Shown one piece after another: positions 1-63,505 of a stretch of DNA of 63,505 bases. Where the stretch lies: assembly GCA_021432655.1 (NCBI GenBank), contig MU271246.1, positions 62,001 to 125,505 of the forward strand, read 5' to 3'. The notes beneath the pieces were generated by a model that saw only the letters and a program-made list of their open reading frames with translations, was not told where the DNA came from and ran no database searches. How positions within the stretch are numbered: position 1 is the stretch's first letter; each line of letters begins with the position of its first letter. The stretch comes from Atractiella rhizophila. Its lineage: Eukaryota. Made by a program: the position numbers and the translations under genes.

Positions 1-927
1 CAAACGTGACGATGAATTCCTTCTATTTCTGGGATCTGCACCTCCTTGCACTCAGGGAGTGATAACGAAGCATCACGACTGCATCGTTGGACGGATAATC
101 ACCAATTACGGGTTGTTTTTCATTCGCAAAGGACATAGAAAGCAAAACAAACTGGGCGAACGGTCAGGGGGTGGAGGCGATACTTGTGGAACCCAAGCAG
201 ATGAAACTAGCGCCGTCTGGGAAATACCCTCTAGTCAAATTCATTTCATTATTGCGCACCATGCACAATGAGAAGTTTCAACTGCTGAAGAGGTGAGGAG
301 CATGCAGATGAAGCCATAAATAACGGCTTGCTCCCCTACAATCACGGCAGACTGTGTGAGCAAAGAAGCGGGACATATAACGATCAGAAGACTTTCGCAC
401 CGGCACTGAAGCTGCTACTCTCTATGCTACTCTCTATGGCTGCTACACTGCTCCTGCAGTGCTCATATGCGTCCACAAACAAAAGAGTTCTCTATCATGG
501 ACGTACTCCCTGGATTTCATTCCAAATGGGCACCGCGCCAACGTTGTACTGCAGATGAAAAGTCAGCAGTAACAGTAACAAGTCCAACTGGAGTCGGTTT
601 AGGGGATGAATAAAACTCACAAAAGAAACGTAGATTCTAAGTGTCAGTCCAAGTCAATCTCCAACAAGCAGCCAAGCAGCCTAACCACTGCCCTTGATCT
701 TGCCCTTTTCGTGCAAACATCCTCACATTGGCACAACCTTAAGTTGGAACGGATTCGGAGCCGAGACCAAGCACTCTTCCACTTCGTGAGAGCGACGCGT
801 TTCAGCCTCATCTGCACCCCTCCTTTGCAGCAACTGCGACACTGACGGCAGCGCGACAACATTGGCAATTGATAACATCGCCATAATCCGCAATCTTTAA
901 TCATTTCAGTTTGAGGAAGTTGTAACA

Positions 928-3626
928 ATGCCAAAGCGTAAGAGAGCCGAAATCGAGCAGCAACAGCAACAGGAGGAAGAGGCGGATAGTCAGGAAGAGT
1001 TTACCGTTGGTGAGACTTTGCTCGTTTGATTACCTTTTACTTGAAACCTGATAGGGTACAATAGAGAAGGTGCTTGACTCGCGGTACAGCAGGTCGAAAG
1101 AGAGGACAGAGTTCTTGGTCCAGGTACGGTGCATCATAGCAGTCATTTGGAGCTGAGCGCTTCTGGCCAGTGGGCGGGTTATAGCGAATCAGAGAACTCG
1201 TACGTATTTCTTACTTCATTGTTTTCTGCCTTGCTGATTTGTCCTGAGATGGGAGCCATTTGAGAACTTCAACGACACAGAGTGTATCTTTGTACGTCAC
1301 TGCCTTCATTCTAGGGGCAGTTTCTTGATGTGTACGTTTACTTGGCTGAAGGAATTCTACGATCAAAATCCAAAAGGTCATGGCTTCAAACAATATTCGC
1401 GGCGGGCAAAGAAAAAGGAGAAGAAAAAGAAGAAACAAAAGTCGTCGACCAAAGCTTCTCAGGTCGAACAAGCTTCAAGCTCGCCTGACGAATCGCTCAT
1501 CAAGGAAGTGAAGAAGTCAAAAAGCAAGTCAACATATCAATTCCCGTCGCAATCACAGGGTGCAAGAGAAGTGACCGAGGAAGACAGTTCAGACGATAGC
1601 GTTCCACTCCGCCAACAAGTCAGTGGGAACGATTGGAAGAGGAGAACAGTGGAAGAGAAGCAGGAGAAAGAGCCACCGAAGCAAGTTACAAAAAAGAAGA
1701 CGCTAGCGCAGCTGGTCCCAGAGTCAGAGAGCGACAACGATGAATTCGAATCGATGCTCATTCCTCCTAAACGAAAGGGGAAGGCAAGTGAAGCAATCTT
1801 GATTGAGTCTCCGCGAGGTACATCGCCTGTTGTGGAGACGACTGTCACACAACCTCTAGCACCAGCTCTGATGTCGCAGACGCAATCTGCTCGAGATGAT
1901 GTTATGGATGTGGATGTGGCAGGAGGTGGAGGAGTACCAGAAAGTCACATGAACCTTTTCCTCGACGTGATGGACGAAGGAGATGCGGTGAATCATCTTC
2001 CTCCTATTCTTCCAAATGAAACAACGACGCAGCTCCCCGGGCCACCCCGCGCATCTGGATCACGACACGGGTCCATCATTCAAGTGGAAACGTCTCGACA
2101 ATCATCCACAGCCCCAGTTCACTCCATCAATACCTCCGCGCGGCATTCAATTGGTTCTGGCCCTGTATCCGGTCTGGGACAAGTTCACGATCCAGAACTG
2201 GATGCCTTCAATCGCTCACTACATCACGATCAGCTGGTGCGGCCATCCGTCGTCCTGAGTGATCTGAAGAACCAAAGGAAAAGCTTGATGGCCGCTTTGG
2301 GGGCTTTAGACTGGTGGAGAAAGCCGATGAACACCCTTCCTGATGCTGCTTCAAAAGGGAGGACGTTACTCAAGTTGTGGTGGGGCATACCGGATGGAAT
2401 AGACGCGTTGTTGCGTGTAAAAAACGCCTCCGGGAACGACGGGAAGGGATTCATCATCGCTGACCAGGCGACGTTCGAACTTGCGGCGACTATGGACGAG
2501 GTCAAGCGACTGCAAGAAACGCCGGATGCGGAAAGATGGAAGCTGAAGGAAGAACTAGGAGTCGAAATCAATGGAGATATCTTTGCCCTCCTCTGGTTCC
2601 TGAAGTCAGACGATCTAGTAGGACGAGAAGGCAGCGACGGCGACAACTCAAGAGCCCGGGCATTCGAGTTTTCGAGTGAACTGGATGGAGATACGGACTT
2701 CGTGTTTATTCATGTGAGCGAACTGGACGATGAACAGAAAGCGAGGGAGGTTTTGAAGAGGATCGAAGAAATAGACAATGGGAGGATAAGAAAAGATGGC
2801 TATGTTTGCTTCTTTGGGAGTGCGAAGCAGAAGGAGAGAGTATGGAAGCGCATATGGGATGGAGGTATATTTCTTTCCATTCTTTACAGAAACTGCTTTT
2901 CGAACAGAGTTTAGGCGTCGCCGTCACCTTTACACATCTGGCCATGCTCAATCACATTGATCAACTCAGAAATTTCTTAGGCGGAGTGGGAACTGATCGC
3001 AACTTCAACTCTCTCCAATCTCTACGTCCATCATGGCTTCTTCATCCATACCTCCATCCTGGACTGCTTGTGGACAACGCTGTGTTTAACTTGCAGACCA
3101 ATTTGACCAAAGATCCTTGGCTTAATTATCACTTAAGGTGAGTCTTGTTCTAATGTGGAACTTTGTAACAGGAGATGAAACTGTCTGCTTTAGCGTTCCT
3201 ATTGTGCGATCCATTTTATTGCACGCCCTCGAGGCTTTCTTACCCAACAACAGCTACTCCACCGTCACGCGCCTTGACCCATCCCTCTCCCTGGTTTGTC
3301 CTCCACTGAAATACGAAGCACCTCCACCGATTTTAGCACCATCTTTCGACTGGTTCCCTGTTGGGAATGATCGTATAAACGATGTCGAAGACTTGCATCT
3401 GTACGGCCTGGATCCAATCATGGAGGAGAAGGAACTGGAAGAGAACGAGCTTAAGGAATTGCAGGAGCTGAGCACTTTGGTCACCTCTTTCCGCGACAAG
3501 TACCTGAATGTAAGGAGATGGGTCGTCATTACGGCAGATGCAGAATCGATGAAGACGACATCATTTTCAATAGACCATGAAGAGGTTCACCTTCCGTCAC
3601 CTTTGTCTAAGCATGAATGGTACTGA
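928..3626 (+). CDS. Chromodomain protein with long low-complexity linker and C-terminal globular domain (multi-exon)
   Basis: ATG at 928. Short spliced exons give EEFTVEKVLDSR...TEFLVQWAGYSESENSWEPFENF, a canonical chromodomain. Continues through ORF 1325-2914 and exons ending in ORF 3138-3626. Confidence 0.85.
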
Positions 3627-3799
3627 TTACTGCCTTATAGATCGAGTTTTTCACTTGGGACAGATTTAACGATCTTTTTCTTAACGGAGACGGTCTTGCT
3701 TGGCTGTAGTTTATAGGCTAACAATTGCTTTCAGTTGTTGTATTAGGTAGCATTGATACTTCTACTGTATAAACTACATCTTGCATTGTACTGCAACTT

Positions 3800-5329
3800 C
3801 TATTTAGCTCTAATATCGATAAGAAACCCATCTGATCCCGTCACCCTTACCAGAACCTTCCGTCGTTTACTTTGTTTGATCCAGTCGCTCAACAAAGCAA
3901 CATCTGGACTGCTCACCTCCCCCTCTTTGATGACATCCACTCTCAACAGACCGGAGCCGTCCAACATCTTCCTCCGATCCACTATCCGAAATCCAATGTC
4001 TAAAAGCTGTTGGGAGAGGTCGAAATGGTCGTGTCCGTGGAGATCACCGTGTGAACTAGAGTGATGGGACGTTACGGGCGGTTCGTCATGGAGGTCAGGC
4101 TCCGGGTGGCGAGAGTGAGCGGAAAGAGGGGAGGAGGCGTCAAGTAGCCTGAGGATGGATCGAGCGCCGGGTTTGATAGCTTGCCATATGATCATCATCG
4201 AAACTGCAAGGCCAGCGAGTGGTTCGGCAACAGGTACGCCAGCAGCAGCACATCCTAAACCCAAGGCGGCTACGGCTGATCCATTCATCCAAAGAACGCG
4301 TCAACAACCTGCTCAAGTTTCAGAGTGAGAGCCTTACCCGTCGTCCAAGAGTCCGAACGATGGTGTGTGGCTGTGGAATGGAGGAGTTCAGAGTTGTGTG
4401 AGATTGCGATGCGGTTTGTTGCTCTTGAGAGCCATTCCTTCGATAGGATCACGACGAGAGCTATTGAGAATGCGACTCCAGCTGCCTCCGGCGACATTGC
4501 GACATCTCCCGCCGCCCCCACCGCTTCAGAAGAGATGTGTAAGTGGCCTCCGTGCGCGTAAGCAGTGGGTAAGAAAGTGATAATCTTCTGTAAAGACTCC
4601 CATGCGAATCCGATTCCAGCTCTGACGATGATAGCCGAAACGATTAAACTAGCGAATGGATCCAACTTGTTTAATTCTCCTCTTCCGCTCCCAAAATACC
4701 GCTGTATGCCTAGACACCTAGCAAGGAATCCCGTTCGGTTCCTCTTCAACATGAGAGCTGTAAGGGCAATGGAGTCAGAAATCACGTCAGCAAGCGAATG
4801 CCACCCATCGGCTGCGAGCGCTGTGGAGTGGTACATAGAGGCAGCTGTGAACTTGACTCCTGCAAGGGCGATGTTGGAAAGGAATCCGACGAAAACGATG
4901 CGGATGTCTGGCTGAGAGAGAAGGGAGCGAAATGGCGCTTCTAGCAGGACGGACATCTTCTCTTCGTGCTCGTTGTGAGAGTGATCGTGCGAACCGTGCC
5001 ATCGTTTTTGTGAAACTAGAGAGAAAGGAGAGGAAGGAGGAGCCGGCAGAGCAGAGCGGGAAGGGAAGGGGGTGAGGCTATCCTGAAAGTTTGGGCTGTT
5101 CCGCATCATTTGTAAGCTACTGAGTTGACCACGACCACATCCGCTATCGGGAACTGCTTTAAAGTGGAAAGGAATAAAGAGAACAGACTCACTAGTACTT
5201 TTGCTGTAGCCTACTTGTTCCAATGTGAATGTGAGACGTTCGAAGTGCCGAGAGTGGTCGCGTTGGCAGTCCGCGGTACAACAACTGGAGCTGGATCTTT
5301 TTCCATGGTCCTGAGCAGCGGTGGAGCAT
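3800..5329 (-). CDS. Cation diffusion facilitator, mitochondrial MMT-like metal transporter
   Basis: Arg-rich presequence from ATG 5329, RWHGSHDHSH His-rich segment, ALAADGWHSLAD (TM2) and HHRSD (TM5) motifs. An intron at about 4276-4338 joins ORFs 4285-5223 and 3800-4288. Confidence 0.85.
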
Positions 5330-5665
5330 TGCAGAAACTCTTTAAATACCCCTCAAAACCCCTTCCTCCTCAAGTGGCTAGAGGTAAAACTTTGAACAAA
5401 TGTCACGAGATTTCAACGGCGGAGAGATATTCGTGTTTCTGTCAGCCTCTATATCCTGGACAGCGCCATGGCACCTGGTTAGTTCTGAAGAAATAACATT
5501 AATAGCTGAGAATACCAATTATGCACCAATTAATACACTTGGCCTCCCGGTGAGCGGAAGTCTGTGAAAAGCTTGGATCGTCGTTTGTTGCGGATCCGAG
5601 CAGTGTTTATCATAATATTATTTACCCGAACTTTGTTTTTTTTTACAATCATCAACATCAACACG

Positions 5666-8600
5666 ATGTCATCCTTTCCTCTTCTTCACGACATACTCAT
5701 CGCAGGTGCTGGATCTAGCGCCCTCGTGGTCGCCTCACGATTATCTGTCTCAAATCCATCATTGTCCATAGGCAGGTACCTTCATCGCTGCTCGAGCTAA
5801 CCAATCAATTTGCCTTGTCTGCTAAGGAATAATCGAATCTGGTTCACTCCTTACTCACGACAAGTCGATCGTCCAGCCCGTGCTCGCATACTCGAACCTC
5901 TTTCCAGACCCAAAATCAGATCGAAGTACGTTTGTCGTAGGACAAGGCGGAGAAAAGGTGGGAGGTAGAACGCAATGGAGTTGTTATGGTCTGTTCCACT
6001 TTCACGTTTGTTTGATTTGGGACTCACGAAAGGAATTGGGTGGAACAGGTTCCACTGTCGGCGGCAGCTCCTGCAGTACGCCCTCTCACTGCCCTGTTCG
6101 GCGTCTTTTCTGCGACAGCTGTTCTCAAAAGATTCCCGTTTGTAGTCTCGTTAGGCGCATACACGCGAGGTTCGGCGTCTGACTTTGACTCGTGGAGGAT
6201 GGAAGGATGGTACGCTTGCCTGATCATCGTGTTCGCTCTGACACTGAAGCGTGAACAAGGACTGCAAAGGATCTCCTCCCTCTCTATCGGAAGGTGCCTC
6301 TTTTCTCGCTTCTAGTTTGAGGATGGATGGTGATAACGATAAAGTTGCATGGGTAGAGCGAAAACTATCAAATACCTGGTGCAGTTGCAACGATACATGG
6401 GAGTGATGGGCCAGTGAAGGTTCGTCACTCCCTTCTACACCTCTTCTGTCTCACTCTTTCCCGTGTTTCTGATCGTGGGACAGGTCAGCTACGGAGGAAA
6501 CCAACTCTCTGTCGGCGCACAATTCATACAGGCGGCGAGAGCGGTGGGTGTGCCTTTCAAGACTGAGTACGCATCATTCGCCTTCCCTTCTTCCGCTTTG
6601 CTTTAGTGTCGCGCGCATTGGCTTAAGTGATTTAACCCGTGCAAGACATCGAGCTTGTTTGTGCATGAAAGAAAAGAGGAGAAATGATGAGAGAAGCCGG
6701 GGCCAGTTGACGTCGTTCGTCTCGACTGTTCTTCCTTTATTCAAAAAGAGGGGACGGGACGGGACGACGAGAGAAATCAATACCGGAATCTTCGGACCAT
6801 TGTCCACTCTGATCTCCTTCTTTCGTCCTTTTCGATAACCACAATGCTCGTTCCGCTAATGCTCTCGCCTCGTATAACAGTGCACAAGACTTTGCAACTT
6901 CAAACGCAGTGTTCGCGGTCCCAAAGGTCAGATTTCTCATTCTGTTATTCTGACTGTCATTCACGAATGGTAGAGTAGTACATCGACAACCGAACAGGAA
7001 CCCGGACCTCCTCTCTCAACTACCTCCTCCCACTCAACCCCTCAGTTCACAGCGCCACCTCTCCCTCTCAACCTTCAGCCAACCCAAATCTGCACATCCT
7101 GACCCAAGCCACTGTTGTCCGCGTCCTCCTCAGCGCAAATGATCCGCCTAACGCGGAAGGGTTCGAGGTGGAGACGAGGGTGGGAGGAAGGATGGAGGTG
7201 CGGGCGAGGATGCTGTGTGTTCTCGGATGTGGAGCGTTGGGTTCGTCGATTGTGTTGGAGAGGAGCGGAGTGGGAAGGAGGGAGGTCCTCGAGAGGGCAG
7301 GGATTCCTTGCAGGGTGGACTTGAGAGGGGTGGGGGAGTGGTAAGTGGGTTCTCTCCCTTCATTGAAAGAAAGAGACCTGAGTGCGGACTGCTCAAGTCT
7401 GATGGATCACCCATGTACGCCGTTTTCAGTAGACACAGGCCTAGACTGAGATCACTGAACGAAGTGATGGTGTCGAAATATCGGACAAGCTTGGATCAGG
7501 AGACCCTCGATCCCCTCTTCACTCAGAACCCGGAAACAGTCCAAAGGGCGGAGAAAGATTTCATCGAGGGCGGCCGCGGGCTCCTCACAACGAACGGGAT
7601 CGATGCTGGTCAGTTGTTCCGAGTCGCTCGCACTCTCTATGTCAACTGAATTAATTGGTTGGAATGCCAGGTGCGAAGCTTCGACCAACAAACGACGAGA
7701 TAACCTCTATGAATTCGCCTTCATTCCAATCCGTGTGGAACAATTCTTTCTCCCATTTCCACGACAAGCCTCTCGTCTGCCTCACTGTCATAGCTACGTT
7801 GGTCATCAATCCCAACAGCCCCAAGCGGACCGGGATAGTGGAGAAAGGGTTTCAGGTGCTGAGCTGGGCTGCATATCCTGAAAGTCGAGGCAGGTATCAT
7901 CACGGCTAGTGAGAAAGGTCGGTAATGCGAGGTTATAGGAAGCATTCATATCAATAGTCCAGCTCCGGGGGCACAGGTCACTTATGACCCAGGATTTCTG
8001 TCGAACGATGCTGATATGGCTCCTCTCGTTTGGGGTTACAAGAAAGGTTCGACTCCATCATTTCTTTCATCCCAACGCGCAAATCACTGAGCAACAAATG
8101 ACGAATCAGCGCGAGAAATCGTTCGGCGCATGACCTGCCTCCAAGGCGAGCTAGCGGACGCCCATCCCAAGTTTGCGCCGTACTCCAGCGCTCGAGTAAA
8201 GGACCTCAATAACGAATGGATGGTTTCTGAGGAGTGGGATCCGATTAAGGAGCCTGAGAACGAGGTGGTGACGTACTCGGAGGAGGATAATAAGGCAATC
8301 GAGGAGTGGATCCGGAACACAGTCGCGACTACTTATCATTCTGTAAGCCCCTCTCAGCCCTGGAGGACAAAAGAAAAAGAAAGCATGCTTTGTTCTCTGG
8401 TTAGATGGGCACATGTGCCATGAAATCTAGGGATCAGAATGGAGTCGTGGATAGTCGGTTCGTCTCTGCTCCCACTCGAGGATGTATCTAATCGAGAAAG
8501 GAAGGTTGAATGTCTATGGGGTCAACAAGCTCAAGGTAATAGACATGTCGATCATTCCAGCACCAATCGGAGGAGTATGTCATTCCGTCACTCGCTGACC

Positions 8601-8702
8601 CAGCTAATTTGACACTGCCCGTAGCACCTATATGCTTCTGCTCTCATGGTTGGAGAGAAGGGAGCAATCATCATTGCCAATGATATTGGCCTAGCGATTT
8701 GA
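5666..8702 (+). CDS. GMC oxidoreductase (AA3, alcohol-oxidase-like), many introns
   Basis: DILIAGAGSSALVVASRL FAD-binding start, GGSS motif, LERSGVG, YPESRG, ATTYHS/MGTC, LKVIDMS and ASALMVGEKGA motifs across exons. Confidence 0.9.
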
Positions 8703-9029
8703 ACTTCGACGAGTAAAGCGCAAGCTGGCTAGAAACGCTAACATGTAAACACCGGGAAAGTCCATCTTATGACCACAGTAAAACTTTGTCATTTCGCACA
8801 CTCAAAATTGTAATTTTGTACTTGCTACGGAAAGAGATGTTGCTGTTGAACGGTAAATCTCTGCTGCACCAGTATGCTACCTCTTCAAGGCAGTCCATTC
8901 GCAATTTGAACTTCAAGAATTCCAGCTGACAAGCCACTGAACCCAGATTAGACCAGCAAATACGGCGCACGACCAAACAAATCCTACTTAGATCGAGCAG
9001 GGCCAACGTCCAGAGTTGAACAACAGGGC

Positions 9030-9926
9030 ATGGCGACACAAGAGAAGGACAGTGCACTCATGGCCATCGGGGCGCAATGTTCGCACCATTCCTGCTTACA
9101 AATTGACTTCCTTCCACTGCCCTGTCCCAACTGCAGAGCTCCCTTCTGTTCCTCGCACTTTCGACCAGACACCCATTCCTGCTCCGCCCCTCCACCTGTT
9201 CCAGCAATCTCAGAATCGACCAGCAGCAACGTTGTAGGTGGAGGGACTTATAAGGAGCTTGTGCCCTCAAGAGATAGACATGAAGTGGCCCAAGCTGCGA
9301 GAGAAGCTGCGAAGGAAGAGAGGAACAGAGAGGTCGCTGAGAGAGTGCACCTGATGAGAGAAAAGTTGGGGTTGAAAGATAAAGAAAAGCAGGAAAAGGC
9401 TGGTAAGAAAGACAGTGATACAGTCCGCCTGATCAAGCTTCGTCAGCGAGCGAAAGCAGCTTCAAAGAATGAGAAAGAGAAGGATGTGAAGCGAAATGAG
9501 AAGCTGTTCCTTTCCGTCGTTTGGATTGGAGAGATAACAGGTATGGGACTGAAGGAATCAGAGAAGAAGGAGCTGTGGTTTCACAAGGTACGTTCCTGAA
9601 TTTAGTGGCAAAGCCAAATGCTGAAGGTCCCATATAGAATACAACTGTTGGGAAGGCTCTCGACCTCATGGCTGATCAGTTCCAGCTCTCAAACGTGAAC
9701 AACCGCGTCACTGATCCATCAAAGGTGACTGACTAATCATCCCATTGTTTATATTTTGCCTCTAAGCCAAAGAGCGTAGATTTTACACGTCGCGGTTCCA
9801 ACAATGGATTCAATCAAGATTCCTTCCCATTCAGAACAACTAGATAAATTTCTCAAGGATGGTGAGGAGCTGTGGCTCATACGAGGGGATGTCAGCCATT
9901 TTTGCGGCCTGGAAAGCACCTCGTAA
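9030..9926 (+). CDS. AN1-type zinc finger protein with probable C-terminal ubiquitin-like domain (ZFAND1/Cuz1-like)
   Basis: IGAQCSHHSCLQIDFLPLPCPNCRAPFCSSHFRPDTHSC zinc finger. Downstream exons TTVGKALDLMA and FLKDGEELWLIRG. Confidence 0.85.
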
Positions 9927-10062
9927 CACATGTACGAGGACAGTAATGCTTCATGTGTATTAATTTGGAACAATGATACCACCGAGTGATAACCTTCAAT
10001 AAATCTAATTGGCAGGCAACTGATGAATTTTATATGACCCTCAGCTATCTGACCTGACTATA

Positions 10063-11520
10063 CTAATCGTCCCAGCTCGCTAAGATGTCCTGGGGGAGCG
10101 TGAATATTGAATGCGCCGCCACTGAGTCGAATGGATAGGTCGAACTTAGAATAGAAAGTTCACCTTCGGCGACATGCGACGAAGCCAAAGGCAACGATGA
10201 CAGTGATGGGAGACTCAGCGTTACTTGAACATGTGTCAACATCTTGAGTATCTTGAAACGCCTTCAAGTTTGATCGTCTGATATCCTTGACTGTTCGTCC
10301 TTCACCCCACACTCTCACATTCAGATCGGCGATCCGATCTTCTCTTTATCCCATTCTCCAAAGAATAAATGAACCTTCAGTCAGCGTTTTGGAGTCCATT
10401 TCTTCTGTTCAGTACGGCTTCCTTTTCACTCCGCGATCGCCGAACAAGCAGGGGATGAATTCTCGGAAATCGAACCAGTCCACCGGACGATACTCAAGTT
10501 GTATGCTCCTCATCTCTTCTTTGCATTTTTGAGTATGCCCAAACCTGCGGGTAACAAAGTTCGAAGTTTCCTCACCACAGTCGAGGGTGAGGGAGGTGAG
10601 CTGTCTGAGGTGAGAGCAGTCGATCGGAGATAGTTGGATGGAGGCATTTCCATCAGCAGAGAACGGGGCGAGTTTGAGGTGGAAAGTTTTAGAATTGTGG
10701 TAGAGGGTGCCTGAGCTGGAGGGAGGGCGGAGACACATTTCTGACAGTGCCAGGGTCTGCAGCATGTGTGGATGGGAGAGAGATGGACCGGTGGGTACCG
10801 ATAAAGATCCAAGTGTCAAAGGCTAGGAGGTAACTGAACGCTGATTGACGCCGAAGAGGTAAAGGTGGTGGGGAAGAATCTTCATATCAAACACTGAGGC
10901 ATCTGATCTTCGTGTAAACCTCTCCACCTCCCTTTCCTGCTCTTCCTCGAACCGTCATGTCCATGGATGAATGTGCAGATGGAAACCGTTTAACCTCCGG
11001 AGACACCTGACGTTTCCCAAATATTGACCTGTGTGACGGCGTCGAGAACTGCAGGTGAGGAGCACAACAATTCTAAGGGCATCTTTGCAGAATCATAGTC
11101 CAAGAGTATGAGCGGTAAGAGAAATTGACACACAGCTAAGAGTTGTCAGAGGTCGGCGTGGTAGAATGACGGAGAGCTGAAGTGAGTTGCTGTAATTTAG
11201 TTTGCGTGACGAGGTTGACAAGTATCATCGAACCTGGTTCCTAAGAATCGGTGTCCATACTGCTTTGCTTAGAAATGGAAGACTATAGGGTCTTTCGAGG
11301 AGACTTCAGCGGAGGATCATAGGGTAGTGTTGAGAACCATTGAGAACGAACGAGGAGCTCCGACTTTCGACCTATGCCAATGGGAGATGAGATCTTTGAG
11401 ATGCATTTCGTGCCATTGGCCGGGGTTGGCAGGGTTTCAAGTTTTAGCAGAATCGAGCTCGAATTTGTGTCATTGTCCTGCTAATGTCTCAACGCGGGGT
11501 AGATTGGTAATCCAGAGGAT
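10063..11520 (-). pseudogene. Possible decayed F-box/leucine-rich protein gene
   Basis: Broken frames with Leu-rich fragments (HLRQLTSLTLDC, LQTLAL), an ITNLP-like F-box start near 11510 and a terminal ...LASWDD*. Stops in all frames. Confidence 0.3.
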
Positions 11521-11887
11521 GAGGTGAAGCGATAAAACTTGGATCCTGAAAGGCATCGCCGCGACCGGCATGTTGGGGGCGGCGGGCTCCACTTTGCCTT
11601 TGGAAGTTTGCCGGGTGGAGCTGCTTGCTCTTGCGTCGAGGAATCAAGGAGAGAGCGGGCTGGATTATGGCCGTGCGGGGCGCTGAGAGATACTGAGAGT
11701 AGTGCGCGGCCACAAGACTTGGAGGAGCTCCCCTTTGCTGCGACTAGCAAACATCAGGTACATCAGTGGTGAGACCGGTGGAGCTTTTGTTTATTTCCAG
11801 AACATAAAATCCAGACAGCTTCGACATCTCTTTCCCCCCAACTCAACAACACCACAACACGTTTTGATCATCTACGAGTTTACGACG

Positions 11888-13378
11888 ATGACCTCAAGCA
11901 ACCCTGTCAGACAATTAGGCAAGAATGGTCCACGCAGTAAGCCCTTCCAGCCAATAGATCATGGCGTTGACGCATTTGCTGGTGCTGGGCTAGTCCCCGC
12001 GCTTGGATTTGGTGCTATGGGTCTCTCTGCCTTCTATGGTCAATTGAAACCCGAGGAGGAAAGCAAAGCGCTATTGAAGAAGGTATCGCCGCCGTCTTAT
12101 CCTTATTGTTCGTCCACAAGACACTGTACTGATGATGGAATGATAGGTCCTCGATCTTGGAGTGCAGCACATCGATACTGCTATCCTGTATTATTTCTTG
12201 CCTCCGCCTGCAGTGATTGTCGCTAACAAATGGCGATCGAATTAGTTATGGTGCTGGAAAGAACGAATCATTGATCGGGACGGTGCTGAGTGACCCTGAA
12301 TACCGCAAGAAGTGCTTCATCGCTACAAAGGTTTGTGCGTTCCTCCATTCACTTTCCCCGGCATATGAACGCGAGCACTTCAGTTCGGAGCCATGTATGA
12401 TCCAGAAGGAAAAATGTATTTGTCGGGGAAACCTGAGGTCGTGAGGCAATGGTGCGAAGATTCACTCAAGCGACTGCAAGTGGATTCTATCGACCTTTAC
12501 TATCAACATCGAGTGGACCGAAACATCCCGATTGAGGAAACTTGGAAGGAATTGGCAGCGCTGCAAAAGGAAGGAAAGATCAAGCACCTTGGAATCAGCG
12601 AGGCGACAGCTGATGAGATCAGGAAGGCGCACGCTGTTGCTCCTATATCTGCTCTCCAAATCGAATTCTCATTGTGGACGCCTGATATCAGGCTCGTCTC
12701 TTACCACTTTGCAAATGCCACGCTGATAGAGATGCTCATAGGACAAATGGCATCTTAGACACCTGCCGCGAACTGGGGATCGCGATCGTCGCTTACTCTC
12801 CTCTAGGCAGAGGTATGTACACACTTCTGCTTGTGTTACGGCTCTGACTTGGAGGAAAAGGATTCCTCACTGGCGCATACAAGCCTGAGGATTTCAAACA
12901 AGGCGATTTCAGATCCATTAACCCTCGTTTTCAGAAAGAGGCGTTCGACGAGGTAACCTCTGGTATTGCCATTTGACAGAGGGAATGAGCTCACGTTGGC
13001 TTGCAGAACATGAAACTAGTTAATGCAGTCAAAGAGATTGCGACGAAGAAGAATTGTTCGGCAGGTCAACTGGCGCTCGCTTGGGTTCTCGCGCAAGGAG
13101 ACGAGTAAGCGGTTCCTCCATATTTGCATCAGCAGGAATCTGACAGATCGCTGTAGCTTCTTCGCCATCCCTGGAACTAAAAATGAAAAATATCTCCTTG
13201 AGAACGTCGGCTCGACGGAGGTCAAGCTGTCTGCTGAAGACCTCAAAGAAATCGACGCCATTGTGGAGAAAATCAAAGTCGTGGGAATGAGGTTTGTTAT
13301 TGTAACTTTTTCACTGGGTTCTGCTTATGCTTTCCTAGGTACCCAGCTCCCTCCAATGTCGTCGGTACCGCCTTTTGA
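11888..13378 (+). CDS. Aldo-keto reductase (AKR13/YakC-like), copy 1
   Basis: [56 protein letters not shown] and IPGTK motifs over about 10 exons. Confidence 0.95.
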
Positions 13379-13712
13379 GCAGTTGTAATTTTAGTATGTT
13401 AAGACAATACATCCTGCAAGTCAAATAAATTGAAATATGCCTTGTGACGCGCCTTAGAGTGGGAGTAAAAGTTGAAGAAAGTCGACGGGATCGTTCAGCA
13501 AATGTGAGCGTAGAAGCATTGCCTTGGAGAAGGCTCATAAGCAACAATATTCCTCAGAGCTGGAATAGCCTCATGATCGTTTCTGTTCGTCAACGAGCAG
13601 ACGATCGCAAAGAAAGCCAAAAGTAGTATTACACTACTCGTACATCGCCTCAGATACACAAACAGAGTACGAACCTCCTCCAAAGTCAAAGTCCTCCCTT
13701 CTGAGTCTCTCA

Positions 13713-14369
13713 CTACCCGGCATTGGTTCCACCTGCTGCACTGCTCTTACAAGCTACAATCTTGCACTTGTCCGTTTTTATCGATTCTCCTCCCTCCATC
13801 TTAAAGGTAGCGTCCTATAACCCACACAGAATCTACCATTAGTGGGTTTGGTAGCGGACATAGGATGAATTGGGGGGGAACAAAGGGACGGACAGACCTT
13901 TACCATGAAGGTCCACACCTCATCACATAACCGATACGTGCTCAAATGCCCTTTAATCGTAGCTTTTGATTTTGTCTGATTTGTGCTGAGGGCTGCTGCC
14001 GCTGCTCTGTCGAACTGTAACGCCACAAAAGAAAAATTCACGTGTCAGTGACGCGTTCCATGTCCTGTCCACAGCTCATATGTCGCTCATGGCAGCACAA
14101 ATATGCTTTTGGTAGCAGAGGATTTCTTAAACACAAAAGTAGAATCAAGTCATGCGACAATAGCTACCCGTCTGCTCATAAGTAGCCAAGGAACGCACCT
14201 GGTGCAGCACTTTCAAAGCCAGCTGAGGGTTGATATGTCCACTTTGTATTAGTTCGTCTAGCGAATCCATGAGAGCAACACCAATAGTTGACCTGCGGTA
14301 GAGCTCGTAGAATGGTGTTCCTGTCGGGTTGGTGGCGGCTGCTTGGCTGGATTCTGGTGGAGTGGCCAT
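13713..14369 (-). CDS. TOA2: Transcription initiation factor IIA gamma (small) subunit
   Basis: [56 protein letters not shown] and KCKIVAC. Confidence 0.97.
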
Positions 14370-14987
14370 GACGTCTGGCGCTCGAGGGCACTGGAGAACG
14401 AGTGGAAGATACGTGAAGGACAAAGTTGTGGGATGGACGTTGGTAATGCAAGTGCTTGACTAGACAAAGACTAACATTGAAGTGTTAACATTCACTTTAA
14501 CAAGGTTCATTGGCTCGATACTGTTCATTAATAATCCTATAGCATCTCTATTGGCCATTGCTATAAAGTTATCTGAAAAAGATATCCAGTCCCCGAATTC
14601 GGCTACGTGCCGTTCTTTCTTACTATAGTGGTCGTGTTCAACCAACAACCGCTATATCCATACCGCATTACACGGTTGCAGTTCAAGTTGTCGAGATGCA
14701 TCAGTCCGAAATCGGAGGAGAAAAGGAGCAAATGGAAACTTCTCCCTGAGGCTAGATGATGGACGCCGAGTTTTCTTTCGCTGCTTGCTGAGGAGGAGAC
14801 GGGAGGTGCTGCCCGTGAATTCAGTCGCATAGTCCGAAATCGGGGAATGATACTGATTGAAGGCGCGGCCTCCAGTAGCTTGTATACCAAGAAAGTCTAG
14901 CTTCCTATAAAACAGTGCGACGCGCCGTGCACAGTTAAGAATCATAGATTCCTAAAACGAACAGAAGACGTATACTCCTAGCGTATA

Positions 14988-16483
14988 ATGTCGAAGAATT
15001 CCCTTAGACAATTAGGCAAAAATGGCCCCTTCAGTGTGCTCTCCTTCTTAGTCTTAATGAATGCTAGCAGCTTCGTTGATATCGGCTTGCGATGATCTAG
15101 TCCCAGCCCTTGGATACGGCGCTATGGGGCTCTCAGCTTTCTATCAAGGTTCCCTGTCAGACGAAGAGAGCAGGAGGCTCTTGAAAAAGGCATAGTGGAG
15201 CCTCTTACTTGTTGCGGCACCGAATTGATCGCCAATCCTGATAGGTTCTCGATTTGGGAATTCAACATGTTGACACAGCAGCTCTGTGCGTTTTCTCCAT
15301 ATAAAGTTCAACCCAGTGATAAAACCTGTTCAGGTATGGGAATGGAAAGAACGAGGTCTTAATTGGAAGCGTTTTGCAAGATCCAGAGTATAGGAAAAAG
15401 TGCTTTATCGCGACGAAGGTGCTTTCTCCTCGTGAATAAGCAGTTCAAGATCTCATGAAGAATTGCACAGTTTGGCTCGGTGTTTGATAAGGATGGGAAG
15501 CTCCATATTTCAGGCAAACCCGTAGTAGTTAGACAATCATGCGAAGCCTCTTTGGCAAGGCTACAAGTGGATACCATCGACTTATACTATCAATCGCGTG
15601 TAGGTCATCCCTCACATCCATCTACCGTCTCTCTGACATAAATTGGAGGTCGACCGTACTATCAACATCGAAGAAACATGGGCAGAACTCGCAAAACTAC
15701 AGAAGGAAGGAAAGATTAAGCATCTTGGAATATGCGAGGCGACACCCGAGGAGATCAGGAAGGCGCATTCCATCGCACCTATCCAAGTCTGCGAGATTGA
15801 ATTCTCGTTATGGACACCGGACATTAGGACAAACGGGATATTGGACACTTGTCGCGAGTTAGGCATTGCGATTGTCGCATACTCTCCACTAGGAAGAGGT
15901 ACGCATGACATCTCCTTTCTGTCGTTCATGGGAGATTGACGGTCAACAGGATTCCTCACTGGTGCATATAAGCCAGAGGATTTTGGGAAGGACGATATCA
16001 GGGCTGTCAGTCCTCGTTTCCGGAAAGAAGCGTTCGAAGAGGTATCTCATTTTCTTCCCCGTTTTGCATTGTGCTCAAACACTATCAAAGAATATGAAAC
16101 TGGTAGACGCTGTGCAGAAAGTGGCAGACAGGAAACTGTGCACNNNNNNNNNNNNNNNNNNNNNNNNNNNNNNNNNNNNNNNNNNNNNNNNNNNNNNNNN
16201 NNNNNNNNNNNNNNNNNNNNNNNNNNNNNNNNNNNNNNNNNNNNNNNNNNNNNNNNNNNNNNNNNNNNNNNNNNNNNNNNNNNNNNNNNNNNNNNNNNNN
16301 NNNNNNNNNNNNNNNNNNNNNNNNNNNNNNNNNNNNNNNNNNNNNNNNNNNNNNNNNNNNNNNNNNNNNNNNNNNNNNNNNNNCAAGGTGGTGGGAATGA
16401 GGTGTGTCCAGCTTTTGAACGCAGCAGAAAACTGATTTAAAAGGTATCCTGCGCCGTCTAATGCAATGGGAACGGCTTTTTGA
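14988..16483 (+). CDS. Aldo-keto reductase, copy 2 (close paralog of copy 1; spans an N gap)
   Basis: Same motifs and exon layout as 11888-13378 ([49 protein letters not shown]). Confidence 0.9.
16144..16383. other. Assembly gap (240 N)
   Basis: Run of N inside AKR copy 2. Its size is similar to the equivalent segment of copy 1. Confidence 0.99.
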
Positions 16484-16631
16484 ACTGGATTATATACTTC
16501 AGTCGCATTACAGAATATCTCCATAAACACATCAATACTTCGAGAGCCTGCATTCATAGGCCAGCAATCGTCCACATTTCAAGCTCTTGTAGCTGGTTCA
16601 TAAGTCGAGCACCAATAATTTTTGGGAGAAA

Positions 16632-16673
16632 TGGCTTTCGATCACATTTGCGTGGCTTTCGATCACATTTGCG
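16632..16673. repeat. 21-bp tandem duplication (tggctttcgatcacatttgcg x2)
   Basis: Directly visible. Confidence 0.9.
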
Positions 16674-17089
16674 TGCTTGAAGAAGTCCATCCCTGTCCAT
16701 CTCCTCCGCCATCTTTTTGCAAGACTTAGCTCTGTTGAACTTTTGTGCCGGCGAGACAACACAATCGCAACCCAAACACTAGAAGTAGACACTCTCAGAC
16801 TGCATGTGATAATAAAACTATGACACAACCCAGTCCACCATTTGCTTCCGCACTTCCGCCCGTTGCCCAGAGATTAGCATGAAGCTTTTCACCCCAATGG
16901 CGGCCCTTTTTCAAGTGTGATTATCTTCCTAGCTTTACAATACAGCACTTCTGTAACGCAATAACTAGGTGAGGCAATCCCTTTGCCAGTCAGAATATCT
17001 CAAGCCTGCTCTCATTCAGGTACTAGTACGAGATGGATTCTGAAGCGTAGAGAGGATCAAGTGAACTATTAGAAATATCATTACCAAGT

Positions 17090-19787
17090 ATGCCCTTGAA
17101 TGTAGGCAATTTTCAACGACTGATGCCTCTACTAGCTACAATGAGCTGCGTGGCTTGTCAAACTCACAAGAGGGATTGTCTTCCTTCCACCCAGGGGTCT
17201 CAGTGCCTCCCATGTTTACACGAAGGAACTTCGTGCTCACTCGTGAAGAAAGGGTCAAAACGCAAACGCCATGATGCGGATGTTGACCCAGCGCGAACAC
17301 GGTTTGTATTTACGACACCATTCTCATTTGTGAGGCACTGAACCTCATATCTAGATGGGACCTAAATCAACTATCAGAAGGAGCTTATAGCTCCTCGAAG
17401 GCCTTGTACGCTGATATCGCGAAAATTCGGCAAAAGCAAAAGCGGGGATCTTCCGGCACTGCAACCACCCACGTCTCAAGTTCTGTCAAAGATGTTTCAG
17501 CCTCAAAATCGAAGGCTCGGTCTGTACCCATCGTTCCTCTTTTCCCCAGGAGTTATGCCTCACTGATGCACAAAGCAGGGCGACGGGCAACAAAAAAGGC
17601 TACGATCATTTACTTTCGCATGTCTCGAAGAAAATGTTAAAGTCGATTCAATCTATCCAATTGGGAGAACCGGAATTGAACTCTAGACTTGGAAGACATC
17701 AGCTCGCACTGAGCCTCGGGGACCACCTAATAAGATGTACGCTTATCACTTGAGGAGACACACTGACTTTGGAGTAGTGGGCATAGATTACTCACCTACT
17801 ATCCTCAGAGGCGTTAGTTCTCATGAGTTACCAGCTTCTTACACTTCCTACCAGGAGCTCAAAGCGGAGAACTCGAAAGAATTTAGTGACTACACTGATG
17901 TGAAGATTTTATTTCCGCTTTCGAGTTCTGAATAAAACTATTCCAGATTTGGATATCTTATATCTTGGTGCTAGGTGTGAAATGGACTTCACACTCGGTA
18001 CGTCACATCTCTTGTTCATTCATGGTGTCTTCTAGTCACTTGCTCCCTCCGTTTCATTCATATTTCCATCATGGCCTTTCCTGCTAGAAAGTGCAAATCT
18101 GACTTGTACGCGAAGGCAGTCCTTGGTAGGCACAGTATGCCTTCGGTACCTCGAACAACAACTTTGGAGAATCCACTAGACCTCCGCTCTCAAGGTTACG
18201 CTCGTCACAGCGTTCGCATGTCTCTGTTGCGCCAATGTGTCAACTTCGCTGCGTCGTCGCCAACATCACCATTACTCGATCGCCCTAATCTATCTTCACT
18301 CACAATAGTCTTGTCAATCATCAGCTCGGCACATAACTGGAGTATAGAATCTGTGAAACCTCTGCTTAGATTAGCCGTGGAATGTTTCAGACAAATTTGC
18401 CTGCAAGCTCAGACTGTCGAAGTAAGGGGTACTGAGGAGTTTGAGAGCTGTTTTGAGTCACTATTTGTATGTCCTTCGTACATAAAACTCTGAATAAACT
18501 AATCGACGCGTTGTACCAGGTGTTTGATATCAGCGTCAATACAGCCTGCGGGGACCCGCCTGCTCTGTAGGTGACATTTCTTCAATCTCAAAAGCGTTTA
18601 ATGAGAGTCACTATTTAGGACGGATGCTGAGATTCAGACCGCTCTCCAGAATTTAGATGTGGACCCGGAGCTCTACATTGATCCATTCTACTTCTACCTG
18701 CACCAAGAGAGACTGTTGAGCCAATGGCCCTACGCTGGAGAAATAAACGCGTGGACCATACGACGACGGTTTGCCTTCTCGAGTTCGTCATTTTTGGGAG
18801 TTTGGCCCGGCGAGCTGACCGTTCTCCCTCTTTGGGTTCTCACTGTAGGTGATAAGATCAAACAAGGCGTGGTAAGCGAGGAGGAGGCACAACATCTTTG
18901 CCTCGAAATGATTCAGCTCTGCGCAAACTTTCGACTCTGGCGTGAATCAACTTTCGAAATCATCACCGAATCGCTACAAGGGATCAAAAACAGAGAACAA
19001 GCACATCTGCGCTCTTCAACGGGAGAAGAGAACTTCACCACTTCAATCATGATCCAAAGTCGCGAATGCAAGACAGTCTTCATGGTCGCAAGCCTCCTTC
19101 AGACCTGCCGAGAACTCTGGCCAGACAATCGAGCCTTTGTGGAAATGGCTCAAGCTGTGGACCTCGCCTGCGACCAACAAATCCACCTGATACTAGACGC
19201 ATTCGACATTGTGCTCCGGAGAAACATGGTCCTGCCCAGGCCGATGCTCGACGACGGCTTCAGTGGAAAGCTCATCCACATGTTTGGAAGTTCGTTCCAA
19301 CCAGGTTACCTCTTTCTTTGGTCGAGACGGTTTCCGGAACGAAAGGCGCTCATCCACCGGTTAGTTTGGTCCGACTCTGTCCCATGACTGATGGTTTTCG
19401 TCTGCCTTGTCGCTTAGGTTGATGGTGATCTTGAAACACCTTTCGTTCTTTGCGATTGACGTGGCAGAACAAGCAACCGTTCAAGAGGAGCTTGAGGCTG
19501 CTGCTTTGAGAGAAGAGGTCTGGTTTTGCTTTGGCATGGAGAACCGAAAAGTTGACGAAACTCCTTCGTAGCTGATGGTGCTTCATAGTCTACCATCCAC
19601 TAGTATCCCGGACGCAGAGCATTTCAACCATCTTGAAACTCTCAACTCCATCGTCACATCGCCATTCGATCCATCCCCCGATGGGATAAGATCCTATTTG
19701 AAGAGCCCTTCGCCTTCGATTGTAGATTTTTCTGATACCCTGAACGCTGTGATCGCGCCGCCAGCGATGTCGACGGGTTGTGATTGA
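17090..19787 (+). CDS. Zn(II)2Cys6 fungal transcription factor, multi-exon
   Basis: CVACQTHKRDCLPSTQGSQCLPCLHEGTSC binuclear cluster followed by a basic KKGSKRKR stretch. Downstream exons in ORFs 18071-18493, 18659-19387 and 19575-19787. Start uncertain. Confidence 0.8.
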
Positions 19788-20120
19788 ATCTCTCTTGAAG
19801 TCTCTGCGGTGTGGTCTAACACCTTGACATTATGCACACCTTGGGATGTGCGTTCACCTGTGCATAATCTTACTGTTGGCTTCAGTCGAAGATGAACTGT
19901 TTCTGATTTTTATCAAGTTTTCTCCATACGGATCAGGAAGAAAAGATGATTAACAACTCTCATGTACATTCGTATCCTGATTTTGAAGCTTTATACAAGC
20001 ACAGAGAAGAATGTTCATAATCGTTCAATCGTAACAAATTTTGAAAAGCAAAGCAAAGAAACCATCGCGTCCTCTTCTTTAGTCTGAGTCCATTCAAATT
20101 TCTTCGTATGTCTTCATGTT

Positions 20121-21107
20121 TTAAAGGACAAAAACGAAACCTGCTGCAACTCCGACCAATCCGACAAGGGTCGAGGAGACAGTAAGACGAGAAGCGGGAG
20201 AGTTCCCTCCAGTGGCTCCAGTAGTGGGGGCCTGAACGTGGGAGAGATTAGTTTTGGGTGTTAAGGCAAACAAAGAGGACATACTGGGTTCGCGGCGCTC
20301 TGAGCAGCATTGCTAGCGCTGGCGACCACACTGCTGATGCTAGCCAAGATGGAACTGTGGGCAGCAGCATCCGTGACCGTGGTGGCAGCGGCAGCGGCAG
20401 AGGAAGCGCTAGCGAGGACGCTAGAGAGGGAAGCGTTGGCGGCGGATGCGGCAGAAGAGGCGGCTGAAGCGGCTGAGGAAGCAGAGGAAGCGGCGGAGGC
20501 AGCTGAGGAGGAAGCGGCAGAGGCACTGGCGGATGCGGCGGAGGAGAAGGAGGAGAGGATGGAGGAGGCAGACACGCTTGCTCCTCCGGCTCCTCCTCCT
20601 ACCCCGGATCCCGTAGCGGTTGAGGACGCGCTCGACTCAGTTGGGCTGGCGGTGGCGCTGGATCCTGCAGATGATCCTGTACATTTCATTTGTTAGCTTT
20701 GAATGTGATGGATGTAAGCAGGGGACGCACCACTTCCACCTCCACCTCCAAGAGCATTCGCACACAGATCAGCACCAGCCAAGAGAGCAGTTTGGAGCTC
20801 GTCTCCAGTCTATCGACAGGTTCTCAGTCCCCGCTGCTCAAACTGGGAAACAACAAAGACAAACACAGTGATCCCTCGCGCATTGTGCATAAGCAGCCGT
20901 GAAGCTCTGGACTTGGCAAACGGCGGCTACATCTCCAGAAGGGGTACCAGGGGCGAGGGAGGATTGTTCCTGGAACTTCCTATCGAGACAGCGCTGAGCG
21001 CAAGCGGGGGTGCCTTCTGGGAAAGTAGGTGCCTGTCTCTTGTAGACGGGGAAGGTGAGGGGGGTGGCGAGGACGGTCGCAGCGAGCAGAGGGAGGAAGG
21101 CGATCAT
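20121..21107 (-). CDS. Secreted GPI-anchored CFEM-like protein with Ser/Ala-rich stalk
   Basis: Signal peptide MIAFLPLLAATVLA, KR Kex2-like site, PACAQRC..D...C..C....C...C domain, SA-rich stalk, hydrophobic C-terminus LVGLVGVAAGFVFVL*. Confidence 0.8.
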
Positions 21108-21644
21108 GTTGACTATTTTTCGTTTTCGTTAAGCGAGGAAGTCGTGAAATTTGACGTGAATGAACTTTGCTGGTTCCTGGACGAAGGGAGGGACTCCCTT
21201 TTATATCGCAGATGAAAGACGTCAGCGGACAAGCGAAGAGGGATTAGAAAACTGGAAACTGGTGCCAGACGTGAAAAAGCGCAGGGTTTGACGCACCGTT
21301 GACGCCTCCAGATGCACTTGCAAACTGGATCCGTTTTATCGACTGCGTCATTCGTTCCCTCGCGTATTTTGCCGTGTTTTGAGGACTGCCATACGTAAGC
21401 TGTTCACTCGTGAAACTGGGATTGCTGATCCCGTCACCAAAGGTTGACCAAAGCGGGGCTACGTAAGATGATCTCGATCCGCAAGTAGCTCAGATTTCTC
21501 GCGTGCTCAATCGTAGTAATGAAAGTGACGTCACATAATGAGGGAGGAGTTCACGTGTCATTATCATTGTTGCCTTCCATAATATCGACAAAGCTTTGCA
21601 AGGAATCTCGTAATTCAGAACGATCCGAAACATACAATAAGTGT

Positions 21645-23203
21645 TCAGAGAGCCAAGGTATGCTCCACGAACTTGTTGTATCTCCCTCCCACCACACCTT
21701 GCACTGCGTCCCTGACTTCAGCTGCTTCTTCATCCGTCAACACCACATCCAGAGCCTTCAGATTTTCTCGCACTACATGCGGCCTAGACTATGGTATTCG
21801 CATACGCTAATCAACAATAAGGCTTGGAGGGACAAAGAGCACCTACGCTTCCAGGAATAGGCACGAATCCTTCCCATTGCTTCAATATCCAAGCGAGGCA
21901 GAGTTGGGGAGCGGTGACGCCTTTTCTTTCCGCTATGCTCAGGAATTTGTTGACGAGAGCTTGATTATGATCCCAATTATCGGGCTGAAATAATCATAAC
22001 ATGAGCCCACGTTGCAAGTCGAAATACAGAGGAAGGAGAAGCGGACTTGGAATCTGTCAAAAGTCCTCCGAAGGTCCTTTTCGTCCAGCTCGGTGGGTTG
22101 CTTCCATTGACCGCTTAATATTCCGCGGCCTGTAATACAGAATATGAGCAAACTCACTTCCATTATGGAGAGAACGGAGCTTACTGATAGGACTGTAAGC
22201 GATTATCGGGATTCCTAATTCCTTGCAAGCATCCAAGACTCCATTCTTCTCCACATCGAGAGAGAACGGGCTGTATTCCTCTTCGAGCTGCATACCAAAG
22301 CGGAAAAGACTCAGTATTGTTGTATCATGAACAAGTGTGGAAAAAAGCGCACAAGGGAGATAGGACAGATTGCGTGTGCCTTCCTGATTGTTTGGGCTGA
22401 GCATCTGTTCCCAGTCGTCGTCTGAGACTTTTCTTGAATGAGGGAAATAGAGGATCATACTCGGACATCCCCACGTAGTCAAACAGTCCTTCTTCAACCA
22501 ACGCTTTCAAATCCCTTGCGACTTGCTCGATGGGGACAGTAGCATCGACTAACAACCGCCATCGGTACCCAACTCTCTGTGGCTGTGTGGTGATTGAGCG
22601 AGATATACGTACCGCGAGCGGGTGAAAACATATCGAGCCTCTTCTTCCCACCCAAAAGCCTCGTGATGTTCTCCACGCTCGCTTTCAACCCTTCCTTCGA
22701 GCACGTAGGCTGGTACGTCTTCATGTCGAATGCACCCTTGACGCAGAGGAAACACTTGTCCGCATACTCGGGATGGACGCTGAAGAACCGATTGAGCAGC
22801 TTGATGTTCGCGTCAAAGTCGGAGGGAGGGCCGTAGAACTCGCCTGTCCAATTCATAGGTTAGTCGTGTCAGGTTATTTTGAGAGAGAGAGACGAACCCG
22901 CGTTCAGGTATGTCGACCCTCCGTCTATAGCGCTCTTGATTGCTTCTATAGCCTGGGATTCCGATACAGGATCAAGGTCGTTCTTTGCCGTCCTTTATTC
23001 ATCATTGTCAAACCTACGAAGAAAGGAGCAACGAAGAAACGCACAAGCTCAACAGGCCGTATCCTATTCTTCCTATCGTCGTGCTCTTGCTCAGACCTTT
23101 GATGGTGATATTTTGTCCAGTAAGCATATTGTTTTCTTCTGCTATAGTGCTCGATGATGAGACCTTGGAGGTGAGCGAGCTGCCTTTTATACATCTTCTT
23201 CAT
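21645..23203 (-). CDS. Aldo-keto reductase, pyridoxal reductase-like
   Basis: GEFYGPP, YADKCFLCVKG, LDMFSPAR, LVEEGLFDYVGMSE, EYSPFS, IAYSP and GRGILSG motifs. Confidence 0.9.
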
Positions 23204-23662
23204 AAAACGGCTATCCGAAGTCGGTTGCACTTTCTCTGCTACCGGATGTGTTCCATCAGATGGATTATGAAGCGGAACGGAGGGGAAGAGGAAAGACGTA
23301 CAACGTCACGTGATTTACGGTAAGAATACAGCTCAGGTCTCGCTGCAAAATTCAGAGGCGTGCTTCTGTCCAAAGATGGGCATATGGAAATGTGCGGTCA
23401 GTCTCCTGGAGACTGCATAAACAACAGGTCGAAATATCGGGAGGATTGGGTTTACACACTGACATGCCTGCCTCCCCTTAACCAATGCCAATCGTCGTGT
23501 TTCCTCCTCCAAATATTAACCATCTCTTCTTAAACAAGTCATCGGCCTTCTTCGTCAGGCCCGCCAACCCACGATCTGTTTGATATCTTGCCCAGATTCC
23601 CTCTAGAATCATGCTCTGATCAGTCTGGCCCATACACCAGAAAAATCATCCTTACGTTCAGC

Positions 23663-24081
23663 CTAATTTGATATCCTCTGCTCTATATGGTTATCGAAGG
23701 GGCTGCACAGAGTTTGTAATTGTCTGAAGCACTTTACTTTCCCGTTTTGATTTCCCACTTCAATATAGAGTGGTTTTGCCTCCTCGAACGCCTTCTTTGC
23801 ATCCTCATTCTGGCCACATTGAAAATTAATATCCCCTATTTCATAGATGCAGTCGACTTCATCCAGTCGATTCCCCACTGCAATAGAGTGCCTTTGCCTC
23901 CTCTAACGCTCTCAGTGCATCCTTGTTCCGGCCGCATTGAAAATGAACTTTCCCAATGCTGCGAACACAGAGGGCTTGATCCTGTTGAGATCCCACTTCC
24001 ATGTAGAGCACCTTTGCCTCTTCGAAAGCCTTCAGAGCATCCTCATTCCGCCCACATTGAAAATCAATATCCCCAATGCTG
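23663..24081 (-). pseudogene. 3' end of a TPR-repeat NLR gene (about three 40-aa repeats plus C-terminus), with a 2-nt frameshift
   Basis: SIGDIDFQCGRNEDALKAFEEAKVLYMEVG repeats, same type as in ORF 26876-29929. Spacing between units is 120 then 118 nt, with the frameshift at about 23883. Confidence 0.75.
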
Positions 24082-24106
24082 NNNNNNNNNNNNNNNNNNN
24101 NNNNNN
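24082..24106. other. Assembly gap (25 N)
   Basis: Exactly 25 N. Confidence 0.99.
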
Positions 24107-26550
24107 GTAAAAGCTACACCCGCCTTACTCCTACGAGACTTCCGAAAGCTTCTCCGTTTCCACGAGATGTACCTTCACCCTAGAGCTGTCCCAGTTCGAC
24201 TGACACAAACACCGTAACCCCTATAAGTAAAAGCTACACCCGCCTTACTCCTACGAGACTTCCGAAAGCTTCTCCGTTTCCACGAGATGTACCTTCACCC
24301 TATAGCTGTCCCAGTTCGGCTGACACAAGTGCCGTAACCCCTATAACTAAAAGCTATACCCGCCTTACTCCTACGAGACTTCCGAAAGCTTCTCCGTTTC
24401 CACGAGATGTACCTTCACCCTATAGCTGTCCCAGTTCGGCTGACACAAGTGCCGTAACCCCTATAACTAAAAGCTATACCCGCCTTACTCCTACGAGACT
24501 TCCGAAAGCTTCTCCGTTTCCACGAGATGTACCTTCACCCTATAGCTGTCCCAGTTCGGTAGACACAAGTGCCGTAACCCCTATAAGTAAAAGCTACACC
24601 CGCCTTACTCCTACGAGACTTCCGAAAGCTTCTCCGTTTCCACGAGAAGTACCTTCACCCTAGAGCTGTCCCAGTTCGGCTGACACAAGTGCCGTAACCC
24701 CTATAACTAAAAAGCTATACCCGCCTTACTCCTACGAGACTTCCGAAAGCTTCTCCGTTTCCACGAGATGTACCTTCACCCTATAGCTGTCCCAGTTCGG
24801 TAGACACAAGTGCCGTAACCCCTATAAGTAAAAGCTACACCCGCCTTACTCCTACGAGACTTCCGAAAGCTTCTCCGTTTCCACGAGAAGTACCTTCACC
24901 CTAGAGCTGTCCCAGTTCGGCTGACACAAGTGCCGTAACCCCTATAACTAAAAGCTATACCCGCCTTACTCCTACGAGACTTCCGAAAGCTTCTCCGTTT
25001 CCACGAGATGTACCTTCACCCTATAGCTGTCCCAGTTCGGTAGACACAAGTGCCGTAACCCCTATAAGTAAAAGCTACACCCGCCTTACTCCTACGAGAC
25101 TTCCGAAAGCTTCTCCGTTTCCACGAGAAGTACCTTCACCCTAGAGCTGCCCAGTTCGGCTGACACAAGCCTCGTAACCCCTATAACTAAAAGTTACACC
25201 CGCCTTACTCCTACGAGACTTCCGAAAGCTTCTCCGTTTCCACGAGAAGTACCTTCACCCTAGAGCTGTCCCAGTTCGGTTGACACAAGCGTCGTAACCC
25301 CTATAAGTAAAAGTTACACCCGCCTTACTCCTACGAGACTTCCGAAAGCTTCTCCGTTTCCACGAGATGTACCTTCACCCTAGAGCTGTCCCAGTTCGAC
25401 TGACACAAACCCGTAACCCCTATAAGTAAAAGTTACACCCGCCTTACTCCTACGAGACTTCCGAAAGCTTCTCCGTTTCCACGAGATGTACCTTCACCCT
25501 ATAGCTGTCCCAGTTCGGTGACACAAGTGCCGTAACCCCTATAAGTAAAAGCTACACCCGCCTTACTCCTACGAGACTTCCGAAAGCTTCTCCGTTTCCA
25601 CGAGAAGTACCTTCACCCTAGAGCTGTCCCAGTTCGGCTGACACAAGCCTCGTAACCCCTATAACTAAAAGTTACACCCGCCTTACTCCTACGAGACTTC
25701 CGAAAGCTTCTCCGTTTCCACGAGAAGTACCTTCACCCTAGAGCTGTCCCAGTTCGGTTGACACAAGCCTCGTAACCCCTATAACTAAAAGTTACACCCG
25801 CCTTACTCCTACGAGACTTCCGAAAGCTTCTCCGTTTCCACGAGATGTACCTTCACCCTAGAGCTGTCCCAGTTCGGGCTGACACAAGCCTCGTAACCCC
25901 TATAACTAAAAGTTACACCCGCCTTACTCCTACGAGACTTCCGAAAGCTTCTCCGTTTCCACGAGATGTACCTTCACCCTAGAGCTGTCCCAGTTCGACT
26001 GACACAACCCGTAACCCCTATAAGTAAAAGTTACACCCGCCTTACTCCTACGAGACTTCCGAAAAGCTTCTCCGTTTCCACGAGAAGTACCTTCACCCTA
26101 GAGCTGTCCCAGTTCGGCTGACACAAGTGCCGTAACCCTATAACTAAAAGCTACACCCCGCCTTACACCTACGAGACTTCCGAAAACTTCTCCGTTTCCA
26201 CGAGATGTACCTTCACCCTATAGCTGTCCCAGTTCGGTAGACACAAGTGTCGTAACCCTTCCAAGTAAAAGTTACACCGGCCTTGTTCCTACGTGACTTC
26301 CGAAAGCTTCTCCGTTTCCACGAGATGTACCTTCACCCTAGAGCTGTCCCAGTTCGATTGACACAAGCGTCGTAACCCCTATAAGTAAAAGCTACACCGG
26401 TCTTACTCCTACGTTTCTTCCGCAAGCTCCTCCGTTTTGGTGAGATATAACTTCACCCTTTAGTTTTGCCCTTTCATTTCACGAAGTCTGTTAATGTTTG
26501 AGACACGTCGGGGAAGCTATTGGTATATCTCGTCTCCTATAGTTTAATCC
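24107..26550. repeat. Tandem array of about 20 x 120-bp units; mirror image (reverse, uncomplemented) of the NLR TPR coding repeats
   Basis: The base-by-base complement read left to right translates as HFRCGRNEDALKAFEEAKVLYMEVGSRQGQADCVCGIGDI. Units start at about 24107, 24227, 24347 ... 26386. Confidence 0.95.
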
Positions 26551-27206
26551 GACTTGCATTCCTACTAAAAAGACCACATACCCGGTCTGACTAGTCTCGT
26601 ACTAAGATCTCCCTTAGACCCGTTCTATAGTTTGTCTAGTCGGTTGTACACCTGTCACTAAAATCATCTTGACAGTTGTTGTAACTTACACGTATTACCT
26701 CCTAAATACTTATGTCGATGGATGATGATAAGGAAGCGCTGACTTGACAAGGTATGGTACCCGGTGTCTCGACCCTGATCCTACCCTCCTCTAAGTCGAA
26801 GCTACGCTGATAGTTTGACAACTGTCGCACGATGCACGACTTTCTACGCTTGAGCGAACAAACTACACTTGGGACCTAGTAGACGGAAGGAGAACAATCT
26901 TCCTTAGTGTCCTCCCCCTCAACGCTGTTTTCATCCTTAACCCCACCACGGAGAGACAGGTCAGGGCGGAAGAAAGTACGACTCTCAAGACGAACGGTCG
27001 AACTGATGATGATAAGGAAGCACTGCCTTGACAAGGTAGTCAGTTTAAACCGACCCCTTGTCTCAATCCCAGTCCCGGTCCCACTCAGGGCAGTCGGATC
27101 AACTCCGAGACCGACTGTCTTGATTGGACTGCCCTGCCTTGCGTGGTAACTCAGGACAGTCGAGTCTGAGTTGCCGGTTTTACCAAGCGTTCCGGCCCTA
27201 CTCGGG

Positions 27207-29929
27207 CGAAAATCAATATCCCCAATGCTGCGAACACAGTTGGCTTGACCCTGTCGATCTCCCACTTCCATGTAGAGCACCTTTGCATCTTCAAACGCCT
27301 TCACAGCATCCTCGTTCTTGCCATGGTCGTAAAAACAATTGCCGAGGGACTCTGTCAGTGAACGTCTTAGTCTTAACCATTCAGACTCTCTGCAACCTGG
27401 ATACAGGGGCATTCCCAACCCTGTGTTCACGGCATGTGTCGCCTGTTGTAACAGCGAAGTTGAGAGCCGATGTTTCATGCGTACAAACTCTGATGTGTTC
27501 TCCAAATGCCACAGCATGGGTAAAGGGTTTGACAGGCATAATAAGCTCCTTAGCAAGACATGTTCAAGGTTTGGGTATTGTTCACGGAATTGAAACAGTG
27601 CGTGTTGATCCTGGTGGATCTCGAACTGTTCAATATTTGACTCGGCTTTCTGCATGAGATGGTTTCCAAGAGGTAGGAGCGACCAAGCCACGGGCATCGA
27701 AAACGGTAATTTGGAGCCGGCGACAAGTTCGTTGAGGTATTCACGAATAGGAGCAAGCATACGGAGAGTACCTTTGATGTTATCGGCAAGTCCAATCTTT
27801 AAAATCACAGCAATGACTTTGAAGATATCCTGAGATTCATAAGACCTGGAAATGAGTGCTGACAGGTCATGGTGGGCTAGACCGTCTGGCACCCAAGACA
27901 GTAGTGCGAGTGCAAAGACAGCACGCTCCCCCTGCTTCTTGAGAGCGGGAGAATGGAGGGAGAACGATAGAGATGTTTTGAGCGTGATGGTATCTTCACT
28001 GTCTTCGTTCCAGAAAACAAGTGTCTTTTTCTCCTTCCACTCCTCTACCAATTCTTCGAGTGTCATAGTTGAATCCTCCTGCGCACGGAGAGCGAACAGC
28101 TTGATGGATAGAGCGTGGAAGTCTAGCTGGTCAACTAGCTGTTGGACCACCAGTAGCGAGGACTCCTCGTTGCTTCCATATGACTCCTCGAAGAGTGCGA
28201 GCACGCCGTCTTTCGGCAGACCGCCAACTGAGATCTTGATGAACTTCACAGGCTCTTTCCCTTTCACGCCCAACGCTTCCACTTTATCCCCACGGTGGAC
28301 CACGACGAGCACCGACCCAACTGAGTTGTTCGAGAGGAGTGTTCGGAAGAAGTGTTGTTTTTTGTTTTCGTCGGCACGCATGGGAGTCTCAAAGTTATCC
28401 AAAACGAGAAGGCATTTTCGACTTCTAAAGTAATCTGCCACGACCTCTAACGATGTTTTGTCAGACTTAGTCAGTGTGAAGATGTCGTTGCAGATGTGGT
28501 CAGAAAGCCTGGCGAAGGTGTCAAAATTGTCGCAGCGAACCCAGAAGCGGAGATCTTCTCCAATGCCCTGTGTCAGATCTGTGAATGACTGCCTGATCTC
28601 TTCGCAGTGCACCGCGTCGAGTGCAACGGTGGATTTTCCGTTTCCAGCTCCACCCACAATCGCAACGTGGCGTCCTTCAAGTATAGCTTTTCTGGCGCGT
28701 TGGATCTCATCTGTGCGGCCAAAGCAAGAGCCTGGAGGCGGTAAAGGTAACCGCCGACGAACTGCAATCCGTTCACTGCACACTACAAGGACGTCAGTGT
28801 GGTATTTACACGAGAGGTAAGAGAACATACCCTGCACGAGACATTGAGCAGCATCACGCGCTTCGTGACCCATTACTTGCATATAGGCTTTTGTCCGACC
28901 CACGACGTCCTTTGTTCGCTCCCACTCCTCCCACTTGATGCCTCCCATCGTGTGGACTGAAAAGCGGTGATAGCGATGGCCCAGGCCGCGATCCTGCATC
29001 TTCATCTTCAACTGATCTGCTACCTGGGAACAATCTTCGACGATTGCCTTCACAGCGAGTTCAATCTCGCATTGGGTCGGACCCCAATTAACAGCCGGAG
29101 CGATCCCAGACCCCAGAGAGACAAGACAGGCGACTTCGCTTCCTTGTCCCCATATGTGCTTAGCCTCGTCAATCGCTATTGCCGCTGGGTTATTGTTCCC
29201 GATGGTGACATATTCCGTATTGTCGATGACGATAGGAGGAAGGAAGGGACGGGGAGAGGAAGTCGCTCTTGCTGCTTCCAACACCGTACATCGTGCAGCA
29301 GCATTTGGCGCATCGTACGTGCGCAATTTTGTTGAAACAACTGCGTTTGATTCGTACGTTGACACAACAAAAGTTCTACATCTATCCCCAATTGCCACAT
29401 CCTTCATAGGAAGTCGAGAGGACGAGATAGACAGTGGAGCGTGTCGAGTAATGATCTCCTGGAGGACGGCTTCGAGCGTCTTTGCGGAGCATGCATAGTC
29501 TTCATTCGAAAGTGGAGCTCCCCCGGAAAAGACGTCCTGCACGATCTCTTCGTACGCGCTGATGGATTGTCGAACGGTCATTCCCAACCTTCCGAGCATG
29601 AGGGCGATCCACCCTCCCGTGGAAGTGCCACAGATGAGATCGAAAACGTCGCACGGCCGGACTTCTTCTCCTTCGTGGACTTTGAGGAGGTTGCCAACCT
29701 CGAGCATGACGACTTCGAGCATGTAAAGCGTGGAGAAGGTACAGACGCCGCCGTTGTCGATAGCGAGGATTCGGAGTCCTTGTTCGTTCGTCTTCTTGAC
29801 ATTGTCAGGGACTTTGAAAATCTTGATGGTTTGAACTTGGGATCGGCTGGAGGACGAGAAAGGTGTGGGTAACAGATCTGGAGGCAACAGGAGATGCGGT
29901 ACGCGATAGGAAGCGAAATTGTGAGCCAA
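27207..29929 (-). CDS. NLR-like protein: patatin-like phospholipase domain, STAND (NB-ARC-like) NTPase and TPR repeats. True start probably upstream (about 30143); the TPR array continues in the mirrored segment
   Basis: LRILAIDNGGV, FDLICGTSTGG (patatin), GGAGNGKST Walker A, LLVLDNFE Walker B, first TPR GKNEDAVKAFEDAKVLYMEVGDRQGQANCVRSIGDI. Same architecture as Neurospora PLP-1. Confidence 0.9.
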
Positions 29930-31016
29930 AAATTGTCGGGTTGGTGCTCAGGAAACGGATAGGTTGAGAGTACAGCTGCAATACTGAAAGATTTTGTACT
30001 CCGATCCCTTCATTAGGACGAGGAACTTCTCGCGGATCGGCGCTGAATGCGTGGTCGTCGTCAGACAAATTCCCAGGGTCTTCATGGTTGCTGGGATTTG
30101 TTGAAGAAGGCTTAGGCGTCTTTCCGAAGGCTGAGGCGTCCATCGCTTAGAGCACGAGATGAAAACGATGACGATTGACCCAGAACTCCTTGTTGAACGT
30201 GAGACGAAACTGAGAGAATGCGTGTCAGATCTGGACGAGAGCTACCAGGAGGGAGGGTGGTCAAAGAATACTTGAACTGGCTGTGAAGAAGAGGAAGAAG
30301 AAACAAGGAATACGGAATACAGTACCGCTGCGTTCCGATCCAATGATACGTACGTACGAATGCATGAAAGAAAATCCAGATGAATGTGACGATGTGAGGA
30401 TAAGAAGGGAGGGAAGCTTAGCGCAACTTAATCAATTTGTCAACTCGCAAGACGGAGGAATGAATGCTAGGAAAAAGAAGGATGAACCATCCAGCACTGA
30501 AGATCTCTTGTCTAACGGATCGGAAAACGGTCCTAAGAAGAAGTGGCGTTGTGGCTAAGGTGAAGTTATGCTTCCGCTTGAGCCAATGGAGATATGGAGT
30601 ATGAAGGCTGCACAATATCGAATTGACGAGGGAGAACATAAAATTCATCCCCCCAACTCCAACTCATCCCTCATCTCGGTGTCGACATGCCAGGGTCGAT
30701 AAATTTAAGACTCACGGGACTCCTGAGACTCTTTCTCCGATCGTTCAGAAACGCTTGACACTCAGCAAACAAACTCGAGAACAGTCCGATATCGTGCTGT
30801 CTTTGACACTCAGCGGAAGATGCAGTGAGTGTTCGCCGATGGAAGCTCAATAAAGTTCACTGACTCTACCGCACATCCCGTCCAAGATGTGCTTATTCCC
30901 TCCGATTTCTTTCGTCTCTTCGGAGAATACCCTCAAATAAATTCTTAACAAAGAAAAGGTGCTGACGGAAGGCACAGTTCGACGCTGGGCCTGTCTGGGC
31001 TACTTCCGAGTTTGCC

Positions 31017-32650
31017 CTACCTACCTTCGAGACTGAGACCAAATTCTCTACCGCGCATCATCCAAACCCTCCACCGAATCCCATCCACTGCTGTCTCCGT
31101 CTCCACCTCCTCACTCTCTCTCCACGCATTTTCGCACCTCCCTTCCTCTGTCAGCCTTCTCCTTCTTCTCAATGCCTCTGTGCGGCCCCCTCTCTTCAAT
31201 CCATCCGAAAGAGACTTCAATCCTCTCATCGAGATCGCCGTCTCCGTCTCTGGCAAGTCTCGCGGTTCCGATTCCCAACCTGGGATTCTGAGAAAAGCGC
31301 TCGGTCCCGCCATGTTTCTGTGCGGAGGAACGATCGAGGCCTCCCCGTCCCCCTTCGAGGGGAAGGTGAGAAACACGTTACAGGGAGAAAAAGGGGAGGG
31401 GCAGTGTTGCTCGGGTGTAGGGAAGGCTTGGCGTGGATCACTCATGCGAGAGTACCCAAAGCAAAGGCGGACGGGAGGCATGGTACGAACCAACGGTGCC
31501 TGTTGTCGGTGTTTGGAGAGGAGAGCGCCGGAAAAGATGGATGAAGTGACGGAGATCGAGCCCAGGGACCTGGAGAAGAGAGTGGGGCGGGGACACATCT
31601 GGACTTTTGCAATGAAGAAAGGGAGGATGGAGAGGTCATCGTCGTCGGTTGGGAAGTCTACAATGGTACTTTCTCCAGCAAACACTGCGAAACATTGAAA
31701 GAGCTGGTCAAGAGCATCACACCCGAACGGTAACGTAACCATTCGCACCAAAGAATTTGTTCAGGCAGACGATAATCCTTCGGCCAATAACCGCGAGCCA
31801 GGCTTGGTCGTCTTACAGTGACCGATGGTGTACTTTTCGAATGACATCCATCTGGGACTAATCGAGCCCTCGACTTCTCCAGCTGACGCCCATCTCTCCA
31901 ACATCACGGCAATCAACGCTCTCTCCCTAATCTGCCTCCGACTGCTAACCTCGCCCATCTGCGCTGAAAAGCCTCTGCAGGAGCAGCGGCTCTGGCGGCT
32001 GCATGCTCCAATGGTGTGGCTGGGAAGACGGTGTGGTGTTGAATCCCAGCTACCTGTCTATGGGCTTGTACGGGAGTGAGCACGACACGTTTAGTTATCG
32101 AGAACAAAGGGGAGCAAGAATTGTGGAGTAGAGGGAGATGCCGGAAGCCAAAGAGGGTGGGGTAAGTGAAGGCCCCGAACGGTCGGGAGGAGATGTGGAC
32201 TTGCATCTGCTCCTTGACCTCTGAAGAGGAAGAGTGGGTGGGTAACGAGGGCCAGACGCGGTTTGCCAGTCTGTCGAATATGGCCCGTGCGGCCAGAGAA
32301 CTCGATGTGAAGGAGAGGGAGGAGGAGCTGGAATCGTTCGTTGAAGAAGAGATGAGGCAGATGCGCATTCGCTTTTACGCTCCAGTACTACGAAGGGCCA
32401 GCTATTTACAGACACGCCACTTCACTCCACCACTACGTGATCACAAGAAGAAGCTCGAGTGGGAGGGTATCTCCTGGATCATCAGCCCTCACGTGTCCAT
32501 GTCTTTCTCTGGAGCTATGGAGGCTTTGTTCCACAGGTGTTTGTGGATCACTGAACTTCAAGAGCTTCTCCTCATCGCTCTCCATCATGCAGATCGAGGG
32601 TCGTGCACCGTCCTCGGCCATCCAATGGACATTGTCTGCGATTCCTCTGC
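31017..32650 (-). CDS. Hypothetical protein (multi-exon, function unknown)
   Basis: Chain of minus-strand ORFs (32433-32621, 31913-32368, 31761-31958, 31017-31751) separated by intron-sized gaps. No recognisable motif and start uncertain. Confidence 0.45.
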
Positions 32651-35195
32651 TTCGGCCTCTAACTACCGCAATAGAGCTGTCACAGCGAGTGAAACTACTT
32701 GTGCCACTTTATTGCACTAAAGAAGTCATTGAAAAGCAGCTTCTTCTGATGCCTATCAACACGCGACGTGCCTCCGCATCGCTGTTTATATCGAGGACGG
32801 TCGTGAGCACTTCTCCCAGGAACGCCAGACACCGTCAGCTACACGTCCGGTCATTCGTCATCGTCACAACAGGTCACAATAACCTCAAACCAACTTCTAT
32901 ATCCTTAGTCTCCATCCTCTACCGAATGGGCGACGCTCTCTTTAGGTACTCACGGCTCTCTTGCAATACTTAACGACACGAGCATCTATGAACCACCAAC
33001 CACCCACTAGGACAGTCGGCTTGTCCCCTCACCTTGACCACCCTGCGTAACCTCTGGGTCCTTGCATCCTTTGATCTCCGAGCTTGTACTCTGTACTAAA
33101 CACGCGTTGTTTTACACCATAAATGCATTATGAAGTATAAATGAGAGCATATTTGTCGAGAGGAGCACTCATTGTACACTTGCACGGCACGCAGACGGCA
33201 CCACTGTCACGCGCTTCCTCAGCAACTCGCCTCTTTGCTCAACTTCAATGCTTCCTTTGTGTTGCAAATCACTCTCAACAGCACTGGGAACAGAGCTGCC
33301 AGTTTATGGTATCACGATGTTCTTTACTCGAGTGTCAGACTGTTGCAGCGCCACCGAAAAGAAACATTGCAACTGGATTCAGGTCGATACTTAGCTTGAA
33401 ATCGATTGACAAAACAATAACTGGCATGCAAACCGCCATGTGCTGGAGGTGCTGTGGTTCTGCTTACGAGGATTGAGTTTCCACTTTCTTCTTCATGATT
33501 GACATTAAAATTTCCATTGCGCAGCAAGCCACTTTGAAACTATCCCAAATGAACATCACCTGTGAGCGATTTGTGTATTGCAAGATAGTCCGGAAGGGGG
33601 GATGAGGCGCCTCCTCGTCTGACACTGCTAGATTCAGGTTGCGCTGCGTCCAATGGTGTCCGGAGCTTAGCCAGCTCCTCCATCCTCCATCGACAGAAGC
33701 CCAGGACCACGGGCGAATGCGACGGATGCTTAATCAAAAAAAGGTATTGGAATGAATGAAAACATGGCTTGAAGGCTGCTACGAGGCGAAAGCTAGGCAG
33801 CTCTTCGCTCTCCATCCTTTTACTGTGCTTAGTGGTAGGGATCTTCGTTGCCTTTGAAACAATGACTACCATACACTCATCATGTCAAAGCGCTTGCACA
33901 TAAGACGAGAGGACGCTAGGAGAATAAGAACAGTAGGACCATACTTGATCGAGAGAGAGCAGACGTCGAGTTAAAATTTAACGAAAGCATTTGACAATTC
34001 TCTCCGAAAGCGTTGGCGCCGAATTGATGAAAGCTTCCAGAAGTGCGAGCACGAAAAATTTTCTACAATCGACGAGTGCACAAAACAAGAAGTCAGGAGA
34101 AGTCCCTTACTTGCGAAAGACTGGAAAATGAAAGCACGAGCGTGAGAAAGTTTGATTCCTTTTCTCATACCGCTCGTACCCCGCAGAGGAGCGTAACTGA
34201 ATGAAAGCTCGCAGATGTTATGAAAAGCTCCTGGTTCCATCCCTCCCATAGGTGGCAACATGGCCGTATCCGCACCATACAGTTGAAACGAGAAAAAGAG
34301 CAAGAGCAGGATCGATGAACATGCGATGGGAGGAGAACGACAGTGATCGTTTTTCTTTCGATCACGGATAACGGTTGCCTTTATTGTCGTTTGAATGGGA
34401 GCTTGTCACGGTGGAGCTTTTTCTTCACACCTTAGCTTGAAATCTAGCTCTCCGGGCTCCGGATGAACAAGGCTCTGGCACTCAGGAAGAATGTCAGGAA
34501 GAAGGAAAGTCGTAAGGCTCGCAGATGTTCTCTTCATGCATCAACGTTACATCAACATCGGGAGCCCAAACTTGTCCCATGATCATTGAGCAGACAATGT
34601 TCTTTTGGTCTGAACGAACCCAGCCCTTGCACATGGGATAACATGGGGAAAACATGTAAATGAAGGACAGAGAAGGACTGTCATGGATGCGACAGGATTC
34701 CCCTTCTCAGCCTTCTTTCTGCTGTATGAATTCACTTCTTGCAATCTTTCTTTAATGGAACGATAATAAATGACTTTCATCACCTCACACCGAGGATGGA
34801 ACGTGAGCACAGCCCAAAGTCTCCAAATACCTCCCGAGCTCCTGAACTCCAAGTGAATGCATCTGTTGTGGCTCCAGCCATATCATCCGATATCATGTGC
34901 ATTGGGAGCGCGACAATGGGAGAAGGTCCGGGGGAAGGAAGCATTTTCTCACAATACTGTAGACATGAATGCATCACCCCACATGCGCTTCCACCAACTT
35001 CTCCTGATCCAATTGTCGCTTTCATCTGTTGCGGTCGAAGGCATGACCTGCGTTCGCGACGACGGGAAACCAGATGGTCGGCTATGTAATGTAATGCCTC
35101 CTCCTGTTATTTCAGCTCCCCTTTTACTCTTCTGATACTGCACACGTCTAGACATAGTAACGCAGCTGAGCAGCCAAGACGAAGACGAAGAGAAG

Positions 35196-38100
35196 ATGGT
35201 GAGCGGGCAGAGCATGGCACTGATTGTTCCCAGCTCCGTCGGAACGGTTACTTCTATTTTCGACTGCCACGCCGACTCAGGCCCAGACTCACCAGCATCA
35301 GCATCAGCATCAGCATCAGCACCAGGGTCACCACCAGCGACAGTGACAGTGCGAGCGAGCAGCAGCATGCCTCCCTCGCCGTCGACGAAGAAGCCGCCCC
35401 TGCGCCGGCTGTCCATTCCGCTCCAGGCCACCTCCTCCGCCGCCATCGCGCTGGGCACCGACGACGACGTCCCCCTCAGCGCGGGGGCGGGGGCGAGAGG
35501 CGGAGAGAGCGGAGAGACGACCCCCGTGGGCAGGAGGAGGAAGAAGATGCCGTTCGAGGCGGGTGCTGCGAGTGGTAACGTTGGTTCTGCGGCGAGTGGA
35601 CAGGCGAATGGGAGTGGGAATGCGAATGGGGTTTATGGCAGTGGTTATGCGGGGAGTTATCTCCCGCCGTCTACGTCTGCCCAGCAGATAAGCAAGTTGG
35701 GTTGGGTCAATGGCTCTTCCACATCCACATCTACAACATCGTCGTCGGTACGCATTTTTCTTTTCCCATTGCATTGCATAACTCTGGGTGGACGACGATA
35801 AAGCGACTATCCGAACCATCCCTCGCCCCCTCTTCCTCTTCCCGCACCTCCACCGACATCAGAGAAGAATCCTGGTTCCCGTCCCCTCTCCACTCTCCTC
35901 CCTCGCACTCGCACTCCCAAAACTCCTCCTACTTCCACACCCCGCGGCATTCCAACACCCTCTCAGCGACCGATCCGCACTCTCCTTCTCCTCTGCACCT
36001 CCCGCTCACCCCGCCAGCCGATGTGAGGAGCTTCAAGATGAATGTGCCGAGGGAAGAGGGGTGGGGATCGTATCTCAGACGAGGGGTGAAGAGGTTGCGG
36101 TTGGCCGCAGCTTCTTCACTAGGAGGTGGTGGAGGAGGAGGAGGGCCAGGAGAAAGGGTCTTACACCGCGGTGGTGGTGGCGGCGGCGGCGGAGCTGGCG
36201 GAGGGGGTATTGGAAAAGGAAAAGGGAGGTTGATGCTCATGGGCCGAATACAGCTCTGCACCCTCCTCTTCGTCTTCATCACCCTGTTCTACCTCTTCCG
36301 TTCCCCTTCCTCCCCTTCGCCTTCTCTCCCAGACCTGCCTCAAACTATAGCACCCATCCTCGTCCCTCCCCCTCGGACACCCCGTCGAAATTCTCCGCCA
36401 CCGAGGTCGATCACCTCTCCTTCTCTCGAATCGACGAATAGAGGATTGAATTACACCACCCTCACCAGTTCCCCATCTTACTTTTCCCTCCCCATGGACC
36501 AAATAAACCTCGGAGTCCTCATCTCCTCTCCCCTCTCCACCTCCTCCCAAACATCCATCCTAGTCTCCAAACTCCGAAAACAGTCTCTCCTCCCAAAACG
36601 GGTCCTCGTAGTCTGCAGGGACGGAGAGGGAGAAGACGTAGCTCTGGCGTTAGAGAACGAGCCCGGGTCCGGATCAGGAGCGGGAGAAGAAGAGGGCGAA
36701 GAAATGGAGCTGCAGGTCGCCACCTTCGGGGACGAGATCGACTCCCGAAACGAAGCCCTCGTCCGCGCCGGCGTGCGCTACCTCGGCGGAACGAACGTGC
36801 TCCTCATCCTGGGCGGCGGGGACGTCCTGCCCGACGGGAACGGGTGGTTGGAGCACTTTGTGAGGTCGTTGAACGTCCCCCAGTTGGGCGGGAGGTGGAT
36901 CGGCAGTACCGGATGGGATCGGGAGGGCGCGTGTTGGGATGATCCGAGGAGTGTGGGCGCGAAGGAGGTCGTTGTCCCCAGGGGCCCGTTTGTGGTCCTT
37001 ACGGAGTGGATTCAGCATTTGGCGCCGTTTAAGTATCCGGTGCAGTTGAGGACGTCCTTGATTCCGGGCAGAGAGGAACATGTGGGCGAGTTCCTCGCGT
37101 TGGCGTTGAGGAGGTATGTAGGCGTTGAAGGCGCGGCGGTGCCTTTGGCGGAGAGGGAAGGGGTGGATGAAGAGTATGATGCCGAAGAGGAGGAAGGGGA
37201 GAAATGTGAAGGAGAAAGGAAACCGATCGTCTTGAGGGAGTTGGTGAGAGCAGGTGTGGGCAGGGAAGAATCGAAGAGGGAAGGAAGGAGGGGAAGCGTC
37301 GTCTTCTTCGCTTCTGATGATGACGAGGGCAGGACTTGGGAACCGATCGCGTGCCAGTTTAGGAAGAGGGGTCACGAAGTCTTGCTCTTCCTCGCGTCCT
37401 CAGAAGAATTAGAGGACGCTTCATCCCTCCACGGCGCCGGGACATCCACCTACGATTCCACCCACCTCTGCGCGCTCGACGTCAGACTCCTCTCTTCCCC
37501 CGTCCTCGAGACGCTAACGACGATCGGAGGGACGGATGTCGCCTTCTATCTCTTGGGCAGCGACCACGAACAGAGGTGGGAACGCGCGTTGAGGGCTTGG
37601 GGCGGTTGGTTTGGAGAGAAGGCGAGGAGGTGGGGGAGCGGGGCTGGTGGTGGTGGAGAGGGTAGGACGACTGTCATCGCTTTGGGGAAGGAGGAGGCTG
37701 GCGGGGCGGAGTGGATTGGAAGTTTGCCTTTGGAGGGAGTCTTAGGTCCGTTCCCAACATTCGATGTTTGGAGAAAAGATGCTGATATGTTGATGTTGTG
37801 TGAACAGAGTGGCATACCCCGCAAATCGACCTCGCCGTCATCACTGATAACCGTCCTTCCTCCCTTACCCGTCTTCTGAGGGCATTGCAGACGTCGTATT
37901 ACCTTGGCGACCAGGTTTCGTTAACCATCAACCTCGAACAGACGGCGGATCGAGTGACGCAGGACCTCGTACATGGACTCGATTGGCCGCATGGAAAAGT
38001 CACCGTCCGTCATCGAATCGTGAAGGCAGGTCTGATGCCAGCCATCGTGGAGTCTTGGTACCCTTCTTCGAATCATTCGTACGGCATAATCCTCGAAGAC

Positions 38101-38952
38101 GACGTCGAGGTCTCGCCCCTCTTCTACTCCTGGGTCAAGTTTGCGATCTTGAATTATCGCTATGGGACGGCGGAGGAGAGGAGGAGGTCGAGGAGGATGT
38201 ATGGTGTCAGTCTCTATCAGCAGAAGAATATCGAGCTCCGACCGGAGAGGAGGGAGGATTTCGACGCCCATCAGCTCTTTGGAGACCTCATGATGCATCC
38301 TTATACGCCTTATCTCTCCCAAATCCCTTGCTCTTGGGGCGCAGTCTACTTCCCAGAAGTCTGGCGGGAATTCCACATGTACCTCGCTCTGAGATTGAGC
38401 GAGGTAGCGATCGATATTTCGGACATCGTTGTGCCGGATATTAGGTCGAATAGATGGGCGAAGAGCTGGAAGAAATACTTTATAGAGATGGTCTACCTCA
38501 GGGGTTACACGATGCTCTACCCGAATTATAAAGACTTCAAGAGCTTTTCCACCAACCATCTTGAAAAGGGAACTCACATCCACTCCACCGTGCAGACCGA
38601 CAAGGCCAAGGGCCAATTCATCGTGCCTCTCATGGAAGGTGACGCATCCCTTCTCGACGGGCTGCCCGATTCGAGGATGCCAGATTGGAAGGATTCACCG
38701 TTCCTGGACCTGTGGGGAACTTTGGTGAACGAAGAAGAGATATTGCAGCGAGGGTATAATGGGATCGAGGCTATTGGGAGCTGTCCGACGCAAGAGGTGA
38801 CGGGAGGGAGCTTGAGCATGATTGGAGGAAAGAAGACGGACGTGGTGGAGAGGGAGGAACTCAAGGAGAGAGAGACGACGTTCAATGCGAGGGAACTGTT
38901 GTGTGAGAGGAAACATCGGACCGTCGATTTCATGGATGTCGTCGCTCAGTGA
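35196..38952 (+). CDS. Type II membrane glycosyltransferase (fungal GT2-like)
   Basis: Low-complexity N-terminus, TM helix IQLCTLLFVFITLFYLF, C-terminal GT-A domain with AIVESWYP, GIILEDDVEVSP, PCSWGAVYFPE and STNHLEKGTH. Start uncertain (35196 or 35367). Confidence 0.8.
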
Positions 38953-39472
38953 GCCTGTTGGATATGTCCCAACTTATGATATGATAGAATTCGCTTTTCG
39001 ATCGACCTTCACACTTGGCTTGAGATTTGGTTGACGTTGATGAGATACCCTTTCTTTTACCCTTTTCATTCTCGATCGAGAGTGAGAGTGATTACACCTT
39101 CTCCAAAATACTTATGAGATCAGCCTTCAAATTAGCTAGCTAATTCTGTTTATTACAGTATTATCGTGTGGTTATTCGTTATCCATTCATCAAGTACAAA
39201 TAACATCCCCTTCACTTACTCTCTCCAGTTCATTTCGTCCCTCTTTCGACAGGATACCTCTTCTCTCTTGCCACTATAGTATGTTGGATTCGTTGGCTGT
39301 CGCATGCTTGCATTCTCTATTGACTCGAATCCTCAACCCATATCCTTCGTAAGCTGTGTGTTTCGACTGAGAACGAAAGCATTGATTCATTTTTGGCCTT
39401 TTGTTTTGGGTATTACTCGGGCAGTCAAGTAAAAAATAACCATTTTATCTGGAATCAAGAGACCCTCAAAAT

Positions 39473-40678
39473 TTAGAGCCAGCGTATAAGCCATTCGACT
39501 CCCTGCTGAAAGGCATCTTCTTTCGCAAACTTGACAGCTGGGTTGGTGATGTCTCCACGGTTCGAGAAGCCATGAGAGGCTCCTGCGTAATAGTTCCTCT
39601 TGTCTATCCTCGACTTAACTTGCAACAGCGTGAGTAAACGGACGACTCACAGAACTCAGCATCTCCGAAAACCTCGTCTGCGATCTTTTGCTTCTCGGGT
39701 CCCATCATGTCGTCCTTCGATTGGAAGAGGCAGTGTTAGTTGATGTTATCGCTTGAATGGAGAAAATCTTACCGTTTCGCAAGTATTATAAAGAATAGGG
39801 ATCCCAGCGGCCTTAAGCTTCTCCATCTCGGTTGGGAACTCCAGCATCGAAGGATGATTCATCACTCCAGCTTTAATGATTCCGTCCTGAGCGAGGGCAG
39901 AGACAAGCTTTCCGCCGTAGCAGTATCCCTGCGTTTCGCATGAGGCAGAGCTCAGTTTGAGCGGATAACTTACAACTGCACCGTAAATCTCGAACCCTTG
40001 GGCTTTCAAGCCGTCTACAACCTTCAGGACCTTGGCTGTGACAGGGAATGGCTCAAACTCTTCCTTTCTGGCGAAAATAGGTGGTCGAGTACTCACGTTT
40101 GCTGACGTCAAAGCCGTGCCTGCTAAACCAGCCCCAGAGATCAAACTCCTTGTTGTTGAGCGCGTTGGGTGGGCAATATTCCCCATCGAAAAGGTCTGGA
40201 AGTACCGTATAGAACCCATTCTTCGCAAAATCGTCGACCAATAACTAAGGCAAATTCAGTCTGGAGACATGTACATGTGAACATGAGTTCACCTTGTTGT
40301 TCAGAAGTCCAAGACTGGATATCTATTGTTTGGTTTCACTTAGAATCAGTGTCAGAAAATTAGGGATGCACACGTCTGTGAGGAATAGTAAGACTTTATT
40401 CTTCGGATACCTGCAAACAAAATATTGTAAGTAGACGAAGGACGGAGGGTTCGCGTCTCACTCGACAGTCGGCCGGCCCACGTAGCACTCAATACCATTA
40501 ATATTCTCCAACGTACCCGTAGCCTCCCCTGGTCATAAACAATTAAGGATTGTAACAATCACGGCAGTCCAGAAAGGCACCTTCATGGCGAACTCCAGAA
40601 ATGCTGGGTGACAAGATGTGGTGAGAAAATCATCGCGGAGATCTAGCGTAACACTGACCAAGCTTTGCAAAGGGACAT
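39473..40678 (-). CDS. Dienelactone hydrolase family protein
   Basis: MSLCKAC...GVRHEG, DDFAKNGFYTVLPDLFDG, GYCYGG nucleophile elbow, HPS and HGFS motifs. Confidence 0.9.
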
Positions 40679-41700
40679 GTTGCGATTCGTAATGTGAACT
40701 GTTGATGCTGTCTAGATGATTGGATTCACAGTCCGTTATATAGGCTCATCGCCGTCGCCTAAGTCGGAGTCTATCACGGCGGCGAACATTTTGAGTGCGG
40801 CTTTCCTGGCCTGAAGTTCGGAGGTACAGGTCGTGATAGAGGACTGCGAGTGCGCCTACGCAGGTGGAAAGCGCGACTCGGAAAAGGGAAGGAAGACTGT
40901 CATGTGTTGATGCGATTCACAGCGATTCGGACCTACGGCGAAAATAGACCTCCTCGTGGCTCGCCTGGTGCTTTCAAGAGAGAACGGTTCTCTGACGCTG
41001 ACGAAGGCTGCTCGTCGGCCACAGCCGTTGCCTTATTATGAAACTGCCTCAGGCCTCAGGTCGCTACCTTGTGTGAGGTCTTCTGGGGACTTGTCTTTTG
41101 CATTTTCGGACGAAGCTGATTTCAAGCGACCAATTATAAATCCTTGCACAATTCGCTCTATCACAATTCGCTCTATTTACAATACTGCCAGACAGCAAAC
41201 GTTAAAACTTAGCAAATAAAGTGTACACTGTGAAGTGAATTCCATGATCCTGGAAGAGGACAAGGGCTCTTTCAATTCTGCAACAGAGGGTTTGATATTG
41301 CGCCTGAAAAATCCTTCGACTGAATCCGTGGAATCAAGGAGTTCAGTCGTACACACAGCAGCGCTTCAAGCTCACAAGTCCACCACACATCACATTGAAA
41401 GCGAGGTTGGAACACCTACTTTCATGGAAGCCGCTCCGTATCCACCACACCAGATTCAGATTCTTTTCGATTCTATTTCATTTGACTCGAAATTCTTGCG
41501 CGAACGGCGTGTCAAAGAACACAATAAGTGCCGTAGAAAAGAGCAGCCTCTGGGTGATGCAGGTGAAAATTTGAGGGGAGACAACGGAACCGGGAACCTT
41601 GTTAGCGACCCTAAGAAGCATTGACATTGAACTGAAACACTCAAGCAGAGCTAACTGAAGCAAGACGAAACACGAAACACCCAAACAATACAGAAACAGC

Positions 41701-44700
41701 TCAGTACGACTGGGCCAGAACTTGCATGACCCAAGGGCTCTTTTCCAACCTAGAAGTATATCAGAAAGAGAAAGGTAACTGGTATAACGCAAAAAGACGT
41801 ACTCGCTGCTGTGTTCGACCCAGCATTGCTTTAGTGCATGCTGCTCTTGGTTTTCCTTCGATTCCCCGTCCACATCCATACCTTCGTCGATTGCCGCTCG
41901 CTTCGTAATCCAACTCTGGACAAATCGCTGGACTACAGCTATCCCGTCTGATATTTCGGCAGCTGTATAATCTGGAGCTTCTGATGGCCCTATGTTGAGA
42001 GTTAGCATAAGCAGTTAACCGACTAAATTAAGGATGAACTTACGGCCAAAATCCTCCAAGTTATCTGCTTTGCGTTTTGCTAGCTTTAGCACATCTTCTG
42101 GGAAGTTCGACAGCTGTGCTACATGAATACCGAAGCTTTGATCACTAAAGCCTATGCCCAGCTTGAGCGAGACCGCATGAAGTAAAGAGATGGACAAACC
42201 AGGCTCGACACGATACAGAAGCGTTATATCTTTGCCAGTCAGGGTGTCTTCCTTCTCTTCGACGTGGCACACAACGTGAATGTTGTCGACGTGAGAAACT
42301 TGTTCTGAGAGTTTCGTTAATTCGTGATAATGCGAGGCGAAGAGGCAGAATGCTCTGATATTTGTAGCAATGTGCCTGCACACGCAGTTGATTCCAAAGA
42401 AGCGCTGATTAGGAAGGACCACGTACTCTGAGATAGCCCAGGCTAGCCCAAATCCGTCACTTGTTGAAGTCCCCCTCCCAAGCTCATCGATGATGATGAG
42501 GGAGTTTCGTGTTGCAGACTGCAGTAATGTGAGCACGGTCAGATGGACAAGAAAAATGATGTGCCTTCAGAATTGTAGCTGTCTCTAGCATCTCGGCCAT
42601 AAAGGTCGACACACCTTTGATCTGACTGTCTCCGGCACCAACTCTCGCGAGGATGGAATCAAAGATGGGAAGTTGGGCTTCCGAACATGGGACGAAACAG
42701 CCGATTTGTGCCATGAGTACAATGACGCCAATCTATCCTCTGTTTAGCCCTGCACTTTGACTGGATGGTATACCCACCTGGCGAATATATGTGCTTTTAC
42801 CTCCCATATTTGGGCCTGTGATTATCTGAAACTCACTTTTGCCTGTCCAAACGCTGGTCAGAAAAGAAAGAAAAGGTCAACAAACATGTTTACCTCGTGT
42901 GAGCTGAACATCGTTGGGGATGAAGTCAATTCCATCCTGTACCTCCAGACAAGGATGTCGGGATTCTCTCAATATCAAATCTCCCTGTCCCATATCACAG
43001 AGAGTAGGTTTGATATAGGCAATAGGCGCAACGGCGGACCCTTCCGCAAAGCTGCGAACATACATGAGGTCATTCAGAGAAAAGGAGAAGACACACCTTG
43101 CAATGACGTCCAGATGGGCAATGACTTTGTTGAGTGCTTCCAGAGAAGGGGCGTAGGATGCTGTCAGAAAATTTCAACTCACAGTCACACAGAGGGAAGG
43201 ATATTAGACTGTACCGGCGATGGAGATGACCTGTTTAACCAGACCACTCTGAGCGCGCTGGAACTGTTTTTGATAGTCTTTGAGGTTCTCGTTATACTGC
43301 TTCATTTTCTTCGTGGTAAAGTAGACACCAGCTTTTTGTGTGGATAGTTCAATGTAGCCGCTCTTTCGCTGCATTCTTGGTGCTTCCTGCAATTTCAGCC
43401 TATTAACAATGATCCGAAGCCGTGTCAACAAAAGCAAACCTTGCGAGTAAGTCGACAACATCTACCGTACAGCGAATGCTCTTCGAAATGAAGAGTCTTG
43501 CCGTCCATATCCAATCCGAGGTCGTCTGCAATACTGTTCTGTTCCTCTTTGATACCCCGAGTGACTTTATCAAGTTTCCTTTTGATTTCAGTAAGGGAAG
43601 TATCGAAGTCGGCGCGCAATATGAACTGGTGGTTAGACTGACGAACCCTATCTTCAAAACATGATAAAACAATGAGTAAACACTTACAAGTTGGTCCAGG
43701 TCAACCGTGGTTTCTACCATCTCCACCAACTTTGCACACTGTCGATCCCCCTTCTTCAGGCCATCTAACCACCATTTACTGACTAGCGACCCGAGATTCT
43801 CAGCATCCTCCTCTTCCTCCAACCTCTTCAGCCCATTTTCAAGAAGTTCAATAGTCTCAGGTATTCGTAGAACAGCTTGATAGACGCGAACAACATCTTC
43901 AAGACTCGCCTGGCCTTTTTGAAACTTTTTTGCAAGTCGATGTAGGTCAGGGAGACGAGAAAGGTTGTCTTCGCGAATGGCAGTACGGAGTTCTCGGTCG
44001 TTGAAGAAAAGCTCTACAAGCTGTTGGCGTTCGACTGTACGGTGTTATTTCACAAAACTGAGAAGGGGAGGCACCCACGGATGGCTCCTTTGTCCACGAG
44101 AGGCTGTTTGAGCCATCGATTTAGCTCGCGGACACCTTGGGATGTTTTGCAATGATTCAGGAGACCAAAAAGGCTCTGATTCTTGGATTTCCCCCTTCCG
44201 GTTCCGAGGATTCCAGGCCCTTCTGGAAGGAGATTCAACGCTTTGAGCGCGGAACCATCGAGGCGCATATACTTGGAAATGTCATGGGTGATCAGAGTGT
44301 AAGTGTTGAAATTTGACTCGTCGGCCGTTAGAGAGAGGTACGAAAAGACAGCTGCAAGAGAAGGAAGGGCAACTCGCATGTCAAATTCCGCTAATTCATC
44401 AAATCAGAACAATCTGTCTCTCGGCAGAAAGATAGACATACGACGACTTGAAAGCCCCAATCGCCCTTTCAGCAAACGATTAACGTCTTTTTCCACATCC
44501 TTCTCGTTCCACTTCTTTTTGTCAAACTCGACAACAGCAATTCCACACCGTTCCAACACTCCTCGAATCTTGACCCCTTCCCAATCTCTCCGCATCAAGT
44601 CTTCTCGTTCTTCTTCTGCCTCCCGCCGGGCTCGTACTGCTTCATCTTCTTCTGCATCTATAGCGTCGTCCTCATCCTCGCCGGCTGATGACTCTCGGGC

Positions 44701-45600
44701 GGATATCTTTGGCACTCGTGCTCGCTTCGGTGTCACTAATGAAGGGAGGAGGACTTCCTTGACCCCGAGTTGGATGACGATGCTCTGACCAATCACCGAC
44801 GCTCAGGACAGACTTAAAAGGTGAGGAGAGGCAAACTTCAGTATTAGAGAAGCTTTCGTCATCTTCAAACTCGCTGACTCCCATCCACCTCTCTTGTGTG
44901 TCTAGGAACGCAGCTCCCACCTTCCCATTTTTTGAACGCAAAGCCATGAGAACTGGGTTTGAAAGCAGGGATGAAGAAGAGAAGTCAAAGAGGTCCTCGA
45001 GTGGTTGAGTGTTTCCAGGGGACGCGGAAAGAAGGAATGACCACGACTCCCTCTTCTCAGCCGCATATATCTCAATGCGGAGGGAGCCGTTGAGGACAAA
45101 ATCTCTCAAGAATTGTCTCGCCTTGACCCCCTTAGTTCACTTCCCGTTCAATAGCAGCCAGACGGCGAACCTGATCATTCTTCAAACTCAAACTGGCCAC
45201 TCTCCCCTCTTTGTCATATCGATCGTCCCACTTTTTCTTCCCATCCTTCTCTTTCCCACCACTCTTCACGTATTTCAACACGCTCAACGTCCTGTAGAAG
45301 CTGAGTGCGACAGCGTGTGCACAAGCTCCGTAACATGTGTAAAACTCGCCTTTATCGCGTTGAAAGAGGCGAACCGTCCCTTCTGGTGGCTAACGCGTAC
45401 ATTTAAGTGAGATAATCATCCATAATAGGCGAAATACGAACGGTTCCGAGTGATTTAACGTAGCCAATGAAAGAAGAGTCTGCCGCGCTTGCTTCTGGAG
45501 GCATTACATGAATAGCTTTTCAACAAGAAAAAATCAACACACCATGCTCAGCAGCTTCCTCCTTTGCCTGTTGGTTCTTAGAAGACTGGTACATAACCAT
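41701..45600 (-). CDS. MSH2: DNA mismatch repair protein MutS homolog 2
   Basis: [82 protein letters not shown] and DQSFGIHVA. Confidence 0.97.
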
Positions 45601-45985
45601 GTTGGTCGCGCTTGCTCTTGACTAGCTCAAACGTGCAGTAGGGTTAGGTCCATCACACGGAGTTGGCCTGAACGACGAAGCCCGCTCAACTAGAGGCACT
45701 ACTGATGTTGGAGCTGATGGGGCGTGGGTGACGCTGGGAACGGTTGGAATGGTGAGGAGAACAGGACTGGGTAGGTCATTCTCTGTTTCAGCGCTATTGC
45801 GTTGGTATGCGAATTTCGTCATGTCTGCTAGTATGAGCGATCCTACTCTTCATACTCATGGCTCCAAAGGATGTACGTGTGTACTGGGTGCATATTATTG
45901 GGTGCTACAATAAGCTATTCTTAAGGCGGAGGAAGCATTTCAACACCCAGAAAGGTTATGAAGGCTAAAATGTAAACCTGGGTTA

Positions 45986-47764
45986 ATGACGAAACGTTTA
46001 TACAAAGCTGCAATCATAGGAGTTGCTGAGAGTACTACATTTTCTGAAAACCCACCCTCTGCCCATGCGGTCCAAACTTGCGCTTACGCTGCTGGTGCAG
46101 TTGTCATGATGGTGAACACGAACCTTTCGAGCCTTATTTTGGATGGAGCCGAGAAGACTAATCCCCCAGCGCTACCGCTGAGTGAAAGACGGCCAAAAGA
46201 CCGGCGTACCTATCATGCCTTACCACCGGCGTCCGGAGAACCTCTGATCGAATGGCTGCCGCAGGAGCTATTAACCATCATCCTCAACCTTGCCTGCTGC
46301 AAATCTCAAGAAGTCGATACCTTCTCCTTCGTTCGGTCGATATCTCCGTTTTCCCTCGTTAACAAGCGGTGGCACGCGACAATGATCGATCCTTTACTTT
46401 CTCAGCCTATTCTACTTCGAAAGTCCCATATCTCCGTGTTCTACAACGCCATCATACCTTTTGAACGTCACTGCCTTGCTGTGAAGGATCTCAGGCTTGA
46501 CCTCCGGCCTCAGGAGCAATCTGTTGCAGCTCGAGCTTTACTAACGCATTTGTGCAATTTACGAGAGTTGGAGATTACATATTGGCACGTTCCCACGATC
46601 AAGATTCCTCCCTTGCGTCGCTTGGTTCGTCTCAAGCTCTTCTGCATACTCGATGACTACGAAATCCCATGTCTTCACGATCTGGTCGAATGTTTGCCCT
46701 CCTTGCAATGTTTGAAATTTCTTCAAACGTCCGGCATCTCTTTCCCCACCGCGGAGGCTGATCGTCCTTTAAAGAATCTCCGAAAATTACACTTGTCCTT
46801 GATCCCCATGCACATTTCGCATGAGGGTGATCTCCAATGGAGAACTGCTCGCGCTTCTGATGCAATCCTTCCCGAAAGACATCAAGGATATCACCATTTT
46901 TTCATACCACCACCAATGATGGATTCCTCTCCAAGCATTCGAAGCTTAACGCTCTCCGATGCTGTTTTTGCAAGTCCTGTCAATTTTTTAGATTTCATTT
47001 TTGCTTTCAAGGATACCTTAGCCCATCTCTCGTTAATGGCTGGTCATGTCGCCACTTTTCCTAAAATGCCTCGGCTCGAATATCTGGAGTATAACAATAT
47101 TTGGGGCTTTCGCGGTCGTGCGACAAGAGATCTCTACGAAGCCTTTCCTCACATCGGAAGCTGTGCGACTTTGAAAGGGCTCAAGCTGTTTGGCAGCGTC
47201 ATCTCCCCGTCTGCCCCCACTCCTACCTTCTCCCTCCAATACCTTGCCTTCCAGGACGAAGTGATAGATGCGCACAGCGTCTTCCACACCCTTTCATCCT
47301 CCCATCGGTCCCTGGAAATCCTCGAAGTCGGAAATTGGCGGGCGTACCTCGATCCTCTCCTGCCTCTCCTCCCTGCCCTCCGCATCCTCAATCTCACACT
47401 CAGAGTCCCTGAGGATCGACCGGATCCTACCTTCTTGTCCAATCTACCAAGCCTAATCTGTCTCGCATTGTCGCAATCACAAGGAACAAGCGTTGAATGG
47501 AATTCTGCCATTCCTCCTCTCCCGCATTTAGAGTATCTCTGGGTTATGGGGCAGACATACTTCGACGCAACAGCTCAACTTGTTACCTTAGATGTAAATA
47601 CCCTTCCGAAACTAAAGGGAGTGGTATTCGATGGAGTTGGAGACCACAAGTGCCTTCAATGGGGAGATCGCGAGATCTTGGTCATTGATCGGAAGTCAAA
47701 GTTGGCAGAGGAGTGGGATCTCATTACGGATTATTTTCCTTCCAGTTGGGATGCCAGTGACTGA
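45986..47764 (+). CDS. Intronless F-box/leucine-rich (RNI-like) protein
   Basis: 592-aa ORF with IEWLPQELLTIILNL...LVNKRWH F-box-like motif and many LxxLxL repeats. Confidence 0.75.
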   Translation: MTKRLYKAAIIGVAESTTFSENPPSAHAVQTCAYAAGAVVMMVNTNLSSLILDGAEKTNPPALPLSERRPKDRRTYHALPPASGEPLIEWLPQELLTIILNLACCKSQEVDTFSFVRSISPFSLVNKRWHATMIDPLLSQPILLRKSHISVFYNAIIPFERHCLAVKDLRLDLRPQEQSVAARALLTHLCNLRELEITYWHVPTIKIPPLRRLVRLKLFCILDDYEIPCLHDLVECLPSLQCLKFLQTSGISFPTAEADRPLKNLRKLHLSLIPMHISHEGDLQWRTARASDAILPERHQGYHHFFIPPPMMDSSPSIRSLTLSDAVFASPVNFLDFIFAFKDTLAHLSLMAGHVATFPKMPRLEYLEYNNIWGFRGRATRDLYEAFPHIGSCATLKGLKLFGSVISPSAPTPTFSLQYLAFQDEVIDAHSVFHTLSSSHRSLEILEVGNWRAYLDPLLPLLPALRILNLTLRVPEDRPDPTFLSNLPSLICLALSQSQGTSVEWNSAIPPLPHLEYLWVMGQTYFDATAQLVTLDVNTLPKLKGVVFDGVGDHKCLQWGDREILVIDRKSKLAEEWDLITDYFPSSWDASD

Positions 47765-48083
47765 TTGTTTGCCTCGTTTCATCATTCCTTTTGGAATCCA
47801 GTTTGATGTGTTCCTTGGATATACCTGTTGTATAGTACATTTTCGTGAGGATTCAAGGTTATCAATATGACCTCCAAACTTAAAAACTTATGAGACACGT
47901 TTGCAGCAGCAACGTTGGGTAGAATCACGTGACATATCGGAATCAAATTGCGGACATGGCATATTACGCAGTTACGCAGCATATACTACCACCACCAACA
48001 AAGCAGGTCGACCGTAGCATTCTCAACCCACTTCAACCAGGCCTCAGGAAATTACCTTAGATCTAGCTTCTTACCTCTCGCTT

Positions 48084-50438
48084 ATGGCTTCAGTTTCTCC
48101 TCCTCAATCTACGAGTCCCTCAATGGCTTCGAAGATCGCTCCCAGCAGCATCGGAGGATTGCCCGCTAGGAGGATCAGTTTGGTCGAGGATCCATTGAAG
48201 GGTTGGCAGGCAGATGAGCAGAAGGTACGTTTTGCGACTGAGTATCCTCTCCCACTCCAGTTGCTGTGCTCCCCGCAAATGCATGTTGCAGAACGAGATG
48301 TGCATACGTGATTCTCAAAATCGACCAAAGGCTGAAAGACTGCCGATCCGCTAGGGTCTTGGATTGAATTTTGTGATATAATTTGAGAGCACTTACATCG
48401 TCCATTCAAACGTCTTTGCGTCCACATGTTTGTCTCGCTCTGGCCCTTGATACCTTCTACGGATGAAGCCATGGCTAGCATGTAACACAAGCTCTGGCTG
48501 CGAGACTCGTGCTTTCACCCATTATTTCAGCTTGTTTCATTGCAAAGAAGAATTTACGTGGATGTACGCATTGGGAGGTTGGCGCAGCCAGTGTTTGGGT
48601 ACCACTTGGGTTAAACACCATGAGAAGATGTACTAACGACAGCTTGACGTATAGACGGCAACAACACAGATCAAGCTCTTTCGCTCCTTCGCGCCATCCA
48701 CACCTTCGAGCACTCACAGTTCTTCCCTCAGTGACTTCCGCTCCCCCGTCCTCTCTCCGCGTTCCCCCGCTTCATCTTCTCCCCCTATCCGGCGTGATTC
48801 ACAACTAGCAACATCTTCAGGTAGAAAGACCTCCTTCGCCTTCCCGTTTGGTCCCCCATCTCCTGGTCCGTCAACAAGCACTGGACTCCTCTGGGGGACC
48901 AGCGATGAAGGCGGGAAGGACACGCAACCGAAGCCATCAAGCGGGTTTGGAGCAAACAGCCTTTTTGCAAGCCCTGTGATGGCCTCCCCCGTGTCGCACT
49001 CCATGCTCTCCCCTCTCTCTTACTCTTCCCACGATGACACGCACCGCGCTCGCAGCCCTCTTGTCCCTGCTAGTCCAAATTTCAGCCTTGGAAGGCGCTC
49101 ATCCCAGGGAAACGAGGTAGCAGGATATGAAGAAGTAGCGTTTCAAGTTTTGGGGGATGATGAATTATTGCCCTTCAAGGATCGTGCGGGAGAAGTTTGG
49201 GATCTCCTCGTTGTCGATCCTGTGAACTACGATCTTTGGGAAAGCCTGATGAACGTGGTGGCCGAGAACGATGGGGAGGAAGCGTATCGTGGAGGCAGAC
49301 TTCCAGATGCGAGGGATTCAACTCAGGTTCCACCTGCCGACTGGGGACTCAGGGAACTTATGTATCATTTGAAGATGTCCAGAGAAGAGTGTAAAGACCT
49401 AGAGTGGATTCGAGCTCTTAAGGATTGCGTCACTGAAGGAGGGACTACGGGAGAGAGTCTTTGGGAGAATTTGAAAGGATGCTTAGGCGTCGATTTGGAA
49501 TGGGACGAGGATGAGGATCCCGAAGAGGCTGTCCAGAGTGTGACCTCACCCGATGGGACTGGTGCGCCGTCTCATAAACCTTCCTGTTGCGACTAAAGAT
49601 GAGTGGACGCTAGAACCTCCTGCGAGTGCAGTCGAAGTAGTCACCAATCAAGGTGATCTGCCTTTCTCCATCCAAGTCGAGGAGGTCCACGAAGGAGACT
49701 CTCCCGCTCGATATTCCTTCTCCTCCAATCCTGGAGACAGCGACTTTCGACTGCCTCCCCCAACCACTGAGGTATCACCTCGCACGCTGATAAAAGAAAT
49801 CAACTCTTCACTTCCTACCTTCTCGCCGGATGAGGACAGCAGGAGTATGAAGGATTTAGACCCAATCCTAGAAGAGGGAGCAGACCCGACTTCGCTCACC
49901 GCCCACGCTGGAAGGGGAAGGAGGAGACATCATGAGCGACATATCAGCGGCGGCTCGAAGCACATGGTTTGTCTCCTCAGTTCTCCTTCCCATCTCGCCG
50001 GTTGTTGGTCCTGTTCTGATTAGAAAACAGGAGTCAATTGGGGAGGATACTGTTCTGTCCGAATATGGATCGGACTACGAACCGATCTCCGCCTCCATCT
50101 CGTCACTTCGAGACCGTCCCTTCGAAGCGGACGACAAATATCATCCCGTCTACCCAATTGGTGCTCCACGCTCCAAATCTCGTTCCTCATCAGTAGCGAG
50201 CGGGAGAAGCACGGACGAAAGTAGGGTCATGGCGCTTAGGGTGACAACTCTCCTCAATGCCGATGAGAAGAAAGGAGAGCAGGAGAAACATGCAATGCAC
50301 CAGAAGGAGGAAGAAGTGGCGGAGGAGGATCGGCAAGGTCCCAAAAGTGGGCTAGCCTATTCATTCAGTGGCGTACCTTTCTCCCCAAGCCTTCAGCCTA
50401 CTCTAAAGGAAGAGGAAGAGGGAGATGGACATCAGTAA
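48084..50438 (+). CDS. Hypothetical protein (Ser/Pro-rich and acidic, small helical central domain)
   Basis: Successive plus-strand ORFs 48084-48311, 48976-49596, 49553-50023 and 49932-50438 linked by GT-AG introns. Confidence 0.6.
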
Positions 50439-50605
50439 ACGCATTATCGGCTTCATCGTACTGCGATTGGCGATAGAAAACTGTTGCTAGGGTTGAAGAG
50501 CCAATACAAGATATGTGCTCCAGAGTACAATACATGAAATTGAACAATCAAATATATGTATCAACAATTCAGAGGGAAGGATTTCTTGCTAAACCCTGTC
50601 GGTCT

Positions 50606-50740
50606 CATCCATTGAAAGCCTCATCATAGCCAGCTTCTCCATTCCAGTTTTGCGCCATTTCTGCTTCAAATCCTTCACGCCGCCTCATCCATGAAAGCCT
50701 TGTGATAGTCGACTTCTCGATTCCAGTTTTCTGCCATTTC
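50606..50740. repeat. Diverged direct duplication of about 55 bp, 80 bp apart
   Basis: catccat(t)gaaagcct...atag.c..cttctc.attccagtttt...gccatttc occurs twice. Confidence 0.7.
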
Positions 50741-51107
50741 CATTAGCTGTCTTATTTTTACAGTACTATTCAAGCTTGCACAAATGCTGCGGATCTGTGA
50801 TCGAGTCAAGTCTCGACCGTCACTGCTACTTCTTTAGCATAACCCCTCCCTGTTTGTTCGTCACCCTGCTTCAAGTGTCACTCTCCCTGGACAAGCTCTG
50901 CCGTGACACCACGTACAGTAACTATAGGACATCTGAAAGGACATAACCAGCCGTGTAGTAGTTATTGTAGCGGTCACAGTGGCGATAATCGTGCAACCAT
51001 CTTGACTGCTAGTGCCTGCTCCCAACTCAACAGTCTTTCTCCGTTGCGTTTGGAGGTTGACGAGAACTCCAAGTCCTTTCCTTCGAACTCTTCCCTGCTT
51101 CACCGTC

Positions 51108-52414
51108 ATGGTTAGCACACCCTCAATTCCCGACTTTGCGTAGAGCCAAAATGATTTTCGGGTCCTAGTCTCCCAAACGGCGTAATAATGTGACCACGGG
51201 GTCCGAATCGGGGGATAACTATCTTGATTCTCTTTCTCGCTCCCAAATCCAAGACATAACGCGTGCATTTGAAATCGCGGCATCGAAATCCCACTCCAGA
51301 ACAGAGCCTGATTCTGACCCCGGACGCGTTCTCAACGCGCATGCCCCTGCGGAAGACATAGCTGCAGAAGCAGGAACAGAGAGAGGCTTCTTCAACGACG
51401 ACATAGAGGATGGAGTGGGAGGAGGATTTGTGACTGATGACGTATCCGCTAGAGGGTTCTTGCTGCCTCAGGCTGACGATGAGGAAATGGACGGGGCAGG
51501 GGGATTCTTACCCACGCAGGGCGGAGGGATAGCTTACGAAAGCGAAACAGAAGGAGGTTTTCATCCAAAATCTGGGGATGCGCGCGACAATACCGATGTT
51601 TCAAGACTACCCCTTTCCTTTCTCTCCTATGCCCTCTCCCTCCTACCACCTTCGATCCGTCTCCCGTATCCCGCAAACGATCCTCATCTTCTGCAAGTAT
51701 TCAAGGATGTATCTGAAACGTCGGGAGGCGAAGAGTGGATTGGGAAGGAGGCTTTTCTCAAGTTTTGTGCAGCTTTTGTTGAAAGTGGCGTTTCTTCATC
51801 AGGGGAAGAGCAAAATGAGGAGACAATGGATCCAGAGCGCAGCGATGTGATGGAGGAAGGAAGGGGAGGGAGGAAGAGGAAACCAGTTTCTTACCGCGAA
51901 GTCGACAGTTCAGACGACGGCGACGCCTACCAAGAGGAGGAGGAGGTAGACTCGGATTCTGGAGAGGCGGAGGATGGTGGAGGAGGTTTCGTCCCAGAAA
52001 AACGAAAAACGCGCTCATCTGGCCCAATCGAGCTAGAAAACCTTTCGTATTTCTCAGTGGACGAGGATCAAGACGAGGACGAGTTCACAGCTAGTATGTC
52101 TGCAAAGAAGGGTAAGAAAGGACGGGGAAAATATCGAACGGAAGAGGAGTTGAGATCCGCGAGCGATAAGGTATTCGATATGTTCTTTCTTGATGGACCA
52201 AAGGGAGAGAGGCTGGGATTTGCTGATCTGAAGAGGGTAGCGGATGCGCTAGGAGAAAAGTTAAGCGATCAAGATGTCTGTCATCTATCCCTATTCTATT
52301 TTAACTGTGGTGCTGACAAATTTACAGATAAATGAAATGCTTGAACTCGCGGGAAAGGATTATCACGGGAGAGTGGGAAGGAAGGAGTTTGTAGATGTTT
52401 TTAGGAAGATTTAG
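51108..52414 (+). CDS. Acidic protein with repeated GGF motifs and C-terminal EF-hand-like (centrin-like) pair
   Basis: ATG, then intron, then SPKRR. C-terminal VFDMF..LGFADLKRVADALGEKLSDQDINEMLELA...GRVGRKEFVDV. Confidence 0.7.
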
Positions 52415-53014
52415 AGGTCAAATTGTGAGTTCGGCGCTGTGAGTCCCTGCCTTCACAAATGAACTCTAGGTGGATCATCAGACCCTTGCTTTCAGCCACC
52501 CTCCTCTGCTGCTCGACTCTGCGAATGGACGTGCACGATACATGTAAACTCAGTTTCTACCTCTAACACCGTAACCCTTGTGCGGACGGGTCCATTTCTC
52601 TTTCTGCCTCCCACTGTTGAGTTAGGATTTGATGAAGGTTAACCGTTAAAATGGCTGTAGATGGGGATGGGACAGTGTAGAGAAATGGCACAAGGTGGGT
52701 CGGTTCTAGCTCAAAGATTAAGACCTGCTGCTTTCCAATCCCATCGTGTTCAATCTGTTTGAGGGATATCGATGTCATGATCCACGTCATTCATTTCATT
52801 CATTTATTCACCGTTAGAAGAGGGAGAAAGGGATAGCTTGAAAAGTATAAAGGGACAGCAACAGAATGTTTCACACTTTGCAACTGCCAACCAAGTTGAG
52901 ACAAATACACAATGCTGCAACTGATGGATGATGAAAGAGAAGAAGTACATACTGCAACTAGATCAGGTGCTCGATGAAATAAAAACACAATGGGTACTTC
53001 AAACTTGAAAGAAT

Positions 53015-54228
53015 CTAATAGATGCGTGAGGTCATTTCTATGCCTGGAGGCAGGAATGAGGTGTCATCCTTCAATTTGCTTAGCGAGGCGTGTAACAAGG
53101 TCAACCAAACCTTTACAGTTGATTGTCTTCAGTCCAACAATGACTTAAAGACGAGAGAGAATGTCATACCGCATAAATGGTGTAGGAGATCATCTCCCTC
53201 TCAGGTTGTCGAACTGTGAGATATCTCAAGCTTGTAAAAATTGCAAAGAGCACGACAAGGGAGAGGAGAGCAGGATGGGCATCGGAGATGAGGATCGAGC
53301 CGGTTGTTGAGAGGGAGAGGACGACTGGGATACTGTATCGCGACGCCAACGGAAACATTATCGGGAGAGTCTTGCGGCCATTTGCTGCGTCACCAACCAC
53401 ATCTGGAAAGTCTTGTACAAATATAGTGAAGATGTTGACAAAGGCTGAGCTCGCAGTCAACTGTGTCTTCTGGACCAAGTAAATGACACCAACCTGAGAA
53501 CATGATAGCAATTAGTTGATGGGCTGTCAAACCGTGATGCGTTGCTTTGGACTCTCGTCAATAAAGGTTCACGCTTTGGACAGAGGGTAAAACGCACTGC
53601 CAACAGCGAGACATCCGAGCTCTCCCATAGGGAAACAGCTGCCAGCAAGGAAGCTTTTTCCCCACCACTTCTTATTGAGGCTCATCTCGTTATGGACCCA
53701 AGTGATGAGACTGATTGCTATTGAAGCCCCGACAGCCAAACGTCCTCCAATGAAATGGGAGATTGTCACGTTAAAGAAGGGCATGATCCACCTAAGCCGC
53801 CGAGCAGTTTCGAGCGTTATGAGACCGCTTGGGATGGGACGGTAGGGCTTGTTGAGCCTGTCTTCTTCAACAGCGTCTCCTTGAAAACATTTTCAACGTT
53901 GAATGTTCCCGAGATGCGCAGGAGAGATTTACCTGAGGTCTGATTCGACAAGCAAAATTCAATCAATACAAGGTAGAGCCACAACGCCGATATTAGCAAC
54001 TTGGGAACACCATTCCAAGCTGTAACGGACGAGGAGAAGACAAGCTGTTTCTCTTCTCAAACTTCAGTTCCTTGGACGGAGACGTGCATACGATAGGGAG
54101 CTGCTCCCGATGATGAGTAAAAGGCACCTGCTTAGTTGGTAACCTACCATAACAGCCTTGAAATCGCTTCTTGTCAAGAAGTACACCGTCTTCGTCGTGT
54201 TCAGCAGCTCATGGTGAAGCATTATCAT
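53015..54228 (-). CDS. UbiA superfamily membrane enzyme, UbiA-type terpene synthase-like
   Basis: Spliced SNQTSGDAVEEDRLNKPYRPIPSG and QDFPDVVGDAANGRKTLP motifs, SDFK N-terminal motif, multiple TM helices. Confidence 0.85.
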
Positions 54229-55173
54229 CTTCACTAGGGACCTAGATGGACTGAAACGCAGGAGAGCTCTAATTGAGGCTGGTTCATAACTGAAAGATAC
54301 CCTCTGGTTTTGTATGCCGGGAGGCATCCCAATTTTTATCCTTGAGTATCGGACATGAACAGGTCAATGTGCAGAGATCCGTGCACTTTCTCAAGGAATC
54401 TCTTCAAATCTTGCACTTTCATGTTGATTCGCAAGATAAGGCAGTCGGACCTCTTCTTGCTCGTCCCTTTCGCGATCAACCTAAGGGCACAATTCAGATC
54501 TGTGTAAGATGCATGCTGGATTTGCCAATCTTGAGCTTGAATTAGCATTAGTTTTTACGAGAGGTTTGCGACGCGTACCTCCGTTTAGATTAGGAGCGAT
54601 TAACATTTGATTGCTGAGCGTAAACGATCAAGATCCTATAACAGAGCGAGGGCACGCAAGCACGTGAAGGTCTACCTTCTGCAGCTAACACACATTCCTT
54701 GTGCGTTCGGCGTGCTCGGTTGAACAATTAGTTGAGTTGCGGAAATCCAACCCGCTCTCGATCTGGCAGGTTTCTAATACCTTTCAGAATCTTCTGGAAG
54801 GTGAGGATCTATGAAAACGTTTGCCAAATTAGCTGCAGAGAAGGAAATATTTGGGCATTCTGCGTAGGGCAAGTACGTGGTATTACGTAACACAAGATCA
54901 TTCTTCCTCTCATTTACTATTAACTCTGGCTGCTGAACTGGCTCTGGTCTCTTTGTCTGTCTTGACAGGTCTCGACATTCATCGATATTCATCCTAAGCT
55001 ACTGTCGGCTAGATTACATTCTAAATATTCTGGAATACTTCAGTCCAGCAGGAGAGTTTGCAACTTCTTGGAAAGGACTATATTATCTCCCTTATAAATT
55101 TAGGTGATCACCGAGATCCTTGGTACATTAGTCTTTGAACTGAAATCAACAGATAGCTCAGTATTTGACATCT

Positions 55174-57061
55174 TCATTCGAAGTGGCGATGGACCCGGTC
55201 TGGGCTAGGGAGAAAGGGCCGTTTCGTGTCGAATGACCCCTCCGCTCGTTGCAGAGAAACCCAAGAACCGATTTCTCCCACATTCACCCCGTACACGATC
55301 GCTCCAAGAAAAATAGCGTAAATGACGGCGGAACTATTTTGCAGCGTTAGGTCTGGGACCTTCAATTGTGCCTCGATTGAAGGGCGAGGATCGGAGGTCA
55401 TGGCGAGGATAGATAGGCTTAACGTGCAAGAGAGAATGATTTGCACCCATGCCATTTTAGCAGTGCTCGAATTTCCACCCTCTGCCCCACCTCTGAAATC
55501 TGCACGATATCGTTCTGTCCACAGCCGGATGAATCCATGTCCGGTCATCGAGACGGCGCCAGCGACAAGCAGCCTGATTGGAGTGAGAGGAAAGAAGGAA
55601 AGAGTGATGGAGACGAGGAGGAAAAGTGCCCCAAAGGTATACGCAGATAAGAGCTGGATGGGGAAGAGGGGTCTGTTTAGGAGGGCAGGACGAAGGCGAA
55701 CTGCTGCTGCATCATGATGGGAATAGATAGTAGGACGAATGAGCAGAAAGCGGTTAAGTCGAGCGGTCTCGCTGGTTGGACGACCGAAACAGCACCCATA
55801 ACAATGACATCCTATCCGAGACCAGAACTCGTATGCTCCAATCCCGATCCCTAAACTGCCAATGAATCCACTCAAATCCTCAATCCAACCCAAAGCCACA
55901 CAAAGAGTCACTCCAATGATCGCACCAGCTATACCCCCATGAAGCCAGAATCCCGGACGCAGTATGGTGGCAAGCGGATCCCGTTAAAAGCGGCAAGACC
56001 GTCTTCGAAGATGAGGGAACAGATGCGCGCTCCTAGGACAGCGAAGCTGAGGGTGAGGATGATGGAACTTGACAGATTGACACATGGAGGGTTGAAGAGA
56101 AGGACGGAGGAGGCCAGGGATGAAAGCGCAAAGCCCATGAAGAGACCGTAGATTGTGACGAATATGGGCGGAAGATTGGGATGCCGTACCTCGAGATAGT
56201 AGGGCTGATGCTCTGTATTGAACCTGAAGGAAAAACAAAAACTGTCCTCTGCTTTCAGAGACTTCCATTGCCGTTGTACGTATGAGATGCAGAATAGGGC
56301 ATAAACTCCCAAGAATGCAGGCGCAACCACAACATCGATCCAAAAGTACCCGTTCGTTCTAGACAGGGTATAGGTACCCCAGATCGTGCATATTAGTGTC
56401 CAGGTTCTAAGAAGTGTATATTGAATGACGTTGAACGCCTTTAAGCCTGTTCTAAAGCGCACGAAACGCACATCCCTGTCAAACTAATCAACTTCGACCT
56501 CACAAGCCCGGATGGATGTATCAAGACGTACTTTGATTTTGAAGGATCTGTCAGACTATCAGAGTAGACAGATAGGAGAACGAGGAGGTCACCCGGGAGT
56601 TCCGATACCAAGGTTGCGGCTATCAAATAGAGGCTGTTGATGTCCCATCGGGTGAAGAGGATGAGGCAGAAAGAGAGCAAGGCTCCGAGATGATGATAGA
56701 CGTAAAGAGGATAGATGTCTAATCGATTGAGCTCGGAAATCCAGAGTACGAGTCGACTTGCCACGCATATTTCGCCTTCTCTCGACAAAGTCCACTCCGC
56801 TTCCTCCCAATCGTTGGAGCTCGAGGAGCTTTGGTACCATGCTTTGAAGCAGAGGGGGCTGGACAAGAATGTGATGAGGAATCCTAATGAGATTCCGAAG
56901 AAGAGGGAATACTGGCCCTTGGTCTTAAGATGGGAGTAAAATGTCGGCGAAATGCGTGATACAAGAAGTCGGAGCAGGACCTCGACGAGATAGTATAAGG
57001 TGAATGCAAATGTGAGAACAGAGAGAGAAAACAAATCCAGGGCCATCAGGCTCTGTAGCAA
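55174..57061 (-). CDS. Polytopic membrane protein: TLC-like domain fused to a prolipoprotein diacylglyceryl transferase (Lgt)-like domain; apparent 1-nt frameshift near 55985
   Basis: TLC-like YVYHHL...LVSELP. Lgt-like TIYG, LGARI, FWLHGG, RIGCHCYGCCFGRPT, FPIQL and RLWTERYRAD. Confidence 0.75.
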
Positions 57062-58104
57062 TTATTTTCGATTTGAATATTTTTGGAGGAGCTCTGTACT
57101 CAGAACATGACCTTAAGTAGCATTTTGTCTTTGTGTTTCTGCGAGTCCGACACGCCACCGATGTCAGGTTACAAGTTTCCTATACCGTGAGCCTCACAGT
57201 GCGCCGTTCGGTGGACCCTCCATCACCTCGGAGAAGACTCAGTGTAAGCCTACTGCGAGATTGTTTCTGCTCATGCGTCTAGTTCAAACGTTGAGAGACA
57301 GGGAATAACTGAGATACATTCATTCTGCATCCTGGTGAGTGTATATTCACGACATGGACAAATGCATACCCAGGAGGCTCAGCGGGTTTCATAAGGTAAT
57401 AACCCTAAATCCTGTAGCCGAAGTAAGGCCAGAAAGGGAACAATTTCGCACCAGTACTTTCTGATCTCTTTGATAAGCGATCCTTGGCGTCCAATGAAAC
57501 ATCATCTTGCAGTGCCTACAAGTTTAACAGACAGCTGCATTGCCCGCTCACAGCGAGCTTGTGGCTTTATCGGGAGACAGAAATCTGATAGAAAAATAAC
57601 GTCTCACCCAATACTACGTAGCCTTCACATTTCGGCTAAAGCCCACTGTGTCTTGAAACCCTGATACTTCTACAACTAGACATTCCCATGTCCTGAAAGG
57701 CACAATAAAGTGTAGTCTGCAGAGAAAAGAACCAGAGGGAGGAGCGGAGGTATCCACATCGTCGTGATATTGCATATTGCCGACATGAATGATGTGGATA
57801 TCGATGGTTTCGTTGGGGTCGACTATACCAAGCAATCCTTTCAAACTGTCTCTCAAATGAGCTGCAAAAATTTGAAATAAGTCATAATATGAAGTTCGGA
57901 CCTTTAAGCTCGAACTCAAACCTCCGCGATTTTTGTTTGCACAGAGTCGGCTAACGACACATCGAATCACCTGGAATCATATCGAACTTCTCGCGCTACC
58001 TCTGACGCTGACCTGGTTCGCGTCCATTGACACCACCAAATCCTGCCTGAAAGTCTCCCAAGCTAAAGATTCACTCACGTCTCCTCCATCGAAGCGTCTC
58101 CACG

Positions 58105-61100
58105 ATGGCTCCGTCCTCATCAGGTCATGCCGGTCAGGCTCCAGGAAGAAGCAAAGCGAAAGCACCAGCGATTCCCAAGCGGGTTCCACCACGCTTCACG
58201 CTGCATCCACTTCAATCGATCTGCTCGGACTCGCCATCCCCAGCCATTTTACTCTCCTTTGATTCCATACCGCACAAGTACCTCTTTGGCCTCCCAGATA
58301 CGGTGTCGAGGAACTTCACGCAGTGCCAGATTAGTAGGAAGGTCGAACAGGCCTTCGTGCCGAGAGTGGATGGGGACGGCACAGTTGGTGGCTTGTCAGG
58401 GATCATATTCAATGCTCTTGGATCTACGAAGACTTTGACTCTCCATGGGCCCCCAACACTGCTCGATTATCTTGTTTCGATGCGGTTTTTTGTAAAGAAA
58501 AAAGGCATCGATTTGAGGGTTAACACCGTCTCCTCTTTCGACGACTGGTCAGAGTTTGCCACAAACAACACACCACAACTTGTGCACTCTGATCCTGCAC
58601 TCAAAATGTATGCCTTCGCTATTGCGCCAACTCCCCCCTCGACTCTAAATCCTCTACCTTCTTCGAGGAAGCGTCGACGCCCTAACTCGTCTTCTGATGA
58701 AGAAGAGGGGAAGAAAGAGGAGACACAAGATCGATGGATGAGCCAAAGTATCCGAGAAGAGAATGAGGTGGAATTCAAGCGCCATCTATTAAACCTTCAA
58801 TTTCCAGGCGAATCGACTTTGGGTACTCTACAGGCATGTCCTTCCTTCACCTCCCCCTGAACGCTTCTAAATGTCGCTCAAGACCGCTCCGAACTTCGTC
58901 CCTCCGTACATCTTCAAGCCTATGCCTGCTCCCTCCACCGCAGCTTTAAAAACGACCCTCCTTTACGTAGGTATAGGACCTGAAAGTCGAGGCAAGTTCA
59001 ATCCGAAACGTGCGATGGAGTTGGGGATCAAAGACAAGCGCATGTATAGCAAGCTGACAGAGGGCGAAACCGTCAAGAATGATGAAGGGATAGATGTGCG
59101 ATGGGAACAGGTGATGGATGGAAAACTCGCTTCTGAAGTCCGTCTGTCCTCTCTTCTTTTCACCACAGGACCTTTTGCTAATCCCTCCTTTCCGGTTGGA
59201 AAGGCGTTCGCTCTGGTCGATTGTCCGTCCGTTGACTACATCGAGGAATTGACGAAGGTGGACGTGCAATATTTTCTCACGGAGCGGTACGAGAGCGAGA
59301 TCTTTGGGAAGAGTGAGGAGGGACATCCCAAGTTAAAGGTGGTGGTCCATTCACTAGGCCCTGGAGTGTTTGAAGACGAGCGATATCTCGAATGGATGGG
59401 GAAGCTGGGGTCAGATGTGGATGTAAGTGCTTGCCTCCTCTTAAATGAGTACACGCTGAAAATTGCGATGAACGCGAAGCACGTCATTGCTTCCAAAGAC
59501 TACATACCCGATAAGCTACAATTCGTCAAAGCTGCCTTCCTTCAACTCCGACTCTCCAAGCTTGACAGGACTATCTTCCCTCTTCCCAAATATAGCCTGA
59601 ACCCGACCAAGCGTCTTCCCTCTTCGCTCCCTGAACTTCGTATCAGGCCTCTAATCCCACACGAGCTCATCCACGTCGGCCATTCTCCTTCGCCTTCTCA
59701 AACAGCACCGCCGTCCGTAAGCTCTGGGGCTATGAAGCTCTCCTACCCGACCTTTGACTTCCTCGTCCCATCAGAAGAAGCGGATGAGGCCGCTTCTAGA
59801 CTTGGAGCCGTCAAGGCCACACCTGGGAGTGAGGCGCACAGCGGGCAGGCGCGGGAGGCGCATAGGAAGAAGGAGGTGTGGAAGACTTTCGTGCGGATGG
59901 CAGAGGAGGCAAAGGAAGAGATCTACCGAAAGAATACCTCAGGTGCCACGAGGGAGGATCGTGGCGGAGAAGGTGGACTTTGGGATAATGTTGTGGTCAC
60001 GACTCTTGGAACTGGGAGCGCAATGCCCAGCTCTTATCGTACTGGTGTGTTCATTCCATCGCTAAGTGAACAGAGCTGAGCGAAGAACAGTTAGCTCGAC
60101 CTTGGTCCAGGTGCCAGGGTACGGAAATGTACTGCTCGATGTTGGGGAAGGAACTTTGGGCCAATTGTCAAGACGGTTTGGACAGGAACTTGATGACATA
60201 CTGCAGGATTTAAAGTTCATCTTCATCTCACACATGCATGCAGATCATCATGCTGGACTCTATCGAGTACTGTGGAAACGACTTCAGGTGAATGGCCTCT
60301 TGTCCCAATTTTCTTGCTAACGATGGTGTTATGACGATGTGGCAGATGAAATCCAGTTCGGTGTCAGTAAATCCACTGTACATTTTAGGTCCCTGGAACA
60401 TTGGTCTCTATCTTAAAGAACTCGAACAAATATTTCCATTGGGCTTGACGAGCCTTGCAAACTTTGTTCCTTTGGATGCGAAGACCTTTGATCAGGACAC
60501 TGCGTACGTTGACCGCTCATGCTGTTGGGAATGGTTCTAAACTTTCAGCAGCTCACTCAAGATTGCTCTGGGGTTGAAGACCATTCGACCAGTCAGTGTC
60601 ATCCATCGTGGAAAATGCTTTGGTGTCGTCTTAGAACATGTCAAAGGATGGAAGCTAGTGTAAGTTCTTCTCTCCCCCAGTCTCCACTGCCTTACGCATC
60701 AACAGGTTCTCTGGAGACACACGGCCGTGTCCTGCTTTAATAGAAGCTGGAAAAGAAGCCGATTTGTTGATCCACGAAGCGACTATTGAGGACGATGTCC
60801 CAATTGACGCTTCGATGATGAATGTCGATGAGCAGGACCATGATGCATCACGAAAACCCACGTATCTCGAATTGGCCGCTTCGAAGGGGCACAGCACATT
60901 TGGAGAGGCTACCGAAGTTGCTGTTCAGTGCGGTTTTTCTCTTTCATCCGTGTTGAACGTAAACGTGACCTGTGATGGAGCAGAATGAAAGCCCGTCACT
61001 GCCTTCTGACCCATTTCTCAGCACGTTATCCTAAACTGCCTCCACTCTCTCCGCCCTCCGCCTCCTCTTCGAGCGATGAACCCAAGTTCGCAGTCGCTTT

Positions 61101-61383
61101 CGATCTCATGTCCATCAGAATGGGGAATTGGTGGAAGCTCGCTCACTTCCGAGCATCCATGGCTACACTCTTTAGTGAACTCGAACCTGACGAAGTCGAG
61201 GTCGTGTCTGTTGAAGATGCTGGAGGTAAGGAGCCACCAATACCAGCTGATGAGAAACGGAAGACGCTACCTCCATCACAAAAACAGAAACCGGCGAAAA
61301 AGAAGAAACTACAGACGAAGGAACAGTTGTTGATTCCGAGCCAGGGAACGGGCCTAACCACTCAACCATCCGGATTTGCCTAG
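58105..61383 (+). CDS. TRZ1: Long-form tRNase Z (ELAC2/Trz1)
   Basis: RGKFNPKRAMELG exosite, TLGTGSAMPSSYR, LLDVGEGTLGQL, ISHMHADHH, SGDTRP, LIHEAT, HSTF and LTHFSARYPK. Confidence 0.96.
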
Positions 61384-61835
61384 ATTTATCAAATTGGAAT
61401 CTTGTTACATGTACATTCATCGCCGCACCGCACAGACATTCAAAATGTAAAATACGACACAACTCAATGCGAATTCTGACCACTTTTCGTCCATGTCATG
61501 GTTGCACCGTGAGACCATTGCCTTTGAAAGTCTGCCGTCGAGTCTATAATCTAGCAAAGTCGAAGTCACTGACGACGTCAAGGAATCCAATGACCCTAAG
61601 CTAGCGACCCAACGTGTTTATGTCGTGACCCCACCACTCTCAAGGGAACTCGGATGAGTCTCATGAACCCACGATGCTTTGCACGCGAGTGGTTCAGGTG
61701 TTATGTGTGGCGCTGTGACTCAGCCATCAAGGACATCATTGATAAAGAGACATCATCGTCTGCACGGAGAGCGACGGAACAAAGCCGACATTACCTGCAA
61801 TCACGGTAATCAGCCAAATCGCAGCGAAAACTAGG

Positions 61836-62488
61836 ATGGACAAGGTCGTGCACACTTCCCGTCTTGTTCTCCGTCCAATGAAGCTACCCCCCACTGAAGC
61901 TGATATTGCTGGATGCCATAGCATTTGGTCTGATCCTTTAGTTGGAAAATGGTTGTGAGTCTCTGCATCCTCCTATCAGGAAGAGTGGGGCTGACGGCTT
62001 GATCCTGTAGCCCAAGCGGTCCTTCAAAAGACCTCGAAGAAACTTCGAAACGCTTCTGCAGGATCCTTACACCCCCAACGCTGACGGCAGAAGATCAAGC
62101 ATTGCTGGGCTTATCGGAGCCCGCGGCCGTCCACTACGCCTGCCTTCTGCGCAAGGAGGGGGATCCTGAACTGGAACAAATCGGTGTCCTCGCGCTTGCT
62201 ACAATCGCAAGCGCAGAGCACCAGGTCTATCGGCCGTACAATCTGGCGTATAACTTCAGGAGCTCTTCTTGGGGTAAGGGATACGCGACGGAAGCACTCA
62301 GAGCCTTCATGGAAGCTTTGCCAGAGGAGCTGAGGACGAAAGCGGTGGCAATTATTGAGTCGCGAAATGAGAGGAGTTTGAAGTTAGTGGAGAGGGTTGG
62401 GTTTGAGGAAACAAAGAGACAATCCCTGCCTAGCTGGACGCCTGGTGAAGCAGATGTTGAGGCCGTGTCATTCATGTGGAAGAAATAA
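61836..62488 (+). CDS. GNAT (RimJ/RimL-type) acetyltransferase
   Basis: HTSRLVLRP start, LAYNFRSSSWGKGYATEAL, NERSLKLVERVGF; one intron. Confidence 0.9.
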
Positions 62489-62568
62489 GTGTTGCATCAT
62501 CATTCCTACATGCCTACACTCTGCAACATTCCAAGATCACGTCAGCAGCGTCAGAAGCAGCAGGCGGC

Positions 62569-63505
62569 TTACTTCACATGATTTCTACCAAGAGTGTCAA
62601 TCAATTCCTGAAGATTGTTCACAACAGCATCGAACTCCCCTCCGTTCTCCTTTGCCAAAAACTTGGTTCTATCGTACTCAGTATCTTCCGTTTCTCTCCT
62701 TATATACACGGTCTTCATCTACTCATAAGGTTTAGCATCAGCAGCGCAGAGTAGTGAGAATTTACACCCATCTCCCTCGCTTTTCTCACATCATAAACAT
62801 GACTAGCCACCAAAGCTACCTTCTCTCTCTGGTTTCCGTAACCTAGCAGCTCGCAAGTGCGTTCATACATGACGGGATCGGGTTTGTAACTCTTCAGCAA
62901 ATCTCCAGAAAGCAGTACATCGAATTTGAGGTCCGCATACCGACACAAGTCAATTAATAGGCGCAAGGAGCCGTTAGACAATGTAGACAGGATATATCCT
63001 TGGGAATGGAGCGACGCCAGGGCACTGGAAGAATCAGGCCAACCTAAACGATATTGCACACCTCATGAGCAAATCATTGTGAAACATGAGGAAGAGGTGC
63101 ACCAGCCAATTTATGCCAAGCTTCCACCGCCGTTGATAACTTGGAAACATCTGTTTCCCACTCTGCTCTCACGGCTTGATACTCCGTTCGTTGCAAAAGG
63201 TCCTTCAAGAGCAAAAGGTGCACCTCATCCACATTAGTAGGACCTGTCGACTGCCCACTGGCGATTTCTTTCCTTTCATCCTGAAGTCAATACTGTTGTT
63301 CATAATAGTTGATAAGCATAGCTAACGTAAGTCTCCAATATCCTGCTCTCCAATCACGCGTGAACTGAAGCCAATCTATCCTGCCTGTCCTCCCATTTGG
63401 TCAAGCCAACAAAAGATGCGACAAACCTACTGTCAGGCTCGGATGAGGAAGATGCAATTTCTCGAAGTTGGGATGAGACGGATTGCTCCCCTAATACACA
63501 ATTGG
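62569..63505 (-). CDS. Haloacid dehalogenase type II (HAD) hydrolase, 5' end outside the window
   Basis: GWPDSS, TLSNGS, FDVLLSGD..SYKPDP..Y and LVASHVYDVRKAREMG. Confidence 0.9.

Follow-up and report, generated by a model that had tools for sequence, protein, structure and literature searches.

The question raised by this locus is whether the 3.1 kb between positions 24107 and 27206 belongs to the DNA of Atractiella rhizophila in the form in which it was deposited, or whether the order of its bases is a fault of the record. The window, which means here the whole stretch of DNA that was analysed, is 63,505 nucleotides long, and all positions are given within it. A sequence-only reading of the window had proposed that the segment is a mirror image, reversed and not complemented, which hides the TPR array of a neighbouring NLR gene.

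Extent and Boundaries of the Mirrored Block

The whole of 24107–27206 is written in reversed order without being complemented, and it begins directly after a run of 25 N, which is one of two N-runs in the window (the other consists of 240 N at 16144–16383). As shown in Table 1, a part of the block has a counterpart in normal orientation on the left contig. The mirror pair formed by 26393–26639 and 23573–23819 agrees at 247 of 247 bases with 0 indels, and the coordinates of paired bases sum to 50212. The identity has a sharp end at 23572/23573, and past 23819 it is only partial. Over 511 nt, the left-contig stretch agrees with the collinear mirrored units at 91.6%, and it follows by arithmetic that, outside the identical 247 nt, the distal units of the left contig are about 84% identical to the collinear units of the block.

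Table 1. Features at the reversed block and in the adjoining NLR gene (positions within the window).
Positions	Strand	Feature	Evidence
23573–23819	−	Copy of the NLR 3′ end in normal orientation, with the last TPR unit, stop TAG (23663–23665), about 90 nt of 3′ flank	247/247 mirror identity, translation
23820–24081	−	Two more TPR units, in normal orientation, with which the left contig ends	Pfam matches on 23862–24080: TPR_12, 31.0 bits (cut-off 30.1); TPR_2, 30.2 bits (cut-off 27)
24082–24106	.	25-N assembly gap	
24107–26459	.	Reversed, uncomplemented TPR array: 19 full 120-nt units and part-units; coding sense obtained from the complement, read left to right	TRF, translations, indels, tblastn
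26393–26639	.	Reversed, uncomplemented copy of 23573–23819: terminal unit, stop (deposited as ATC at 26547–26549, complement TAG), 3′ flank	
26640–27206	.	Reversed, uncomplemented 567 nt, downstream of the gene once corrected	Orientation log-odds, local alignment
27207–27343	−	Normally oriented TPR unit, the first clear one in the NLR	Contig fit from 27207/27208
27209–29929	−	Open frame of the correctly written part of the NLR, 907 codons	
28184–28672	−	P-loop NOD, NACHT-like; Walker A GGAGNGKST, Walker B LLVLD	Pfam NACHT and nSTAND1 (both just below cut-off)
29171–29764	−	Patatin-like phospholipase domain, N-terminal effector; GTSTG present	Pfam PF01734

As a control for chance, the whole 63.5-kb window was reversed without complementing and compared with the window itself on both strands using BLAST at E ≤ 1e-5. 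All 82 HSPs obtained (82/82) were confined to 23573–24081, 24107–26639 and 27207–27339, and at this threshold no HSPs were found in the remainder of the 63.5 kb. At the right boundary, normal orientation holds from 27207 on, where the k-mer orientation score is positive and from where, or from 27208, public contigs fit; both results are described below. The indel-free mirror pair, the adjacent 25-N gap and the return to normal orientation at about 27207 had each been claimed in the sequence-only reading, and they are borne out by the identity of 247/247 at a constant coordinate sum, by the N-run itself and by the contig fit together with the change in sign of the k-mer score.

Coding Content as Deposited and after Reversal

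According to TRF, the array at 24107–26459 has a period of 120, 19.6 copies and 93% matches. As deposited, it contains between 25 and 47 stops in each of its six frames. The longest open stretch in the deposited orientation is 159 aa (24184–24660, plus strand), and a Pfam scan of this frame, which was the sole stop-free frame scanned, gave nothing above threshold, the best match reaching 18.3 bits where the cut-off is 27.

When the complement of the array is read from left to right, 40-aa TPR units appear in seven open stretches of 58–207 aa. Along the complement of the block, 19 full 40-aa units lead to a divergent last unit and then to the stop codon listed in Table 1. The frame of this reading is interrupted by nine indel events (10 columns) in 2278 nt, which occur in 7 of the 19 units, and five of the nine events lie in runs of at least three identical bases.

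The two proteins P0007 and P0010, which are natural proteins with the source name Atractiella rhizophila and paralogues of the neighbouring gene, were compared with the block using tblastn. Against the deposited block, only 4 HSPs with a best E of 0.25 were obtained, whereas against the reversed block there were 82 HSPs on the minus strand with a best E of 2e-51 (179 bits), the alignments joining the reversed array to the TPR regions in both proteins. These results agree with the earlier statements that the array encodes nothing on either strand, that its complement read left to right gives 40-aa TPR units, and that single-base indels are scattered through it. The mirror claim had been staked on the alignment of the reversed segment to the TPR repeats, and the segment does align. 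The further claim of a real but hidden sensor array of about 20 repeats also holds, as reversal restores both the homology to the paralogues and the phase of the repeats across 27207.

Orientation Estimated from Base Composition

The orientation was scored from 6-mer counts taken from the rest of the window, using the log-odds of each word versus its own reversal. Across the array the score ranged from −25 to −47, while 230 control windows of 500 nt gave a mean of +15.8 with a standard deviation of 7.4 and a minimum of −4.5. Slightly negative values were found in three of the 230 controls (at 5001, 32751 and 50751), none of which neighbours another.

The tail of the block, 26640–27206, is without a mirror partner, yet it is counted as reversed because of its orientation log-odds of −12.2. 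Among 300 controls of the same length, with a mean of 15.8, a standard deviation of 6.9 and a minimum of 0.4, none (0/300) was as low. Using the same k-mer score, no further reversed blocks were found in the 63.5-kb window, and the orientation is normal on both sides of the 240-N gap (21.8 and 16.1).

The Junction at 27207 and the Public Contigs

Once reversed, the block ends in ...CCGCCCACAT+CGAAAATG, and the sequence from 27207 starts with CGAAAATC, which gives a 7-base overlap and keeps the 120-nt phase; the seven bases at 27207–27213 thus repeat the end of the reversed block. Complementing the block in place was also considered and was rejected, as it would leave both ends of the block without continuity.

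Contigs of three public runs (X1, X2 and X3) were placed on 26460–29459, and the evidence described here is drawn from 18 of 79 loose ends and 24 of 638 contig pieces. The three sets consist of assembled contigs, not of raw reads, and they may be the source of the window itself. Among these matches, the contigs fit exactly from 27207/27208. In X2, at least four contigs extend leftwards past 27207 with the loose end AGCATCCTCATTCCGCCCACAT, which matches base for base the 22 nt ahead of the overlap in the reversed block. At least one contig each in X1 and X2 has the variant ...CCCACATT before 27208, the form also seen where the left contig ends. In X1, at least one contig returns from 27317 to 27207 with nine letters between, which corresponds to a forward 120-nt tandem.

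The gene family is multi-copy, with summed contig depths that run into thousands and with numerous variant letters, so that paralogues are a possible source of the loose ends at 27207. The depth of X1–X3 is 0 in all seven bins of 26460–27159 and cover begins with the bin 27160–27259; the uncovered part proves nothing.

Repeats of the CCCTAA telomere type are joined to contigs of the patatin and NOD region. They were seen in X1 as loose ends before 28962 and 29164, and in X3 as an insertion behind 28258. Because contigs run into these repeats, paralogues of the NLR seem to lie at chromosome ends or at healed breaks.

The Hidden NLR Gene and Its Repeats

When the block is reversed in place, the layout on the minus strand, from high to low positions, is a patatin domain, a NOD, about 21 TPR units of 40 aa and a stop; the stop is followed by 567 nt of downstream sequence, the gap, and, on the left contig, a second and truncated copy of the 3′ end. 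The gene hidden in this way belongs to a known kind, being an ordinary fungal NLR of the patatin / P-loop NOD / TPR type. The patatin domain was identified by PF01734 with an E-value of 4.6e-11 (43.7 bits, cut-off 27.7). The NOD scores just below the cut-offs of two families, with 26.6 bits against 26.7 for NACHT and 26.5 bits against 27.1 for nSTAND1.

At the 5′ end of the gene, 29765–29947 on the minus strand lacks an in-frame ATG ahead of the patatin domain, and it is only within the domain that the first Met occurs. In the protein P0010, the corresponding LRIL..NGG motif is preceded by about 15 residues. The NLR may take its start codon from an upstream exon, or the copy in the window may be a truncated one.

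The 19 units of 40 aa have a mean pairwise identity of 0.89 and a minimum of 0.75. The variation among them is found at eight positions, 12, 17, 23, 26, 27, 32, 34 and 35, numbered in the unit register of this analysis. Codon differences from the unit consensus comprise 69 nonsynonymous and 9 synonymous changes, a ratio which, coming from one sequence, is no more than suggestive of positive selection. The units at 24494, 24735 and 24975 are identical in nucleotides, as are those at 24254 and 24374, which gives a super-period of 240 nt over 24254–25094. This super-period may represent a recent true duplication or a collapse of the consensus.

On the left contig, the TPR copy has a frame shift between its second-last and its last unit, within 23820–23902, and this partial copy may be a pseudogene fragment or may contain an assembly error.

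In a protein search, 274 of 8000 scored candidates reached E ≤ 0.001. The nearest matches are ten proteins with the source name Atractiella rhizophila, at 38–72% identity, none of them identical, and the farther matches are ascomycete patatin-NOD-TPR proteins at 25–35% identity, which mostly carry NB-ARC. Most of these nearest paralogues, namely P0002–P0006 and P0008–P0010, are annotated with lengths of only 511–731 aa; in seven of these eight the patatin domain alone was detected using Pfam, and two are marked as partial. Truncation may run through the whole family in that annotation, and a gap or reversal fault like the present one is a possible cause.

Elsewhere in the window, two long open frames on the plus strand, 35579–37876 (766 codons) and 1238–2911 (558 codons), are without a Pfam family at E ≤ 0.001. 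No SNARE gene was found among the 21 window ORFs scanned.

Origin of the Reversal

The preferred reading, to which we assign a probability of about 95%, is that 24107–27206 was written reversed without complementing by an assembly or gap-extension program, which makes the reversal a fault of the record and not a matter of biology. In equivalent wording, the program complemented the block without reversing it. The block is bounded by assembly features, namely the 25-N run at one end and, once it is reversed, the 7-base overlap with 27207 at the other. Because the block adjoins the N-run, overlaps the right-hand contig by seven bases and contains indels of the homopolymer type, it would be a consensus extension. 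More precisely, it would be a leftward extension of the right-hand contig (27207 on) into the scaffold gap. Such an extension would have been built reading outwards from the right-hand contig and, on pasting, would have been complemented but not reversed, the 25 N being left as a placeholder. A polished consensus fits better than a raw long read, since indels occur in the array but the 247-nt stretch is free of errors. The sequence-only reading had called the segment a long-read gap-extension artefact. Its artefact part stands on the homology, the repeat phase and the contigs; for the part on long-read gap extension, we infer such an origin only from its fit to the 25 N, the overlap and the nine indels.

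A fault that arose after deposition, in later handling of the record rather than in the assembler, would leave the same kind of error outside biology, and it is quite unlikely. No direct point in its favour was found, and the exact start of the block at the N-run together with the 7-base overlap is the signature of an assembly extension. It is extremely unlikely that the block is a biological inversion (a reverse complement) or a degenerate non-coding satellite whose mirror reading is a coincidence. No support for this was found: the six deposited frames, the reverse complement included, contain 25–47 stops and give only chance matches in tblastn, whereas plain reversal gives the identity of 247/247 and an E of 2e-51. 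An ordinary inversion is ruled out by the stops in all six frames, the contrast between the tblastn results and the mirror identity taken together.

A mirror copy that is physically present in the DNA of the organism, as a reversed array of NLR repeats with the same polarity, draws what room it has from the fact that the evidence at 27207 comes from contigs and not from raw reads. If it were true, a copying process unknown to biology would be needed; to our knowledge, templated polymerases cannot make a reversed copy of the same polarity, and no templated process that yields a reversed, uncomplemented copy is known. Moreover, the block adjoins the N-run, the contigs carry the repeats in forward orientation leftwards of 27207, and the block encodes nothing as deposited, whereas its reversal gives a selected-looking array (69 nonsynonymous against 9 synonymous changes). 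Such a copy is vanishingly improbable. The earlier reading had likewise judged it very unlikely.

Layout of the Locus and Consequences for the Record

The tail 26640–27206 was compared by local alignment with the left flank, 21500–23572, in four orientations, and no match was found, the scores being 14–18 against a mean of 14.9 and a maximum of 18 in 20 shuffles. Against the rest of the window, the scores in four orientations were 20–22, equal to those of shuffles. The block thus holds its own copy of the last unit of the gene, the stop codon and the 3′ flank, plus 567 unmatched nt. The picture of a missing array between two flanks fails because these 567 nt are unmatched and the distal units on the left are only about 84% alike. 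There may be two tandem patatin-NLR paralogues with identical 3′ ends, the body of the second gene lying in the gap. As an alternative layout, the extension may have been built from reads of a paralogue or of another haplotype.

Since a reversed, uncomplemented block escapes every homology search and gene caller, the sensor half of the NLR, about 800 codons, is invisible in the record, and NLR repertoires counted from this assembly will come out both too small and too short. A systematic reversal bug in the assembly pipeline that preferentially hides repeat-rich genes, such as NLR sensor arrays, by gaps, together with two tandem paralogues, is more likely than a mirror copy in vivo; if the fault is systematic, a simple scan of the blocks flanking gaps could mend it. 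The quality of the data is somewhat more affected than biology, for which little is at stake, as the locus adds one more highly conserved repeat array to the patatin-NOD-TPR NLRs, and genes of this kind have been described since 2014.

Comparison with Known Systems

Long-read gap fillers of the PBJelly type extend flanks into an unclosed gap and leave a minimal N-run. The present block resembles their products in its 25-N residual gap, its one-sided flank extension and its consensus-type indels. In the summarizeAssembly utility of PBJelly, the default minimum gap is 25, as stated in the accessible part of the source (PMC6240028). In the literature searched, no published account was found of a gap filler or an assembly that writes reversed, uncomplemented blocks. 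The same string operation is used on purpose in repeat annotation, where, in the portions of the texts at hand, Dfam (PMC3531169) and the Recursive Repeat Extender preprint (10.64898/2026.04.14.718546) employ reversed, uncomplemented decoys as a null. The operation is identical to the one found here and is chosen there because its product is without biological signal. According to the same portions, the decoys are deliberate and are kept out of the record, whereas the present block is accidental and lies inside a genome sequence beside a gap.

The gene restored by the reversal can be compared with two kinds of fungal NLR. PLP-1 of Neurospora crassa reportedly has a central NOD and a C-terminal TPR sensor. 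By analogy with PLP-1, ligand binding would fall to the TPR array of the hidden gene and oligomerisation to the NOD, and the patatin domain would bring about cell death. In the part of the source that could be consulted, PLP-1 is described as a patatin-like phospholipase NLR sensing SEC-9, and, likened by this description, the two share an N-terminal patatin-like phospholipase effector (PMC10197012). The ascomycete patatin NLRs obtained in the protein search mostly have an NB-ARC, whereas the NOD in the window scores as NACHT- or nSTAND1-like just below the cut-offs, and the nearest named relatives of the gene are basidiomycete paralogues.

The repeats themselves show the pattern known from the highly internally conserved (HIC) repeats of fungal NLRs, for which the available text of Dyrka et al. 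(2014, PMC4986451) gives an identity of more than 85% across at least 100 aa and places the hypervariable positions on the concave TPR face. HIC TPR arrays named in that text are those of Podospora Pa_2_10340 and of a Penicillium chrysogenum protein with 21 TPR motifs (PMC4986451). As judged from its translation, the 19-unit array falls within this range of identity, its mean of 0.89 lying above 85%. As far as this source describes them, HIC arrays agree with the hidden one in their near-identical units, in their few variable positions and in the presence of about 20 units C-terminal to the NOD, but their units are mostly of 42 aa, with a minority of 34 aa, compared with 40 aa here, and the N-terminal domain differs in that here it is a patatin (PMC4986451).

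Follow-up and report, generated by a model that had tools for sequence, protein, structure and literature searches.

A putative patatin-type NLR gene of Atractiella rhizophila with a TPR array that is probably real but entered backwards in the genome record

The window investigated here, 63,505 nt of Atractiella rhizophila (contig MU271246.1 of assembly GCA_021432655.1, positions 62,001 to 125,505), contains a basidiomycete gene whose sequence identifies it as NLR-type, with a patatin domain, a NACHT-like P-loop STAND NTPase and TPRs. The best overall explanation, to which we assign a probability of roughly 0.8, is that this gene possesses a real array of near-identical TPRs and that the repeat region has been entered backwards in the record. 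In its written form the array is an artefact of the assembly. An initial annotation of the same DNA had placed the gene at 24107..29929, whereas it actually extends from about 30143 to 23663 on the minus strand (Table 1).

Table 1. Features of the locus (positions in the window; a dot marks features without strand)
Feature	Position	Strand	Remarks
N-terminal extension	29862..30143	-	94 codons from ATG; frame differs from that of the patatin ORF
Frame break between N-terminal extension (frame -3) and patatin ORF (frame -1)	29860..29867	-	too short for an intron
Patatin-like domain	29171..29764	-	PF01734, 43.7 bits (cut-off 27.7); residues 62-259 of the 913-aa translation
P-loop STAND NTPase, NACHT-like	28184..28672	-	residues 426-588; Walker A motif GGAGNGKST in the translation
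First TPR unit, proper orientation	27207..27339	-	25 nt off the array consensus; covered by public contigs
Mirror-written block	24107..27206	.	plain reverse of real sequence; reads only as complement without reversal
Unmatched 567 nt in block	26640..27206	.	without a counterpart elsewhere in the window, whatever the orientation
Mirror copy of the gene's last unit, stop codon and start of 3' flank	26381..26639	.	inside the block
Tandem TPR array in block	24107..26504	.	19 near-identical 40-codon units and a diverged terminal unit
Assembly gap, 25 N	24082..24106	.	borders directly on the mirror block, to its left
Tail, proper orientation	23663..24081	-	about 3 TPR units and C-terminus; frame break near 23884

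Architecture and reading frame of the gene

The gene is predicted to begin with an N-terminal extension and a patatin-like domain, which are followed by a NACHT-like P-loop NTPase, then a helical linker and finally a sensor of 40-residue TPR units. Patatin and NTPase lie at 27209-29947 on the minus strand, upstream of the array. The profiles that fit the NTPase best are NACHT (26.6 bits, cut-off 26.7) and nSTAND1 (26.5 bits, cut-off 27.1), both just below their cut-offs, and the paralogue P0007 has a precomputed NACHT match; NB-ARC (PF00931) gave no match to the NOD of this gene at E <= 0.01. The properly written tail is recognized by TPR_12 with 31.0 bits (cut-off 30.1).

A continuous coding sequence is absent from the record, which is interrupted by the mirror block, the gap and two frame breaks. 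In tblastn searches the first 98 residues of the paralogue P0003 and residues 103-217 of P0005 fall into the frame of the N-terminal extension; the alignment of P0005 stops with residue 217 at 29862 and begins again with residue 219 at 29860. Paralogue contigs have loose ends nearby, at 29866, and this break may be either genuine or an error. The second one is a shift from frame -3 to -1 at 23884. The broken coding sequence is a property of the record and not necessarily of the organism. Both breaks (~29861 and 23884) are located in properly written sequence, which allows the locus to be a decayed pseudogene whose repeats would be without present function whatever their state, and the annotated paralogue P0003 likewise contains an out-of-frame stretch (residues 442-610, aligning in frame -2). 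However, a frame of 913 codons is open from the patatin domain through the first TPR, and sequencing errors could explain the breaks; we regard decay as possible, although we would rather expect the contrary.

The mirror-written block and the public contigs

The orientation of the block is documented by translated searches with the TPR-bearing paralogues P0007 and P0010. As written, 24107-27206 yields none of their HSPs, 31 of which are found elsewhere, but complementing the window without reversing it produces 48 HSPs inside the block with a best E of 4e-65. Such a reading is impossible on any strand of real DNA. A tandem array with a period of 120 nt is recognizable between 24107 and 26459 (19.6 copies, 93% matches, score 3963); no ORF crosses the array on either strand, and no frame of the window contains the repeats. 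The count of about 21 TPRs in the initial annotation includes the 19-20 units of the block and the one properly written unit at 27207-27339, but missed about three proper units between 24081 and 23663.

Simply read backwards, the stretch 26381-26639 agrees with 23573-23831 at 257 of 259 positions. Self-comparison of the window placed none of 40 mirror hits outside the block, and mirror-reading ORFs of at least 130 codons outside it are low-complexity frames only, both searches being blind to blocks that lack a long ORF or a proper copy. The right edge (27206/27207) is not marked by a run of N, so that a scaffold piece in the wrong orientation is not by itself an explanation of the block. Reversing it in place does not result in a seamless join: the seven letters before the junction equal letters 2-8 of the un-mirrored block. 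Even in the complement-only reading, seven of the 19 intervals between units deviate by 1-2 nt (118, 119 or 121 nt) and break the frame, and these indels sit at short homopolymers. The simplest cause of the mirror block would be a gap-filling or file-handling error that used unpolished long-read sequence.

The true sequence is accessible through contigs from two runs (X1 and X2) of one sample, possibly the one behind the assembly of the record. Their match to the window stops at 27207/27208, and on the minus strand the loose ends spell the beginning of a further TPR unit; those at 27207 come from two contigs of X1 and five of X2. One contig links 27317 back to 27207 with nine letters between them, which corresponds to the 120-nt period, and at 27287 and 27304 the letters that prevail among the contigs are those of the array consensus. 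Depth is 0 in all six bins across 26385-27098 in both runs, with cover from 27207 onwards, but the argument is built on the loose ends and the tandem joint. The contigs run from the first unit of the gene into a unit of the consensus type, hence the head also leads into such units, and the real DNA of the organism probably continues after the first unit with tandem near-identical 120-nt TPR units.

A biological mirror repeat, i.e. genuine genomic DNA in the orientation given, would account for the presence of the block in the record and for the right edge without N. We consider it practically ruled out, because 27207 is precisely the point where the contigs diverge from the window, continuing in proper orientation; moreover, we know of no replication or recombination process that copies DNA reversed without complementing it.

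The provenance of the array is a different matter. The fill includes its own array, C-terminus and 3' flank, and it agrees only partly with the left flank: the last unit and the 3' flank match nearly perfectly (see above), yet the last units of the block reach only 91.6% identity over 512 nt, and the next 567 nt are unmatched. The fill therefore probably stems from another haplotype or paralogue, and the array may be that of a different gene copy. In this case the record would be a chimera with head and tail from one locus and real repeats from another. In line with this scenario the gap remained open, and the 365 and 507 contigs that lie on 3.5 kb of the gene with at least 88% identity are indicative of many paralogues. 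On the other hand, the head itself continues into a consensus-type unit in the contigs, which are too short to provide a unit count. We judge a chimera and its absence to be equally probable. The backward orientation of the repeats beside an assembly gap makes the number and order of units untrustworthy in any case.

Relatives and comparison with known receptors

The search for homologues retrieved 55 proteins, and the ten best are from A. rhizophila itself (38-72% identity), a species of the Pucciniomycotina within the Basidiomycota. Together with the patatin match and the P-loop NTPase (Table 1), they bear out the initial annotation of a patatin-STAND-TPR NLR in a basidiomycete. The gene is one member of a large, expanded Atractiella-type family of NLR genes. 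Its paralogues (P0001-P0010), annotated as "FabD/lysophospholipase-like" or "TPR-like", share the N-terminal extension, the Asp-less patatin motif and the 40-residue register of the TPRs, and P0007 and P0010 consist of gap-free 40-residue units in the register of the array. However, the annotated paralogues with TPRs harbor diverged units and none has a long near-identical array; in the search for annotated proteins with a long array of this type, the 73-residue tail matched one of 911 candidates, the 160-aa fragment P0056. The predicted fold of the TPR part of P0010 (block pLDDT means 80-94 over residues 381-638) has its best structural match in the TPR domain of LGN (3sf4_B; Z 29.8, rmsd 3.5, 320 aligned), but at 15-18% sequence identity LGN/Pins is a structural analogue only, which does not imply a common function.

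The patatin domain retains the serine motif GTSTGG, while the alignments show that the catalytic Asp motif is missing. A catalytically competent patatin domain has a Ser-Asp dyad. Five relatives (P0011, P0013, P0016, P0017 and P0021) have an Asp-Gly/Ala just upstream of an Asn-Asn-Pro motif; this upstream Asp is absent in the window and in seven of eight aligned Atractiella paralogues, P0010 being ambiguous. Any effector action would therefore probably differ from ordinary Ser-Asp lipolysis.

The initial annotation had likened the gene to PLP-1 of Neurospora crassa. The domain order agrees: in PLP-1, HET-Z1 of Podospora and a Botrytis counterpart, too, a patatin-like N-terminus is followed by a P-loop NOD and then by TPRs. 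The likeness ends with the NTPase, which fits NACHT/nSTAND1 best here, whereas the PLP-1-like proteins P0016 and P0021 carry PF00931; identity to such ascomycete proteins is about 32% (e.g. P0016). According to a review (PMC12881547), PLP-1 has a role in cell death and requires its patatin activity, in contrast to the Asp-less domain described here. The PLP-1/HET-Z1 group is further marked by a linked polymorphic sec-9 (SNARE) partner and by cell death in allorecognition. SNARE families had no match among the 51 ORFs of at least 120 codons between 8 and 46 kb, a search that short, intron-split exons would escape, and no SNARE gene was thus seen near the locus.

The layout of effector, NOD and repeats is that of the fungal NLRs of Dyrka et al., as described in PMC4986451. 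The same paper reports the absence of NLRs from Pucciniomycotina in the 2014 survey and mentions a kinesin-light-chain-type template for modelling, in contrast to the LGN-type 40-residue TPRs of the present array. This was the only relevant paper that a literature search on NOD-like receptors of Pucciniomycotina retrieved, and a search on NLRs of Atractiella retrieved none. The receptor design, a fungal NLR of high internal conservation, is already known, and the locus adds a further example with TPRs, from a basidiomycete lineage that is thinly covered in NLR surveys; an Asp-less patatin head and a TPR array leave the known picture of fungal NLRs unchanged. Users of this assembly may take a message from it, namely that sequence beside gaps may be backwards, which hides genes from all six-frame tools and feigns "non-coding" repeats.

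Variation of the repeat units and proposed function

Script decoding recovered 17 units whose consensus and variable positions are exactly those initially described. In this indel-repaired reading of a low-quality fill, their 680 residues have a mean protein identity of 90.4% (minimum 80%), in agreement with the high internal conservation claimed before. PMC4986451 defines this class by a repeat identity above 85% across 100 residues or more, and the array surpasses both values on the decoded, indel-repaired reading of the low-quality fill. The differences are concentrated, as claimed, at few positions, i.e. 12 recurrent nucleotide columns in nine codons. Twelve of the 14 variable columns recur in at least two units and only two are singletons, hence the substitutions are not read noise. 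The initial annotation had proposed recombined units, and the variants are indeed shuffled, with all four combinations present in 10 of 21 column pairs. Few recurrent variable positions and shuffled variants also characterize the NLRs of Dyrka et al. (PMC4986451).

The near-identity and the unit count might nevertheless be products of the fill, generated by the consensus of a few noisy long reads or by looping through the repeat, with a true sensor that is shorter or more diverged like those of P0007 and P0010. The indels in seven of 19 intervals, the identity of U04 with U08 and of U05 with U07 as repeated two-unit blocks, and the lack of a long array in the annotated proteins found would fit this explanation, and PMC12222747 describes assemblies of near-identical repeat arrays as unreliable. 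We consider it unlikely, because the variable columns are recurrent and specific, one contig displays the tandem joint with its period of 120 nt, and the letters prevailing on the first unit are those of the consensus. A real array thus remains our preferred reading.

By analogy with characterized NLRs, the TPR superhelix would bind a ligand via residues of its A helices, ligand binding would release an oligomerization driven by the NTPase, and the N-terminal domain might then cause membrane damage or cell death. Shuffling of units by unequal recombination could create new binding surfaces. With slightly less than even confidence, we propose that A. rhizophila, a root-associated member of the Pucciniomycotina, possesses an expanded family of Asp-less patatin NLRs, at least one of which has a long near-identical LGN-like TPR array with helix-A residues reshuffled through recombination of units, and that this family represents a fast-evolving repertoire with a non-lipolytic head.

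The excess of non-synonymous change that the initial annotation had expected from a per-codon comparison does not reach significance. The pN/pS ratio is 2.27, but 10 non-synonymous and two synonymous polymorphic columns against 93:27 sites are not a significant deviation (Fisher P = 1.0), and two of the 12 recurrent columns are third positions (binomial P = 0.18). The enrichment of variable positions in helix A is weak: five of eight are located there (P = 0.19), and seven of eight if one flanking residue per side is included (P = 0.015, post hoc). Inspection by eye indicates that the variable positions of the array also differ among the diverged units of the paralogues, and that positions such as 10-11, 13-14, 16-17, 31 and 38 are conserved among the latter.

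Orientation of the repeat array in the record

The striking layout of this locus is an artefact of the sequence record, and its biology fits an already known design. The initial annotation described a patatin-STAND-TPR NLR at 24107–29929 with about 21 near-identical TPRs, and this observation is partly confirmed. Tandem Repeats Finder detected a single array, far beyond chance, at the annotated position (see table of features). According to the stop-to-stop ORF list, the array is not spanned by any frame of the window, the sole plus-strand ORF at the array is a by-product, and the long minus-strand ORF of the gene turns into nonsense right past the first TPR unit, from about 27207.

Inspection of the minus strand by eye revealed that the units are TPR-coding sequence reversed letter by letter. 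Complementing 24107–27260 by script without reversal recovered the annotated units, distributed across all three frames with shifts between them. As a control, the Atractiella rhizophila paralogues P0007 and P0010 were compared with the window by tblastn: as written, it gave no HSPs inside the mirror block and 31 elsewhere, versus 48 inside (best E 4e-65) and one elsewhere for the complement-only version. The end of the block at 26381–26639 is the plain reverse of 23573–23831 (257 of 259 positions identical, no gaps), which contains the gene's own last unit, the stop codon and the start of the 3' flank. When the whole window was compared with its own mirror image, 40 matches resulted, none of them outside the block region. 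The left edge of the block adjoins a run of N, and the right edge (27206/27207) is free of N. Beside the second assembly gap of the window, two crude scans detected no mirror-written coding block. The strongest GC skew of the window (-0.355 at 24001–26000) is a side effect of repeating a unit with one-sided composition.

Features of the NLR locus and its surroundings in the window
Feature	Position	Strand	Details
ORF fragment, zf-AN1	8952–9596	+	
ORF fragment, aldo/keto reductase	12369–12755	+	
Second assembly gap	16144–16383		240 N
Properly written tail	23862–24080		TPR_12, 31.0 bits (cut-off 30.1)
N run	24082–24106		25 N
Mirror block	24107–27206		plain reverse of real sequence
Tandem array	24107–26459		period 120 nt, 19.6 copies, 93% matches, score 3963
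By-product ORF	24184–24663	+	159 codons
Unmatched block end	26640–27206		final 567 nt of the block
Direct repeat within unmatched block end	26721–26754, 27005–27038		34 nt, 94% identical
Long ORF	29947–26876	-	
Translation used for Pfam	27209–29947	-	913 residues
Patatin	residues 62–259		43.7 bits (cut-off 27.7)
nSTAND1	residues 409–557		26.5 bits (cut-off 27.1, just under)
NACHT	residues 426–588		26.6 bits (cut-off 26.7, just under)
N-terminal extension	30143–29862	-	another frame
ORF fragment, MutS domains III and V	42018–44044	-	

Contigs at the joint and origin of the block

Contigs of two sequencing runs of the organism (X1 and X2) were compared with 26385–29947; their sample contains a fraction of 0.68 of the words sampled from 27207–29947, is possibly the one behind the record and is thus not independent of it. 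The contig match ends at 27207/27208. The loose ends at 27207 (two contigs in X1, five in X2) read on the minus strand as the start of the following TPR unit, properly oriented, and one X1 contig links back from 27317 to 27207 across nine letters, which corresponds to the tandem period of 120. The dominant contig letters at 27287 (16764 of 17399 depth units in X1, 49109 of 49756 in X2) and at 27304 differ from those of the window, and these are exactly the two sites where the first unit departs from the array consensus, in an Asp/Glu and a Val/Leu codon. Contig letters, loose ends and tandem joint together show that the consensus unit of the mirror block exists in the organism, properly oriented and abundant.

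The block has its own array, C-terminus and 3' flank. Its last unit and 3' flank match the left flank near-perfectly over 259 nt, but over 512 nt, reaching into the preceding units, identity is only 91.6%. The final 567 nt have no match within the window in any orientation; a short direct repeat lies inside them. In the simplest account, which we infer from these comparisons, sequence that reached from the right flank into a gap would have been written as complement without reversal, and would derive from another haplotype or paralogue, so that the gap could not be closed.

The 20 unit anchors define 19 spacings, 12 of 120 nt and seven of 118, 119 or 121 nt, and the unit alignment locates the indels in short single-letter runs. 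Indels of this homopolymer type are the error that long-read consensus sequence usually shows before polishing. PMC12222747 makes the same argument about a homopolymer deletion in an NLR array of Podospora.

Variation among the repeat units

The unit statistics are based on the script decoding with indels masked. The 19 units comprise 17 distinct DNA sequences (U04 equals U08, U05 equals U07). Over 17 units, mean identity is 95.5% for DNA and 90.4% for protein (protein minimum 80%). Among U01–U17, 14 of 120 columns are variable; two are singletons adjoining indels, and the 12 that recur in two or more units fall into nine codons (1, 3, 4, 21, 26, 31 [synonymous], 32, 35 and 36), exactly as initially described. 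All four combinations occur in 10 of 21 two-state column pairs, hence the variants have been shuffled. The excess of non-synonymous change does not reach significance: mean pairwise pN is 0.0470 and pS 0.0207 (ratio 2.27), with 10 non-synonymous versus two synonymous polymorphic columns at 93 versus 27 sites (Fisher P = 1.0).

The paralogue P0010, which has seven units in the same register as the array, was modelled by itself; with pLDDT under 50 the patatin part cannot be relied on, but the block means of pLDDT in the TPR part are 80–94 over residues 381–638. The best structural match of the model is the LGN/Pins TPR domain 3sf4_B (Z 29.8, rmsd 3.5, 320 aligned), and kinesin light chain 6f9i_A ranks lower (Z 20.2, rmsd 2.5, 232 aligned). 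Helices are predicted at unit positions 7–23 (helix B, according to the Ala/Phe/Ala pattern) and at 27–40 plus 1–3 (helix A). In TPR superhelices, helix A forms the lining of the concave groove. The same is stated for fungal NLR TPRs in PMC4986451. In the P0010 model helix A holds five of the eight variable residues (P = 0.19); seven are included if one flanking residue is added on each side, a post hoc choice (P = 0.015).

Domain composition, family and known NLRs

The Pfam scan of the 913-residue translation recovered a patatin domain and two P-loop NTPase families just under their cut-offs; NB-ARC is absent from it at an E of 0.01 or better. The patatin Ser motif is kept and the glycine-rich loop altered. 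In the comparison, which included an alignment to the CBASS patatin phospholipase 9kh7_A, five relatives from other fungi (P0011, P0013, P0016, P0017, P0021) carry Asp-Gly/Ala shortly before the conserved Asn-Asn-Pro motif. This Asp is absent from the window gene and from seven of eight aligned Atractiella paralogues, and all of these, the window gene included, are one residue shorter there; P0010 is ambiguous. PLP-1, the patatin-type allorecognition NLR of Neurospora crassa, requires patatin activity according to a review (PMC12881547), and with the catalytic Asp gone, the effector step of the window gene is likely to be a different one.

The initial interpretation is partly supported. The class of Dyrka et al., with effector, NOD and highly similar repeats carrying few hypervariable sites, is also the design of the window gene, and the decoded array lies above the threshold for high internal conservation (>85% identity across 100 or more residues) of their survey, which reports such conservation for 21.2% of NLR TPR domains and zero NLRs detected in Pucciniomycotina (PMC4986451), the basidiomycete lineage of A. 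rhizophila. The tests made place the gene outside the PLP-1 group: NB-ARC and the catalytic Asp are missing, identity to PLP-1-like proteins is about 32%, and the 51 ORFs scanned nearby gave no SNARE family. A search of main texts yielded no paper on NLRs of Atractiella.

The ten best of 55 homologues are all A. rhizophila proteins (38–72% identity) and none is identical, hence this gene copy is absent from the public proteins found. Over 3.5 kb of the gene, 365 contigs of X1 and 507 of X2 match at 88–99% identity, pointing to a large family in the organism. The neighbouring ORF fragments represent ordinary housekeeping genes, so the NLR is not part of an NLR cluster within the window. Comparison with the paralogues places frame breaks at about 29861, next to the N-terminal extension, and at about 23884 in the tail, which may reflect errors or decay.

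At X1 loose ends 28962 and 29164, one contig each runs on into CCCTAA repeats of telomere type; telomeric repeats may thus mark the truncation point, or form the cap, of some paralogue copies. Residues 442–610 of P0003 align with 28776–28270 in frame -2, whereas the window's own frame there is -1; this public model seems to contain an out-of-frame segment. A similar odd tail is present at the end of P0006 in the alignment.
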